Positions 1 to 64,000 of a stretch of DNA of 64,000 nucleotides are shown one piece after another. Source of the DNA: Cladosporium halotolerans (taxonomy: Eukaryota); contig NW_027191466.1 of assembly GCF_011745625.1 (NCBI RefSeq), positions 310,001 to 374,000 on the forward strand. Direction: 5' to 3'. Position 1 is the first letter of the stretch. Each line of letters opens with the position of its first letter. Below the pieces are notes generated by a model. The model did not search any database and was not told the DNA's origin. It was given only the letters and a program-made list of their open reading frames with translations. The translations under genes and the position numbers were made by a program.

Positions 1-1
1 G

Positions 2-307
2 GACAATCTGCAGTTTGTGGAGCATCTGAACAGCAAGCAGCATCTTGTTGCTACTGGAGAGAGTGGCGAGGTGCGGAGAGCGACGCTCGAGGAGGTGAAG
101 GATCGGTTCGAGTGGTTGAAAAGGAAGCGAGACGAGGAGACCGCGAAAGATGCGGTGGATCTTGGGACGAGGATTGAGAATGCGAGGGAGATCGAGGAGA
201 AGGAAAGAGAGGAGAAGAGGCGGAAGAGGAATGAGAAGAGACGCAAGACCAAAGATGGCATGGGTGTGCCCGAGGTGAAAGTCGAGAATGACGGGAACAT
301 CTTCTAA
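2..307 (+). CDS. SNU23: 3' part of U4/U6.U5 tri-snRNP zinc-finger protein Snu23/ZMAT2 (5' end outside window)
   Basis: Open frame from position 2 reads DNLQFVEHLNSKQH...RATLEEVKDRFEWLKRK, then a charged tail. This matches the end of the U1/matrin-type zinc finger (HxNSKxH) and the following helix of Snu23/ZMAT2. Confidence 0.8.
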   Translation, partial: DNLQFVEHLNSKQHLVATGESGEVRRATLEEVKDRFEWLKRKRDEETAKDAVDLGTRIENAREIEEKEREEKRRKRNEKRRKTKDGMGVPEVKVENDGNIF

Positions 308-978
308 GCAGGCGAGAGTCACCGCGGAATGAAGAAGACGAGCTTGCTTGGGATAATTACTTTGCTATGGGTTAGCGAGGCGTTGGGAGACTTTGAATGT
401 GTGCAAGGCTGCACAGTCATGATTGTATCAATGAATAAGAAACGCGAATGACAATAAACCATGAATTTGGCATAGACATCGCATCTTCTTCGCGACGGCC
501 GCAAATTGGGACGTATCACGGCACGGCGAACTGATTATCTGTGTCATTGTATGTATTTGAGCGCATGGCAATCGGGAAACGACGGTCCTGGGGATCGAAA
601 GATCTCTTATATCGATAGCTCCCATGTGCCGGTCGTACATGTGACAATCATCGCACTACTCACTTGCCTTTCATATGTCATTAGCCATTTCACTTATCGT
701 CACGTGCTTCTATGAGGCTCTGCGGGTAATCATTCCCTGCATGAAGCGCGTCCAGGACGTGCTTCCCGCGCGCCAAAACGCCGATCGCCGAGCGCTTCAA
801 GGTAAACAGAAACAAACTTAGCTGCAACAGTACAACAACAAGCGCCCTTCCGCGCAGTTTAGCGCTCACTCCTTGACAATTTCTGCTTTACTTTCTCTTC
901 GCAGCGCATGACGAGGCTTCGGTGATTCGTTCAGCGCAAGTCTACTAATCATACAGCTCAAAACCCCTCATCAGCAGG

Positions 979-3900
979 ATGGACTCGGACGAATCCGCGT
1001 TCGAGATGGACGCCAGCAGTGACTTCGAGCCTGCGCCCAAGGCTGTGAGTGGAGTGTTCCACTCACATGATTGTAGAGTCACATGCTGACACGTGAATAG
1101 AAGGCGAAGGCTCCAGCTAAAGCACCCGCGAAGAAAGCAGCAGCACCAAAGCCCAAGGCAACGAAGCAGACGACCCTTAAGACCACCAAAGCTCCCGCAA
1201 AGGCTGCGCCCAAGAAGCGCGCAAAACCTGATTCAGATATCGAGAACTCCGACGAGGACATGGATGACTCGATGCACGACGACACCCTTCTCTCAAATAC
1301 ACCCCCTTCCGCCAAGAAGCAGAAAAAGGCGCCCGCAGCGAAGAAGGCAGCCAGCCAGCCCCTTGCAGAGATGGAGAACGAGAGCTATGCTGTCGATGGG
1401 GCTGCAGAGGGCAAGCCTAAGGCCACGAAGAAGGGGGCGACGGATCAGTACCAGAAGCTCACTCAGCTGGAGCACATCTTGAAGCGTCCCGATACCTACA
1501 TTGGCTCAGTCGAGAGCACAACGGAGCAGATGTGGGTCTTCAACTCGGAAACTGTTGCCATGGAAAACCGCAAAGTCTCTTTCGTGCCTGGTCTGTACAA
1601 GATCTTCGACGAAATCTTGGTCAACGCTGCGGATAACAAGCAGAGGGACAAGAACATGAACGAAATGCGTGTGGAAGTGAACCGCGAGGAGGGCATGATA
1701 TCCGTGCGCAACAATGGTCGTGGTATCCCTATTGAGATGCACGAGAAAGAGGGCATCTGGATTCCCGAAATGATTTTCGGTCACCTTCTCACGTCTTCAA
1801 ACTACGACGACGAAGAAGCCAAAGTCACCGGTGGTCGCAACGGTTACGGTGCCAAGCTCACCAACATCTACAGTACGGAATTCTCTCTGGACACAGTGGA
1901 CTCGAAATCGAAGCAGAGGTACCGTCAAACATGGCGCAACAACATGGGCAACATGGAGAAAGCGCGTATCGACAAGGCGAAGGGCGATGACTACACAAAA
2001 ATTACTTTCAAGCCTGATTTTAGTAAATTTGGCATGAAAGAGATGGATGATGATTTCGAGGCTCTCGTCAAGCGCCGTGTCTACGACATGGCTGGCACAT
2101 GCACTGGCATCAAGGTATACCTGAACGGCGAACGAATCAAGATCAACAAATTCAAGCAGTACATGGAAATGTACACCAAGGCCATCAAGACCGAGAACAT
2201 TGCCGACAACGGCACTGCGCCTGAACAGGTCATCTTGACCGACAACCCTCACGAGCGTTGGGAGATTGGCTTCGCCGTGTCAGATGGTGCTTTCCAGCAG
2301 GTGTCTTTCGTAAACTCCATTGCGACTACTCACGGTGGCTCGCACGTCAACTACGTTGCGGATCAAATCATCGACAAACTCGAGGAGATTGTCATGAAGA
2401 AGAACAAGGGTGGCGTGAAGCTCAAGAAAGCGCAGATCAAGAACCACATCTTCCTGTTTGTCAATTGTCTGATTGTCAACCCCGCCTTCACATCGCAAAC
2501 CAAGGAGCAGCTCACAACGAAAGTTAGCGCTTTCGGCAGCAAGCCTCAAGTCAGCGACAAGTTCTTGAAGGATATCGCGAAGACGGAGGCGGTCAACAAC
2601 ATTATTCACTTCGCGCAGCAGAAGGCCGACAAGGTCCTGGCTAAGTCTGATGGCAACAGACGTCAGCGCATGAACAACTCCAAGCTCACGGATGCCAACA
2701 AGGCTGGCACGAAGGACGGCTGGAAGTGTACCCTCATCCTCACAGAAGGTGACTCAGCTTCGCTACTTGCGTTGGCTGGTCGTGCAGTCGTCAACCCCGA
2801 TCTCTTCGGTGTCTTCCCTCTACGTGGTAAGATGCTGAACGTACGTGATGCAACCATCGATCAGATCTCGAAGAACCAGGAAATCCAGAACATCAAGAAG
2901 TTTATGGGACTTCAGCATAAGAAGGACTACTCCGACACGAAAGGCTTGCGATACGGCCACCTCATGATCATGACCGATCAGGATCATGACGGTTCTCACA
3001 TCAAGGGTCTACTGATCAACTTCTTGCAAGTCCAATTCCCCAGCTTGCTCAAGTTGCCTGGTTTTCTCATGGAATTCATCACTCCCATTGTCAAAGTCTG
3101 GAAGGGCGACCCAAAACACCCGAAGGCGAAGCGAGACTTCTTCACCATGCCTGAGTACGAGAGCTGGAAGCAGGAGCCAGGCCATCAGAAAGGCTGGGAG
3201 CACAAGTACTACAAGGGTCTGGGAACCTCGGACACAACTGACGCTGAAATCTACTTCGCGGACCTGGACAAGCATCTCAAGGAGTTCCACACGATGCAGG
3301 AGGGTGAACCCGAGCTCATCGATTTGGCCTTCTCCAAGAAGAAGGCGGATGCTCGTAAGGGTTGGCTGCAAGAGTTCAAGCCAGGCACCTATCTCGACAT
3401 GTCTGGCACCGAGCGCATCACGTACAATGACTTCATCAACAAGGAACTGATTCTGTTCTCGATGGCGGACAACCAGAGATCTATCCCCTCCGTCATTGAT
3501 GGCTTCAAGCCTGGTCAGCGCAAGGTTCTCTACACTTGTTTCCGCCGCAATCTGAAGAAGGACGTCAAGGTCGTGGAGCTGGCTGGCTCAGTTTCTGGTC
3601 TGACTGCCTATTCTTACGGCGATGTTTCCCTTCAGCAGACCATCGTGGGTCTTGCGCAGAACTTCGTCGGCTCGAACAACATCAACTGCCTGGAGCCGAG
3701 TGGTAACTTCGGTTCTCGTCTTCAGGGTGGACAAGACGCGGCCAGCGCCCGTTACATTTACACCCGGTTGTCTCCCTTCGCCCGTCGCATTTTCCACCAG
3801 ACCGACGAGCCGCTGCTCACCTACAACACCGATGATGGCAAGCAGATCGAGCCCGAGATGTACGTTCCGATCGTCCCCATGATCTTGATCAACGGAGCGG

Positions 3901-6206
3901 ATGGTATCGGCACTGGTTGGAGCACTTCCATTCCCAACTACAGCCCGGTCGACGTGATCGAGAACCTCAAGCGCCGTATGCTCAAGGACGCCGACAAGTC
4001 ATCTATGATCCCCATGAAGCCTTGGTTCCGTGGTTGGACTGGTGAGGTCGAAGACATTGGCGGCGAGCGCTACAAATTCAGTGGCCGTATCACTGAGACT
4101 GGAGAATGCGAGGTCGAGATCACTGAGCTTCCTGTTCGTCTGTGGACCCAGACCTTCAAAGACAGGCTCGAGGAGATCATCAAGGCCGAGAAGGTGCCCT
4201 CTTTCATCAAGGACTACACGGAGTACAACACCCCATCGAAGGTCCACTTTATCGTCAAGATGGAGGAGAAGAAGATGAAGGACTGCCGCGGCAATGAGAA
4301 GGTGCTGGAGGAGACGTTCAAGCTTTCCACCACGATGGCGACCACCAACCTCGTCGCCTTCGACGCGGAGGGCCGCATTCACAAGTATGCCTCGCCGCTC
4401 GACATTCTGGAGGAATTCTACGGCGTCCGCCTGATCTTCTACCAGAAGCGCAAGAAGTACATGCTTGACGAGCTGCAAAAGGAGCTTGACAAGTTCACCA
4501 ACCAGGCGCGCTTCGTCAAGATGATCATCGACGGCAAGCTCGTCGTCTCGAAGAAGAAGAAGTCCCAACTTGTCGCTGAGCTTGACAAGCTCGGCTTCAC
4601 TCGCTTCCCCAAGGTCATCGACGCCAAGAAGCAGGGCGAGTTTGAGGCTGTCGTCGAGCAGGACGACGAGGAAGCTGACGACGCGGAAACCGCCGCCGGC
4701 GCCAACGACTTCGACTACCTGCTTGGCATGGCTATCTGGTCGCTGACTCAAGAGCGAGTGGAGAAGCTGAACCGCCAAATCGGCGACAAGGAGATGGAGA
4801 TCGACTCTCTGAGCGCCAAGTCGCCCAAGGACCTGTGGACCCTTGACCTCGACGCTCTGCTGGAAGAGTGGCAGACGCAGCTGGACGAGGAGGCGAAGCT
4901 CGAGAAGAAGGTGAAATCGAAGGGCCGTCGCACTTCTGCGAAACTTGGCATCGGTAGCAAGGCTTCCAAGAAACGCAAGGCTGGCGACAGTGACGACGAC
5001 TCCGACGGGGACTTCATCGCCACGAAGAAGCCAAAGGCTGCTCCTAAGACGAAGAAGGGCGCCGCAAGCAGCGCTCTTCTGGCCATGCAGATCGATGGAG
5101 CCGGCGGTGACGACGTTGCGATGGCCAACGGCATTGAGCAGAAACCCGTGACCAGGCCTCCTGCCGAACAGCAGAGCACACTTGACAATGCGTTCGAGAG
5201 GTTGAAGTCGAAGTCTTCGACGTCGACGCCGGAAGTCGAAAGCAAGCCGGCTACCGCTGGTGCAGCCAAGAAAGCGACGGCCAAAGCACCCGCAAAGGCT
5301 CCTGCAAAGGCCGCGCCGAAGAAGAAGGCAGAGCCTGTCGAGCTCAGCGATGATGAGGATGACTTCCTCGCCATCGCAAAAGAAGCGCCCGCTAAGCCCG
5401 CTGCTACCGGCCGCACAGGCAGGGCCGCCGCGCAGAAGGCCAAGAGCTACAAGCTCGCCGAGGACAGCGACGAAGAGATGTCCGACGTCAACGACAGGCT
5501 CGAGGACGTGAGCGCAATGGTTAAGGGCATTGGTGCTGGCGCCGGTGAGGGAGCCACCAGGTTCTTCCACCCGCCGTCCGCGGTTCGTCCGTCCAGCAGT
5601 CACAGCGGTCTCAAGGCGAAAAAGAAGATCATGGACGATGAGGATATCTCCGCCGATGAGACGGATTGGGCTGCTCTTGCGCAGAACTCGCCGATGAAGG
5701 CTACCGATCGCACGCTCTTGTCAGAGGAGGGCTCTGAGGATCTCGACATGGAGCCTGCGCCCAAGCCTGCTGCTAAGGCGGCCTCGAAGCCAAAGGCCGC
5801 TGCGGCCCCCAAGGCGACCGGTGCTCTCAAGCCCAAGAAGGCTCCCGCTGCTGCTGCTGCTGCCACGGCGGCGCCGAAGACTCTTTCTCCAGCTGCGAAG
5901 GCTTACGCTGCTAAGCAAGCGAAGAGCGGAGCTGCCAGCAAGGCGCCAGCTTCCAAAGCGAAGAAGGTGATCTCCGACGACGAGGACGAGTCTGTCGATG
6001 CGCTAGCCAATGACATCCTTAGCGACGACGATCTGGACAGCCCAGCGCCCGCAAAGAAGTCGGCTGCGCCCGCTCCTGCTGCTGCCAGGCCCTCGAGGAG
6101 AGCTGCAGCTGCAAAGCCGAAGGCCAAGTATGCTCTCTCTGATGAGGACGAGGATGACTTCGACCAGGAGAGCGAGGAGGACTACGATGAAGATGACAGC
6201 GAGTAA
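979..6206 (+). CDS. TOP2: DNA topoisomerase II; exons 979-1044, 1101-6206
   Basis: GHKL ATPase motifs (EILVNAADN, GGRNGYGAK), TOPRIM (LILTEGDSA, PLRGK, MTDQDHDGSHI), catalytic ASARYI, acidic/basic C-terminal tail. Intron 1045-1100 (GTGAGT...GCTGAC...TAG) joins the upstream ATG exon in frame. Confidence 0.97.
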
Positions 6207-6456
6207 GGGGATGATGGAAGACGGCCAATGGCCAACGACTTTTCGTATTTCCTTTTGCTTTTCGGGTGCCGGCTTCAAGCAGCACACGGTGTTTCTTTCG
6301 GAAAGGATCATGCGGTTCGCGGTGTGTAATAATAGCTATGCTTCATGCAGTACTCGATATCCGCCAATGCACGTTTCATTACTTTCATTCAATATGATAT
6401 TCTGCCAATTAGGTTTTCACGTGGAATCTTTGCCGGCTTTTCGATTGATCGACTGC

Positions 6457-7227
6457 TTACTTCTTCTCCGCCATCTTCGCCAGCCTAGCCTTAGTACCCT
6501 CAAGAACCTCCTTCGCATCGTAGATACCCAGCACGCTAGGCCTCGACCTCACTGCCTTAGCCCACTTGCTGAAGTTCGGAAGGGCGTCCAGCTGCTTCGC
6601 CAGCGACTTAGGCGCCAGCTCGCCATCCTCCGAAGCGTCAATCAGCCTGACCAGGAACGGCGCAATCAGGGCCTCAGCCAGCGTGAGCTCCTGCGAGCCG
6701 TTGAAGAACGGCGCCGCGTTCTTGAGCAAAGGCTCGATTTCCTTCTCGACGGCAGCGACAGTTTTGGCGGCGATTTCGGCTTTCGCCTCCTCGCCAGAAG
6801 CCAGGAAGAGCGGGAACAGGTTCGAGCCGACCTTGGTGCTCCAGGTGTCGGCGAAGAAGTTAATCCGCGCGCGCTGCAGAGCGGACGTCGGCGACTCCTT
6901 GCTCGCGGGCAGGAAAGGGCCCGGGAAGGCGTCGGCGAGGAACTGGGCCACGACGGCGGACTCAGTGATGATCTCGTCATCCAGCACGCCGGGGACGGAG
7001 TAGGCGATTGTCGGCACGAGGCCGCGCGGGTTGAGGTCGAGGTACCATTGCGGGCGCGGGGTGTTGAGGTCGATGATGACTTCGGAGTAGGGCAGGTTGA
7101 GCTCCGTGAGGGCGATGTGGGCTCTATGGGCGTAGGGGCACTTGTGGTTGGTGTAGAGGGTGATTTTGGGGGGAGTCGGGCCCGGGTTGACGGTTGCGTG
7201 GGCGGCGCCGTTAGTGTGGGCGGCCAT
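6457..7227 (-). CDS. Glutathione S-transferase (omega-like, CPY active-site motif)
   Basis: Single-exon 256 aa ORF with KCPYAHRA, LNPRGLVPTI, ITESAVVAQFLAD and a GST C-terminal helical region (LTLAEALIAPF). Confidence 0.88.
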   Translation of the reverse strand: MAAHTNGAAHATVNPGPTPPKITLYTNHKCPYAHRAHIALTELNLPYSEVIIDLNTPRPQWYLDLNPRGLVPTIAYSVPGVLDDEIITESAVVAQFLADAFPGPFLPASKESPTSALQRARINFFADTWSTKVGSNLFPLFLASGEEAKAEIAAKTVAAVEKEIEPLLKNAAPFFNGSQELTLAEALIAPFLVRLIDASEDGELAPKSLAKQLDALPNFSKWAKAVRSRPSVLGIYDAKEVLEGTKARLAKMAEKK

Positions 7228-8082
7228 TTTCTGAATGCTTGTGGGAGTTTGGAGTGAAGTTGGGGAGTTGCTTGTTACTCTGGGCCAATCTGTTAGCTTT
7301 ATGCTTTTTGTTCGACTGTTGTGTGCGTGATGTTCTGAAGCAGCAAAAGCACAACACCGATGACGTACGGCTTGAAATGGGCAGCGAGAGAAGCGAGTCT
7401 ACGAGCGGACATCAAAAGGGCTTCAGAAGTAGTGGACCGGACTAAATATGCGAGCATATGCACGAGGACTAAGTCTTGTATAAACACGGCATTGTGCTAG
7501 ATGAAATCCAAAGTGTATTGGTCAGCAACTGAGGAGATTGCGCGATGCCATCCTCCTCGGCGTCGACTTCTCGGGCTCGGGCGAACAAACAACTCCGGAC
7601 CCCGTGCCACGCATTTGTCAAGATGTCTCCCTGGTGCCCTCGCGAAATGTACGCGTTATGATCTGGTGCTGTCATTTAGTGAATATGATGAACAGCGGTT
7701 TGGAAAGGCGTTTCAACAGACAGCTTGCATAAATCCACAAACCAAGGCATTGGAAGCACGAGATGGTCGTAAAGGGGCAGATAGCGAATCAACGCACAAT
7801 TCATGAACTAAGAACAGCTATGTAGGACTTGACTATAGCGCGTCCGAGATTAGGCGCCATGGAGCTACGTAAGTACACATCATTGGTCGATAACCCAGCG
7901 CAATCATGCATAACGTGCTCGATCGAGCAATCATGGTAGAGAAAAGAGATCGCTGCATGTCCCGGCCGTTGAGTCCTGTCGTCCTATTCCGTCCAGATAT
8001 CCAAATTCATGTATGTCGGCGACCAAGAAAGTCGCTTGTATGTCAATGACACTAGTCCTTCAATTCATTCAGTGTCCTTCAT

Positions 8083-9928
8083 TCAAGCCTGTGAGCGACC
8101 ACCAAACTCGCCGCGGCAGAGATCGAAGAGCACCTGGGCAGCACTCTGGGTATCGAAAGATGCGTTGGTCATGGTATCGTCGTTGACGGCCGGCTCGTCG
8201 TCACCGCTGGACTCAGATGCCTCTTCCTTGTAGGAGGGAACACGGTGAGCGCGCCGAGCCCTCTTCTTTGGCAAAGCCGGCAGTGGAGAGGCGTCCATGT
8301 TGGAAGTCTTTCCATCTGTTGACGAGCTATCCGTGATAGCGGCGCTGTCAAGATCGCCTTCGCGCTCGGATGTCGGGCGCTTGCGAGTGTAGTGTCTTCC
8401 CATCGCAGCCTTCTGCAATGGCATGTCATTTGGCGCAGGTGAGGCAGAGCGCCGACCGTCTTGGTCGCGCCAGGAGTTGCAAGGCGAATTGGGAAGGGTG
8501 CGCGAAGTCGTAAGGAGCTTAAGAGGGTGGGTGGAAGATTCGGTCGGGTCATTCTGTTGGTAGGCTGATGAGGAACTAGGTGAACCGTTGATGCTGGTCC
8601 AGCCTGTATTGGCACGAGCGTAGATAGCGGAGGGCGATGACTTGGGCGAAAGAGCAAAGTCACCGTTATCGAAGCCATCCTTCAGTTGGCGGTGGTACCC
8701 CTTCTTGGTGTCCTGAGTGAAAGGAGAGCCGAGTTTGAAAGCAGGCTTGTCTCTCCTAGGACGCATGTCATGGCCCGAAGCTGGTGCTGAAGTGGGAGGC
8801 AGCGGAGCCGGATAGCCACCGGCGTTGTAAGTGGCCTCTGTTGCTGGAGTCACGCTGCGACTGGCTTGAGATTTCCAAATATCCGCTTCGGACTGTGCTT
8901 TGCGGACTATGTCGGCGCTGATCTTGAAGCGCTTGTAGTCGACGTGGTCTGGCGGCAAACAATCCTTGACGAATGAATGACCAAAAACAGGCGTCAGAGC
9001 CCAGCGGATGGGATGACAGAAAGTCAAGCAAATCGCGCGAGCGCAATCGAAAGGGACCCAGTAGCCTTGAGCGATGAGCGCGCCACCGGTGATACTGTGA
9101 CAGAGTTCTTTGAGTCCTGGGTTCGTCGACAGCGCTTTTGCTGGAGTAGTCTTAGAAGAGGTGAGCGAGACATGAACTATTCGAGGATTTGCCGGCGAAC
9201 GTACCTTGCTAAAGCCACAAGCCTTGAAGCAAGGCGTGATGCGCACAAGACCGATCTGGTAGTCCCACATCACGGTGTAGAGCTTGTGGTCCGGATCCTC
9301 TGGCACGACAAATGTGTATTGGAAGACTAACATACGTCAGCGGATGTTCGCATACTGAATCAAAGCAATGGTCAAGTGTAGGCTTACCTTCGAACGCTTC
9401 CCTGCCGGTCTTTTCGAAGAAACCCTTTTTCTCACTCGTATAAGGAATGTGTTTTGGAAGTTCTCTGATCTTATCGCGTGGGAGATCAAAAGGTGAGAGA
9501 CGGAACCTCTTGTGCTGCTCCGTAAGCTCTGCCCTCTGGGCAAAAGTAAGAATTAGCGACGGAGCATTGCACTCGGTCGGCTCATAGTTGACTGGATTCT
9601 GGGGAGCTTTTGGAGAAGTCAAACCACCATCTTTGCCCGTCTTCTGACGTCTTGAAGGAGGCACGTTTGGTGTGGCCGAGTCAGGGGTATCCGGAAATGG
9701 CGTGTATGACTGCGTGGAGTCGTTTGATGTAGAGGCTGGCGTTGGTGGTGGGCTCGCCGATTCGTTGTTTTGTTTGTCAGGAAGCTCATGGCAGAGGATC
9801 CTCTGGATTCTCATTTGGTCGCTCGTGGTCATTTCAGCCATGATATCGCTGGTCACACTGTCCCGACGAGTGTGGTTTGGGGTGGCAGGAGTGAGAGGCA
9901 CCTCCTGTGTGGTTGGAATTGAAGGCAT
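8083..9928 (-). CDS. XBP1: APSES/KilA-N transcription factor, Xbp1 type; exons 9928-9388, 9326-9205, 9150-8083
   Basis: [63 protein letters not shown] are typical of filamentous-fungal Xbp1-like proteins. Introns 9387-9327 (GTAAGC...CTGAC...TAG) and 9204-9151 (GTACGT...AAG) restore the frame. Confidence 0.82.
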
Positions 9929-11914
9929 ACCGCAGAGTTAAGGAGAAGAGCAGTGCTCAAAGGAGCGAACAAACACCCAGCGAGGCGATCAACAGGGTTG
10001 TGTCGAAGCAGGATCAGCCAAGAGCGAGGAGTAGCCTTATACTGCAGGGGATGAGTCCAAGGAGCCAGTCACCAGGTGAGATTTCTGACCCAGTGCGTTA
10101 AGCTCTCTGAGACACTGTTGGCGTGCGTGTGGCGGACGGCAGCGATTTACATGTATTGCAGTTCTGTCAAAGAGACATGCAGATCAAAGATGAGCACGGT
10201 CAACGCACGGCTCGGTACAGCATGGTTTGCGGTGCTTCGCATGGGCGGGATCGTGGCAGTGTTTGCATGGAAGGCCCAGCCGGTGGTGTGGGAGGCTTGG
10301 AGTTTGCGGTGTGGGACAAAGCATGTACGTCTTGAGCGCTTGCTTGCGCTAGACTCATGCGATCTCAGCCTTAAGTATAGGCCTGTCCGTAATTGTAGCT
10401 TTGGAACACTTGACGCTGATCCAGATGCACGAGGCTACGTGCGTGGAAAGGTCTAGGCTCGTGGGTAAGTGGCGATACTAAGACCTCAAGTCAGACGAGG
10501 GTTTTGGCAGGGTGTAATGTCCCACTTTTGAGAAGCCGAAGGACTATTGATGTGACGCTGGGTTGGAGGTTTGAAGGGTGCTCATAGCCAATTGCATAGT
10601 GCGATGACAGTCCAAAGCACGTAATCTGGAGTCTCACAATAGTTACCTTGTCGCACGCTCGTCCACAGTACGCGCTCAAAGATTGTGGAACCTCGTCAAC
10701 AGCCTTTGACGGTTGAAGCCCCTGCACCATCCGCACGGGATAGCACGGATACGTCGAAGTACACTTTCGGAGTTCAGGGTGGTGGCGTAACATTTGCTCG
10801 GCAGATTGGAGGCTGAAAGCTCGTCACAATCAGACAAAGCAAGATTATGGGACGCCACGCGCCGGAGTCCAGGTACGCCTACTTCGAAGGCGTGTATGCA
10901 TTTCTCGCATCTTTGCGACATGGGGTCTGCAGATCTTGACGAACGGGCTGTGTGGGTCCTGTTGCAACGAGCCGTGAAGCTGCAGGTGCTTGCTGCGTCG
11001 TTCCGTGAACCGAGCCAGGTTTGAGCTCCAAGAGCAGGGCATGGCGCCCAATGAGAAAATCTCCCGATGGCTACGGGAGCCAATGTCGCAGATGCTGGCA
11101 CAGCGACTCCCGTCAATAGAGGTGACTCGAACTCATGTCCGAGGTCACATCGCCCAAGCTCTTGCGTAGTCGAGGAGGTGCTTTTTGCCGCGACGCTCGG
11201 CCAGCTTCTGTCCATGAAGGCGATGGCTAAATCAATGCAGGAGTCCAATGCCTGACATCGGCTACTCGTCACCGCCACTGCAAGGCTGAAGCGGCCCATG
11301 GCGGTCCTGCAGATGTAAGGAAGAATGCCTGCGCTGCACTAGTTTCAGGCACGGCCTCCTGGGGCGCATCGCCCTGCAAGAAATAGCACTCGGCCAATCA
11401 AGGCCTCGAACTGGTTCACCGCGACGGCTAGACCGCTGTTCTGTACAACCGTTCGTCCGGCACGTTCCCGCCTGTCAAAGCAAGCCACTCGATTGACAGG
11501 CCAGTCGTACAGGGTTGCCGTCAGGTCGGCCGAGGACGCCATAGGCGCGGTCGTCGCACAGAAAACAGCCAAGTAGGCTCGGAGGACCTGCCGAGCCAAG
11601 GTCGATGGCGATGGAATGACGGGAGGCTGGTGTGGCGAGACGCTGCGAGTAGCCGCCAATATCGGCGTGAGGTGTTGTCTCTGGGCTTGGCGCCGTCCGT
11701 CTCGATGTTGCGAGTCAAGGAAACGAGGAGATGAGAAATCTCAGGAGATTGAACTCGATCTCACTTTCCTGGAATCGGGTAGGAGTAATCTGATAGTCCA
11801 GCCAAAATTGGCGATCCGAGGTCCTAGGGTAGCCCAGAAGGACGACTAGCTCCAATACCACCCTGGCCAACACGCCACCCGTCATGTATAGAACCGCACT
11901 TCCAGAGGAAAACT

Positions 11915-12514
11915 TCAGCCCCGCCCCCTTCCTTTCTTACTACTGCCTCTATCACTGTGCCCACTGTCTCTCCTAGCCCTCCTCCTCCCAGGCTGCGGTC
12001 TCACCACCATCTCGCTCTTCTCGTCCGGGAAATTAATCTCCACCAGCCCGAAGAAGTAGTCCAACATCTCCGGGTACATCAAGCAAGCCTTCCTCCAGTC
12101 CGCGTCGACACCTATTCTTAGATTCGTCTCCGCGTTCCTCAGCTGGTCCTGCAAGTAGGCAAATTCGCGCGGCGGCAGCGGCGGGCGGCCGTTGTAGTGT
12201 TGCCACAAGCCGTAGTAGGGGAGCGTGTGCAGGTACTGGATGTGAGCTTCGAGTCGAGAAGCTTTGGCGCGCGCGAAGAGATGCAGGACTTGGAGGCGGG
12301 CTTGGTTCAGGACCCAGTCGCTGGAAGGAATCTTAGCTTTTTCTAGGTGCCTAGGAGACCGTGATGCTTACCTGATTCTCTGGACTCCGGCCCACCTATC
12401 TTGCGCTTGATGTAGAGCCAGCTCCAAGCGCTCTCCCTCGTGGTGGCATTCGGGAAAGGGAGGAGCATTGCAGATGGCGCAGCGAGGCTGTAAGGGTGGG
12501 TGGACGCTGTCCAT
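11915..12514 (-). CDS. Conserved-looking fungal hypothetical protein (182 aa) with N-terminal CxxC-x7-CxH motif; exons 12514-12372, 12320-11915
   Basis: ATG at 12514 reads MDSVHPPLQPRCAICNAPPFPECHHEGERLELALHQAQDRW. A phase-2 intron 12371-12321 (GTAAGC...GCTAAG...CAG) joins it to ...SDWVLNQARLQ...LRIGVDADWRKACLMYPEMLDYFFGLVEINFP; total 549 nt in frame. Confidence 0.75.
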
Positions 12515-13428
12515 GATAGTGAAGGTGATGTGAAGTCCGCAGAGTGAGTGGAGCTGAGCAGACAGTCGTAGGCGTTCGCCTGAAGTCCGCTCTCCGGATA
12601 TGTGGCGGTCAATAGAGTTACAGGCAAAAGACCTCGCCCATGCCTCTTATCGTCATCCGACCAGCAGCAGAAGCGTACATGTAGCGCGGACTAGAACGAG
12701 CGCAAGCGCTGATCGGAGTCCTGAGCGAAAGTCCGCAAGATCAAAGGAAGGAAATGTGAAGAAGAAAGTCCAGATACTTGCGGCCCTTACGAGTGATGAG
12801 GTTGGGCTCTTGAGAGATTCCCTGACCGTAGGCCCGGCCCACAGCCTCCGAGGCACTAGCTTACATTCAAGATCAACTTTGGCGGTATTACGTGCAGCCA
12901 TGTCAACAGCTGCAGGATCGCGATTACACCGATTGGGCCAGCCTGCATGTTGCGCTGGCTGGCGCTGTGGAGGCTTGAGGTGGAGGCTTGATGCCGAGTC
13001 CGAGCCCGGGTGGGTAATGTAAGCAGGTTACCTTGGGACCACAGACGAATGGTGCATGCTTAGCCTCGGACACCGTCGTTGGAAACATGAGCCCAAGACA
13101 TGACGACGAGCATTGGGCGAAGTCACGAGTGAAGTGAAGGGATTGTGGTTGTGCGACGTCAAGACGCCGTCCGGCAGTTTGTCGATCCCCGCTCCAAGCC
13201 GGCGATCCCGGCACAAGTGGATCAAAGGGACCCATGCAGGTCTCGATACAGTACGACAGCTACACGTCGCCTACGGTCAATGGAACGAAACGTGGATCTG
13301 GCAGGGCAAGTGCTGCAGTTGTGGCTTGTCTGCGCTCAGGCACTTTAGATCACTGCGTGTCTAGATCACTGTATGCGTTTCGTCAACGGCACACCGTAGC
13401 TGTGCACGGATGCCCCAGCGATTACTCC

Positions 13429-16400
13429 CTAATACCTTCTTCCACCGCCGCGGCCACCTCCATAGCCACCGCCTCCGTAGCCATTGCCGCCATATCCGCC
13501 TCCGCCCTGATATCCTCCACCTGAGTACCCTCCGCCAGAGTACCCTCCATAGCCTCCGCGGCCATAGCCGCCGCCCCCGTACCCGCCCTGGCCGTATCCT
13601 CCGCGCTGATCAGGCCTGGGCCTCGAATCGTACCCGCCACCACGACCGCCACGGTCGTACCCACCGTACCCGCCTCTTGGTGGGCCTTGTGCGGGGAAGC
13701 CAGGAGGGGGACCATTCTGGATACCGTGAGCAGCAGCCTGCGCGGCGAGGCCAGGGGGCAGGCTGGAGAAGTTGCTTTGGTGTGCTGAGGGAGCGCCATA
13801 GCCGTAGCCACCGTTTGCTCCATAGCCGTTGTGGGCGTTGTAGCCGCCGGCGTTCTGTGGTGGCCCATTGTCGCGGGCAGCGTAGTTGATTCTCTGACCG
13901 TCCGAGCGACCGCCGTTCTGCGTGAGTGCCACGCCACCGTGGCTCCGGCCAGTCTTATTGGCGCGGTTGCGAGTGGCCTGCACGTCGTCGTAGTCGAGAG
14001 CGCTGGGGTTGAAGACAATTCCAGGGAGCAACATGCTCTTGTGTACGCCTCTTAACTCGGGCATGTGGTAGTGAACAGTCACGCTCTCGTCCTGCTCGAG
14101 CCGCGTGAACTTCTCCTGAGTAGTCGGGAGGGGGAACTCAAGGCTGCTATTCGGAGTGTACGCCTCAGACTTGGCTGCTTTGCCTGAGAGGCCTTCCGAG
14201 ATCTTGCTGTCGATTTTGAACTTAGGTGCTCCTGCTTTCTTAGAGTAGAAGTTCTGAGCCACTTCGTTGTACAGCGGATGACGGGTGCTGAAGATCAGAG
14301 CTTCGTTGCCGAACTCGTTGCGCCGCACCTCGTCTTCGGTCAAGAGCGGGTACTTGGTGCCCATAGCCTCAAGCAGGCGCTTTTCATCGATGAAGGGCAG
14401 CAGGGCCACGCCCTGCCAGCTGAACTTCTTGCCGTTAAGGTCGATCTCGAAATCTTCGGGGTAGAACTCGATGATGGGACTGTCGTCGTCCGTCATCAAG
14501 GGGTGGAAGACCTTGGGAATGGTGTGGTTAGAGCGTGCAGGCATAACACCCATCAGCTGCTCGTACGGCCTGAAAGGCTTGCCCTTCTCGAAGTCGATCT
14601 TAAGGTTGCCGATGTCCTTGAAATCAGCACCAAAGGGTGCGTAGTGGTAAGGGTAGTACCAGGTCCAACTGGGGCAACCCTGGAAGTAGTAAAGCAACAC
14701 CCAGCACAGACCCTCGACGTAAGCGTTGGCGACCTTATTCCTGAATGAGATGTCGTCTGGGGAAGCGTGGAACTTCTGCTCGTAATAACGACCCTCGTAA
14801 CCATCTTCCCAGAGCTTGACAGTGTCTTCAGGCGTGGCATCAACATCTTCAGAGTTTCCGCCGAGAGCACCAGAAGTTCCCTTGTTCATTGGGTCCGCAA
14901 ACTCCTTGTCCGGCGTGCTACGGCCGGGTGTCGTTGGTGCGGTGCTCAACTCGTCCTTGGCCTCATCAGCGATATCCCGCACTCGCTTACCGAGCACCTG
15001 GGAGCCGCCGGATGTGCCGTTTTGGGAAAACAGAGCGTCGACTTCGGCTTTCTGGTTATCAGCCGGCTTCTTGCTGTTCGCCAGCTTCTCTTTCATTGCA
15101 GCAGCAGCAGACTTGTTGTCGATGTTGGCCTGACCGACGACGTCGGCGTGTGTGAGGCGATTGGCATAACGTGGGTCGTTCATCGTTTGAGCGGCGCCGG
15201 GAGCGAACGTCGGCAGAGCGTTGATATCTGGCGCTTGCTCACCACGCTTGATTCCACCACGAGGACCTCGAGTGATCACGGTCTCGTCGTACCCAGAGGG
15301 CCCAAAGTCACCTCCGTTCCCAGAGAAGCGCTGGCGTTTGTTAGCATCCCGACGCTCCTTGGCAATAGCACGGCGTTTCTGTGCTTCTTCTCTCTGGACT
15401 TCATTCTGTCTTCGGCGTTTGAAAATACCGTCTTCCTGTTTCGCGAGTCCATCCAAAATAATCTGTGCGCGTGGCAAATCCACGTGCCCATCTTTCGTGA
15501 CGTAGCCACCCATGATGGGTAAGTTGTCACGCCAGATTGCGATAAGCGTATCAATGCCGTTCTCGCGAATATCCAAGGAGGGCAAGTGAGGCAAGAAATC
15601 GTTGCCGACGAAGAAACACATGAAGACCCAGTCATCGAGTGCGCGCTCAAGATCAAATGCGAAGCCAGTATTAGGTACACTCAGCTCGATCGCAAGATAT
15701 TCGCGAAGAACGCTGACGTGAAGCCAAATAAAGGGCTTGAGCGGCTTCTTCGCAGTCTCATCCGGCTTAGGCGCTGTTCCTCGGCAGCTGTCTGCCATGT
15801 GTCCAGGCTGGCCGCACTTCCTGCAGTGGCCTGGCTTTGTGTCGTTTGCGAATACATCTTCTCTTAGAATGCGGAAATGCGGTTCGTGTGTCGCAATGCC
15901 CAGCATGATAAGGTCGGCATCGAGACCGTACATGACATGTCTAGAAAGGTCAGCCATAGTAAAGGTTTGACTTGATCAAGCGCAGCAAAAAGAAGCTACA
16001 GAAATCAAAAGGAATGAGTTAAGCTTACCTTGTGTTCGGATCGTGCGTAGGCGAGCTGCGCTGCGATCGTACGAAGTTCATGATCTTGTGCTCACCCTCA
16101 CCTGGAACGGTTGCATCGGAGATGATGACCTTGAGCTTTTCCCAAGCAGGGTCGGTGTTCAGCTTGTATTGCACCCAGTAACGCAGACTGGCTGCGAGGA
16201 TGTCCATGAAGGGTGTGCCAGGAGTAATCGCGTTGGAGTCCCACGTCTTTTTGGGCTTCTCCTCGCCCTCGCCCTCCACAGCCTGACCTTTAGCCTTCAT
16301 CATGGCATGGTATTCGGCGACAGCCTGATCCTTCTCCGCGGCTTCCTGCGCAGAACGGAAACGGCGCGATCGCTGCTGGTTCATCTTCGCACGAGGAGCG

Positions 16401-16729
16401 ACACCGTCAACGGCGATCATGAGCAGCTTGCGGGGACGGACCATGTTGACCACGCGCTCAGTGTACTCGAAGACAGCGATCATCATCTCCTCCTCGTTGG
16501 CCGGTGGCGGCCTGTCCTCGGGGTGAGAACATGGGTGGACGATACCGTTCATATCCAAATATAGGTTGTCCATCTCTTCGCCATTAGGGTTGGCTTTGCG
16601 CGCATCGATGGGGATTGCGCTTTGTGTGCCATCGCCGTTGTCGACCTCGACAGGTAGCTCCTCGATCACCGGCGAGATAATCTTGGGGTATTTCTGGCTG
16701 AGCCAGCGGAACAAGGCTGGGACACCCAT
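13429..16729 (-). CDS. RAT1: Nuclear 5'-3' exoribonuclease 2 (Rat1/Dhp1/XRN2); exons 16729-16029, 15940-13429
   Basis: [70 protein letters not shown], zinc knuckle [21 protein letters not shown]. Intron 16028-15941 GTAAGC...GCTGAC...TAG. Confidence 0.96.
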
Positions 16730-17215
16730 GGTCGCTCAAGGTTTGCGATTCGAGTGTGGTATGCCGAATATTGCGCGACGGCCTGTTGATGTGTGCTGGG
16801 AGCCTTATGCGAATGCAGAAGTAACGATTGTCGAATAAAGGAACCTAGGTAGTAAGTGGGGACTGCGCAAGCTCGTGCGAGCGCGAAGAAAGAGATGGGT
16901 AGCTGCGAATGTTGCGACGCAGCGTGTGCCTGGCGGAAGGATATTGACAAGCCGCCGGCGGGAAGAAAAGTGTCGATGGTGGGAAAGCTCGAAGTCTCAT
17001 CGTCAGTCGCGAAGATGCTGCTGATGCACCACTGGGACGCATTTGGCGCGCCGGGAGAGGCTCGGGTCGCGCGTCAAATCCGGGGTAACGCGACCGAAAG
17101 GAGCTACGCATGTGGAATATGCCTGAGGTACAACTTACAACTTCCTGAGCGCGACAGTGTGAGATGGAATAATTAGGTCGCGTACCTGCTGCTTTGCGGC
17201 GACAACAAATACAAG

Positions 17216-20200
17216 ATGCTCAAGACCCCGCCGCTTCAATCGGCTACTGCTACCATCGAGACATTATGTGGGAGGCTTTCCTCAGCAACCCTCCTCGAGG
17301 ATCGTCGCGCGGCCATCCTAGGTCTGCGTAGTTTCGCGAAACAATACCCTGCTTCAGTCGCTAGCGGTTCGCTTCGAGAACTCATCACCATCCTCCGCCG
17401 TGATGGATTAGGTGAGGCACTACGCAGCAAGGACAAAGATGAAGACGAGAATGGCGCAGAGGAGGGCGGTGATGTGGACACAATCAGGCTGGTCATGGAA
17501 ACGCTACTCATGCTGTTCAACCCGGACAGCAATAGCCCCGAAGCTGGCGACGAGATAGCGTTCTTCTTGGCCGACGAGTTTTCAATGGTATGTACTTGGC
17601 CACTCATAATCATTCAATGGGACATGTTAGAGCTAAGCTAATGCCAGCGCCAAGACAACATATCCCTACTCCTGAACCTCCTCGATCCCACCTCTCCGTA
17701 TGCCGACTACTATTCGCGACTTTATAGCGTACAGATTTTGACCGCCATTTGCGCCGCACGACCCGAGCGATTACAAGAATGCGTGCTCAACGTGCCTCTG
17801 GGCACAAGCCGCGTCGTTGGAGTACTGGACGATGCCAGGGACGCTGTAAGAAATGCAGGACTACTCCTGCTGGTAGACTTGACGGGCGGCGCGAATGAGG
17901 ACCTCCGCAAGATTGTCGCTTTCGAGGATGTATTTGGCAAGGTCTTCGCGCTCATCCGCATGGAGGGTGGGTTGGCGGACGCAGGCATAGCTGGACAGGA
18001 TTGTCTTAGCTTGCTGGCGAACCTCATACGAGGATCGGCGAGCAACCAAAGTATGGGCTGCCTGAAACTGCATCGAAGAAGAGACATACTAACAATTTCG
18101 CAGCTATGTTCCGCGAGTCCGGATGCGTAGGCCACTTTGCTCATCTGATGCGCGAGATCTTCCCTCCAGAAGTCTCCGAAGCACCATTCATCGCTGAAAG
18201 CAGAGAAAAGGCAGGCTGGGGAGTACTCCAACTTCTACGCTTATTCCTCGCTCGTGGTGAGAGCAGCACGATTCAGAACCAAGCCGCCTTCTTCAAAGCT
18301 GGCACGGCACAGTCCTTACTTGACATGAGCTTCCACCCCGGATTGCCTATACCTGTCAGAATAGCCGCTTTGAAAGCCACGGCGGATCTGATTTCGAACA
18401 ACGCCCCCATCCAGGAACAATTCGCAGCACTCCAGATTATCCTTCCCTCGGACAGCGATACCGCATCATCCGTCGGCTCACAGACCAACGGCTCGCGATC
18501 GAACACTGCATCGGCGCGAAACAGCGCGAGGCCGAGCGTGGAGAAGAAGCGTACCTATGTCATCGAAGCCCTCCTAGACTCGACCCTGGACCAACCCCGG
18601 GTCGAAGCATCACTCCGTGCCGCAGCTTGCGCTCTTATCCAAGCGTATCTGGCCAAGCATGATCGTATCAGACATCATTTTCTACAACGCGCAATCGGCG
18701 GCTATGAGCAAGGCGAAGATGCTGCGAATGTGGTAACCGCTCTTCTCCAACCTGGCACGGACGCTCTGGGCGTGCTTTTCGCTAGTTGGATAGTCCAAGA
18801 CCTCATCACTGACGAGCACGAAGCCAAGAAGGCGTTGGCGGCGGTAAAAGAGGGCAACGAGAGCGAAGGCGAGGAGGTGCTCACCGCCGTGCAAGCCCTG
18901 GGCAGCCAACTCGAGAATGCAATGCAGACCGGGGCTGATGAGAGAGTGATTGTGTCTTACGCCAGCACTCTGACAATCTTCTTGTGGGAGTTTGCCGACG
19001 GCGTCAACGATCTCCTCGCGGAAGGCTCAGGCCTCGTACAAGCATTGGTGGCCAGCGTCTCTTCGCTCGCGAGCCCCCCTGTAATCGCTGGGCTATCCGC
19101 CTCACTGCTGGGCACAGTCTATGAGTTTAGCACGAAAGACTCACCGATATCTCGTCGCACGCTCGCGCCTTTGCTCACACAAAAGATGGGCAGGGGCAAG
19201 TACCTCGATGCTCTCTTGGCGCTGCGGAGAGACCCTTCCATCCGGGACTTTGGCGTTGACGAGCCTGATGGCGAGTCTGTCTTCGTCAACGAGACTTTCG
19301 TCGATCTGTTTCAGACTGAATATCCTCGCCTGCGAAAAGCGATCGACAAAGACCCTGGCGTCGAAGTCTTGCCCTTCGGCGACGTTGACGCTGGCGTCGA
19401 TCGCGATGTTCTGGACGACCTGCGACAACAGGTGCAGACTGCCAAAGACGCACTGTCGCAAAGCCAACAGGATGCGCAGCAGTCCAGCCAGCAAGCCGAG
19501 CACGACAAGCTATCGTTACAGAAGGAGTACCAGACCGCGAGCGCGGAGCTGGAGCGCTTACGAAAGATCAACGAGGCCATGCAGAAGGGCCACGAAGAGG
19601 AGACCACAAAGCTGCAATCCCAACGCCAACGCGAGAAAGAGAGCCTGAACGTCGAACACTCCCGCGCCATCGCCTCCGCCCGCCAAGAAGCCGATCGCCA
19701 GGCCCGCCAGGCCCGCGACCAGCAAGAGCAGTCCTTCGCCAGCCGCGCCAAAGACTACGAGCGCAAGCTCGCCGAGCTGACCAACGCGCACAAGGCCGAG
19801 CAAACCGGCCACAGCAGCGCCAAGCAACAGGCCGATGCCATGCGCCAGCAGCTCGACAGCATGCGCCAGCAGAACTCCGACCTGACGCTGCGCGAGCAAG
19901 GTGCCGCCCGCAAACTGCAGGACCTCTCGAAGACGCACCAGGGCCTCGAGCGCGCGCACCAGCAAGCGCAGGACCGCCTCGGCCAGGCCGAGAGTGGCCT
20001 CGACCAAGCGCGCAAGCAGCTCGCTGACCGCGATGCAGAAATCGCTGCGCTGCAAAGCCAGCTCGCAGAGCTCAGAGAGGACATCAAGGGCAAAGAGCAG
20101 GAGCTCGCCAGCGAGCGTGAGGGTTTCGCGGGGCTGGAGAAAGAGCTCGAGGCTGCCAAGGCGGCGGCTGAGGCTAAGGCCGCTGGCGACAGCGAGGCTG

Positions 20201-21009
20201 CTGCGAAGGCGGAGAAGCTCGAGGCGCTGTCGAAGAACCTCACGGGCAAGGTCAAGGAGCTGCAGGACGAGGTCAAGGCTGCGAAGGAGGCGAAGGCGCT
20301 CGCGGAGAAGAACCTTGCTGAGAACGAGGAGAGCTCTCGCGAGGCGCTTGAGAAGGCGAAGCTGGCGAAGGAGGCTGCGGAGAAGAATGTGAGGGAGGCT
20401 GAGAAGAAGGCTAAGGAGGCGTCTGGGAAGAGTCTCAAGGATGCTGAAAAGAAGGTGCAGGATGCGGAGAAGAAAGCTAAGGAGGCTTCGGAGAAGAGCC
20501 TCAAGGAGGCCGAGAAGAAGGTTCAGGATGCGGAGAAGAAGGCTAAGGATGCGCAGGAGAAGGCGAAGAAAGCGAGCGAGGACAACAGCGGCAACAGCAA
20601 GAAGAAGGGCAACCAGCAAGCTTCGAAGAAGGAAGCCGACGAGGCTGCTAAGAGCGCTGAGGCCGCGAAGAAGGAGCTTGAGGCTAGTCAGAAGGAAGTT
20701 GAGTCTGCGAAGGCGGAGCTCGAGGATAGCAAGAAGGAGGTCGAGTCCGCGAAGAAAGAGCTCGAGAATGCCAAGGGAGAGGCCGAGGCTGCGAAGAAGG
20801 AGGTTGAAGCTGCCAACAAGGCTGCGGAGACGGCGAAGGCCGCCGAGAAGGAGGCAAGGGAGGAGCTGGAGAACATGGTGCTCGTGATCGAGGACATTGA
20901 GAAGAAGCGCGACGAGTACAAGGAGAAGGTGAAGGAGCTTGGTGGCGAGGTCAGCGAGGACGAAGACGACGATGAGGACGATGACGAGGACGAGGATGAC
21001 GACGAGTAG
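17216..21009 (+). CDS. USO1: ER-Golgi tethering factor Uso1/p115; exons 17216-17587, 17648-18050, 18104-21009
   Basis: N-terminal armadillo head (TIETLCGRLSSATLLEDRRAAILGLRSFAK, VAFEDVF), long coiled coil, acidic C-terminus. Introns 17588-17647 and 18051-18103 have GTATGN donors, CTAAY branch sites and CAG acceptors and keep the frame. Confidence 0.92.
20398..20811 (+). repeat. Coding tandem repeats in the Uso1 coiled coil (66-nt and 42-nt units)
   Basis: AEKKAKEASxKSLKxAEKKVQD occurs about 2.4 times (starts 20398, 20464). AKxELExxxxEvEs occurs about 3.5 times from 20665. Confidence 0.7.
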
Positions 21010-21714
21010 AGCGATTCACCCAAAACAGGTAGCGGTCACCTTGTGTACATCTCATCTTTCAGAAATCCAGAACATGTGGTTGCCACCACCCCGCGCACTT
21101 GCGGATGTGCCGAACATAATAGCTGTGTGATGTTGCACAAAAATGTAAGGCGTCCTGCAGGACCAGCAAGCCCTCGTGGCGCGCAGCCAATGACAGCACG
21201 TGCTTTTACATCCTGCCGGAGTTACCGACGAGCTACTTTCATCTTTCCTGTCCCGCTAAACGAGGGGCGCCAGTTAGATGAGAAGTGGCTGGCCCGGATC
21301 GCCACGCAGGCAGCAAGATAAATGCACACATATGTACACTGCTGTCACTTGGCAGCGGTGGCGCGAACTGCCCTTTTGGTGAAGTGGACCGCATCTTCCG
21401 GCAACGGCTACTGCGGCTTCCTATCAGAGCTGGCGTTCCCGTCTTCGAGTCGTCGCAGTGAACAGACCAAACGTTAGCGCAGCCAGTCAGAGAGCCCGCG
21501 TTGGAAGAGACGATCGCGAACGTCATATTTTAGTCTGCAGACGCCGTCGGCCCTTCCGGTGGCACTCCCCAGCTGCCGTCGTTCTTTTCAATTCATTATA
21601 ACATCGGCGCGACGGCCGGCAAGCGAAGGTTTGCGTCCTCTGGCCAGCTGAAACACTGCGATCAATTGCGAACCGGCTCTCGCGCAGATCATCCTCGGCT
21701 CGAATTCGACCATC

Positions 21715-23336
21715 ATGGGGTTCGCTGACCGTTTCCCGCACCTTGCGAAGGCCTCGGTTTTCCTGGCCGCCATTCTCATCCTCTACACACTCGCGCAGAA
21801 ATTGGTGCAATTTCGCTCTCGCGCGGCTCTCAAGCAGGCAACCGGCGCACAATCAGCTCGTCACTACCCGCAATGGGATCGCGTCTATGGCTTCGACATG
21901 TTCCGCGACGCCATGACGGCGTTCCGTGAGCACCGCATGCTGAGGCGTAGCACGGAGCGTTTCCAGATTTCTGGTCTGTCTACCTACGAGATTGTAGTCC
22001 TCGGACGGTCCATGGTCATGACGCAGGAGCCGCAGAATCTGAAGGTCATTCAGGCGCTCGAGCACAAGAAATGGGGCTTGGGCGAGAGGAGGAAGACCAG
22101 TTTCAAGCCGCTTCTGGGTGATGGTATGTCTAGGTTTTTGCCGCGATACGTCACATGCTTGGTACTGAGATTTCCTGCCCAGGTATTTTCACAAATGATG
22201 GCGCTGACTGGGCTCACTCGCGCGAGATGCTGCGTCCCAACTTCGTGAGGAGCCAGGTCGGCGATGTGAAGACCTTCGAAAGACACGTCGCGCATCTGCT
22301 CTCGAAGCTCCCTAAGGATGGCAGCACGGTCAATCTCGCCGACTACTTCTTCCGCCTGACCATGGACTCTGCAACCGAATTCCTCTTTGGCGAGAGCACG
22401 GATTCCCTCACCCGCGACAGCGAAGAAGGCTTCGCGGCAGCCTTCAACCGCAGTCAGGAATTCATTGCCATGCGCGCTCGTTTCGGATTCTGGGTCAGAT
22501 GGTTCCCGTTCCTCTTCGGCGAGTCCGACTCGACCAAGGACCAGGAATTCGTGCACAAGTTTGTCGACTACTACGTCGAAAAGGGCTGCGCCAAGCGCGA
22601 TCAGATGCGCGGCCAGAAGCAGAGCGAAGAGAAGTCCGACCGCTATATTTTCATCGACGAGCTCGTCAGCCAGACCAACGACCGCACTCGCATCCGCAGC
22701 GAACTGCTCAACATCCTTCTCGCCGGCCGTGACACGACCGCCTCTCTCCTGACCAACGTATGGTGGACCCTTTCCAAGCGCCCCGACCTCTGGGCCAAGA
22801 TCCAAGCCGAAGTCGCCACCCTCGACGGAGCCCACCCGACCTTCGAGCAACTCAAGGAGCTCAAGTTCGTCCGCGCCCTCCTCAACGAGTCCCTCCGCCT
22901 CTACCCAGTCGTGCCTCAGAACTCCCGCCAAGCGCAAGAAGACACCACGCTCCCCGTCGGCGGCGGCCCCGACGGCACATCGCCCCTCTTCGTCCCCAAA
23001 GGCCAAGTCGTCGGCTGGACCGTGTACGGCATGCACCGCCGGCAGGACTTCTACGGCGCCGACGCCGAAGAGTTCCGCCCGGAGCGCTGGCTCGACGACC
23101 CCGCGACGGGCAAGAAGGGTCTGCGCCCCGGCTGGGAGTACCTCCCGTTCAACGGCGGCGCGCGCATCTGTCTAGGCCAGCAGTTCGCGCTGACGGAGGC
23201 TAGCTATACGACTGTGAGGCTTTGTCAGGCTTTCTCGGGTATTGAGAGCAGGGACCCGGTGGACGTGTGGCAGGAGAGCATTGCGCTGACGTGTGTGAAT
23301 TTGGAGGGGGCGAAGGTTGGGCTTACAGCGAGGTGA
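21715..23336 (+). CDS. Cytochrome P450, CYP52-like (alkane/fatty-acid hydroxylase clan); exons 21715-22123, 22183-23336
   Basis: N-terminal membrane anchor, PLLGDG|IFTNDG..WAHSREMLRP, I-helix LLAGRDTTA, ESLR (ExxR), PERW, heme motif FNGGARICLG. Intron 22124-22182 GTATGT...ACTGAG...CAG. Confidence 0.93.
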
Positions 23337-23672
23337 TTGGAACGATGGGATCTCTGCGGTGAGGAGGGCATGGGGTGTTTCTTGTACAAAAGGTGATAGC
23401 CGAATGGAAACAGGAGTTGATTGAGAGCTATGACGTCCCCACCACGATAAGTGTGCCATGTGGTGCGGCCTTCCGGAACCGCCACAGTGGTAGTTGGCAG
23501 GTAATTGGGAAGATGGATCCGCTCTGTGGTGGGAAGGGTATGGCTTGTTCCTTGTACAGATGGAAAAAGCCCAAGGGAAATAGAAGCTGATTGAGAGCTA
23601 TGACGCTCCCGCCATGATAGCATCCCATGTGGTGCGACCACCCTGACCCGCCATACTGGTATTAAAGACAGG
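23337..23672. repeat. Diverged ~170-bp direct tandem duplication immediately downstream of the P450 stop
   Basis: Exact shared blocks: CTTGTACA (23381/23551), TGATTGAGAGCTATGACG (23418/23588), CCATGTGGTGCG (23456/23625), all about 170 nt apart. Confidence 0.8.
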
Positions 23673-24253
23673 GTACTGAGAATAGCGTCGCGCATTGTTG
23701 AGCCAATAAAAAGTCTCAAATTCGTTGTTCGGTATCATGTCCAGGGTCTGGTTGATCGCAGCACCGGCAAGGTGGAGGAAACACTTGCAGAAGCAGGCTC
23801 TTCAGAAGCATACAGGACGTCATTGGAATCACCTATGTAAGTCGTATCTTTGGCATCACAGCAGCATGCGAAAGAGAGGTCGGCCACGCGAGCGTTTACA
23901 AGCATCTAAGACTTGGCGATCGTAGCAGCTCGGTACGCGACAGCCGGTAGCAGCACCCTGGAGAGTGCGCACGGACAGGGTTCGCGGCGCTCAAGGCCCG
24001 TGCCGGCCGGGCTGCGCTAGTCTTTCTCAGCTTCGAGGTGCTCGTACCTTCCTCACCATGAACACTCGAGGGCGCTCCTTCCATTGAGAGACGCCTTGTT
24101 GCCTGCGCAATCACCCACAATCACGAGCGCGCACAATCACAAGACCCCGCGCGCGCCAAGCCCGCGCACATAAGAAGCCCGCTTCGCGCTGAAAAATTTC
24201 TTTCCTCGGACACGACATCACGACATCGCAGAGCACCACCACCTCCCGCGACC

Positions 24254-25873
24254 ATGTCGTCCCGCCCTGCAACCCGCTCCCAGAGAGCGGCCCTCGCCTC
24301 GCCCCTCGGGGCCACCACGCGCAAGCGCAGCGCTTCGCGCGACCTCTCGCCGCCGCCGCCGCCCACCGCCGCCGAAGCCACCGCTCTCCCTGCCGCCGCC
24401 GCAGCTCCCCCTCCTGCCGCCGTCGCCGCCGTCGCCGCCAGCACCAACACCACCGCCGAGGGCCTGCCTCCCTCCTCGTTCGCCCTCGCGCCTGGGTTGC
24501 CCAAGCGCCAATACTGCGGGTCTGTCGCAGAGAGCGACGAGGAGGAGGAGGTCGCCCAGCCACCGAAAAAACGCAGCAAGTTGAAAGACTCGCTGTTCCA
24601 CGAGAACGCGGCCAGATTCGCCGCCGCACGCAAGGCGGCCGAAGAGGTCACCAAACCGGGGCCGGGCACGTACCCGTCGCCCTCCCAGCAGCCGCCCACG
24701 CCGCGGCCCCGGGGCTTCTTCGGCCGCCTGATGGCCACCATCTCGCCGTTCAGGCGACCGACAACCTCTCTGTCGAGCGACGCGCGCCTTACTGACGCGC
24801 GCATCGACCTCATCCAGCTGCAGAGGCACGCCGAGCTGCAGCACCAGCTGAACCACGAGATCGGCCAGGCCATCAAGAATGGCGACAACACGACGGAGCA
24901 GAAGGAGGAGACCGGCAGCAAGCGCAAGCGCTCTGCCAGCGACATCACGGGACTGCCGGCACTGACCAGCATACAAGAGTCCCCAGAATCAAGCGCGGCG
25001 CATAGTAAGACGCCGGCGCAGAGAACACCAGCGAGACCGGCGACCATTACTAGGCCCGGCTCAGCGACACCGACTGCGTCCAAAGCTCGCAGGATGATCA
25101 AAGATGCGCGCGCCGCTAGAGCGCAGCGCCAAGCAGAAGAAGAAGCCGCCAGAGTGCGCCGCCAGGCCGAAGCAGCCGCCGCCGCCAAACGTGCCGGCGC
25201 CATGTCGATGAAGGACGCGCCCCCTCACATGCGCCCAGCCTGGGCCCGCTCCGCCGCTCCGCCGCGGCCGCGAAACAAGAACGCCGACAAGCGACTCGAG
25301 CGTCTGAGAGAGATCGAGCTCCTCAGACGGCAGAAGGAGGCCTTGGAGGCGCAGATCGCCAAGCTCCAGGCCGAGGAGGACGCTGAGGCCGCCCGCGAGC
25401 CGCGCAAGACCAAGAGGGTCAAGCTTGACCATTTGAAGGTCATTCCACACAACCGTCTGGGAGAGTCCGAGGGTTGTTTCAGAGTTCCGGAGGGAGATTC
25501 CGAGGACGAAATGGAGGTCGACGAGAGCGCAGAGCTCACCGACAACCTCGACGACGGCACCACGACCAGCCCCGTCCCGCTTCCTGCAGCCACTCCCCTC
25601 GCTGCCGCCGCCCCACTCGCTGCTGCCGCCGCCCCTCTGGCTGCCACCGCCCCCTTCGCTGCCGCTGCGCCGCTCGCCGCCGCCGCCGCCCCGCCGACCC
25701 CCGAACCAGCCACGACCTCAGCTGGCGGTTCAGAAATTGATTTCGAAGACTGGCCCGAGCTGCCACCGACGCAGGACTCGGAGCAATTCGCCAGGAGAGA
25801 CTCCGCCGTCGACATCTTCACAAAGACGTTCGACCACTGGCAGGAGTCCGGAGAGGTCCTGATGGACATGTGA
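24254..25873 (+). CDS. Hypothetical low-complexity protein (539 aa; Ala/Pro/Arg-rich, coiled coil, NLS-like basic patches)
   Basis: Long intronless ORF with good ATG context (ACCATGT) and codon bias like its neighbours. Contains PPKKRSK, KRKRS, a coiled coil (KRLERLREIELLRRQKEALEAQIAKLQAEE) and KRVKLDHLKVIPHN...FRVPEGDSEDEMEVD. No recognisable enzymatic domain. Confidence 0.65.
   Translation: MSSRPATRSQRAALASPLGATTRKRSASRDLSPPPPPTAAEATALPAAAAAPPPAAVAAVAASTNTTAEGLPPSSFALAPGLPKRQYCGSVAESDEEEEVAQPPKKRSKLKDSLFHENAARFAAARKAAEEVTKPGPGTYPSPSQQPPTPRPRGFFGRLMATISPFRRPTTSLSSDARLTDARIDLIQLQRHAELQHQLNHEIGQAIKNGDNTTEQKEETGSKRKRSASDITGLPALTSIQESPESSAAHSKTPAQRTPARPATITRPGSATPTASKARRMIKDARAARAQRQAEEEAARVRRQAEAAAAAKRAGAMSMKDAPPHMRPAWARSAAPPRPRNKNADKRLERLREIELLRRQKEALEAQIAKLQAEEDAEAAREPRKTKRVKLDHLKVIPHNRLGESEGCFRVPEGDSEDEMEVDESAELTDNLDDGTTTSPVPLPAATPLAAAAPLAAAAAPLAATAPFAAAAPLAAAAAPPTPEPATTSAGGSEIDFEDWPELPPTQDSEQFARRDSAVDIFTKTFDHWQESGEVLMDM
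25586..25693 (+). repeat. Coding minisatellite (18-21-nt unit, AAAAPL-like peptide, about 6 copies)
   Basis: Translation AATPL-AAAAPL-AAAAAPL-AATAPF-AAAAPL-AAAAAP inside the 539-aa ORF. Confidence 0.7.
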
Positions 25874-25884
25874 GCGCAGTCGTC

Positions 25885-26027
25885 GGGCGCATGGGGTGAC
25901 TCCCGCAGGCGGGTAGGCGGTACCGGCGCTGGTCGCCGGTGTCCTACCCGCCTGACAGGGCCTCAGTACGGAAGAGACCGGTGGGCTTAAGCCCCGCTGG
26001 TACCCCCGAACGGGACCCCATGCGCCC
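25885..26027 (+). other. Predicted multi-stem RNA secondary structure in 3' UTR
   Basis: GGGCGCATGGGG/CCCCATGCGCCC plus TCCCG/CGGGA closing stem; CAGGCGGGTAGG/CCTACCCGCCTG plus ACCGGCG/CGCCGGT hairpin; ACCGGTGGGC/GCCCCGCTGGT hairpin. Confidence 0.65.
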
Positions 26028-28774
26028 TTGGTTTTAGCTAGCTTTTTGATGAATGAAACAGACATTCCCAGACCCGATCTTGATGGCTTTCTTGATTCTC
26101 ATGTTCTCCGCTTTGTGATTGTGTTTGAATAGGCTATGGCTGATGATAGTTGCCCGTGGTGTTGTTTTTTGCGCCGAGTGCTGGGAGTTTGGAGGCTTTC
26201 ACATGCTGTGTAGTCCATCACTCTCTCCGTGTGGCATTTGCGTTTGAGTATCCTGAAGCTGATGGTAGCAGCTCATGGTATCGTTTGTTGCTCGGAGCGA
26301 GATTTGTGTGAGTCGAATTCAGCTCACTGGGCACCGAGCTATGGCATCTCTCATGGCGCTGATATAAGTTTAGATGCGACGAGGGGTCTACCCATATTCA
26401 TTGTTGACTTAGCTACGCGATGGGACTGGGCCAGCACTACCTCAGCATGCACTGGAGCGATTGTATCGCTAAAGCATCTTTTGCATCTGTCGCCAGCTTT
26501 TTGCACATATTCCACGCGCACACAACTCGCCCTTCCTCACACAAATCGCACATCCCCTTCTCTCAGGCAGCGCGTACACCGCACACAAGTTGCCATACCT
26601 CTCCCTCGACAAGGCCAATCGCAAGGCCGCAGCCTCGCCGCACACGACGCGATCAACTCCGTCCGTGAATCTGGGCACCTCGCAGGGTTCTCTTGCTGAC
26701 GCGCAGGCCCTACAGTTTGCTGCGTTTCAGGAACTGGTACGAAGTCTCTTCAGGTGAAATGCTCGGAGCCCCGGCTCGGCGGCATGGTAGTTTGGGACAA
26801 TTATGTTTAATGTCCACTCGTCTTCGACTGACGGAGCATTAACTGGGCTCGCTGGCTTGCTCTCAGCGGAGGCAGCGCTACGGCGAGAAGAAATCAACGC
26901 CCTCACCGCCACGTGGCGCGTAGATCTTCAGCACATTCGCAATGCTTTGGTCGGAGTTGGGCAGGTATCGTGTCGTCGTGCTGATGTTGGCAATGCCCAC
27001 AAAGCCGGTGGTGATGCTTCTGCCACAGAAGTTGCACAGAGGTGCGACGAGGATCCGCCTCACGTTCCTAGACATGAGGAATGACTTGTTCATGTCCGAA
27101 GACATCCATCCGAGCTCCGCGCGCCCGAAAATCCTACTCAAAGAATGATTCTGGGAAACCTAGAGGTCGAGCTCAATGCAACCCACACGACCAGGCATTG
27201 AACTGAGAGATGTGACGGGGAAGGTGTCTGCCTCTTTGTTTGCCTGACTCAGAGAAGTGCACGCCGGAAATCAGGTCTGTCTCGAGTTGAGACAAATCCA
27301 CTGTGCACGCGAGACCTTACAACTGCAGCAAAAGCCGCTGAGTAGGCATCCCCGCCATGTTGGAAGCATTCGGAGGCGTTCCGGGAAAAGCTCACGCTAA
27401 GGAGGGAGCCCATCCATAGGCACGTCCGAGAGAAATCACAGCTTCAGAAAAGACGCCACGAGCTCAAGCGTCTGAAAGGGTACTGCAGTTGTGGTCATCT
27501 CCGATCGTTTGCCCCCAAACACCGGTCACTTGATGCGCTCATGACCTACCTACCACAGCGCATCACGAAGTATGGCCGTCGTGAAGCGGACCTGATGGCC
27601 GTGCAAGAGGTGCGCTGGCACGCTGGTTGCGACATTTGGGCAAAGCGCGATGATTGACAGGAGTGCGGCTGATCAGCAACATCGTTTGGTCTGTCACTGT
27701 AGGCGTTCGCTCGCAATTCATGTTCGTGGTGGTGGTGGTCGAGTGACCTGTCCCCTTTCGGCAAGCACATGGTGTGCGGAGGTTTCACTGAGACATTGGC
27801 CGGTAGACGCAATCTTGTGAAACACTTCCGAAGGTTTACGCCTCCAACTCTTATCTCGACTTCAGTGGGATCTGCGCCGTTTTGTTGATGTACCACTCTC
27901 TGGGTAGAGCGCCACCAGGGGTTGTGACGACAGCGACAGCGCGAGATCGTCTGCAGCTCAGGTGCTCAGGTACGCCAGGAACGCCCTCCGCTAGAAACGC
28001 CTCTACCTGCCTAGTGTATCGTCACATCGCCGGAGTGGAGTCCCAGAGTGTCATAGTGAAGCAACGGTCCGGTTCGCTCCAGGCACAAGGCACGGAGAGC
28101 CTCCGCAGAGTCGTGCGCCGACACTTGCCCGAGCGGCACGGCAATCTAATCCACACACACACCCCAGGCCGCTAAGGCGTGTGACTGCGACACTCCCCAA
28201 CATTTCTGGCGGCTCGACACCACGCGAGAGAGACCCTTTCGTATATCAGCAGTCTGCTATACAGCACGGTGTCTGATTGCAGAAATGCACAGAGCGCCAA
28301 ACTGCTATACCACATGCTCGAGCGCCACTGACGCGGCGGCCGCTGCACTTCGTCACGCGTGGGAGGGCGCACATTAGGTTTTCTGACGACGATCCGAGGC
28401 CCGTGGCATGTCACTTGCGGCTCAACGTCGATGGAGGCAGCGCCGCCGCGCCTGCTGTGACAGCCTGTGAGTGGTTCTGCTCGACTGTTGTGTTTCATGT
28501 CCATCGCATTAGGCTCAGCCACCGCACTGTTGCTCGCCGACCTTCCTCGCTCTCCCTGATCGGCCGCCAATCGCACATCAAATTGCGCGTATAAGGTTTG
28601 GTGTTATGCCGCGCGGTAGAGCACGACTAGGAGATGGCCAGTCGGATAACATCCTGATCTATCATCCATTGTTTTTCCTATCTCGCTGAGTGTCTTTGAG
28701 AGGCATTCCCTTCTGGTTTCTTCAACCACATTCCTTTCACCAGAGCCCGTCGTTGTTCTGGTCCACACGCAATC

Positions 28775-30031
28775 ATGAAGCTGAATGCCGCGGCCTCGCC
28801 GGGCGTCCTGTCCCTACTGAGCGTCCTCACAGCCGTCCCATCTTTCATTGCCCCAGTCGCAGCAGCTCCGCAGGTCGGCAAACTCGCTGAGACTCAGGCA
28901 ACCAATGCCATTCCTGTCGAAGCACGCGACGTCCGTACCCAGATCGACGACTCGAACAACGAGGGCGAGAGGCACGACGACATTGAAGCCCCCAAAGGCT
29001 CAACCTTCTCTGGCTTCCCTTTCGGAAACGACGGCGAGGAGATTGCTACCTTCTGGAGCGAGAATGCCGACAACGAGCACGCCAAACATGCCTACATTAT
29101 CCTCCACGGCAAGCTTCGCGACGGCGACAGCTACTGGACCACGATGAACGACATCCTTCAATCCGCCATCGACGACAACATCCCCGGCGCCGATGACGAT
29201 GCTATCGTTGTTGCTCCTCAGTTCTTCTCCAAGAAGCTCAACTCTGGCCAGTACACCGACAACATGCTTGCTTGGGACGACGTCAACGCGTGGCAAGCTG
29301 GCGACCCTGCCATCCACCCGGACGACACCAAGCTGACCTCCTTTGACGCGCTGGACGCGCTTGTTGACGAGTTCTCCGACGACGACAAGTACCCCAACAT
29401 GCAGAACATCACTGTCGTCGGACACGGAGGTGGTGCTCAGCTCAACGTTCGCTACGCGATGGTCGCTAAGACGCCAGCCAAGGGCAACGCGCACATTCGC
29501 TACATCCACGGCGACGCCTCCACCGCCGCCTACTTCACCAGGAACCGCCCGCAGTCCGTTAAGGGCGGCGAGGACCTCCCCAGCCGCGACGAGTGCGAGT
29601 ACTACAACACCTGGCGCTACGGCTTCAACGAGTTCAAGGGCACGGCGGACGGCCTGAAGACGGCCAAGGAATACTTCCAGCAGTACATATCGCGCGATGT
29701 CGTCTCCATCGTCGGCTACGACGACACCGCCGCCGCCGGCGACACGCTATGCGCCGCGCGCATGCAGGGCGGCACCAAGCGCCGCGACCGCAACCTGATC
29801 TGGTGGCAGTACATTAACATGCTGGCGCGCACGAACGAGAACCTCGACGGCTTCCCCGGCACCTTCGACGAGCTGCCGGACTACTCTGACGTGTCCAACA
29901 ACAAGATCAACACGCGGCTGACGGTCGTCGAGGACGCGGGCCACGACGCCGAGGAGGTCTTCAAGGGCAAGGAGGGCCGCGCCGCGCTCTTCAGCAAGGA
30001 CGTCCCCACCGGCTGGAGGCCCGACGCCTGA
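28775..30031 (+). CDS. Secreted alpha/beta-hydrolase-fold protein (possible readthrough extension to 30226 with GPI signal)
   Basis: Signal peptide MKLNAAASPGVLSLLSVLTAVPSFIAPVAA, IILHG oxyanion-loop strand, VVAPQF, elbow VVGHGGGAQ, C-terminal AGHD; strong C-ending codon bias. Confidence 0.82.
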   Translation: MKLNAAASPGVLSLLSVLTAVPSFIAPVAAAPQVGKLAETQATNAIPVEARDVRTQIDDSNNEGERHDDIEAPKGSTFSGFPFGNDGEEIATFWSENADNEHAKHAYIILHGKLRDGDSYWTTMNDILQSAIDDNIPGADDDAIVVAPQFFSKKLNSGQYTDNMLAWDDVNAWQAGDPAIHPDDTKLTSFDALDALVDEFSDDDKYPNMQNITVVGHGGGAQLNVRYAMVAKTPAKGNAHIRYIHGDASTAAYFTRNRPQSVKGGEDLPSRDECEYYNTWRYGFNEFKGTADGLKTAKEYFQQYISRDVVSIVGYDDTAAAGDTLCAARMQGGTKRRDRNLIWWQYINMLARTNENLDGFPGTFDELPDYSDVSNNKINTRLTVVEDAGHDAEEVFKGKEGRAALFSKDVPTGWRPDA

Positions 30032-30753
30032 CGGCCAGCGAGTGCTGCTAGCCCCAGCGCTCTCCCTGAACAGCCGGACGAGCCCGTCCAGCAACCCGCT
30101 CCTAGCTCCGGCGCCGGCGGCAAGGCGTCGTCTTCTTCTTCCTCGACGTCCGCCGCCGGCCGCGTGTCTTGCGAGGCGGTCTTCACTTTCGTTGCCCTGG
30201 CGCTATGCCTTTTGGCCTTCGCTTAGGTTCCCCCCTCTATCTCTTACTCCCTGTAAAATTGCATCAGGCGCTCGGCGCTTGTGTTTGAACAGATACATAA
30301 TAGACGCATTGGCGTGACAGATACCGAAACAATACACGATAGACTACTGTTTTCTCAATCATAAACCATCCTTCCAGATCCAACAGCCACTGTGCCATTT
30401 CCTATACAGGTCAAAGCTAAAACATGCCTCCTCAGAACTGACCACGAAGGCCCGTCTCGAGCCATCACTTGGCGTGCGGAGAAAACATGCGAGGGGTACA
30501 GTATGAAGACCTATATGCACTGTCGCGCATATCATAACCTTGGTAAACCAAATGCACGCGGGCTTGTGAGTCTTGGGGATCTTAGCTGAGTTCGACGAAG
30601 TCGGCGAACGGCTCCGGTATCGCGGCGTAATGAAGGTCCGAAAGGTGCACGCATGCATGCCTGGACATATTATATGTATATTCGCCTCAGCTGGGTCCGT
30701 CGTGGTTTGTTCACGGATCACTTTTACTGAGGTACTGATTGAATCTAAACGAA

Positions 30754-32606
30754 ATGGCTCAACCAAAAACAGATCCCGACATCAAAACCCCAGCCGACCA
30801 CCTCTCGCACCTCGAGCTCACCACCGACAAGCCACAACAGCCCGGCGAAGAACTCCCCGAGATCCTGCGCCAACTCACGCCCCCCGAGCTCGCGGCGATG
30901 GAGAAAACCATCGTCCGCCGCATCGACTTCCGCACCCTCCCCATCCTCGTCGTGCTGTTCATCATGAACATCCTTGACCGCAACACGATCGCCAACGCGC
31001 GGCTGGGCGGCCTGGAAGCCGAGCTGGGCATGTCGGACACGCAGTACCAGACCGCGTTGATGGTGCTTTGGGGTATGTTTTTTGTTGCTTTTGATTGATG
31101 GGTGTAATAGGGGAGTGGACGTAGCTGACTTGAGCGATGAAACAGCTGGTTACATCTCGATGATGATACCGTCGAACATGATGCTTTCGCTGCTGAGGCC
31201 GAATTTGTATTTGCCGACGGTGGTGATCGTTTGGGGGCTGGTATGTACCACCAACACCCGCCGAGAGGATTGTGATGTCGTGGCTTACAGACCGTGATCA
31301 GGTCTCCGGCGCGACGGGCTTCGTGCAGAATTACTCTGGCCTCGTGGCGCTGCGGTTCCTGTGCGGTGTTACTGAGGCGCCGTACTTTGTCGGAGCCATC
31401 TTCTTCCTCTCCGCATGGTACACGAAGACTGAGCTGCCTTTTCGCATCGCCATATTTTACCTTGGCTATACGCTTGCGTCGGCATTCGGCGGCCTCATCG
31501 CAGCTGGTATCCTTGATGGCATGGATGGCCTGGGCGGGTATCAATCTTGGGTACGATCCAGAGAGCACCATTGCATTCAAGACTTGTGTTGCTAATCAGC
31601 GCATCCTGACAGCGATGGATGTTCATCGTCGAGGGCGCGATCACCGTCGTCCTGGGCTTCTTCGCCTACCCGCTCTTACCTAACTATCCCAGCAACACGA
31701 AGTGGCTGAACGAGGCCGAGCGCGCTCTCGCACAGTACCGCCTGTCCCGCGAATGCGACGGCGACAAGGATGAAGTCGAAGAGTCGGTCTTCATAGGCCT
31801 GAAACAAGCGGCTGCGGATCCCAAGACTTGGCTGCTGGTCTTGATTTTGACGTGCGCTGTGATCAGCATGAGCTTCACTTGTAAGTATCGCACCTGACTT
31901 GATATGCTTCAGGGCTGCCATAAGTATCAGCAGCTGACGTTGCGACCAAGATTTCTTCCCATCCATCGTCCAGACGCTGGGCTACCCCCGAGTCCAGACC
32001 CTGCTGCTCACATCACCACCATACTTCCTCGCTTGCATCTTCTCGCTACTCAACTCGTGGCACAGCGGCAAGACGCAGGAGAGGTCGTATCACATTGTGA
32101 CAGGAGCGGCGATCTCTGTAGTGGGTCAGATCCTTTCGACAACGACGCACAATCTCGGTGCCCGGTACTTCGTGAGTAACGTCAAAACCGCAAGCGAGCG
32201 CAAATCTCTAACAAGCGCATGATTCAGGCCATGTTTCTCCAGGCCATGGGCTCCTTCTCGATCTTCCAATTGATCCTGGCGTGGATCTCTTCGACCATCC
32301 CAAGACCCAAGGCGAAGCGTGGTGTGGCCGTGGCAATCTGCACCGCTGTGGCGAATGCGACGAATATCAGCTCCGCGTACCTTTATCCTTCAGCTGATGC
32401 ACCGTGGGTAGACCTTTCTCTCGCTTCACACAAATAAGCTGCTAATAACCCTTGCATTCAGACTATACCGAAAGGGCTGCATTGTATTGACCGTTGCCCT
32501 TGTCACTTGCGCTTCTGCGTCCTTGGCTCTGCGCTTTTGGCTGAAGAAAGAGAACGAGAAGCTCGACAGAGAGGAAGGTGACGTCGGATTCCGGTATATC
32601 CTGTGA
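30754..32606 (+). CDS. MFS transporter, allantoate/nicotinate permease (Dal5/Tna1-like); exons 30754-31072, 31146-31240, 31302-31550, 31613-31880, 31951-32171, 32228-32403, 32462-32606
   Basis: RRIDFRTLP, LDRNTIANARL, MIPSNM, RFLCGVTEAPYFVG, WYTKTEL, SW|RWMFIVEG, C-terminal FRYIL*. Six GT-AG introns splice in frame. Confidence 0.9.
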
Positions 32607-33994
32607 AATACCTCGGTCTAGATCTCCAGATGAACCGGTTACGCTGTACGGAAGCGCTGGAAACGCCCTTATCCGGAGGGAGAGCATGATGATTCGACGC
32701 TCATACATGGTACGCCGCAAGCGCATTTCTGCCTGTTGGGCTCCCAGAGGCGAGACTTTGGACGGGTGTCGGGCTAATTCGCGGTGGGCATTGCACGCGT
32801 TGAACTTTCCAAGCTGTAGCCAAGACGAAACGTTCCAATAACCATACCGTATGCACTCCGCGACCCAATCTCAGGCCTGCATGCGGCGGTCGGGGAACAG
32901 CCCGGCCAGGGGTCAGCGTGCTGAAAATACAAACGATAATCCCATCTTGACGCCGGCAATCAGTTCATGCCCTCGCCATGCAATTCCTGCATTCGCTCCT
33001 CGCTGTCCCGCGACTCGACGCGATCTTCTTGGCCGAGCGATGAGGTCGCTCGCTGGTGGGTCGGGACGTGAGAGTGCCTCCGTTTGGCCGATCCTTCCCG
33101 CCCCGAACCAAAAGTTTACCAACTCTTGTCGTGACGGGCCGGAAGAAATGCGGAGCTTCTTCGTTGCGGCTCGACCAAAGCTTCCTTCCATAGCAACCTG
33201 CAAGTATAGCAGATCTGTGGGCGGGTGCCATTCCTCGTCCGATCTCGAGGTCAAGACGGCCAGAATGAACGTGTATCGCGACAAGACACGGCGCTCGCCT
33301 GGCTGCCGTGCCCAGGCGGTATCTCGTCAATAGTACAGGCCGCACTGCGTTGCCGCCGATGCTATTCTCGTGTCTGCACGCGAAGGACCGAGATCAAGGG
33401 TTGCCGTCCACGTGCTGCATTGGCCGATCACAAGAACCTTGGGATGCAGCGCAAGCTCGCACGACTCGGCCACCAGCGACGCCTTGGCATCGCCGTAGAC
33501 GCGTAGGGCTCTCGCTCGCTGCAATTTGGGCCTGCCCGCCAGCCTCCTGTCACAGCAAGTGCCGTACGGGATGCACGTACGACGCGCCCACCGATCCGCG
33601 CCTCCGGGACGCTCGAAGTCACAGGTACACACGGACGCCTCGCAATGCTTGTCTGTCGTCTCACGCCCTGGGCGCTTAACATGGTATACGTGACTTGGCG
33701 CGATAACTCTGCAGGCTTTCGGTGGGGGTGTCGTCACCGTCGTCTCGGCGCTGAGCCTTAACCATTCGACGGGCTCCACTCGGCCTGCCCAGTGCGGACG
33801 AACGTGCCTCCAATGGTCAGCACCGGTATGGCCCATCGCTGTGCCATTCCCAGTCTGGCATGTAAATGGCGACGCCGCACGTGTGAATCTGCCGGCCTGA
33901 CGCCAGCGAGGGCGAGTTTAAAGGTAAGCATGGCTCGCTGTTGTTACGCAGTCGGTTGTTGTTGTAAGCACCATTGGTTGTGTCTCGTTCGATC

Positions 33995-35718
33995 ATGAAG
34001 GTCTCTGCTATCTCGTTGGCGCTCTGCCCTTTGGCTACTCTCGCATACCCGGAGGTGGCACGTCTCCAGGCTCGTGACAATGGCTCCGAAGCCTACCACA
34101 CCGACCTCTTCGAAGGCACTCGTTTGAAGGAGGACCAATCCACCCTCAATGCCTCTCAATTGACCTACACCCAACAAAATGGTCGAACCTGGTTCCAGCC
34201 CCAGGGTGCTCAGAGAGCCGGAGCGTCCGGCCCTCTTCTTCTGCAAGATTGGCACCTGCTCGACACGATGGCTACGTTCAATCGTGAACGCATCCCGGAG
34301 CGAGTCGTCCATGCTCGAGGTGCTGGCGCACACGGATACTTCGAGGTGACTGGCGACTACGCGTCGAAGTACTCGGCTGCAGATGTCTTCAAGCCCGGCA
34401 CCAAGACGTCGATCACCATGCGTTTCAGCACGGTGGGTGGCGCCAGGGGTTCTGCCGATACAGCTCGGGATCCTCGCGGTTTCTCCATCAAGATGAGGAC
34501 GAAGAAGGGTATTCTTGACTGGTACGTCTTGATTGATCGATTCAATTTGACGAAGCACAATCGCTAACATCGATGTAGGGTCTTCAACAGTACGTTCAAT
34601 GGAACGATACCAGAAGCATTCACAGACGCTAACATTCTATAGACACTCCCGTTTTCTTCATTCGCGATCCGCTGAAGTTCCCTCGCTTCATCCACACCCA
34701 GAAGACCGACCCTGCCACGAATGCTCGTGACTGGAACACTTTCTGGGCATGGCCCGCTCAGTTCCCTGAAGCCATGCTGCAGTTCCTTCGTCTCCTCTCC
34801 GATCTCGGAACACCCTACGGCTTCCAGCACATGCACGGCTGGTCTGGCCACACATACAAGTTGGTTCAGGACGATGGAAGCTGGGTGTACACTCGTGTGA
34901 AGCTGGAGTCCGAGCAGGGCGTTCGCAACTTCACCGACGCCGAGGCCAAGAAGCAGGCGGGAGAGAACGACGCATGGGCCACCAAGTATCTCTACGACTC
35001 CATTGAGAAGGGTGACTACCCGGCATGGAAGGTCTCATTCGCCACCATGACCGAAGAGGAGGCTGCAAACTACCGCTATGATATTCTCGACTTGACCAAG
35101 GACTGGCTCAATGTCACCTACCACGACGTGGGGCGAATGGTCCTTACGCAAAACCCTGAGAACTACCATTCCGAAATTGAGCAGGCTCACTTCAGCCCTG
35201 CCAACATGGTGGAAGGTTGGGAGCCTTCGAACGACCCGGTGCTGCAGTCGCGTCTGTTCGCCTACAACGACGCTGCTCGTCACCGCATTGGTGTCAACTA
35301 CCAGCAGATCCCCGTGAACTGCCCCTTCTCGTCCGTCGCCAACTTCGACCGCGACGGTCACTTGTCTGTGCACGGCAACCAGGGCTCGCGCCAGAACTTC
35401 CCCGACGAATACCGCGACAAGCTGAACGTCGTGGAGAAGCCCAAGACTGTGACCGAGCCAAAGATCGAGGGCAACCTTACCTACTACGAGAGCCAGATCG
35501 AGGGTGACATCGATTACGAGCAGCCGAGGGAATTCTACCAGGTGCAGCTCAGCCAAGGCGATCGCGACAACCTTCACAGCAACATTGCGGGCACGCTGGT
35601 CAATGTTGACAACGATGACATCCGCGAGACTCTGCTGGAGCAGTTCGGCAAAGTGGATGCGGCGCTTGAGCGTGGCGTCCGGGAGGCGTACCAGAAGGCT
35701 TTGGCGGCTGCGAGCTAA
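33995..35718 (+). CDS. Monofunctional heme catalase (small-subunit length, 537 aa) with N-terminal signal peptide; exons 33995-34521, 34579-34589, 34643-35718
   Basis: [17 protein letters not shown] (distal His), [40 protein letters not shown] (proximal Tyr); [17 protein letters not shown] signal peptide. Confidence 0.93.
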
Positions 35719-36335
35719 ACGCCGCATTTCTATACTCCCTGTATCTGATCAGTAACGCACCGTGATGGAACGAATTGAATTCGTGACATGTTTTCAAAGT
35801 TGCCGCGGATATGCAGAATAAGGCGCCCACATAGTTCGCCCTTAGTAAGGCTGTCACGGCTGTCACGCAGTCATCTCCGCTGACCACAGAATGATTTGAT
35901 TTCTGTACCTTGCTCGACAAATTAAACCAATCCTTGCATGACGCAGGTCCGGGCCTAGCGCCGTCTTTCAGTTCGTGGATCGGCCTGACGATCCGTCTCT
36001 GCCTTTCTCCGCTTCAACATCATAGCGCCAATTCCCGTTGCTCCATATGGTTTGGCTCAAAGACACTATTTGCTCTCCGGTCGTTCGTCGAACCGCATCC
36101 CCGCATCCGCCCAAGGGTCAACTTTGTGTTCTTCCAAATCACTCTCCAAATCATGATGCTGTGTGTTGACGCCGTTACCAACCCGCGCGCAGCGGTAGCT
36201 CCGGAACTCGTCACGTCACATCTGGATTGCTAAGTGGTTCTGCAGGATACATATATACGTCGGAAGCAGGTAGGTGATGGGTGATTTTCTGTTCTTCACA
36301 GCAATCATCTCCTCTCCATTGCTACCTTTCCAACA

Positions 36336-37493
36336 ATGTCTGCCATGAGACAGTCCCTCACAGCAGCGGCCGCGGCCGCCTTCGTTGGCACCGCTTCGGC
36401 CATGACCTGCACCAACCTGACTGTTCCCGTTGAGGTCAGCGCCAGGAACGGTGTTTTCGACATCAAGGCGCCTCAGAACAACATTGAGGTGACCAACTTC
36501 ATCCTCAACAACAGCCAGCAGGGTACAAACTACACCGCTGAGCTTCTGAAGGAGTACACCACTGTAAGCGGCAAGTACGATCTTGCTGCCACCTACTGTG
36601 TGCCTGGCGAGAACACCACCGAGGCCCCCAACACCGTCCAGATCCTCACCCACGGTATCGGCTTCGACCGCAGCTACTGGAACTCCCCGTACAACTCGGG
36701 CAACTACTCCTACAGCGCTGTCGCCACCGACAAGTACGGCTATGCCACCTTCTCCTGGGACCGCCTCGGCATCGGCATGTCCGACCACGGCGATCCCGTC
36801 CAGGAGATCCAGGCCCTGCTCGAGGTCGACGCTCTCCGCGCCCTGACCCAGGCCGTCCGTAGCGGCGCCGTCGAGTGCGTGCCGCCCTTCGAGAAGGTCG
36901 TCCACGTCGGCCACAGCTTCGGCAGCACGCACACCTACGCCCTGACCGCCATGTACCCCGACATCAGCGACGGCATCGCCCTCACCGGCTTCTCCCAGAA
37001 CGGCACCTTCCTGCCCTACTTCCAGCTCGGCGGCAACTTCATCGACGTGAAGGAGAACGCCGCCCTCGCCCCCAAGTACGACCACGGCTACCTGGCCGCG
37101 GGCAACCCGTCGGCCGTGCAGACCAACTTCTTCTCGCCGGGCGCCTTCGACCCCGAGATCCTCGCCTTCGCCGCCATGACCGGCCAGCCCGTGACGATCG
37201 GCGAGCTGCTCACCATCGGCGGCGAGACGGCCAGCCCGAACCACTTCGCCGGCCCGGTCATCGTCGTCACCGGCGAGCGCGACGTGCCCTTCTGCGGCGG
37301 CAGCTGCCTCAACGGCGCCCCCAACGGCAGCTCCATCCCCGCCCAGGCCCAGAAGACTTTCACCAGCACCAACATCTCCACTGAGATCATCCCTGGTGCG
37401 GGCCATGGCCTTAACTTGGAGTACTCGCACCCCATGACCTACAAGGCCGTCAACGACTTCTTTGCCATGAGGGTTGGTGGTGGCAAGGCTTAA
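36336..37493 (+). CDS. Secreted alpha/beta hydrolase (esterase/lipase-like)
   Basis: Signal peptide, QILTHGIGFDRSYW, DRLGIGMS, nucleophile elbow VGHSFG, TGERD acid, GAGHGLN His; many N-glycosylation sequons. Confidence 0.88.
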   Translation: MSAMRQSLTAAAAAAFVGTASAMTCTNLTVPVEVSARNGVFDIKAPQNNIEVTNFILNNSQQGTNYTAELLKEYTTVSGKYDLAATYCVPGENTTEAPNTVQILTHGIGFDRSYWNSPYNSGNYSYSAVATDKYGYATFSWDRLGIGMSDHGDPVQEIQALLEVDALRALTQAVRSGAVECVPPFEKVVHVGHSFGSTHTYALTAMYPDISDGIALTGFSQNGTFLPYFQLGGNFIDVKENAALAPKYDHGYLAAGNPSAVQTNFFSPGAFDPEILAFAAMTGQPVTIGELLTIGGETASPNHFAGPVIVVTGERDVPFCGGSCLNGAPNGSSIPAQAQKTFTSTNISTEIIPGAGHGLNLEYSHPMTYKAVNDFFAMRVGGGKA

Positions 37494-38090
37494 GGGTCTT
37501 GGGATGAAGAGGATGTGATGATGATTTCGTAATCTTCTTTTACCTTTATATAATACACGGCTGCCTGGTGGCGGCGAAGACGTAATGTAATGCCATGTGT
37601 ATACACGAATTGGTTTCCTGCAACTTGTGCTTCAAACGCATCGTCCAATGTGCATTCTGTGGATTTTCTGTGTCGGAACTTCATCTACTGTTGGCCACAG
37701 ATATTTGATAGCCAGCTTCTATACTTCTTGGGATGTGCTCGAGCTTCTGGAAGAGGCGTTTCAAGCGCTGATTTCTATGCTTACTTCCTCGCATGGAAGC
37801 CCACATGTTCCTCTACTCAGTCAGAACGTTGAGCATACAACGTTGGAACAAGACTAGGCAGCAAGTCGCGAGATCGATGAGTATAGTGTATCAGAATGGT
37901 GCAAGGCAAAGGAGTTGTGAAGCTCGACTCCAGCACCCAGCTCCTCCCACCCCCAAGCGCGGAACGCTTCCGAGCCCCCTGCACAACTGCCAGCAACAGC
38001 AGCGTGTCCTAAACACTCCCCGTCGCCGTCGTCGCACCACCCTTTCAAGCAAATAACGACCACTTGCTCGCTCGGCGAGAAACCGCCAAG

Positions 38091-38901
38091 ATGCTCTTCG
38101 CCCTCGAGCTCCTCTTCGCCTTCCTGCTCCCGCTCGTCGCGGCGCTGAAATTCGACATCCAAGCCCACCCGGGTCACGAGTCGGCTAGCAAGGAGCGCTG
38201 CATTCGGAATTTCGTCGCGAAGGACCAGCTCGTTGTTGTGACGGCGACTGTTAGTGGCAGCAGGGGCGACGGGCAGACGTTAAATATGCATGTGAGTGTG
38301 GCCCTCAGTTGGGATGAGATTGGGGGATTATTTGGGGGATAGGAATTGTACGGAAGAGCTATGAGAGGGATTATTGCCAGGGAAACTTGCAATTGGAGCT
38401 CTAAAGCATATGCGAGTCCTAGGGCTAAAGTAATGCTGACACATCAACCCCCAGATCAAAGACGCCGTGAACAACGACTACGGCCGCCCGCGCGACGTCG
38501 TCGGCGAGTCGCGACACGCCTTCCACGCCATGGCCGACACCGCCTTCGACGTGTGCTTCGAGAACATCCTGACGGCCACGCACGCGATCGCCGACCCGTA
38601 CCGCAACGTCGAGCTCGACATCGACATCGGCGCCGACGCCAAGGACTGGAACGCCATCCAGGCCGGCGAGAAGCTGAAGCCTGTGGAAGCGGAGCTGAAG
38701 AGGGTGAGCGAGGTAGCGTCGGAGATCGTGGCGGAGCTGGACTACTTGAGGGGCCGCGAGATCAGGCTTAGGGATACGAACGAGAGCACGAACGAGCGCG
38801 TCAAGTGGTTTGCTATCGGCACCATGGGCATGTTGATGGCGCTTGGTGCGTGGCAGATCGTGTACCTGAGGGCTTACTTCAGGTCGAAGCATTTGATCTA
38901 G
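38091..38901 (+). CDS. ERV25: p24 family cargo receptor Erv25/TMED10; exons 38091-38291, 38455-38901
   Basis: Signal peptide, GOLD domain (RCIRNFV...FDVCFEN), [24 protein letters not shown] segment, C-terminal [12 protein letters not shown]. Intron 38292-38454 GTGAGT...GCTGAC...CAG. Confidence 0.93.
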
Positions 38902-39577
38902 GAGCTTGGGTGGACATATGTACGAGACGAATTGAGGATGCAGCGGTGTTGTGCACAGGTGAGCTGCTGCCGCCGTGTATGACACGTGCATGCCCTGTCA
39001 TGAAAATCATACTGCCATATTGTTCAAATTTGCCCCTTGATTTATGTCCTGGACTGCCGAACCATGAGACTGATCTGTGATCAATGCACTGAGGGGCAAA
39101 CCCTTGTGATGTTACGCATGGTCCAGAAGCTGCCTTTCGCTCATTCTATTTCTCAAACACTCCTATGATCCGACACTCCCCTCACTTGACGAGGGATTCC
39201 TCTTCATCGCTCTGCGCTTCGCTGCATGTAGCATTTCGATGGCCACGGCCATCAGAAAATGCGATTGCTGCTTCCAGAACCGCCAGGAACGCCTACCATC
39301 GAAGAAACAAACACAAACGTTCCGAGCACCTACTTGACCAAAGATGAGAGCACAAAAGCCGCAAGGCGCCTGCCAAAACCCAGGCCCAAACCACAACAGC
39401 TCGACCAAATGTTTCCGGCATAACTCGGAACCCATCACAGCCTATACGAACTCATCCTCTGATGCATTCAAAAACAACCTCCGCCGGCACACAGCCCTCC
39501 TATCACCATACCACCAACTCCGCACCCACACGGCCCCACCAACACCAACACCCACCCCCTGCCCGCACCGAAAGAGC

Positions 39578-39901
39578 ATGACCTGCACTCACACAGCCCT
39601 CCTCTCCAGCACGGCCAACTTCACGCCCTACACCTGCCGCTGCTCGACGACCTCCCTGCGAGCCAGCAACAAAAACAAAAACACGCACGGTCCTCACCCG
39701 ACTGCTCAAGCGCTAGCAGAGTGGTGCTACTGCTCGAACGACAAGGGGCACAGTTCGGCGGCACGGAGGAGGTTGAGGGAGCTGGCGTTGGGGGATATGC
39801 CGAGGGCGCTGGAGAAGCAGAGGGAGTGTGCGGGATTGAGGAGTGGGTTAGGGAAGGGGTTTAGAAGGTGGAGGTGTAGAGAAGAAGGAAGGGGTTTGTG
39901 A
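39578..39901 (+). CDS. Possible small hypothetical protein
   Basis: ORF MTCTHTALL...AEWCYCSNDKGHSSAARRRLRELALGD... shows the C-rich start and G-rich end seen in real genes here. No recognised domain. Confidence 0.3.
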   Translation: MTCTHTALLSSTANFTPYTCRCSTTSLRASNKNKNTHGPHPTAQALAEWCYCSNDKGHSSAARRRLRELALGDMPRALEKQRECAGLRSGLGKGFRRWRCREEGRGL

Positions 39902-40184
39902 AGTGTGGTAGATTCACGGAGAAGATTGTGGGTTTGGTGCTGGGATTGAGGGATTGCGGGACCTGGTGTTTCTTTTGATGGACAGAGGGGTTGCAGTTCT
40001 GACTCTTTTCCTGCCATGAACTCTCTTTGGTATTTTCATTGTCTACAGGTCCTTTTGTTGGAAAGAGGGGTTGCGTGGATGACTGTTGTCCAGCCATGAG
40101 TCCTCTCCAGTATCTTGACTGCACATACAGCAGCCTTCTATCGAAACCAAACAATACCTTTTTCACCTCCTAAAAGACCTACGC

Positions 40185-42116
40185 TCAATACTCCGCATCC
40201 CTCCTCAACAATACCTCCCCACCACCAACGTTGCTCCTGCCAGCAACACTACTCTTCAGAATCCCCGCCCCAACCAAATCCCTAACAAGATCATAGATCA
40301 GCCCATCGCACCCCGGCGCCGCCATAATATCCACCGTGACGGGCAACTTCTCCTCATGCTGCGTAATGTTCGAAAAATACGTCGCGTCCCCAATCGGCAC
40401 GACGAAATCCGGGCCCCCGCCAAAAGTCGACATCATCGCGTCCGTCCAGCCCGTCGGCGGCTTCGGGGCGCCGCGGTACAGGTTCCTGTACTTCGTGTCG
40501 GCCTTCGAGCCGACGTAGAACAGGAAGCCGTCGCTGCAGGTCTCGTCGTTGGGCGCGAGGACCTCGCTCGAGAACCAGTCGGAGAAGACTTTGCGCTTGC
40601 GGTTCTCTTCGGCGAGCTGCGTGGGCGGGAAGGACTCGCCGAAGGCCCAGCGGGCGAGCGGGGAGGGGTTGACGAAGGGTTTGCGGCCGTCGTTGGCGGC
40701 GGCGTAGTCGGCGTAGAAGGGGTCGCGGACGTTTTTGATTTGTTGCTGGGCGATTATGACGGGGTAGGTGAGGTTGAGGTAGGCGTCGAGGGAGGCGGTG
40801 ACGTTGGAGGGCTGGGCGGCGGACCAGGCGGAGGGGAGGTCGATTGTGGTGGTGTTGGCGGCGAGGAAGGCGGTGACTTGGTCGAGGAAGTTGATCAGGA
40901 GCTCGTCGCCGGGTGCGGAGGCTTCGGTGGGGAAGCCGCTGGCTAGGATGCGGTTGGGGTGAGTGGAGGGGAAGCTGATGTTGCCTTGATAGAGGACTTC
41001 GGCGGCGTCAGCCCAGAGGAGCGGGTCCCGGGTGAGGAAGCCGGCGGTGTCGAGCTCGGGTGCGAGGGGCATGGCGCCGGTGAGCTCGACGAGGTTGTGG
41101 CTGGGCCTGTTTCCATAGACGCCCTGCACGTTGGATGGAGCACGGATCGAGTCGCCAGTGTCGCTGCCGAGGGTCAAGTCGAGCCAGTCGTAGGCACCAG
41201 CGCCAGCTCCAGGGCCAGAAGACGAAGAGCTAGGGTCCTGGTACCCATCGCCTCTGGGGTTGAAAGGGCTGTGGTAGTCGACCCAGTCGGCAGTCGGAAC
41301 CTCTCCGTTTGCGAAATGCGAAGTCTTCATCTTGCCGCAGATAACAGCGCCAGCATCGATGAGCCTCTGGACAACGACTGCCGTCTCGTCGGCCGGCGGG
41401 TAGAGGCGGTACCATGCTCTGTTGCCGTTTGACGTCCTTATGCCCTTGATGTCGAAAATGTCCTTGATGCCTAGACGCACACCAGCGAGAGGCTTGTCTG
41501 CAGTCTTAGTGTAGTAGAGCCTGGACGGCACCGCAACAGCTAGGGACTGACCAGGAAGATTGGCCGGAAGGATGCTGAAAGTACCGTCGGCAGCGGGGAA
41601 GAGTGTTTCAGAGAAAGCGCCAGTGAAGTCGCTGTAAAGTCTCCAAGCCTCATACACGTCGCCGGTAGATGACACAAAGTACGGTCCGTTCGGAATGCTA
41701 TTGTTGCCTGTCACGGCGCTGCTCCAGACGCTGGTCACGTTCTCGGCGTTGCTCAGCTTCGGGGAGAAGCCACGGCGGCCGTACGACTGTTGGCCGACAT
41801 ACTGGACGAACACAGACTCCAGGAAGCCAGCGGAGAACACGTCGTCCGTCGAAGTGAAGTTGGACACCGCAGCTCCAAAGTCTTCAGCGCTGTAGCCAAA
41901 GTTTTCGGTCGAGATGATGGTCAAAGGCGTCAGATCGGCTGCCTTGACCTTGCGAGGAAGCGAAGAGGCATCAAGGGTGGCAACAGACTCTGCTGGGACA
42001 TAGAACGAGACGCCATCAAGCACGACCGTCTGACCTGTGGATGAAAGAGAAGAAGCGAATGTGGGAACGAGAATGCAGCATGCCACAGCGGCAGCTGAGG
42101 AAAAGAGAGACGGCAT
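40185..42116 (-). CDS. Secreted amidase-signature family protein (GatA-like fungal amidase)
   Basis: Signal peptide, [14 protein letters not shown] (catalytic Lys), [45 protein letters not shown]. Confidence 0.9.
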
Positions 42117-43161
42117 AATGGAAACCCTACTGGCCTTGAAACAAACTCACCTCGATTGCCTCATGGGCGTCGCCATTTATATGCTGCAACATTCTCTCCT
42201 AAGCCGCGAGCAGCAGTGAGGACACATGAGAAAGTCAATTGCTCTAAGGAACGACCGACGGAGTGGATACCGCGTCCTCACTCCACGCGGTCGTGCCCTC
42301 AATAGATGCTTCCTTGGTGATCCACGGCTAAGCCCCGGCGGAAGGATCTAGGAAGCGTATCCTGGCGATCTGCGTGTCAAGGCTTCTATACCAGAAAACT
42401 GAATTGTGGTGAGGTTCCGACTCCACGATAATAACGCGGCGGGATGCCGCGTGGGGCCAATGCGGGGCGAGTCGCATCCTCCTACGCCGTGCTGAGGAGC
42501 TGCAGATCTGTTTTGTCGCATTCGTTTCTTTCTCACTTCGCATATTTGAAAATCGCACGTTTGAACCTTGATGTCTGACGTCGTGGCCTCTGTAAAAAAA
42601 TCTGATCTTGGAGCAGATAAGATCCGGCCAAGGAAGCCGTGCCACTTGGCGAGCGAAGATCACTTTCTCAAGCCGCAGGCTGTTACGCGATAGCAACCCA
42701 GAAATCAGTCATGAGTAGCCCTCCCACCACTCCCTTTGACATTGGAAAACCCAGGGACCACGCACGTGTTGCAATATACTGCGATGTCGGATGAGCGATA
42801 TACCAATGCTGGGGGTAATCGTTTAGCACATAGGTTGCTCTGGCTCCCGGCTTCTCATCGCGATTCGAGATGGCGTGCGCTTGAGGAATTGCGGTCTGCT
42901 TCATGCTTGGAAAGGTTTCTCCGGCATTTCGTCCGTACGATGGATTAGACGGGGAGGCCTGCGTTGATCGTACCTCGCACGATTTTTAATCTACATTCTT
43001 TGCGAGTGCACCACGGAGGGGTCGAGGTTGCGCATTCTCCTCGAGCAGGCTTCACGGAGCGAGCACGGCGTCTGAAGAGTGGTCGATGCCAGAATGATGT
43101 TCCCCGTGCTTTTGAGCTTCTGCGTGACAGTCCGCACGGCTAGCAACAAGCCCACCCCTTA

Positions 43162-43926
43162 TCACAGATCCTCCCAAGGCAAAGTCTCATTGAACACTTC
43201 GGTCCCGCTCTTGCCTCCTTTCCACTCCATGAGCCGCTGAACCTCACCTTCAAGATCCCCGAACAACGCCTTCCTCTTGCGTCCCGTCCAGCCACGAGCA
43301 CGGCGCTTCCCATTCAAGGGCTCGCTCATGCCATACAAGTCCTTCGCAAAGGGCTCGTACCCTCGCGCCAGCTCGCCCTTCTGCACGTCTTGGAGCTCTT
43401 CAAGAGTGAAAGGAGGGTTGATGCCTATGACTCGCAAGCTATGGGCCGGATATTTGAGGGCAGGGCCGTGGAGCTCGAGGAAGCGGCGCTCCTTGAAAGC
43501 GTGCGTGACGACCGTTATCTTCTCGGGATATTTGCCGACGATCTGCTTGAAGCGGACGATGGAGAAGAGCAGGTTCTGAAAGCTGTCCGTCGCGTTCGTC
43601 TCAACGTCGACCCTCGCCATGTCCACACCCAACTGATAGGGGTGGGCTTTATTGAACGCGAGCCGATAGCTCTCAGCCTCCGTGCGGTTGATCATATTTT
43701 GCGTTTTGCCGCCGGAGAAGAGCAGAAATGAGTACGGGTCCTGCGGCAGGATTCTGACCCCTGCGAAGATGTGGGCATGGAAAGTGTCGTGCTCGCCGAC
43801 TTTGCCGGTGCTGGGGTCGGAGCGCTGGAAGTCCTGCAGGATCCATGAGCTCTCATCGCTCGGATGACCGCCTTTGTATGTGGCATGGCAGCAGACCACG
43901 ATGAGGTGCGTGTAGATCATCGGCAT
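43162..43926 (-). CDS. DUF218-domain protein (yeast YOR238W-like)
   Basis: HLIVVCCHA, LLFSGGKT, TEAESY, ETNATDSFQNLLFSI, ITVVTHAFKERRF. Confidence 0.82.
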   Translation of the reverse strand: MPMIYTHLIVVCCHATYKGGHPSDESSWILQDFQRSDPSTGKVGEHDTFHAHIFAGVRILPQDPYSFLLFSGGKTQNMINRTEAESYRLAFNKAHPYQLGVDMARVDVETNATDSFQNLLFSIVRFKQIVGKYPEKITVVTHAFKERRFLELHGPALKYPAHSLRVIGINPPFTLEELQDVQKGELARGYEPFAKDLYGMSEPLNGKRRARGWTGRKRKALFGDLEGEVQRLMEWKGGKSGTEVFNETLPWEDL

Positions 43927-44893
43927 TTTGGAGCATATGGCTGGAGTCAGAGGCTACGGAGTCGCCGAGTCGTTTTTGCTAGTTTCTAGACGAGAGACGG
44001 CAGCGATTGCCGATACGACAGCGCATTCGTGCGATTGCGTGCTGTCGTGCGACAGTCCTGTATGCAGTCGCCGGGGCGGGCGTGCGACAATGCCTTGTGC
44101 GCACGAGTCAAGAGAACAGGTGGATGAACGAGTCAAGGATTCTTCACAAGGCAGATCTGCCGCTACCACAGGGTGTGGGTCTCTCAAAGGGCAGGCCACA
44201 TGTGAGGTGGGTCACATCGTGTGTGAAAGGCGACGGCACGGTGGCAAATGAATTCCATCCTCCTTCTGGGCGCCTTTTGCTTGGGACACGAGGTTGCTCG
44301 AGGCGCAGCAGCGGGTGTAGCGGGCTGGTGGTGTTTAGCGCGAGGAAGGATGATATTTATGGAAAACCGTTGCGCGTCGAGAAACCGGGGGTGGAGCTGC
44401 GAGGGCGAGGAGGAATGGTGGACGCGGAAGAGCGCGTGACCGGCGTTGGCAGCAGACCTGCACTGCAGCGCGAGGCAGATATACAGACGCAGCGCGGTAG
44501 GTAGCGTTGCGGAAAGCCATAAGCACTGCAATCTCATCTCGCGGGAGCAGTCAGCGGCATCTTCAAACATTGGCGTTTCGCCCAAAGGCCTGAAACAAGG
44601 AGGCGGATTGCTGGCGCCGCCGTTGGCCACTGACGACCCTCGGACCCTGCAGGTCGCTCCGCCAGCGAGCTGCCCACCTCCGCAACTCACATTCTGCCCT
44701 GCCATCCACTAGCCAGCCCTTTGTCTCCCACTGCACGCCTGGGCATCTTCACCTACATCTCCTTTCCATTCTTTATCCGCGGCACACACATTGCCTCCTC
44801 ATTACCATCATCGCGTAGACCGCGCGATACCGCCGCTCATTCGCGCCGCTTGACGTCCTAGCCTTCCGCTTTGCGGGCATTCCAGCAGACACC

Positions 44894-47736
44894 ATGGCAT
44901 ATCAGGGAGGAGGCGGCTACGGCGCTCCCCACCGCGATGCCTCGCCCGCCGGGGTATGTGTGAAGCGCTCGATTTGCACGTGAATGACGTGGAAGCTAAC
45001 AAATTGATGATCAGCAGCCCTACCACGCGCCTCCACCGCATCACGACAGTGATGAGGAGGTCGAGCGTTCCCTTCTTCACACCAACCCCAATGGCCCTTT
45101 CAATGGCCCCTTCGACGATCCCACCAGCCGCACAGGAACTCCTGGCGGTCCAGACACCCGAGGCTACCAGCTCGAGGACTCCTACATGGGAGCTCATGCC
45201 CCTTACAATAACGGCTATCAGGAGGACACAAGCTATGCGGGTACCACCTTGCATGACCCAGGCTATGGCAACGCGCCGGATCGCGTACCCAGCCCTTATT
45301 CGAGAAGCGAGACCGGCAGCACTGAAGCGTGGGCAGCGCGCCAGGCACCCGGCGCCAGCGCTCTCAAGCGTGGTGCTACCCGCAAAGTGAAGCTGGTACA
45401 GGGCGCTGTCCTGAGTGCCGACTATCCTGTTCCCTCTGCCATCCAGAACGCTGTGCAGGCGAAGTACAGGAACGATTTGGAGAGCGGTAGTGAAGAGTTC
45501 ACTCACATGCGCTACACCGCTGCGACTTGCGACCCGAACGACTTCACCCTCAAGAATGGCTACAATCTCAGGCCGGCCATGTACAACAGGCACACGGAGC
45601 TGCTCATTGCCATCACCTACTACAATGAAGACAAGGAGCTTACTGCGCGTACCCTTCACGGTGTCATGCAGAACATCCGCGACATCGTTAATATCAAGAA
45701 GTCGGAGTTCTGGAATAAAGGAGGCCCGGCTTGGCAGAAAATTGTCGTCTGCTTGGTTTTTGACGGTATCGACCCTTGCGACAAGGGTACTCTCGACGTG
45801 CTGGCCACGATCGGTGTGTACCAGGATGGTATCATGAAGAAGGACATTGACGGCAAGGAGACCGTTGCGCACATTTTCGAGTATACCACCCAGCTGTCGG
45901 TCACCCCGAACCAGCAGCTCATCCGTCCCATGGACGACGGCCCCTCCACTCTGCCTCCCGTGCAGATGATGTTCTGTCTGAAGCAGAAGAACAGCAAGAA
46001 GATCAACTCTCACAGATGGCTGTTCACCGCCTTCGGCCGCATCCTCAACCCCGAAGTCTGTATTCTTCTTGACGCCGGTACCAAGCCCGGCCACAAGGCT
46101 TTGCTCGCCCTGTGGGAGGCCTTCTACAACGACAAGGATCTTGGAGGTTCTTGCGGTGAGATACACGCATTATTGGGACGCGGTTGGAAGAACCTGGTCA
46201 ACCCACTGGTTGCTGCCCAGAATTTCGAGTACAAGATCTCAAATATTCTCGACAAGCCGCTCGAGTCCTCGTTCGGTTACGTCTCGGTGCTGCCAGGTGC
46301 CTTTTCCGCCTACCGATTCCGCGCGATCATGGGACGCCCTCTCGAGCAATACTTCCACGGTGACCACACCCTGGCGAAGCAGCTCGGACCGAAGGGTATC
46401 GAGGGTATGAACATTTTCAAGAAGAACATGTTCTTGGCCGAGGATCGTATTCTGTGTTTCGAGCTTGTTGCAAAGGCAGGCAGCAAGTGGCATCTGACCT
46501 ACGTCAAGTCTTCGAAGGGTGAGACCGATGTGCCAGAAGGTGCAGCTGAATTCATCGGACAGCGTCGTCGTTGGTTGAACGGTTCATTCGCCGCCACCAT
46601 CTACTCTTTGATGCATTTCGGCCGCATGTACCGTTCTGGCCACAACATCATCCGCATGATCTTCCTTCACGTCCAACTGATTTACAACTTGGCTAACGTT
46701 ATCATGACCTGGTTCGCATTGGGTAAGTAAATTGCGCGTTTCTTGCGACGCACATCACTAACTCCTCCCAGCTTCTTACTGGCTGACTACCATGGTCATC
46801 ATGGACCTTGTCGGAACACCGAGCCCGAACAACAACAACCAGGCGTGGCCTTTCGGCAACTCCGCAACCCCGATCATCAACACCGTCCTCAAGTACATCT
46901 ACCTCGGCTTCCTCCTACTGCAATTCATTCTTGCGCTTGGAAACAGACCGAAGGGTTCACGCTGGTCTTACATCACATCTTTCTGCGTTTTCGCCATCAT
47001 TCAGCTCTACATCATCGTGCTCTCGCTCTACCTTGTCGTGCACGCATTCACCAAGGGCGGCTTGATCGATACCAGTGGCGACACGTCGAAGGTAATCTCG
47101 GACTTCTTTTCACCTTCTGGAGCTGGTGTCATCCTTGTCGCTGTTGCAGCAACTTTCGGTCTCTACTTCATTGCCTCGTTTCTCTACCTGGACCCGTGGC
47201 ACATGTTCACCTCATTCCCGCAGTACATGCTCGTTGCCAGCAGCTACATCAACATCCTCAACGTCTACGCTTACAGCAACTGGCATGACGTTTCCTGGGG
47301 GACCAAGGGATCCGACAAGGCCGACGCTCTTCCCTCGGCTCAGATTAAGAAAACGGGTGACGGCAAAGCAGCCGTCATTGAAGAAGCCGACCTATCACAA
47401 GCAGACATCGACTCGCAATTCGAGCAGACCGTCAAGCGCGCTCTCACGCCTCACGTCGCTGCCAAGGAAGACACGAAGAAGACGCTGGAGGACTCCTACA
47501 AATCTTTCCGTACCCGTCTCGTCACCTTCTGGATCTTCTCGAACGCCCTCCTCGCCGTCATCATTACCAACGACAGCGCAGACAAGTTCGGCTTCAGCAG
47601 CGGCGCCACCGACCGCACGGCCAACTTCTTCCGCGCGCTGCTGTACGCCACGGCAGCTCTGTCTCTCGTCCGCTTCCTCGGCTGTCTGTGGTTCCTCGGC
47701 AAGACTGGCTTGCTGTGCTGCTTCGCCAGGAGATAG
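44894..47736 (+). CDS. Chitin synthase, class III (division 1); exons 44894-44953, 45015-46722, 46772-47736
   Basis: [78 protein letters not shown]-terminal CCFARR typical of class III enzymes. Confidence 0.95.
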
Positions 47737-48561
47737 ACGTGCAGTCTGCGTCAAACGAACGCCTGGTGCTTTGTTTCTACGCGTGGATCACCACCGATTG
47801 TTGTGGCCGATTATTGCATGGAAGGGCCGTAGTGGTGGGAGCGAATGCCTGCCCACATTGGAGACTGCGGCGAGGCAAGAATGCTTGGATATGGCCTTTT
47901 CTTCTCTACGACAGCGGCTTCTTCTCTAGTGTCTTTTTAACCCCCACCAATGTTGGGAATAGGGTGTATTGGTAGTAGCGATATGCCATACGAAAAGAAT
48001 GTTTGGTTCTCAATACAATACGTGCAATGACGTCTTGTGACCTCCATGTCCTGAGAAATCGAAATTTGCCGTGATATGCCTAAACTGCTGGCGAGCCATA
48101 AAGAGCGCAGTGTGAGAGTGTATAGATGTGGCATTGTGCGGGACACTTCATTCGATCAATCAATTTTAGCCAGCCTTGCAGCTTCCGAAAGCCAGACCCC
48201 GCGTCGGCGTGCCAACCTTCGTCCGAAAGTTTGCAGGCTTTGGTCGACCACGACGTGTCCGAGTATAGTCAATATCATAGTCACTCCGGCTGAAAAATCG
48301 GTGTTAATAGTCTAGAGGAGAAGGTAGTACGTTACACGTCTTTTTTTGAACGGAGAATGGATACATTCAGACATGATGCCTCTATCACATGACCTCATAC
48401 ACCTCAAACTTTCGGATGAACGATGGTGAAATTTAGTTTGGGCTGGAGCTTCAACTGTAGTGATCGACGAACAGCTGCTTCACACCGCGACACCTCCCCT
48501 CCAAACAGCGTATACTCTAGCTAGCACGAGCATACCGTGTCAGCTACACCTCCAACACACC

Positions 48562-49578
48562 ATGGCAATCACAGTCCTCCCACCCGCGCCCGCCGCGCCC
48601 CCACCAAACCCCAAACCCTACCACGACGACGCCGACTCCTCCCCCTCCGACGACGAAATGGACATCGACTCCCTCCCCACCACCAAATCCCGCACGAACA
48701 CAACAATCATCACCCCCGGGCAAACCGTCACCGACGACCCGCAATGGATGCGCGGCCACGGCACCACCGCCGCCCCCGACTCCAGCACGATCCGCTCCAC
48801 GCTCGCGGGCACGCTGCAAAAAACCAACAAGCTCCTCTCCGTCGTGCCCCTGCGCGCCCGCTACACGCCCGAGATCGGCGACCTCGTCATCGGCCGCATC
48901 GTCGAGGTCCAGGCGCGCAGGTGGAAGGTCGACGTCGCGGCGCCGCTGCTCGCGAACCTGCTGCTGAGCTCCATCAACCTGCCGGGCGGCATTCTGAGGC
49001 GCAGGACGAGCGTCGACGAGCTCAACATCCGGTCCTTTTTTGGAGAAGGCGAGCTGCTCGTCGCGGAGGTGCAGGGGCTCTTCCAGGACGGCAGCGCGTC
49101 GCTGCACACGCGCAGCTTGAAGTACGGCAAGCTGCGCAATGGGCAGTTCATGGCGGTCGCGGGTGTCGGCGGCGGGGCGGGCGTGGTGCGCGCGCGGCGG
49201 CAGATCTTCACGCTGCAGGCGCGCGGGGGCGAGGTGGATGTCATTCTGGGTGTCAATGGGTACGTGTGGATTGAGAAGAAGGCTGAGGAGGCGGCGAAGG
49301 AGAAGGAGGAGGTCGGGATCAATCGGCTGGAGCAGAGCACGAGCGAGGCGGTGTATTCGAGCCAGAACGACGAGATTTCGGAAGCGACGAGGAGGGATAT
49401 TGCGCGCGTGGCGGGCGTGGTAAGGGTATTGGTTGAGGGAAGTGTGAAGGTTGACGAGGAGAATGTGAGGAGGGGGTATGAGGCGGGGTTGGAGTTGGAT
49501 GAGGAGGAGGGGGTGGTGGATTTTTTGAACGGGGAAAGGGGCGCGAGGATTTGTGAGATGGTGTTGAGTGGTGCGTGA
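48562..49578 (+). CDS. RRP4: Exosome cap subunit Rrp4 (S1/KH)
   Basis: [69 protein letters not shown]. Confidence 0.95.
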
Positions 49579-50808
49579 GGGGAGGGATCTTGACGGGTTA
49601 CAACGATATTCTGACCAGGCGCGAGACTGCCTGGGAGGATTCAATTTCAGACGACCGAGCTGGCCGACCAGAGCCAGACGGTAACCGTCCAGCCCTGCCA
49701 TCACCGGAGGAGCCTGTAATCCGGATCTGGAGGGCCGCGCTGCGAGCACGCCACGAGGGTACAGTGGATGATGCCAGGGGATCATCATGAAAAGCATGCG
49801 AGCACCGATCTCGACATGCAACAGGATTTCACTTCGTCAAGAGGCTCGCTCTGGCGGAGAAGCAAGCAAGCTCCGTCATGATCTACCAATTGCGCTGGAA
49901 TAGCTCCGTAGACATCGAATCAGTAGCTGAATGTATCCGGGAAGGGTACGAGGGGCGTCTTTCGCGACCATTGTTCTTCTTCGATCGAGATTCACTCGTG
50001 ATTCCCTTCCTGGAAAGATCACAAAAGTCAACGAACAAGTGATATGTAACAAACGCACCTGGCATAAGCATTTGACACCAGACCACGAAAACAATTGCAA
50101 GTACGGAATCATTAATCAACAGTAGACCGCACAGTATACCTGATTAGGGTGCCACAAGCAACGACCGCAGATCCGATCGGCGCTGTATCGCTTTGTTCCT
50201 GCACGCAGAAACTTTCAGACAAGAGGGGGAAAAAAGGCCTATGGGTTGGGACCAAGGTTCAGCCACTCTGAGATTGGTGCTGCCCAACAGAGAAGAAAAA
50301 GGCAAAGCAAAGCACTATACCGACCACGTTCGGCTCAACTTTTCAATCCGCAACCCGATTCACATCGGCTTTAGCAGTAAGCCGAGCAAATCCATAACAG
50401 CGTGGATTTGCATTAGAACGATATCGGCCCTCCCCCGCTCACCGTGCTTCGTTTTCCGGCACGAGGCACCCCGCGATCCCGCCTGGGCACACTTTAGTCC
50501 GTCTTCCTTGCATCCTTTCTACCCGTGCCACCCAATCCCCATGCCTCAATGTCGACAGTGGGGACATTTCGCGTCTCGGGGTATCATTAACCTCCCAGCG
50601 AAATCGTAGATACTGCGCCCTACTACCGCCATGAGCGCCCTACTCACCCACGCGTGCGTGTTGCTGCGCTCTTCTCTGTGTCATCGGTGTTTGACTTTAC
50701 TCTGACTAAGTGGATTCCTCTTCCTCTCTTCTTTTTCGTGACAAACATTCGGCAGATGTTGGCTAGCATTTAATTTCGTTCGCCAATCCTTCTACTGCCT
50801 TGGCGATC

Positions 50809-52575
50809 ATGTTCTATACACATCAGGACCGTGATGACGACTACAAGCCGTCCAGGCAGGAGGTGATCGAGGAGAAGAACAACTCCGACAGCAGCTACCA
50901 GTCTCATGAGGATGATCTGTCCGCTCTCGAGCGTATAGCCACCCAGGAAGACCACGAGTCCTATGAGGAGTCCCACAAGACTGAAACCAATGGATCTCGA
51001 AGGCCCCAGCAACACTCACTCGAGCTTCGCCAGACGGCAAGCAACGTCCTCGACCGTGTCGCCTCGCGAATCACAACTCGCTCCATTCGTGACCCGCCTC
51101 CGCCTCCAGATGGCGGCTTTCAGGCATGGCTGCAAGTCGCCATGGGCTGGCTCATCATCTTCGTCACATGGGGCTACGTGAACTCCTTCGGCTCTTTCCA
51201 GGCTTACTACACGCAAACCCTGCCCGAAGATGCCAGCACGATCAGCTGGATAGGCTCTATCCAGGTGTTCTTGACTTTCTTCATTGGAGCCTTCTCGGGA
51301 CGCTTGCTAGATGCGGGACTTTTCGTGCCTACGCTGTTCGTTGGTGGCATTTTGCAGTTGCTGGGGATCTTCATGATGAGCCTTTCCACCAAGTGGTGGC
51401 AACTATTGCTGAGCCAGGGCGTATTGACCGGCATTGGTGGAGGGATATTTTTCTGTCCGAGTATGGGTTTGATCGCTACATACTTTTCTAATAGACGTGC
51501 GCTTGCTGTGGGCATCACTTCTACGGGCAATTCAGTTGGTGAGGATACTTTTTGGGTCTGTTTTCCGACAATCGGTACTGATCTTTTGCTTGTTAGGCGG
51601 CATGATATACCCCATCCTGACACGTGAGCTTCTGCCGAAGATCGGGTTTGCTTGGACTACGCGTGTACTTGGGTTCTTGAATCTCGGCTTGTTGGCTATT
51701 GCATTTGCTTTTATGCGCCCGAGGTATCATTTTTTTCGCAACTTGTCACAAAATCTTGATACTAACGTGTTCAGACTTCCACCTCGAGCGACTGGACCTA
51801 TCATCGACTGGAAAGCATTCACTGAGCCTGTGTACGTGCTCTTCGTTGGCGGCATCTTTTTCGTCCTTTGGAACGTGTACTTCACGTTTTACTACGTAAG
51901 GCTCCCTGTCTTGACGATCCAACTTCGTCCGCTCGCTCACATAATACCGCTAGATCGCTTCTTACGGCATCGAGAATGCCGGACTGCCTTACTCAGCTTC
52001 GACAACCCTGGTCATCATCATCAACGGAGTCGGGTATGTCAAGCCATCAAGGTACAAAGCACTCTGACCATTTCTAACATATTCTCTAGAATACCAGCCC
52101 GAATCATCCCGCCCTTCTTTGCCGACAAATTCGGACCTCTCAATACTGTGGTCCCTGTCCTTTTCTGCGTCGCAATCGTCTCTTACACCTGGCTCGCCGT
52201 CGACAGCACTACCGGCTTCTACATCTTTACCGTTTTCTACGGCATGATCAACGCCTCATTCCAGTGTCTAATCCCGACGGCCGTTGCGAGCCTGACGCCG
52301 AACTTGAACGTGGTGGGCACGAGATTGGGGATGGCGTTTGCGACAATTTCTTTCGCCGCTTTGACTGGCCCGTGAGTTCGACTGCTTTTTATACTAGGCG
52401 AAGCATCAATCACTAACTCGCGTACAGACCTATAGGCGGTGTATTGCAGTCAGCCAACAATGGCAGCTTTGTCGCGCCACAGGTATGGGCGTCGACGTCT
52501 GCATTACTGTGCGCTTTTCTGGTATTGGGCGCCAGATTCAAGAAGGGCGGCTGGGATCTCAAGGCTCGATGCTAG
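50809..52575 (+). CDS. MFS monocarboxylate-transporter-like protein (Mch type); exons 50809-51538, 51597-51723, 51775-51895, 51954-52033, 52090-52371, 52428-52575
   Basis: PPPDGGFQAWLQV, WGYVNSFGSFQAYY, ISWIGSIQ, GRLLDAG, LTGP|PIGG. Five GT-AG introns splice in frame to ...KARC*. Confidence 0.9.
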
Positions 52576-53419
52576 GGATCAATGGAAAAAGACGTGGTTT
52601 CTGGAGCGCGATTGGCGTACATGTTTCTTTTTTGCTTTATACCCCTTGCATTTTACGAAACGCGCATATGATTTTGGGGTATACATAGACTGATAATGTT
52701 TTGCGTAAGTAATAGATGGTACCGAGTTGTTATTACTGCGGCGTTGTTTAGAAAGTTCGCCTGCCACTTCTCGGAAAATTTGTGGCCTGTCAGTTAGTAG
52801 CTTCTCCACGGGAGAGCTACATCTAGAAAACCTGGGAGGGATGGTACTAAGGGAACATATTCATGTGCATTAGGAAGCTACCATTATCGGCGTTTGACAA
52901 TAGGTACACTCCCTTCCAAATCGAGCTTCAAGTGCTACTATCTCCTATAGAAATTGGGAAGGTTGTATCCTCCAGAGATAGAGAGCTATGTCACAGAACT
53001 GGTGGTTTAATTGCAATCCAACCCTTGTCGACGTCGGGCTCGGGTGAACTTTGGGTCCGGCGTTGACATCAGGTGGGCCAGAACCTGGACCCTGCCCGCA
53101 TCAATGTGAATACTTGGAAGTTGCGTGAAGTCTCCTTGCCTGCTTCAAATCGGCGTCGGAACAATTGCATAATATGGTCAAAGCGTACATGTACTGCGGT
53201 AGGTAGGTTTCATCCGTCGGCCACGGAGAGAAGCGGAGGGCCGAGAAGGTGGAGCCTTCATGCATGAGCGTTGTCTTGCATGAGGATGAGGATGGAGCTT
53301 GAAGCATCCGTCTTCGTGCTGATTGTGTACAAATACACTTAATATCCGCTCTTCTATTAAGACAACAAATCTCATTCAGAAACTAGATTGCTACAATCTT
53401 TTCGACTCTGACACTCAAG

Positions 53420-54544
53420 ATGACCAACGAAGGCCACCTCCAGAACATCGCTTTAGTCGGCGTACGTATTCAGAGACATGTTATGCCGCAGATGCAGTAA
53501 GCTCAGCTGACACGTATACCTACAGGCAAGCGGCACCATTGGCTCCCAGATCTTGAACCACCTACTGGAGACCAACAAATTCCATGTCACTGTGATCTCT
53601 CGCTCGGACTCGAAAGCCACGTTCCCCAGCCATTCATCTTTGACCGTCCACAAGGGCTCCTACTCAGACCCTGAGTTTCTCCAAACCGCTTTCAGTAACC
53701 AGGATGCTGCGGTCATCGCTCTCAACTTCATGGCCATGGGCCTTCAGCCCGGGATCATTGAAGCCGCAGCTAAAGCAGGCGTCAAATGGATCGTCCCAAC
53801 CGAGTACGCCATGGACGGACTGAACGAGACGTTGGCCAAGAACCTGTCCAAGGTACCTATCATGCTGCCTAAAGTCATGGCGCGGAAGCAGGTCGAAGAG
53901 CTCGCCCAGGCCTATCCAGGCCTGAGCTGGATCGGCGTCGCCACCAACCCATGGACTGAGTTCGTGAGTAAATAACCTGCCTGCATCGCTCAGATGCCTA
54001 GATCCTTCAGAACAGCGCTAACGCCACCTACCAGAATCTCGCCCAAGGCGGCCTGGGCTTCAACATCCCATCCCGGACCGCGACCCTCTACTCCGGCGCC
54101 GGCCTCTTCAACAGCGTCACTTTGCCCCAAGCCGGCCTCGGAATCGCACGCCTCCTCTCCCTCCCGCTGACGAATTCTTCCAACCCTCGCGCCTCGCTAG
54201 CCTACTACGCGAACAACTTCGTCTACCTGTCGTCTTTCCTCATCAGCCAGGATGTACTTTTCGACTCGCTGAAGCGCGTGACGGGGACCGCAGACGGCGA
54301 CTGGAAGATCACGCAGAGCTCGATCGAGGAGTGGGAGAAGGCGTGTTTTGAGGGGCTCGCGAAGGGCGACATGAGGTCTGCTGGGGGGCTGATCTTTGTC
54401 AACTACATGGGAGAGGGGAGGGGAGGGAATTATGAGGCGAAAGCGAAGGTTGATAGGGAGGTTCTGGGGTTGGAGGAAGAAGATTTGGACGCTGCTGTCA
54501 AGAAGGCGGTGGATGCGGGCGAGGTGGAGAAGGTCTTTAAGTGA
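53420..54544 (+). CDS. NmrA/isoflavone-reductase-like NAD(P)-binding protein (CipA-like); exons 53420-53461, 53526-53963, 54035-54544
   Basis: NIALVG|ASGTIG Rossmann motif, IIEAAAKAGVKWIVPTEY; introns with canonical signals keep the frame. Confidence 0.87.
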
Positions 54545-54764
54545 GGGCTGAGTTTGTCCCATTACCCTTGATTGTGACTTCGATTAGATATGTCTTAGAC
54601 TCCTATGTGAGCGTTGTGCCCATGCGTGTGCTGAGTCCCCCTTGTTCGCAAATAGGTGATCTGGTGAACTTGGCGGAGGAGAAAGACGCTTCGAAAGAAT
54701 TTGCTAATTATACAAGTCAATATACAATGATGTCAATCGAATGCTTCTATCGGAGCGTATGCAC

Positions 54765-56558
54765 TCATGAAAACTCCCTGAGCAGGCTAGTCATCATGTC
54801 CTGGACACCTTGAACACCTTCTTTCTTCATAGCGCAGACAGGCACAGCACGAACTTTTTTCTTCCACGCATTTGGCTTCCCGCTGGGATGCTCCTCAATA
54901 CCATCCTGGATTTTCGCCAGGTAAGCCTGCAGGGCCTGGAAGTTCTCTTGCGTCTCCGGTTTGTCTGCCTTTGTCGCGATAACCATCCAAGGCTTAGAGG
55001 AGATGGGCGGCAGGGCTAGCGGCGGCAAAGACTGGCCAGGCAGAGGCTGGAGCAGAGTATCTTCCTGCGGCGCTGAAACACCATGCACTTTGTCGGCAGA
55101 GTCTGGCTCAAACTCAGAAAATCCGGGAGACCATGTCACCTTGCCTTCTTCGTTCGGGACATGTCTCCGTTCAGTCGCCTCGGCAATCTCTCTGTCACGG
55201 ATGCCTTGGTATTCACCCACTTCGTTCCACAGACCCTTCAGTGTCTGTATAGAATCGCCCGCGCTCAAGTCCACGATAAAAGCTAGCACGCCCGCGCGCT
55301 CGATGTGTCGTAGGAAGCCCAAGCCGAGCCCACGGTCCAAATGTGCGTCTTCAATCAAGCCGGGGTTGTCAGCGATGGTGAAATTCGTTCGTAGCTCGCC
55401 AGTAGGATAGTAAAGCGGGTTCTCCAAGCGACCGCGCTGGTTGTCGAGTACGACAGTGCCAATGTTGGGCGCAAGTGTGGTGAAGGCCCAGTCGCCGATA
55501 CGAGCGCGGCTACTGGTCAGCGCACGCAGCAGTGTGCTCTTGCCAGCATTGGGAAGCCCAACCAGACCGACATCTGCAAGAAGCTTGAGTTCGAGCTGGA
55601 GCGCGATTCGTGTTCCACCATCGCCTTTGGTCGCGTACTTGGGCTTTGGCTTCGACGGAGTCACGAAATGAGTGTTTCCCAGTCCTCCACTCGCGCCAGC
55701 TATGAGCAGCATCGGCACCTCCATAGGCTTGTTGAGATCTAGACGAATCGGTCCCCGGGGCTCCGACATGGCGAGTGTACTGCGGCGGGGCTTAGGGAGT
55801 CTAGGAAAATCTTCCGCAGTGTAGTGGTGAGGCTGCGCAGCGGGATGCAGCAGCCATTTTTCTCGCTTGTGAGTCCGCTGGTGCTCTGCAGCCTCCGCGG
55901 CCTCGGTGTCGTCGGGGTCTTCTGTTTCCATAGAATACCGCCTACTCCGTCTCAGCTCCGCTTCCTCTTCCGCTACAGGATCATGGCGCGAAATCTCTCG
56001 TAGTACCGTTCCCACAGGCACCGTCAGCAAAACGTCCTCCCCTCTTTTCCCTCCTTTTGCCGAACCTTGTCCGTTTCTTCCTCGATCCGCTTTTATGATC
56101 CCTCGTCGAGCCAACTTATGCAAGCTCGTCTCGCCACGGATGGCTTGAATGTAGACCGATCCTCCAGTTCCTCCGTCTCCCCCATTGGGCGGACCGTCCG
56201 CGATGTATTTCTCTCTTAAGAAGGAGATGCAGCCGTGACCACCATTCCCAGCGGCGAGAGTAAGAGCGCACGCGTCTGTGAACGGTGTTTCGCGATAGTC
56301 CGCAGGCTGCGGGTTCAGGTGGTCGTATTGGGTCACATCTCTTGCAGGTCCGGTCGGAGGTGGCTGCGTAGTCGCTTCAGACGGAACCGATGTGGTAGTC
56401 TGCCATCTCCGATCCGGATGTCTGTTACCGGCGGCTCGAGTGCGAGTGTTTCTGGCGAGGCGCGTGGCCGCGGCGGACCATGAACTATCGAGGTATGGGT
56501 ATAGGAACGGTGTAAGGGTGCTTGACAGCAGGCGCGAATGGCCTAGTGCCGAAGACAT
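54765..56558 (-). CDS. MTG2: Mitochondrial Obg-family GTPase
   Basis: Presequence-like N-terminus, Obg glycine-rich domain (GNGGHGCISFLREK, GPPNGGDGGTGG), LELKLLADVGLVGLPNAGKST, FTTLAP, DNPGLI, GLGFLRHIER, TKAD. Confidence 0.92.
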   Translation of the reverse strand: MSSALGHSRLLSSTLTPFLYPYLDSSWSAAATRLARNTRTRAAGNRHPDRRWQTTTSVPSEATTQPPPTGPARDVTQYDHLNPQPADYRETPFTDACALTLAAGNGGHGCISFLREKYIADGPPNGGDGGTGGSVYIQAIRGETSLHKLARRGIIKADRGRNGQGSAKGGKRGEDVLLTVPVGTVLREISRHDPVAEEEAELRRSRRYSMETEDPDDTEAAEAAEHQRTHKREKWLLHPAAQPHHYTAEDFPRLPKPRRSTLAMSEPRGPIRLDLNKPMEVPMLLIAGASGGLGNTHFVTPSKPKPKYATKGDGGTRIALQLELKLLADVGLVGLPNAGKSTLLRALTSSRARIGDWAFTTLAPNIGTVVLDNQRGRLENPLYYPTGELRTNFTIADNPGLIEDAHLDRGLGLGFLRHIERAGVLAFIVDLSAGDSIQTLKGLWNEVGEYQGIRDREIAEATERRHVPNEEGKVTWSPGFSEFEPDSADKVHGVSAPQEDTLLQPLPGQSLPPLALPPISSKPWMVIATKADKPETQENFQALQAYLAKIQDGIEEHPSGKPNAWKKKVRAVPVCAMKKEGVQGVQDMMTSLLREFS

Positions 56559-57067
56559 GCGAGTAATTGCGCAATAGAGAGGATAGATTATCCCTGGTGG
56601 TTGCCACAGAATGTCCTGCTGCTAGGAATGATTGATGATGTCTATGTCGGCCATCCCACGAACTTCTCCGCGCTCTTCAGCGGAGATCATCTCAGGCATC
56701 GAGGTGGCACCGCCGAGATCAGCACAGGCGTGTTCTTTAGATGCATTCCATTCGCTCTTGTGCGGTGTAGACTATCGAGGCTAAAGACTAGTAAGATATT
56801 AGCGAGTGCGCCGGTTTAAATGGCCTGAATACTTCTGCACGTATACACCTAGGTACGAGCCTCAAAGCCAGGTGCCGAGGCTTCTGCCCACCTGGCACCG
56901 GCCGTTGCGCTTCCGGTGCGCGGTCTCCCAGGGCCCTTAACGGCTCTCATGCCGACTACAAAGAAGTGAATAGATCTCACATCGAGACTAGGTTCCATTG
57001 CAACTTCCAGGCGATCTTCGGTACTTCTCTTTGCGGCCCACATCTCTGCCTGAGACAACATTCCAAG

Positions 57068-58335
57068 ATGGCTGCTCTGATCAGGAACGTGGTCTTAAAC
57101 CCCCTCGTCACAGGACCTTTGCTCATCCTGTTTACCGTTGGCCCTCAGCAAGTACGAGAACCGATTTTGGAGAGTCTCAAATCTTACTCATACTATCGAC
57201 CTGTTGAGCGTGGCCTTCTTGCTCTCAAGTGGCTCTTCGGACTTGGTCTTGCTGGCTCTGTGCATGGCTTCCTCTCCGAGCTTGGTCAGAACAACTTTCG
57301 ACTAAGGTCGGAAAAGCACAGATATGACTGGCCGAATGAGATTGCTGTAGTCACTGGGGCTGCGAGTGGCTTTGGTAGACTGATCAGCGAAGGGCTCGCT
57401 GCAAAGGGCATCCGAGTGATGGCCCTCGATCTCCACGATTCGCTGCCAGCAGACATGCCGCCAAACGAGAAGATCAACTATTACAAGTGCGACATTACTT
57501 CCGCAGAGGCTGTGAACGCTGTTGCCGACGCGATCAGGTCAGATTACGGCAACCCTAGCATTTTGGTCAACAATGCCGGCATCGCATTCGATACAAGTAT
57601 TATGGCTACATCGCCTGAAAAGTTGCGCCGGATCTTCGATGTCAACACACTTTCTCATTACTTCACGGTTCAAGCGCTCCTACCCTCCATGGTGAAGCAG
57701 CGCAAAGGCCATATCGTCACTATGGCCTCCATGGCTTCGTTCCTATCCGGCCCGGTGAGTTAATAGTGATCAACCCTGATGTTGTAATTCGCTGACATAT
57801 GACGCAGTATGTTGTTTCCTTCTTTAGTCGTTGAAGTCATGACCCGTTTCCATCCAAAGCACCAAATGAAACTTGGACCACATGCTGACAAGACTTACCG
57901 CAATAGAGGCATGGTGCACTACTGCATGACCAAGTCGGCGGCTCTCACTTTCCACGAAGGTCTTGCAGCCGAGCTGCGCACCAACAGACTTGGCTTTGCA
58001 GCACCCGAGATTAAGCTCACTTGCGTACACCCTACGTGGGCCGCGACTCCCATGATCGCACCGCACCGCAGCAACATCGACAAGACAGGCATGACAGTCA
58101 TCGACCCGCAGCTCGTAGCGGATGCCGTTGTGAATCAGATTTTGAGTGGACGTGGCAGACAGATCTTGCTCTCTGGAGGAATGGATTTCCTTTCGACCAT
58201 GAGAGCATGGCCGTCCTGGATTACTGGTGGTATCGGCGCGGTTCTGTGTGAGTAGCCTCCACCCCGTTACGTTCGTGTGCCAAATAGAGGCCGAATTTGC
58301 TAATCGAGTACCTTCCAGCTTATTTTGACAATTGA
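57068..58335 (+). CDS. Membrane-anchored short-chain dehydrogenase/reductase; exons 57068-57753, 57907-58247, 58319-58335 (first intervening sequence is a stwintron)
   Basis: TGAASGFG, LVNNAG, TMASMAS, YCMTK (YxxxK), VHPTW. The last exon is inferred from intron 58248-58318 (GTGAGT...GCTAAT...CAG) and is less certain. Confidence 0.86.
57754..57906 (+). other. [D1,2] spliceosomal twin intron (stwintron)
   Basis: G|GTGAGT...GCTGAC...CAG|TATGT...GCTGAC...TAG. Removing the inner intron 57755-57807 rebuilds donor GTATGT; removing the outer intron gives in-frame SGP-GMVHYCMTK. Confidence 0.85.
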
Positions 58336-59829
58336 AGAGAGGGAAATGAAACAGCGTATGGACACCATGTCCTTGGAGCTTTGACACAGATAGTCTTTCC
58401 GTTTTGAATCTCAATGGATACAAGTCATAGTAGCTTTGGCGCCCGGTGGTAGTAGCGCGGGAGCGACGGGTGAACTGGGAAAATCGAGTACAGTGTCTGA
58501 TCAAGTGATCTAAACACGTTTCCCGACTACCTATTCCGAAAGGTCAGATTTCACGGCAGAGCAATGCATTTGTTTCGGCAACTAAGATGTTGTCAAGAAT
58601 GCAACAGCAAGATATAGTGTTCACCCCTTGGAAACAGCTGAAGCATAATGTGCTTCTCTCGTCTGTTTGGAAAAAACCGATACTCGCTATGGGTTATGCA
58701 ACGCAGCCCCCTCCCTCTAGACGCACTTCAAAAGCTTCATGAGGGCATCAATGGAGTGCTTGGAGGTCGCGGGCTGATCAGGAGAACTTGCATGCGTCAT
58801 GCCCAAACCTCTCCGGGGAAAATTACATGCTTCATCGAAGGCGGGGGTTACGGAAAGCATGTGTCCGAGATATACGGCTTCAAATTGCTCATTTTCTCGC
58901 GTAGGCTGTACAGGGCATACGGATGGACTGCCGGTTCACTCGCCGTTGCACAATGCTTACATTAACGACTTGCTTGGGGCTAGCAAATTGGTAGCAGAAT
59001 AAGCATGCAGAGTCAGGGAAGATAGCATCTTGCGAACCAAGGGCGCATCCTGTTGTATCTGGGTTTTTTCTGGATGAGTGAGGTGGTCAGGCCCTAGGGT
59101 AAGCATGAACGAAGGTTTCGTTTGCAAGGTCGAACATGGAATCGGTCGATACGCGCAAAGAAGACGTTTGGTGACCGGCAGGGCGGAACGGGCTCAGTAG
59201 TGATCTGTCTAATCTTCGGTATGCCACACAGAATTCCATCACCAACCCATTACTCATCCCGAAGTCTTTGGCATGGCTCTCTCTGGTGAATATCATCTTC
59301 TTGAGTCCTTTAGGAAATGATAGAACTCCAGGCTGGATTTAGATCGCGGAGAGGCTCGCAGATACCAGTAGGTAACCTAAGTGTCAGTAGATATGTTACC
59401 ATACTACCATCCCTCCTAAAATTCTCGTAGGTGACTTTCCATGAAAGAAACTATTAGCTGGCAGGCTATAAACTTCCAGTTGAGTGATGGAACGTAAACA
59501 CGGATAAGGTTCGTTCCTGCGTGCTATGGAGTATTTGGAATGGGAGGGGCGCCTCTAGATTGGTATTCCCCTGTGGTACGGCGGAGCACAGGACTTCAGT
59601 GTCCCACGTGGCATCTTCATCCAAGTAATAATATTCACGTCAATTTAGCCTTTCATTTCACTTCTTTTCACTTACATGCAATCCATGACAGAAAGGCACG
59701 ATCCAAGCGCGCCTTCCAAATCTGGGCTGCATGGAAGTGAAATGGGCTAACCATGTCCGAATTGACTTTGATTTGTTTCTATGTGTTCATCAAGATAATT
59801 TCCCTCCACCCAGCATCCAAAAATTCATT

Positions 59830-59935
59830 TCCGATGTGGTCTAGTGGCTAGGATTTGTCGCTCTCAATCTTCGGTTCGTCAAGAACTGACAAGATCAGTG
59901 CCGACAAGGCCGGGGTTCAATTCCCCGCGTCGGAA
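59830..59935 (+). tRNA. tRNA-Glu(CTC) with 34-nt intron (59867-59900)
   Basis: Acceptor stem TCCGATG/CGTCGGA, D arm GTCTAGTGGCTAGGAT, anticodon stem TGTCG/CGACA with CT-CTC-A, T arm CGGGG-TTCAATT-CCCCG, Pol III terminator TTTTT at 59941. Confidence 0.92.
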
Positions 59936-61155
59936 TAACCTTTTGTTCTTGTTCCAAAGGCTCCTTGTTTGTACTCACTCAAGCGAAGTACCTCTCGTTT
60001 CCTCGAAGAGAGCATCATCTCCAGGGGACTGCGTAGGGACTGGCGATGGTTTAGGCCTCGCTGGCGGCATTCACCAAGCTCAAGGGCTAGGAAGCGAAGG
60101 AGTCCGGTGCTGCAGCTCAAGAGAGCTCCATCTCAACATGTCGCACCACACTGAAATCGCCTGGTCCATTGGAACTGAATTTGCAGGGGGATGTCGCTCT
60201 GAGGCAACCTAAGTACCACCCTCGAAGCTCAGAGTTGAAGGTGGACCACGGGATAGTACAAATCCGCCCGGTAAGATCGGCAGCTGACCACCACAGTCTT
60301 GGAAGAGCACGCGGCTGCTGCGTGGACTGCAGCACTATACACGCGAGTCTGTTGATTTTACCTTTTGCAAGAGCTTAGTCTATGGACTTTTGGTGGTGAG
60401 GCTTATGTTCCCAATGAGCCGAACGTAGAGATCAGCATGACGCGTCTCACAGACACTGGCCCTAGAACGATTGGGCTTTACGACAACATCCTCTCTTCTT
60501 GGCGGTTACGAACGAAGAAGCACAAGTATCGACTAACAACGTCTCCGTCTGTACGGTATGCGATCAACTCGTTCCACGTCACCTCCTATCAGCATCTGCC
60601 GTCATAATGTCAGCAATTGCCACCTTCACGAGATGCCTGTATCTTGGAATCTCCGTGCTCATGTTACATGTGTGAGCATTGCAGAATAAGACCAAAGAGC
60701 TCTTCTGGTGCATCTCTGGTTCAGGAGGGGACCCGAGAACCTTGCATTGCTCACGGGCCTTCGATGATCTGAGGTGGATCAAGATGCCATAGCGGCAACG
60801 ACGGGTTGCCCTGCGCTCCGTGAAAATGGATAGTCCGGATCCCCGAGGGTCTTCTCGAAGTCTCTCCCACTCCTCATCGCAGCATACTTTCGCCGCCGAT
60901 CAAAGGCGTTCCTTATCGCCAAGCCAGTCGGAGATCTCGAACGAGAATAGTTGTAAGCTATGATACGCACATAAGCAGCAGCTTGAGCTCATGCTTGCCG
61001 GTCTCTACGAGAAAGACGAACGCCGTAGGAGCCTCTATCGTATGAATGGTGTACTGGATACTTTGGCTCAGTACTTGGCCCACAATGTAGGTATAAGTTC
61101 TCAGAACAAGCTGATTCCCCCGAATCTGACTCACGCCTGATAAACTTTGCCCGTT

Positions 61156-63247
61156 ATGTTTTCGCCGCTTGACTTGTTCTGCTTGATCACACTAGCGTCT
61201 CTAGCTTTTGTTTCTGCTGTGCCTTCGCGAAGTCGCGGCGTCTTTGAGCGCGACGATTGCAGTCACGGCCCCACCACGAGAGGGTGCTGGGAGGATGACT
61301 TCAGGTATGAACGATGGGGAATGGGGTATCAGGAGAGTAGTCACTGATTTTCTGCGTAGCATCTCGACAGATTTCGATACAGTCAGTACTCGGCCGCGGA
61401 AGTGATGCGATCTGTTGCAACAATGTCTGATATAGCATGCAGAGATTCCCGCACACTGGCAACACCGTCAGCTACACTTTGGATCTAACCAACGGCACAT
61501 GCAACCGAGGAGGTAGTGGCGAAAAAGTCTGTTTCTTCGTCAATGGAGAAAGCCCCGGACCAATCATCAGAGCTACATGGGGTGACATACTCAGCGTCAC
61601 CGTGAACAATAAGTTGCAACACAATGCGACCTCAATACACTGGGTATTCAATGTGCAGTTGTCACAGCTGGGAAATTGCTGACTCTAGAGGTAGCACGGT
61701 ATCCGACAATACAACACACCAGGCGAAGATGGCGTCAACGGCATCAGCTCCTGCGCGATAGCACCCGGCGACTCCAAGACCTATACTTTTCCGGTAACAC
61801 AGTACGGCACTGGTTGGTAAGCGTTCCGGAAACTTAATCAGGTGTACTCCAGCCGCTGACCGACCTCAATTCAGGTATCACTCACACACTTCAGCCCAAT
61901 ACGGAGATGGTGTCCTCGGCAACCTCGTTTTCGACGGCCCGGCCTCTGCGAATTACGACATTGATCTTGGGCCATACATGGTCCATGAAATATATCAGGA
62001 TTTAACTGCATTTCAAGTGGCTGCAATCGCCCAGCAAAACCTTCAAGAGGGCACCAGAAGTGGGTTTCCAACCCGCAGCTATATCCTCGTCAACGGAACC
62101 GGGATGAGCCCTACTAGCGGAAGAGGCAACTACAACCAAGTCACTATCACCAAAGGCAAGAAGTATAGACTACGCCTCCTCAACGCTGCCATCGACTCTT
62201 ACATCCATGTCTCTTTGGACCAACATGCCATGGAAGTCATCGCAGCTGATTTTGTTCCAATCAAACCCTTCACAACGGAGTGGCTGTTGCTCGCAGTTGG
62301 CCAGCGATACGACGTCGTCATTGACGCAAATCAATCCCCCGGGAACTATTGGTTCCGCGTGGTTCAAGGCGGAGGTATAAATGCCAAAGCCGATGGCGGC
62401 CGGGCCATCTGGACATACGAAGGATCTAACTCCAGGACACCATCGACGTCGCCACGGAGAGAGTTCTCAGAAGGCTTGGAGCCGGACATGTCACCATACT
62501 GGAAGCAGCCTGTGCCAAGCGCTTCTTTCCAGAACACGCTCGATACGAAAATCACCAATGCGGTTGTGACACCTGACGGCAAAAGTATGGTGGTGTGGGT
62601 GCTCAACAAACCCATCTGGATCGACTACGCCCAACCAACGATGGGGTACATCATGGATGGCAATACAAGCTATCCAGAAACATACAATGTGATTGACGCC
62701 AGATCCGGAGGAAATTGGAATTACTGGCTGATCTGGACCGACCCCGATAAGGTGTCGTTCGATCATCCAATCCACTTACATGGCCATGACTTTTTCGTCA
62801 TCGGACAGGGTACCGGTGCTTATGATGAAGCAACCGCAAAACTCAACTGGGAGACTCCAGTCCGCCGCGATACTGCGAACTTACCCGCACGTGGTTGGCT
62901 GGCGTTGGCCTTCATGTCAAACAATCCTGGAGCCTGGCTAATGGTAAGTCATAAAACCTGCCATATTTTGGAATGAGATGTTGCAAGCAGATTGCTGACC
63001 CGATATCTTCGTGAGCAGCACTGCCACATCGCATGGTAAGACCTCTTAACCACTGGAGCTCAACCATGAATCCACACTTACATTATGCAGGCACATCGGA
63101 CAAGGCTTCGGAATGCAATACGTGGAATCGCCCGATCAAATTGTCTTTCCTGACCGAACCGAGTTCGCAAAGACATGCGACAATTACAAAGCGTATGCAA
63201 ACGACAAGAGCAAGAATGTATATCCGAAACATGATTCAGGGTTATGA
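61156..63247 (+). CDS. Secreted laccase (ascomycete multicopper oxidase, AA1); exons 61156-61304, 61360-61381, 61443-61643, 61695-61816, 61875-62943, 63019-63035, 63091-63247
   Basis: Signal peptide, all four copper motifs after splicing (HW|HG, W|YHSH, HPIHLHGH, HCHIAW|H), and the C-terminal DSGL plug characteristic of ascomycete laccases. Confidence 0.93.
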
Positions 63248-64000
63248 TTACACGCAGGCATCGGCCATGAGTTCTTTTCACACGCTGCAGTCCTTTCCAT
63301 GATATGTCGACCTCAGCTCGACGACGAGTTAATAATGCCATGTTGATCAAAGACTGATGCCAAGCCCATGTTTTGCAGCGACTCTCAGGGTAATAGTCAT
63401 TCATGATTTAATCTATTTAGAGCTCGTCCAATTGTCAATATACAGTCTGTCCCATGAGATTTAATGCCAAGCAGGCTTCAACCAAGTTCAGCGACAGAAA
63501 CCTTGCAGGGCTTCAGAAACCTGCGCTATGCTGGATACGATGGTTTGAGATAGGACATTTGAGTCCATTGATGTTCCGTCGTTCAGACAGCTTCATGTTG
63601 CCATCATCAATAGCGTAGAAGAAGCCCCCTTGATGGGTCCCGATGTGGGGTGTATCTTTGTAGCAGACAACCACAGTACTGAAGATACTTGGGTACTTCG
63701 CGGGTCGTCAGCAAATCAATGATCCCTATAGCGAGTGATGCTTCCAAATGGCGGTGACAAGAAAAGTGAGTATGTTTGTGAGTGGTGCCACGGCCTAGGC
63801 GAGTGGCAGACGCCATGCGCAGTCGTGCCGGTCATTTCTCGGCAAAAGCCGCAGTGATCGTCATTTGACGCGCTGCGCGATCGATGGAGAGAGCGAATGC
63901 AGATGACCTGTCGCCGAGGTAGGATTCGTCTCTAGTTGACCACGAGACTAACCCCTCAAGCATATGACTGCTTGTCCACCTTTCGAGTAGAGCATACATT

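Follow-up and report, generated by a model that had tools for sequence, protein, structure and literature searches.

How many proteins does a gene specify when its reading frame closes at a TGA, stays open for another 64 codons and then closes again? The question is raised by a locus of Cladosporium halotolerans within a window of 64,000 nucleotides, the whole stretch of DNA that was analysed; all features described here lie on its forward strand. A main ORF of 418 codons (28775..30028) starts at ATG 28775, closes with GWRPDA and encodes an alpha/beta-hydrolase-fold protein that is predicted to be secreted. The first stop, TGA 30029-30031, is the only in-frame TGA within the ORF and stands in the context TGA-CGG-CCA (30029..30037). 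It is followed by an extension of 64 codons (30032..30223) that ends at the second stop, TAG (30224..30226). The coordinates given in the initial annotation for the ORF, the TGA with its following CGG and the 64 open codons all checked, and the extension peptide quoted there matched the re-translation exactly. If read through, the peptide across the stop would be ...GWRPDA-[W/C/R]-RPASAASPSALPEQPDEPVQQPAPSSGAGGK. The translation contains no in-frame ATG within 30032-30223, and the ORF list contains no opposite-strand ORF of at least 50 aa at the extension. The first 31 or so residues (28775..28867) probably form an N-terminal signal peptide, judged by hydrophobicity: a hydrophobic core, PGVLSLLSVLTAVPSF, averages 1.6 on the Kyte-Doolittle scale and leads into small residues, and pLDDT is low there. 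Transcript-sized contigs of other strains, whose RNA origin is a guess, give a weak hint that the mRNA may extend over 28698..30343; those from four studies start at 28698-28838, end at 30284-30343 and contain no joints.

The protein belongs to an uncharacterised family, of which 205 fungal relatives were found, and a Pfam search with the 418-aa sequence returned no family. The AlphaFold model of the main protein, obtained from a 65-sequence input, has a pLDDT of 87. It adopts an alpha/beta-hydrolase fold, with at least 500 Foldseek matches at E <= 0.001, those listed being alpha/beta hydrolases. The best matches, the poly(aspartic acid) hydrolase PahZ1 and an LpqC-type depolymerase (E 5e-12 to 1e-11), have the same fold (TM 0.63-0.79 on the target) but just 13-16% identity to the window protein. 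A profile search against PDB sequences produced no sequence-level match, only a chance match at E 0.13. PahZ1 and the LpqC-type esterases carry Ser at the nucleophile elbow, whereas the window protein has Gly in G-H-G-G-G; the nucleophile Ser in a G-x-S-x-G after strand beta5 is absent from it. The turn between E211-216 and H219-230 consists of G216-H217-G218-G219-G220, and Gly instead of Ser takes the nucleophile-elbow position, as assigned via secondary structure and not by superposition. H217, G219 and G220 are invariant among 65 sequences, and G218 is at least 90% conserved.

The TGA occupies the site of a Trp codon (TGG) in the long forms of the family, namely the W in GWRPDG-W-QPAP. In those proteins this codon opens the Ser/Pro linker and hydrophobic C-terminal tail that lie within the ORF. 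The codons around this site read GCC TGA CGG CCA in the window, GCC TGA CAA CCA in the metagenome loci L003 and L005 (~70% protein identity), and GGA/GGT TGG CAA CCA in the long forms; the preceding residue is thus Gly in the long forms versus Ala in the window, L003 and L005. The main ORF differs from those of L003 and L005 by a dS of 0.65-0.71. Positions 30029-31 are identical in the contigs of four other strains from four studies, which also keep GCC-TGA-C. UGA-C is found in all seven DNA sequences (window, four strains, L003 and L005) and the UGA CUA motif in none. Among 120 listed database relatives, 11 terminate directly after GWRP[DE]A. In yeast, UGA-C is the leakiest tetranucleotide, with Trp or Cys inserted at UGA (PMC4748822), and viruses use UGA CGG as a type II readthrough context (PMC13517186). 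Selenocysteine was considered as the residue inserted at UGA and rejected, as fungi do not have the machinery (PMC4207609). UGA as a codon for Trp in general was weighed too; this ORF contains no TGA in frame other than the stop itself.

In the phylogenetic tree, the short forms and the two loci group into two well-supported (starred) clades, S1 with 6 rows and S2 with 8, every member of which is short, and the sister clade L (13 rows) and every outgroup consist of long forms. DNA past the stop covers a single species complex of S1 and two loci of S2, the remaining members of S1 and S2 being known as proteins alone. A single clade of S1 and S2 is neither shown nor rejected (p-AU 0.066), and the free tree takes two changes. 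On this topology, the TGG-to-TGA change may have happened more than once, with a single origin only borderline compatible; S1, S2 and L may be orthologues or paralogues. Proteins of the Fusarium solani complex, considered as proteins with their DNA aside, end at the same codon. Tail-less relatives include Fusarium proteins that end in GWRPKA or GWRPEA and Penicillium proteins that end in short acidic tails.

The reading that we regard as probable, from these and the following sequence comparisons, is programmed UGA-C readthrough that yields a soluble secreted form and a minor GPI-anchored form from one mRNA. The ancestral-type protein would have comprised a signal peptide, an alpha/beta-hydrolase fold and, within the ORF, a Ser/Pro linker and GPI-attachment signal, as in most relatives. 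In the window lineage and a neighbouring clade of Cladosporium-like fungi, the first codon of the linker would have changed from TGG to TGA-C and the preceding Gly to Ala. Most ribosomes would then terminate at the TGA and release the soluble protein. A minority would read UGA by means of a near-cognate tRNA, most likely one for Trp or Cys, and Trp would recreate the ancestral residue. These ribosomes would add the 64 codons, placing the omega site and hydrophobic tail on that fraction of the protein. The extended form would probably be processed by the ER GPI transamidase and reach the plasma membrane or cell wall. The dual-form interpretation had been put forward in the initial annotation, and comparative evidence supports it; we infer that ribosomes read through, at what level and with which residue, and likewise that the tail is processed to a GPI anchor and where the protein ends up.

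The C-terminal part of this scheme depends on the anatomy of the extension, which consists of a Pro/Ser-rich linker and a GPI-type C-terminal signal and corresponds by homology to the tails that the long forms carry within their ORFs. The candidate omega site S-A-A (omega, omega+1 and omega+2; 30149..30157), was picked out by a rule-based scan, and 24 residues follow its first S. At the very end, 16 uncharged residues form the hydrophobic tail AVFTFVALALCLLAFA (30176..30223), the best tail segment, with a mean Kyte-Doolittle value of 2.9; the distance and the 16-residue terminus are both as first described. The same scan placed the equivalents SAA, SSA and SAS at omega in L003, L005 and the long forms. 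A complete C-terminal signal (small residues at omega to omega+2, polar spacer, hydrophobic end) was recognized in the window, L003, L005 and five long forms by these rule-of-thumb rules, which are not a trained predictor. Mean tail hydrophobicity is 2.5-2.9 in the window, L003 and L005 versus 1.8-2.2 in the long forms, and both omega triplet and hydrophobic tail are kept over a dS of ~0.7.

Readthrough could also be real and its extension serve for something other than GPI attachment, by acting as a transmembrane tail, by signalling retention or degradation, or simply as a glycosylated linker. Several long relatives are named 'Transmembrane protein' in UniProt, the GPI competence of the tails is judged by crude scan rules, and readthrough extensions with predicted TM domains are reported for Drosophila (PMC4973966). 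Against such roles, every form scanned has a Ser/Thr-rich stretch, a small-residue triplet, a short polar spacer and an 11-20-residue hydrophobic run at the extreme C-terminus with no charge after it. This is the usual layout of a GPI signal, and a tail of another kind seems rather unlikely.

Readthrough with GPI attachment further presupposes that the extension is translated. In 30032-30223, the seven listed differences between strains all fall at third positions and are synonymous (14 strain differences stand outside the listing and, by per-contig totals, the long X10 and X3 contigs could conceal no more than one each). As 27.8% of the possible changes in the extension are synonymous, the chance of seven out of seven is 1.3e-4; in the main ORF, synonymous changes account for 20 of the 22 strain differences listed. 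The frame is also open in L003 (74 codons) and L005 (68 codons). The one indel among strains is an in-frame CGT insertion (+3 nt) that adds a Ser, and all five indels between L003 and L005 are multiples of three, making six of six overall. This pattern stops at the TAG: the 41 nt past it (30227-30267) contain eight listed substitution sites and indels of 2, 1 and 2 nt among the four strains, and the L003/L005 alignment collapses beyond their second stop. Judged by these substitutions and indels, the extension between the two stops evolves as protein-coding sequence, and it ceases to do so at the second stop, where the extended form ends as well. Its omega between L003 and L005 is 0.65, versus 0.19 in the main ORF, which suggests weak constraint at the residue level. 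An in-frame TGA-C conserved among orthologues and followed by a constrained extension had been proposed at the outset as the sign of programmed recoding, and the four strains and the two loci give this result.

These data bear on the possibility that the gene makes a soluble protein only, an old TGG-to-TGA change having removed the anchor and left an untranslated relic or a 3'UTR element downstream. A product of this kind would be viable, since tail-less soluble relatives exist in Fusarium and Penicillium, and the omega of the extension as well as the frequency of such long open frames at this G+C content would agree with a relic. A relic would not, however, be expected to show solely synonymous strain differences in the frame of the main ORF, solely in-frame indels, variability and non-triplet indels that set in directly after the second stop, and an omega triplet and tail hydrophobicity kept over a dS of ~0.7, and we consider this explanation unlikely.

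Two features on which the initial annotation had drawn are no better than chance. The 64-codon open frame is no evidence in itself: 38% of shuffles of this stretch, which has 68% G+C, are also open over that length (12-38% across shuffles), neutral simulations with 0.35-0.7 substitutions per site leave the frame open in 11-35% of cases, and the +1 frame, too, is open behind the TGA. The hairpin arms reported there are present (AGTGCTG at 30041-47 and CAGCGCT at 30055-61) and belong to an 8-bp stem (GAGUGCUG / CAGCGCUC; 30040..30062), 9-10 nt past the stop, in the minimum-energy fold. A role as a stimulator of readthrough is not supported: the 100 nt past the stop have a z of +0.43 versus dinucleotide shuffles, 138 of 200 of which fold at least as well, and no downstream RNA structure is shared, the folds of L003 and L005 differing from that of the window. 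It is the comparative evidence, and not the open frame or the hairpin, that raises the finding above chance.

The conserved stop could instead be overcome in the RNA. Restorative A-to-I editing, of the kind that corrects premature stops in Sordariomycetes, would turn UGA into UGG in some transcripts, so that these again specify Trp and the anchored protein. The position of the stop, exactly where the ancestor had its Trp codon, is the one seen in the restorative editing of Fusarium and Neurospora (PMC10776026; PMC4817773). Fungal editing prefers U at position -1, strongly enough that it hits UAG and UAA (PMC11156358), whereas the A of the UGA here follows G. The passage on restorative editing in PMC10776026 concerns UAG alone, 'UGA' occurring 0 times in its text. 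In the predicted fold, the A of the TGA is unpaired yet lies in no hairpin loop, so that neither the U at -1 nor the loop position of restorative-editing sites is found at TGA 30029-30031. Four contig sets have A at 30031; as consensus sequences they drop minority variants and would miss partial editing. We know of no report of such editing in Dothideomycetes, and we regard editing as improbable here.

A minor spliced or alternative transcript that skips the stop and connects the domain with the tail would have a parallel in the fungal genes that expose hidden targeting signals via alternative splicing (PMC4973966). No splice joints occur in the contigs of the four runs, though, and in the window, L003 and L005 alike the 20 or more nt that lead up to the TGA are free of GT, as is whatever separates the stop from the conserved codons of GWRP[DE]A. 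GWRP[DE]A itself is kept as protein, and the residues directly past the stop (R/Q-P) align with the Q-P of the long forms. The only GT...AG pair spotted by eye, 30002-30051, spans 50 nt, is out of frame and has a poor donor. The initial annotation had likewise seen no good splice donor, and splicing around the stop is very unlikely. A sequencing or assembly error or a recent private nonsense allele, also raised there, is refuted, because the same TGA is present in four strains from four studies and in the two diverged loci, and 11 proteins end at the site.

If UGA-C readthrough does expose the anchor signal, a single mRNA would supply diffusible as well as wall- or membrane-tethered copies of the protein, and the principle of the hidden sorting signal, established for PTS1, would reach the secretory pathway and the fungal cell surface. 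It would also be the first case on record of a GPI signal brought out by readthrough: full-text literature searches found no described case of a readthrough-appended GPI signal, and in a 2016 review (PMC4973966) the word 'anchor' occurs 0 times. Tentatively, GPI anchoring may be set by readthrough in this family, with a one-base TGG/TGA toggle at the first linker codon that decides over evolution, in the manner of a dial, whether the protein is wholly anchored (clade L, basidiomycetes) or largely released with a small anchored share (S1, S2), a possibility that we hold to be open to considerable doubt. Oxygen-dependent ribosome hydroxylation has been suggested to influence readthrough (PMC4207609), and if UGA-C readthrough responds to physiology, the ratio of released to anchored protein could be condition-dependent. 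At least 11 database entries of the family are probably annotated ~65-75 residues short of their longest product, and hidden GPI signals might be sought systematically behind the UGA-C stops of fungal secreted proteins.

Several known systems share parts of this arrangement. Type II readthrough signals of viruses such as alphaviruses and coltivirus use UGA CGG or UGA CUA, and the former matches the window in all six bases, but the viral signals work with extended stem-loops that begin ~9-16 nt downstream (PMC13517186), whereas the stem in the window is of chance stability and not conserved. Restorative editing in Fusarium and Neurospora likewise involves a conserved stop on an ancestral Trp codon, conditionally reverted to Trp (PMC10776026), but acts on UAG with U at -1 in sexual tissue, compared with a UGA that has G before its A here. 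Secreted and GPI-anchored isoforms of one gene are familiar from alternative splicing, as in NCAM and acetylcholinesterase. The insect Knickkopf-3 gene also yields forms with and without a GPI signal by this route (PMC4140639). The choice in Knickkopf-3 is one of exon inclusion at the RNA level, and Knickkopf was rejected on this ground as a precedent for a GPI signal reached by translational readthrough; with neither splice joint nor donor found, the choice at the present locus would be ribosomal.

Another likeness is to peroxisomal proteins. In fungi, hidden PTS1 signals are brought out by readthrough at UGA-CU (PMC4207609), and readthrough-exposed nuclear, transmembrane and prenylation signals have been predicted (PMC4207609; PMC4973966). 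PTS1 readthrough is established, the present case being known from its sequence alone. PTS1 acts in peroxisomal targeting of cytosolic proteins, whereas the signal here is of the GPI type, to be read in the ER lumen on a secretory protein. The extensions also differ in length (64-74 codons here versus ~7-20 in the PTS1 cases), and the stop contexts are UGA CGG or UGA CAA here versus UGA CUA in fungal PTS1 readthrough (PMC4207609). In Ustilago maydis Pgk1, Rpe1 and Art1, Aspergillus nidulans GAPDH, and human LDHB and MDH1, a leaky UGA-C hides a C-terminal sorting signal (PMC4207609; PMC4973966), as it appears to do here, and one mRNA gives rise to a predominant product and a minor one with another location, which is the scheme proposed for the window gene. 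The PTS1 signal is moreover found in the regular ORF or behind the stop depending on the species (PMC4207609), a counterpart of the TGG/TGA mosaic in the family described here.

The hydrolase-fold gene is an intronless ORF that starts at 28775 and ends in GWRPDA-TGA (stop at 30029–30031) with CGG as the next codon, and its frame stays open behind the stop for 64 further codons (30032–30223), up to a TAG at 30224–30226. The extension encodes a Pro/Ser-rich part, a Ser run, S-A-A, a short polar spacer and an uncharged hydrophobic end of 16 residues, just as described in the initial annotation, which had read UGA-CGG as a candidate readthrough switch exposing a GPI-anchor signal. The open frame by itself lends that reading no support, as 38% of shuffles of this stretch (68% G+C) are likewise open and so is the +1 frame behind the stop. 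Neither an in-frame ATG within the extension nor an opposite-strand ORF of at least 50 aa over it was found. The hairpin proposed behind the stop does appear, as an 8-bp stem, in the minimum-energy structure, yet the first 100 nt downstream of the stop fold no more stably than shuffled sequences (z +0.43); L003 and L005, two metagenome loci whose related genes also carry the TGA, fold differently. In L005, the 100 nt that take in the stop (3009–3108) form an unusually stable fold (z -2.55; matched by 5 of 200 shuffles), and the TGA itself is part of a long-range stem; L003 and the window show nothing of the kind.

The main-ORF protein matched no Pfam family and, at the sequence level, no PDB chain. 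A database search returned 205 relatives; among the 120 listed, all those with a named source are fungal, the closest named ones being from Cladosporium fusiforme (72% identity) and C. allicinum (70%). A confident structure model built from 65 relatives (pLDDT 87, pTM 0.85) falls among alpha/beta hydrolases in Foldseek, with the poly(aspartic acid) hydrolase PahZ1 and an LpqC-type depolymerase as best matches (E about 5e-12 to 1e-11, TM 0.63–0.79 on the target, identity 13–16%). The turn expected to form the nucleophile elbow, placed by the predicted structure at G216–G220 (29420–29434), reads G-H-G-G-G rather than G-x-S-x-G and is invariant or nearly so in the 65 fungal relatives; the protein may thus fall outside the canonical serine hydrolases, and the family may comprise non-canonical hydrolases or pseudo-enzymes. 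Further invariant positions of the family are H390 and several Asp residues.

Aligned relatives fall into long forms, which read GWRPxG-W-QPAP followed by a segment rich in Ser and Thr and a hydrophobic terminus, and short forms (11 of the 120 listed proteins), which stop directly behind GWRP[DE]A. In DNA of relatives taken from metagenome contigs, long forms have the codons GGA/GGT TGG CAA CCA, as against GCC TGA CGG CCA in the window and GCC TGA CAA CCA in L003 and L005; the CAA CCA of the latter presumably fits the yeast CAR-NBA downstream consensus. The stop falls on what was ancestrally a Trp codon, and it is not recent; main-ORF dS between the window and L003 or L005 is 0.65–0.71. The Gly-to-Ala change at the preceding codon is common to all short forms and, speculatively, may play a role in termination or at the new C-terminus. 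When 46 rows of the domain were placed in a maximum-likelihood tree, the short ones grouped into two well-supported clades, S1 (6 rows, the window and C. fusiforme among them) and S2 (8 rows, with L003, L005 and C. allicinum), which make an unresolved trichotomy with the adjoining clade L (13 rows, all long); the outgroups are all long. The free tree needs two changes, and constraining S1 and S2 into one clade costs 2.7 lnL (p-AU 0.066), which falls short of rejecting a single origin. The Cladosporium-like clade, although from ascomycetes, nests amid Exobasidiomycetes, Ustilaginomycotina and Malassezia sequences (its closest named outgroup is Meira), and not with Fusarium or Penicillium members, a placement possibly reflecting old horizontal transfer or deep paralogy. 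Several Sordariomycete relatives, known at the protein level, also end exactly at the long forms' Trp codon, after GWRPKA or GWRPEA: four from the Fusarium solani complex (P0052, P0060, P0071, P0080) and P0079, P0104 and P0117. Downstream of the window gene lies a multi-exon MFS transporter gene (30754–32606, plus strand; Pfam MFS_1), which also follows the long-form genes at L001, L002, L006 and L008 and is absent downstream at L003, L004 and L005; this common neighbour makes the window's TGA gene a positional counterpart of TGG genes. The MFS protein segments are 85–97% identical to those four counterparts, the gene being far better conserved than the adjoining hydrolase-fold gene.

Comparisons among strains and between L003 and L005 show that the stretch behind the stop evolves as coding sequence. 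This stretch was found in 20 sequencing runs from 12 studies, of which four, each from a different study and diverged by about 2%, served for the strain comparison. All seven listed differences in 30032–30223 are third-position and synonymous (14 less-supported differences lie outside the listing; per-contig totals allow none over the extension in the X1 and X5 contigs and at most one each in the long X10 and X3 contigs). Synonymous changes make up only 27.8% of those possible in the extension, which gives a chance probability of 1.3e-4; in the main ORF, 20 of 22 differences are synonymous. The sole indel in the extension is a CGT insertion adding one Ser. Within the 41 nt directly after the TAG, eight substitutions are listed along with three indels (2, 1 and 2 nt), and this C/T-rich stretch (30227–30267) is an inter-strain hotspot of such changes. 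L003 and L005 have 74 and 68 open codons behind the TGA, and their extensions differ by five indels of 3, 6, 3, 6 and 6 nt; behind the second stop the alignment dissolves, with indels of 11, 9, 1 and 1 nt. Constraint at the residue level is weak (omega 0.65 between L003 and L005, against 0.19 in the domain and 0.15–0.41 in long-form tails), as would suit a linker and signal in which selection acts on composition and not on the exact sequence. The signal anatomy is kept in all three stop-bearing sequences, whose tails are more hydrophobic than those of long forms (mean Kyte-Doolittle 2.5–2.9 versus 1.8–2.2).

Programmed UGA-C readthrough is the most economical reading and is well supported by the comparative evidence, the in-frame TGA-C being kept in the four other strains, L003 and L005. 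Insertion of Trp at the UGA would recreate the ancestral protein, and the major product would be secreted, with a GPI-type signal on a minor form; the tail could possibly serve another role. Restorative A-to-I editing of the stop would match the position on a Trp codon, but such editing is described for UAG and UAA, where U precedes the edited A (PMC11156358; PMC10776026), and the strain contigs have A at 30031. The coding signature contradicts the reading in which the product is soluble only and the extension a relic. Splicing out of the stop is ruled out: none of the four runs has a joint over the gene, and neither the window nor L003 nor L005 has a GT between the conserved GWRP[DE]A codons and the TGA, in agreement with the lack of a good donor first reported. 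The strain contigs (starts 28698–28838, ends 30284–30343) look transcript-like, a weak hint only, because the RNA nature of the runs is a guess. A base-call error or private allele is dismissed, as all four runs cover 30029–30031 with zero differences and L003 and L005 share the TGA.

A full-text literature search found no case in which translational readthrough uncovers a GPI signal; the Knickkopf paper (PMC4140639), considered as a precedent, describes exon inclusion. A 2016 review covers PTS1, NLS, TM and prenylation signals, and the word "anchor" does not occur in it (PMC4973966). In yeast, UGA-C is the leakiest tetranucleotide, with Trp or Cys inserted at UGA (PMC4748822), and UGA CGG serves as the type II context in VEEV and Colorado tick fever virus (PMC13517186). 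In fungi, UGA-CU readthrough exposes PTS1 signals, which in some species lie inside the regular ORF (PMC4207609).

Follow-up and report, generated by a model that had tools for sequence, protein, structure and literature searches.

The SDR gene on the forward strand of the analysed Cladosporium halotolerans DNA (contig NW_027191466.1; the whole stretch of 64 kb is referred to below as the window) carries a genuine [D1,2] stwintron, i.e., an intron nested inside the splice donor of another intron, and this stwintron is conserved in a clade of Dothideomycetes. The 153 nt at positions 57754-57906, with GG..AG ends, are completely removed from the mRNA, as seen in the transcript contigs described below, and this removal very probably proceeds by two consecutive U2 splicing reactions, of which the inner one comes first. 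A functional mRNA is obtained by the [D1,2] route only.

The host gene consists of three exons (Table 1), which in the in-silico spliced model encode a protein of 347 aa. The Pfam search recognized PF00106 (adh_short) in the product of exon 1 (E 1e-29, residues 92-226), and exon 2 searched alone against Pfam gave no match. As judged by eye, exon 1 encodes an N-terminal hydrophobic stretch, VTGAASGFG, NNAG and the region of the catalytic Ser, and exon 2 holds the catalytic Tyr and Lys (YCMTK) of the spliced protein; we take VTGAASGFG to be a cofactor motif of the TGxxxGxG type, and NNAG and Ser..YxxxK to be the other SDR motifs. On these grounds, the gene product belongs to the classical SDRs (PF00106); it is predicted to be membrane-anchored and retinol-dehydrogenase-like. 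Upstream of the SDR gene, a single-exon open frame of ~597 aa from the first Met is located on the opposite strand (54768-56558, minus strand); it contains Obg/GTP-binding-like motifs, and its ATG lies ~500 nt from the SDR ATG.

Table 1. Parts of the SDR gene with its stwintron, and the neighbouring intron of two distant homologues.
Feature	Position	Strand	Description and evidence
Exon 1 of the SDR gene	57068..57753	+	Begins with the ATG and ends with CC, two thirds of the Pro codon; frame, ATG, RNA
Whole [D1,2] stwintron	57754..57906	+	153 nt, GGT start, TAG end; RNA joint, search model A
G1, split donor of the external intron	57754..57754	+	G in 6/6 aligned sequences; removed from mRNA
Internal intron	57755..57807	+	53 nt; GTGAGT..GCTGAC..CAG; elements also in L001-L005
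External intron remainder	57808..57906	+	100 nt including G57754; GTATGT after joining..GCTGAC..TAG
Exon 2	57907..58247	+	First base A completes Pro (CC+A), then GMVHYCMTK; RNA, collinearity
Ordinary intron 2	58248..58318	+	71 nt, phase 1, GTGAGT..GCTAAT..CAG; RNA depth, X10 contig end
Exon 3	58319..58335	+	(S)YFDN, stop TGA 58333-58335; in-silico model, X10 contig end
Neighbouring intron in L008 and L009	L008:1394-1447, L009:2850-2903		Ordinary, phase 2

Read on the plus strand, positions 57754-57906 within the SDR gene have the form G/GTGAGT..GCTGAC..CAG/TATGT..GCTGAC..TAG. The inner donor GTGAGT (57755-57760) is followed by the branch element GCTGAC (57791-57796), whose branch A at 57795 lies 12 nt ahead of the 3' end of the internal intron, and by the acceptor CAG (57805-57807). 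Directly thereafter, TATGT (57808-57812) completes in silico the external donor GTATGT once the inner intron is out; the outer branch element GCTGAC (57884-57889) places its branch A (57888) 18 nt ahead of the 3' end, where the acceptor TAG occupies 57904-57906. All coordinates of the original prediction, which had set an inner intron at 57755-57807 within an outer one of 100 nt, proved exact to the base in the letters of the window.

The unspliced frame is open from the ATG at 57068 to the Pro codon CCG ending at 57754, in which G57754 resembles the third base, and then runs through GTGAGT into TAA; the unspliced model accordingly stops after two codons. The first full codon downstream starts at 57908, which makes A57907 a third codon position. 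Translation of four splice models agreed with what had been predicted for each form of splicing. With the nested junction, CC and A give Pro and the frame stays open (..MASMASFLSGP-GMVHYCMTK..) with YxxxK in frame; a single splice from 57755 to 57906 shifts the frame after Pro (..SGPRHGALL.., 264 aa), and removal of the inner intron alone yields YVVSFFSR, followed by TGA as the ninth codon, where a TGA within nine codons had been foreseen. The canonical spacing between Ser and Tyr in SDRs is 13 residues, and a distance of 13 residues, counted by eye, is found with the nested junction only.

A search of sequencing runs gave 24, and four of these (X1, X2, X9 and X10) were aligned to the window, all as assembled contigs (Logan). 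X9 and X10 are metatranscriptome RNA on record and belong to one study (P5); X2 (study P2) is RNA by guess, so that the certain RNA evidence comes from one study, and X1 is labelled as probably DNA. X9, X10 and X2 each have one contig that joins position 57753 to 57907 by a skip of 153 nt with GG..AG ends, and the two sides of the joint share zero letters, which makes its position unambiguous. The predicted mature junction GGCCC-AGGCATG is thus present in three RNA contigs, which represent two genotypes and come from two studies. Their starts lie at 57010-57018, approximately 50-58 nt ahead of the ATG, and they are 95-99% alike to the window, with SNPs that sort X9/X10 and X2 into the two genotypes; in view of this degree of likeness, they originate from close relatives and not from the sequenced strain itself. 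The contigs of X9, X10 and X2 are also without intron 2, as mRNAs would be: depth over 58274-58322 is absent in all three and present in the DNA-like X1. Past 58245, the X10 contig continues as 58319 onward with one mismatch in the first 21 letters (by eye), and this contig end supports exon 3 and the splicing of intron 2 for a near relative. The joint 57754/57808 occurred in none of the contigs of the four runs, a form of data that drops rare species and cannot exclude the intermediate.

The joint also disposes of the ordinary introns that can be drawn at this place. Within 57700-57960, 32 single GT/GC..AG introns keep the frame open, the best-looking of them adding or deleting residues between the catalytic Ser and Tyr. 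None of the 32 yields 57753/57907, and therefore no single GT..AG intron explains the joint. Introns 57755-57892 (which adds TYRNR), 57755-57859, 57759-57908 and 57739-57906 are excluded both by the RNA joint and by the collinearity of homologues; the AG at 57892, part of an AAG (57890-57892) that is unused as an acceptor, is in addition too close to the outer branch A, only 4 nt past it. A micro-exon at the SDR site was likewise rejected, as no in-phase GT was seen by eye between the inner acceptor and the in-frame TGA, and the RNA joint and the gap-free alignment with homologues also exclude it.

Search with the protein of exon 1 led to Dothideomycete SDRs, of which the closest named matches were those of Polychaeton citri (69% identity, with 79% of the query covered) and Cladosporium fusiforme (68%). 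For five of the metagenomic relatives whose truncated protein calls are discussed below (L001-L005, 59-69% protein identity), DNA was obtained by scanning metagenome contigs; all five have at the same codon the arrangement CCG/GT[AGT]AGT..CT[AG]AC..[CT]AG/TA[CT]GT..CT[AG]AC..CAG/A. The nested signals are thereby kept in 5/5 relatives with an intron at this codon. Their inner CT[AG]AC stands 11-15 nt ahead of [CT]AG, and across the relatives the inner introns measure 53-60 nt and the outer ones 100-124 nt. In the alignment of the six sequences, ten splice elements form invariant columns, and the interiors of the introns are diverged and align poorly; in 6/6, TA[CT]GT comes immediately after the inner acceptor. 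The external G1 is equally invariant (6/6), and four of the five codons ahead of it vary, by eye, at their synonymous third positions. Open frames of 331-348 aa result for L002, L004 and L005 when the nested junction is applied, and the junction model aligns without gaps with 11 of 12 homologues.

The specificity of the nested arrangement was assessed by two kinds of search. Over the 64-kb window, both strands included, our own nested pattern matched the SDR site alone. Search model A, as set out in section 2.1 of PMC9024468, combines 24 donor hexamers, the branch element D-Y-T-R-A-Y and set distance ranges. Applied to both strands of the window and of all 80 loci, 704,810 bases in total, it gave seven matches: 57754-57906 of the window exactly, the five homologous sites in L001-L005, and 34521-34642 of the window. 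The last one (plus strand) is a false positive as a stwintron, being two ordinary introns around an 11-nt micro-exon in a catalase gene, and for this reason the motif of model A alone is not a proof. The catalase micro-exon, apparently GGTCTTCAACA at 34579-34589 (plus strand) between introns 34522-34578 and 34590-34642, is recognized from its being needed to read through a stretch of 17 residues, which we take to be a catalase motif.

Another way to obtain the observed joint would be a single-step excision of all 153 nt, which would then form a GG..AG intron of non-canonical type with idle internal signals. This agrees with the fully spliced form being the sole RNA species in the contigs, where it is displayed as one skip. 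However, the 5' splice site of U2 introns requires GU, rarely GC or AU; a 5' GG stands outside these classes, and we know of no class of 5' splice site to which it would belong. Moreover, one-step removal leaves unexplained why the inner branch element, the YAG and the TA[CT]GT are kept in all six diverged sequences, and among 20000 shuffles that preserved the dinucleotides of the interior and kept the ends fixed, just 6 gave the full nested set of signals. We consequently regard one-step excision as very unlikely.

Still less probable, in our estimate, is a nested splice that uses a different inner acceptor, namely the AG at 57827 or at 57836, which would extend the internal intron to 73 or 82 nt. 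By eye, either choice would produce the same mature junction, since G57754 is then followed by T in both cases. The donors rebuilt in this way, GTCGTT and GTCATG, are however poor and absent among the 24 hexamers of model A, and neither AG is conserved in L001-L005, where YAG/TA[CT]GT is invariant.

The X1 contig is unspliced from before 57000 to 57817 and shares the SNPs of X2, which implies that the GG start and the CAG/TATGT are likewise present in the transcribed lineage; inside the stwintron, the contig differs from the window at 57765, 57775 and 57776 only, with no indel, which rules out an assembly error as the source of the GG at 57754-57755. It is thus scarcely conceivable that the second G is such an error, even if one G fewer would produce a canonical 152-nt phase-2 intron CC/GTGAGT..TAG with the observed junction, or that the locus is a decaying pseudogene or otherwise non-functional: L001-L005 all read CCGGT, run X19 contains all sampled words of the 57754-57906 stretch, the spliced frame is open over its whole length with the catalytic motif intact, and RNA libraries contain the gene.

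The preferred reading, two consecutive reactions, would run as follows. The U2 spliceosome would first remove the 53-nt internal intron, by which G57754 would be joined to TATGT and the new donor GTATGT created; ordinary splicing would then excise the 100-nt external intron through its GCTGAC and the acceptor TAG ending at 57906, and the final joining of CC to A would restore both the Pro codon and the reading frame that leads into the catalytic YxxxK. That the internal intron leaves first, in a separate step, and that an intermediate exists is what we infer. According to PMC8469720, a [D1,2] stwintron starts with 5'-GGU, the first G being G1 of the external intron, and produces a frameshift if the internal splice sites are ignored. 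The SDR site starts with 5'-GGU, contains a complete internal U2 intron and allows the external donor to be rebuilt in silico; furthermore, the first G is missing from the mature mRNA, removal in one step from GT shifts the frame, and search model A matches.

The two constituent introns of the SDR site overlap by one G (G57807), as do those of the [D1,2]/[A2,3] dual stwintrons (PMC5587772, PMC8469720). G57807 together with TATGT forms a native donor too, and the 100 nt at 57807-57906 could go first, which would end in a frameshifted dead end. According to PMC8469720, [A2,3] excision needs G as the first exonic base. At the SDR site, unlike in the dual stwintrons, this base is not G: it is A at 57907 and in L001-L005, i.e., in 6/6 sequences, though any base would give Pro, which may reflect constraint or chance. 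Because of this A, the [A2,3] order of excision is unavailable; the swapped order rebuilds no acceptor and shifts the frame.

Stwintrons of the [D1,2] type in Pezizomycotina have been described by Flipphi, Fekete, Ag, Scazzocchio, Karaffa et al. (PMC9024468, PMC8469720, PMC5639578, PMC5587772, PMC12403724), and the comparisons made here refer to the accessible portions of these papers. The statement of the original prediction that stwintrons are a described class in Pezizomycotina holds, whereas 'rare' needs to be qualified, as more than 1500 [D1,2] stwintrons, some of them in SDR genes, are listed for Hypoxylaceae (PMC9024468); nearly all described stwintrons are [D1,2] (PMC12403724). The SDR site is like these cases in its GGT start, in a U2 intron splitting the donor between G1 and U2, in distances between the elements that fall within the ranges of the search model, in the conservation of its position among relatives, in the frameshift upon one-step removal, and in that only the splice elements are conserved. 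It is similar to the 'uniquely occurring' group, which is older and conserved in position and in which the authors did not find a conserved secondary structure (PMC9024468). In contrast to the published hosts, which belong to Xylariales and Eurotiales, it occurs in Dothideomycetes near Cladosporium and Polychaeton and in another host gene; besides, RT-PCR or SRA reads served to verify the published cases, while at the SDR site the intermediate is one that we infer.

The sister [D1,2] stwintrons, which are internally symmetrical and proliferate in Hypoxylaceae and Xylariaceae (PMC8469720, PMC12403724), share the architecture of the SDR site, and both occupy a position that is unoccupied in more distant homologues. 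The sister stwintrons, however, possess terminal inverted repeats of 45-55 nt and similar copies in the genome and are species-specific, whereas the SDR stwintron is without repeats and is common to a clade. A search of the six sequences for terminal inverted repeats or a fold gave no signal (z from -0.78 to +0.72 against shuffles), and no similar stwintron copy was found elsewhere in the 64-kb window. It may be mentioned separately that GGUGAGUU at 57754-57761 can pair with AAGACUUACC at 57890-57899 near the 3' end of the stwintron (GGUGAGU/ACUUACC), the latter being a U1-like complement of a donor. As the pairing of GGUGAGUU and AAGACUUACC is absent in L001-L005, it is probably due to chance.

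Hypoxylon stwintrons no-007, no-061 and no-301 are likewise of the [D1,2] type in pfam00106 genes, and no-007 is listed as phase two, the same as the SDR site (PMC9024468). Their hosts are Sordariomycete SDR paralogues of 243-250 aa, in contrast to the 347 aa with an N-terminal extension found here, and the 15-nt flanks listed for no-007 (PMC9024468) showed, by eye, no evident correspondence to the SGP/G site.

From a more general point of view, a relation to recursive splicing at zero-length exons may be considered. Such splicing is characteristic of long introns of Drosophila and vertebrates, and its first step, made at the true exon end, regenerates a 5' splice site. Both processes consist of consecutive steps, the first of which regenerates the 5' splice site; the SDR site differs in that its donor lies one base downstream, with the leftover G joining the next donor, and in that its introns are very short.

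In the literature searched, stwintrons were not linked with this SDR gene, Capnodiales or Cladosporium; a link may be held by supplements or by two papers that reportedly appeared in Fungal Genet Biol in 2013 (Flipphi et al.) and 2015 (Ag et al., on Helminthosporium solani). Accordingly, the suggestion that this instance may be unreported stands for that literature, but for that literature only. In the accessible text of PMC5639578, 'Cladosporium' is absent and 'Capnodiales' occurs for other genes only. The SDR stwintron is a new, transcript-supported and clade-conserved case of a well-described kind, which is no surprise to a specialist.

The expected consequence for gene annotation was encountered in a close relative. 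Protein P0008 of Cladosporium fusiforme (NCBI) contains an insert of 32 residues, which starts with YV exactly at the junction, sits between the catalytic Ser and Tyr, and interrupts an otherwise gap-free alignment. Since an external intron TA[CT]GT.. that was retained would give an insert beginning with YV, P0008 is read as mis-annotated: judging by the sequence, the insert probably represents the external intron, left in place by a gene finder that removed the inner one. The mis-annotation forecast earlier for this gene appears to have materialized in P0008. According to PMC8469720, [D1,2] stwintrons go unrecognised by present annotation software. Prokaryote-style calls from metagenomes cut the protein right after the Pro codon: 22/22 truncated relatives stop shortly after it, all with P and then V. 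These 'PV..' tails were rejected as a proof of nesting, because a plain phase-0 intron gives the same; they only show a GT after the full Pro codon.

The distribution of the stwintron was traced on a maximum-likelihood tree, built quickly from 45 rows. All six sequences with stwintron DNA fall into one clade of 19 rows (SH-aLRT 99), as do 11 rows with either a PV tail or a YV insert and the two spliced forms P0006 and P0031; the sister group (P0023-P0026, support 90) shows no interruption. The more distant L006, L007, L010, L012 and L013 (33-52% identity) are intron-free at the site. L008 and L009 (49% identity) carry an ordinary 52-nt phase-2 intron, GTATGA..CTGAC..TAG, one codon downstream of the stwintron site; it may have been gained independently, or two intron positions may simply lie close together here. 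A single gain at the base of the 19-row clade would be the simplest reading of this pattern. A plain intron at the exact site of the stwintron was found in none of the sequences examined; the inner intron may have been inserted into an older intron, or the stwintron may have arrived whole. In the latter case, a ready-made nested unit might have entered an intron-free SDR site in the ancestor of the Dothideomycete clade that includes relatives of Cladosporium and Polychaeton; we consider this rather unlikely.

If such a gain did occur, gain of the [D1,2] type, documented as active only in Xylariales, operated in Dothideomycetes too, and the position-conserved SDR copy is an old survivor of that process. 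In practical terms, gene finders fail at the SDR site, and therefore orthologue sets, domain annotation and structure prediction are corrupted in the clade; the SDR stwintron is useful as an annotation warning and opens no new question. It provides a clean, transcript-supported case of nested splicing beyond the fungal family that accounts for nearly all catalogued ones, with five diverged relatives that reveal constraint on ten splice elements only, and through its clade-wide distribution it gives research on the origin of introns a single gain that can be dated.
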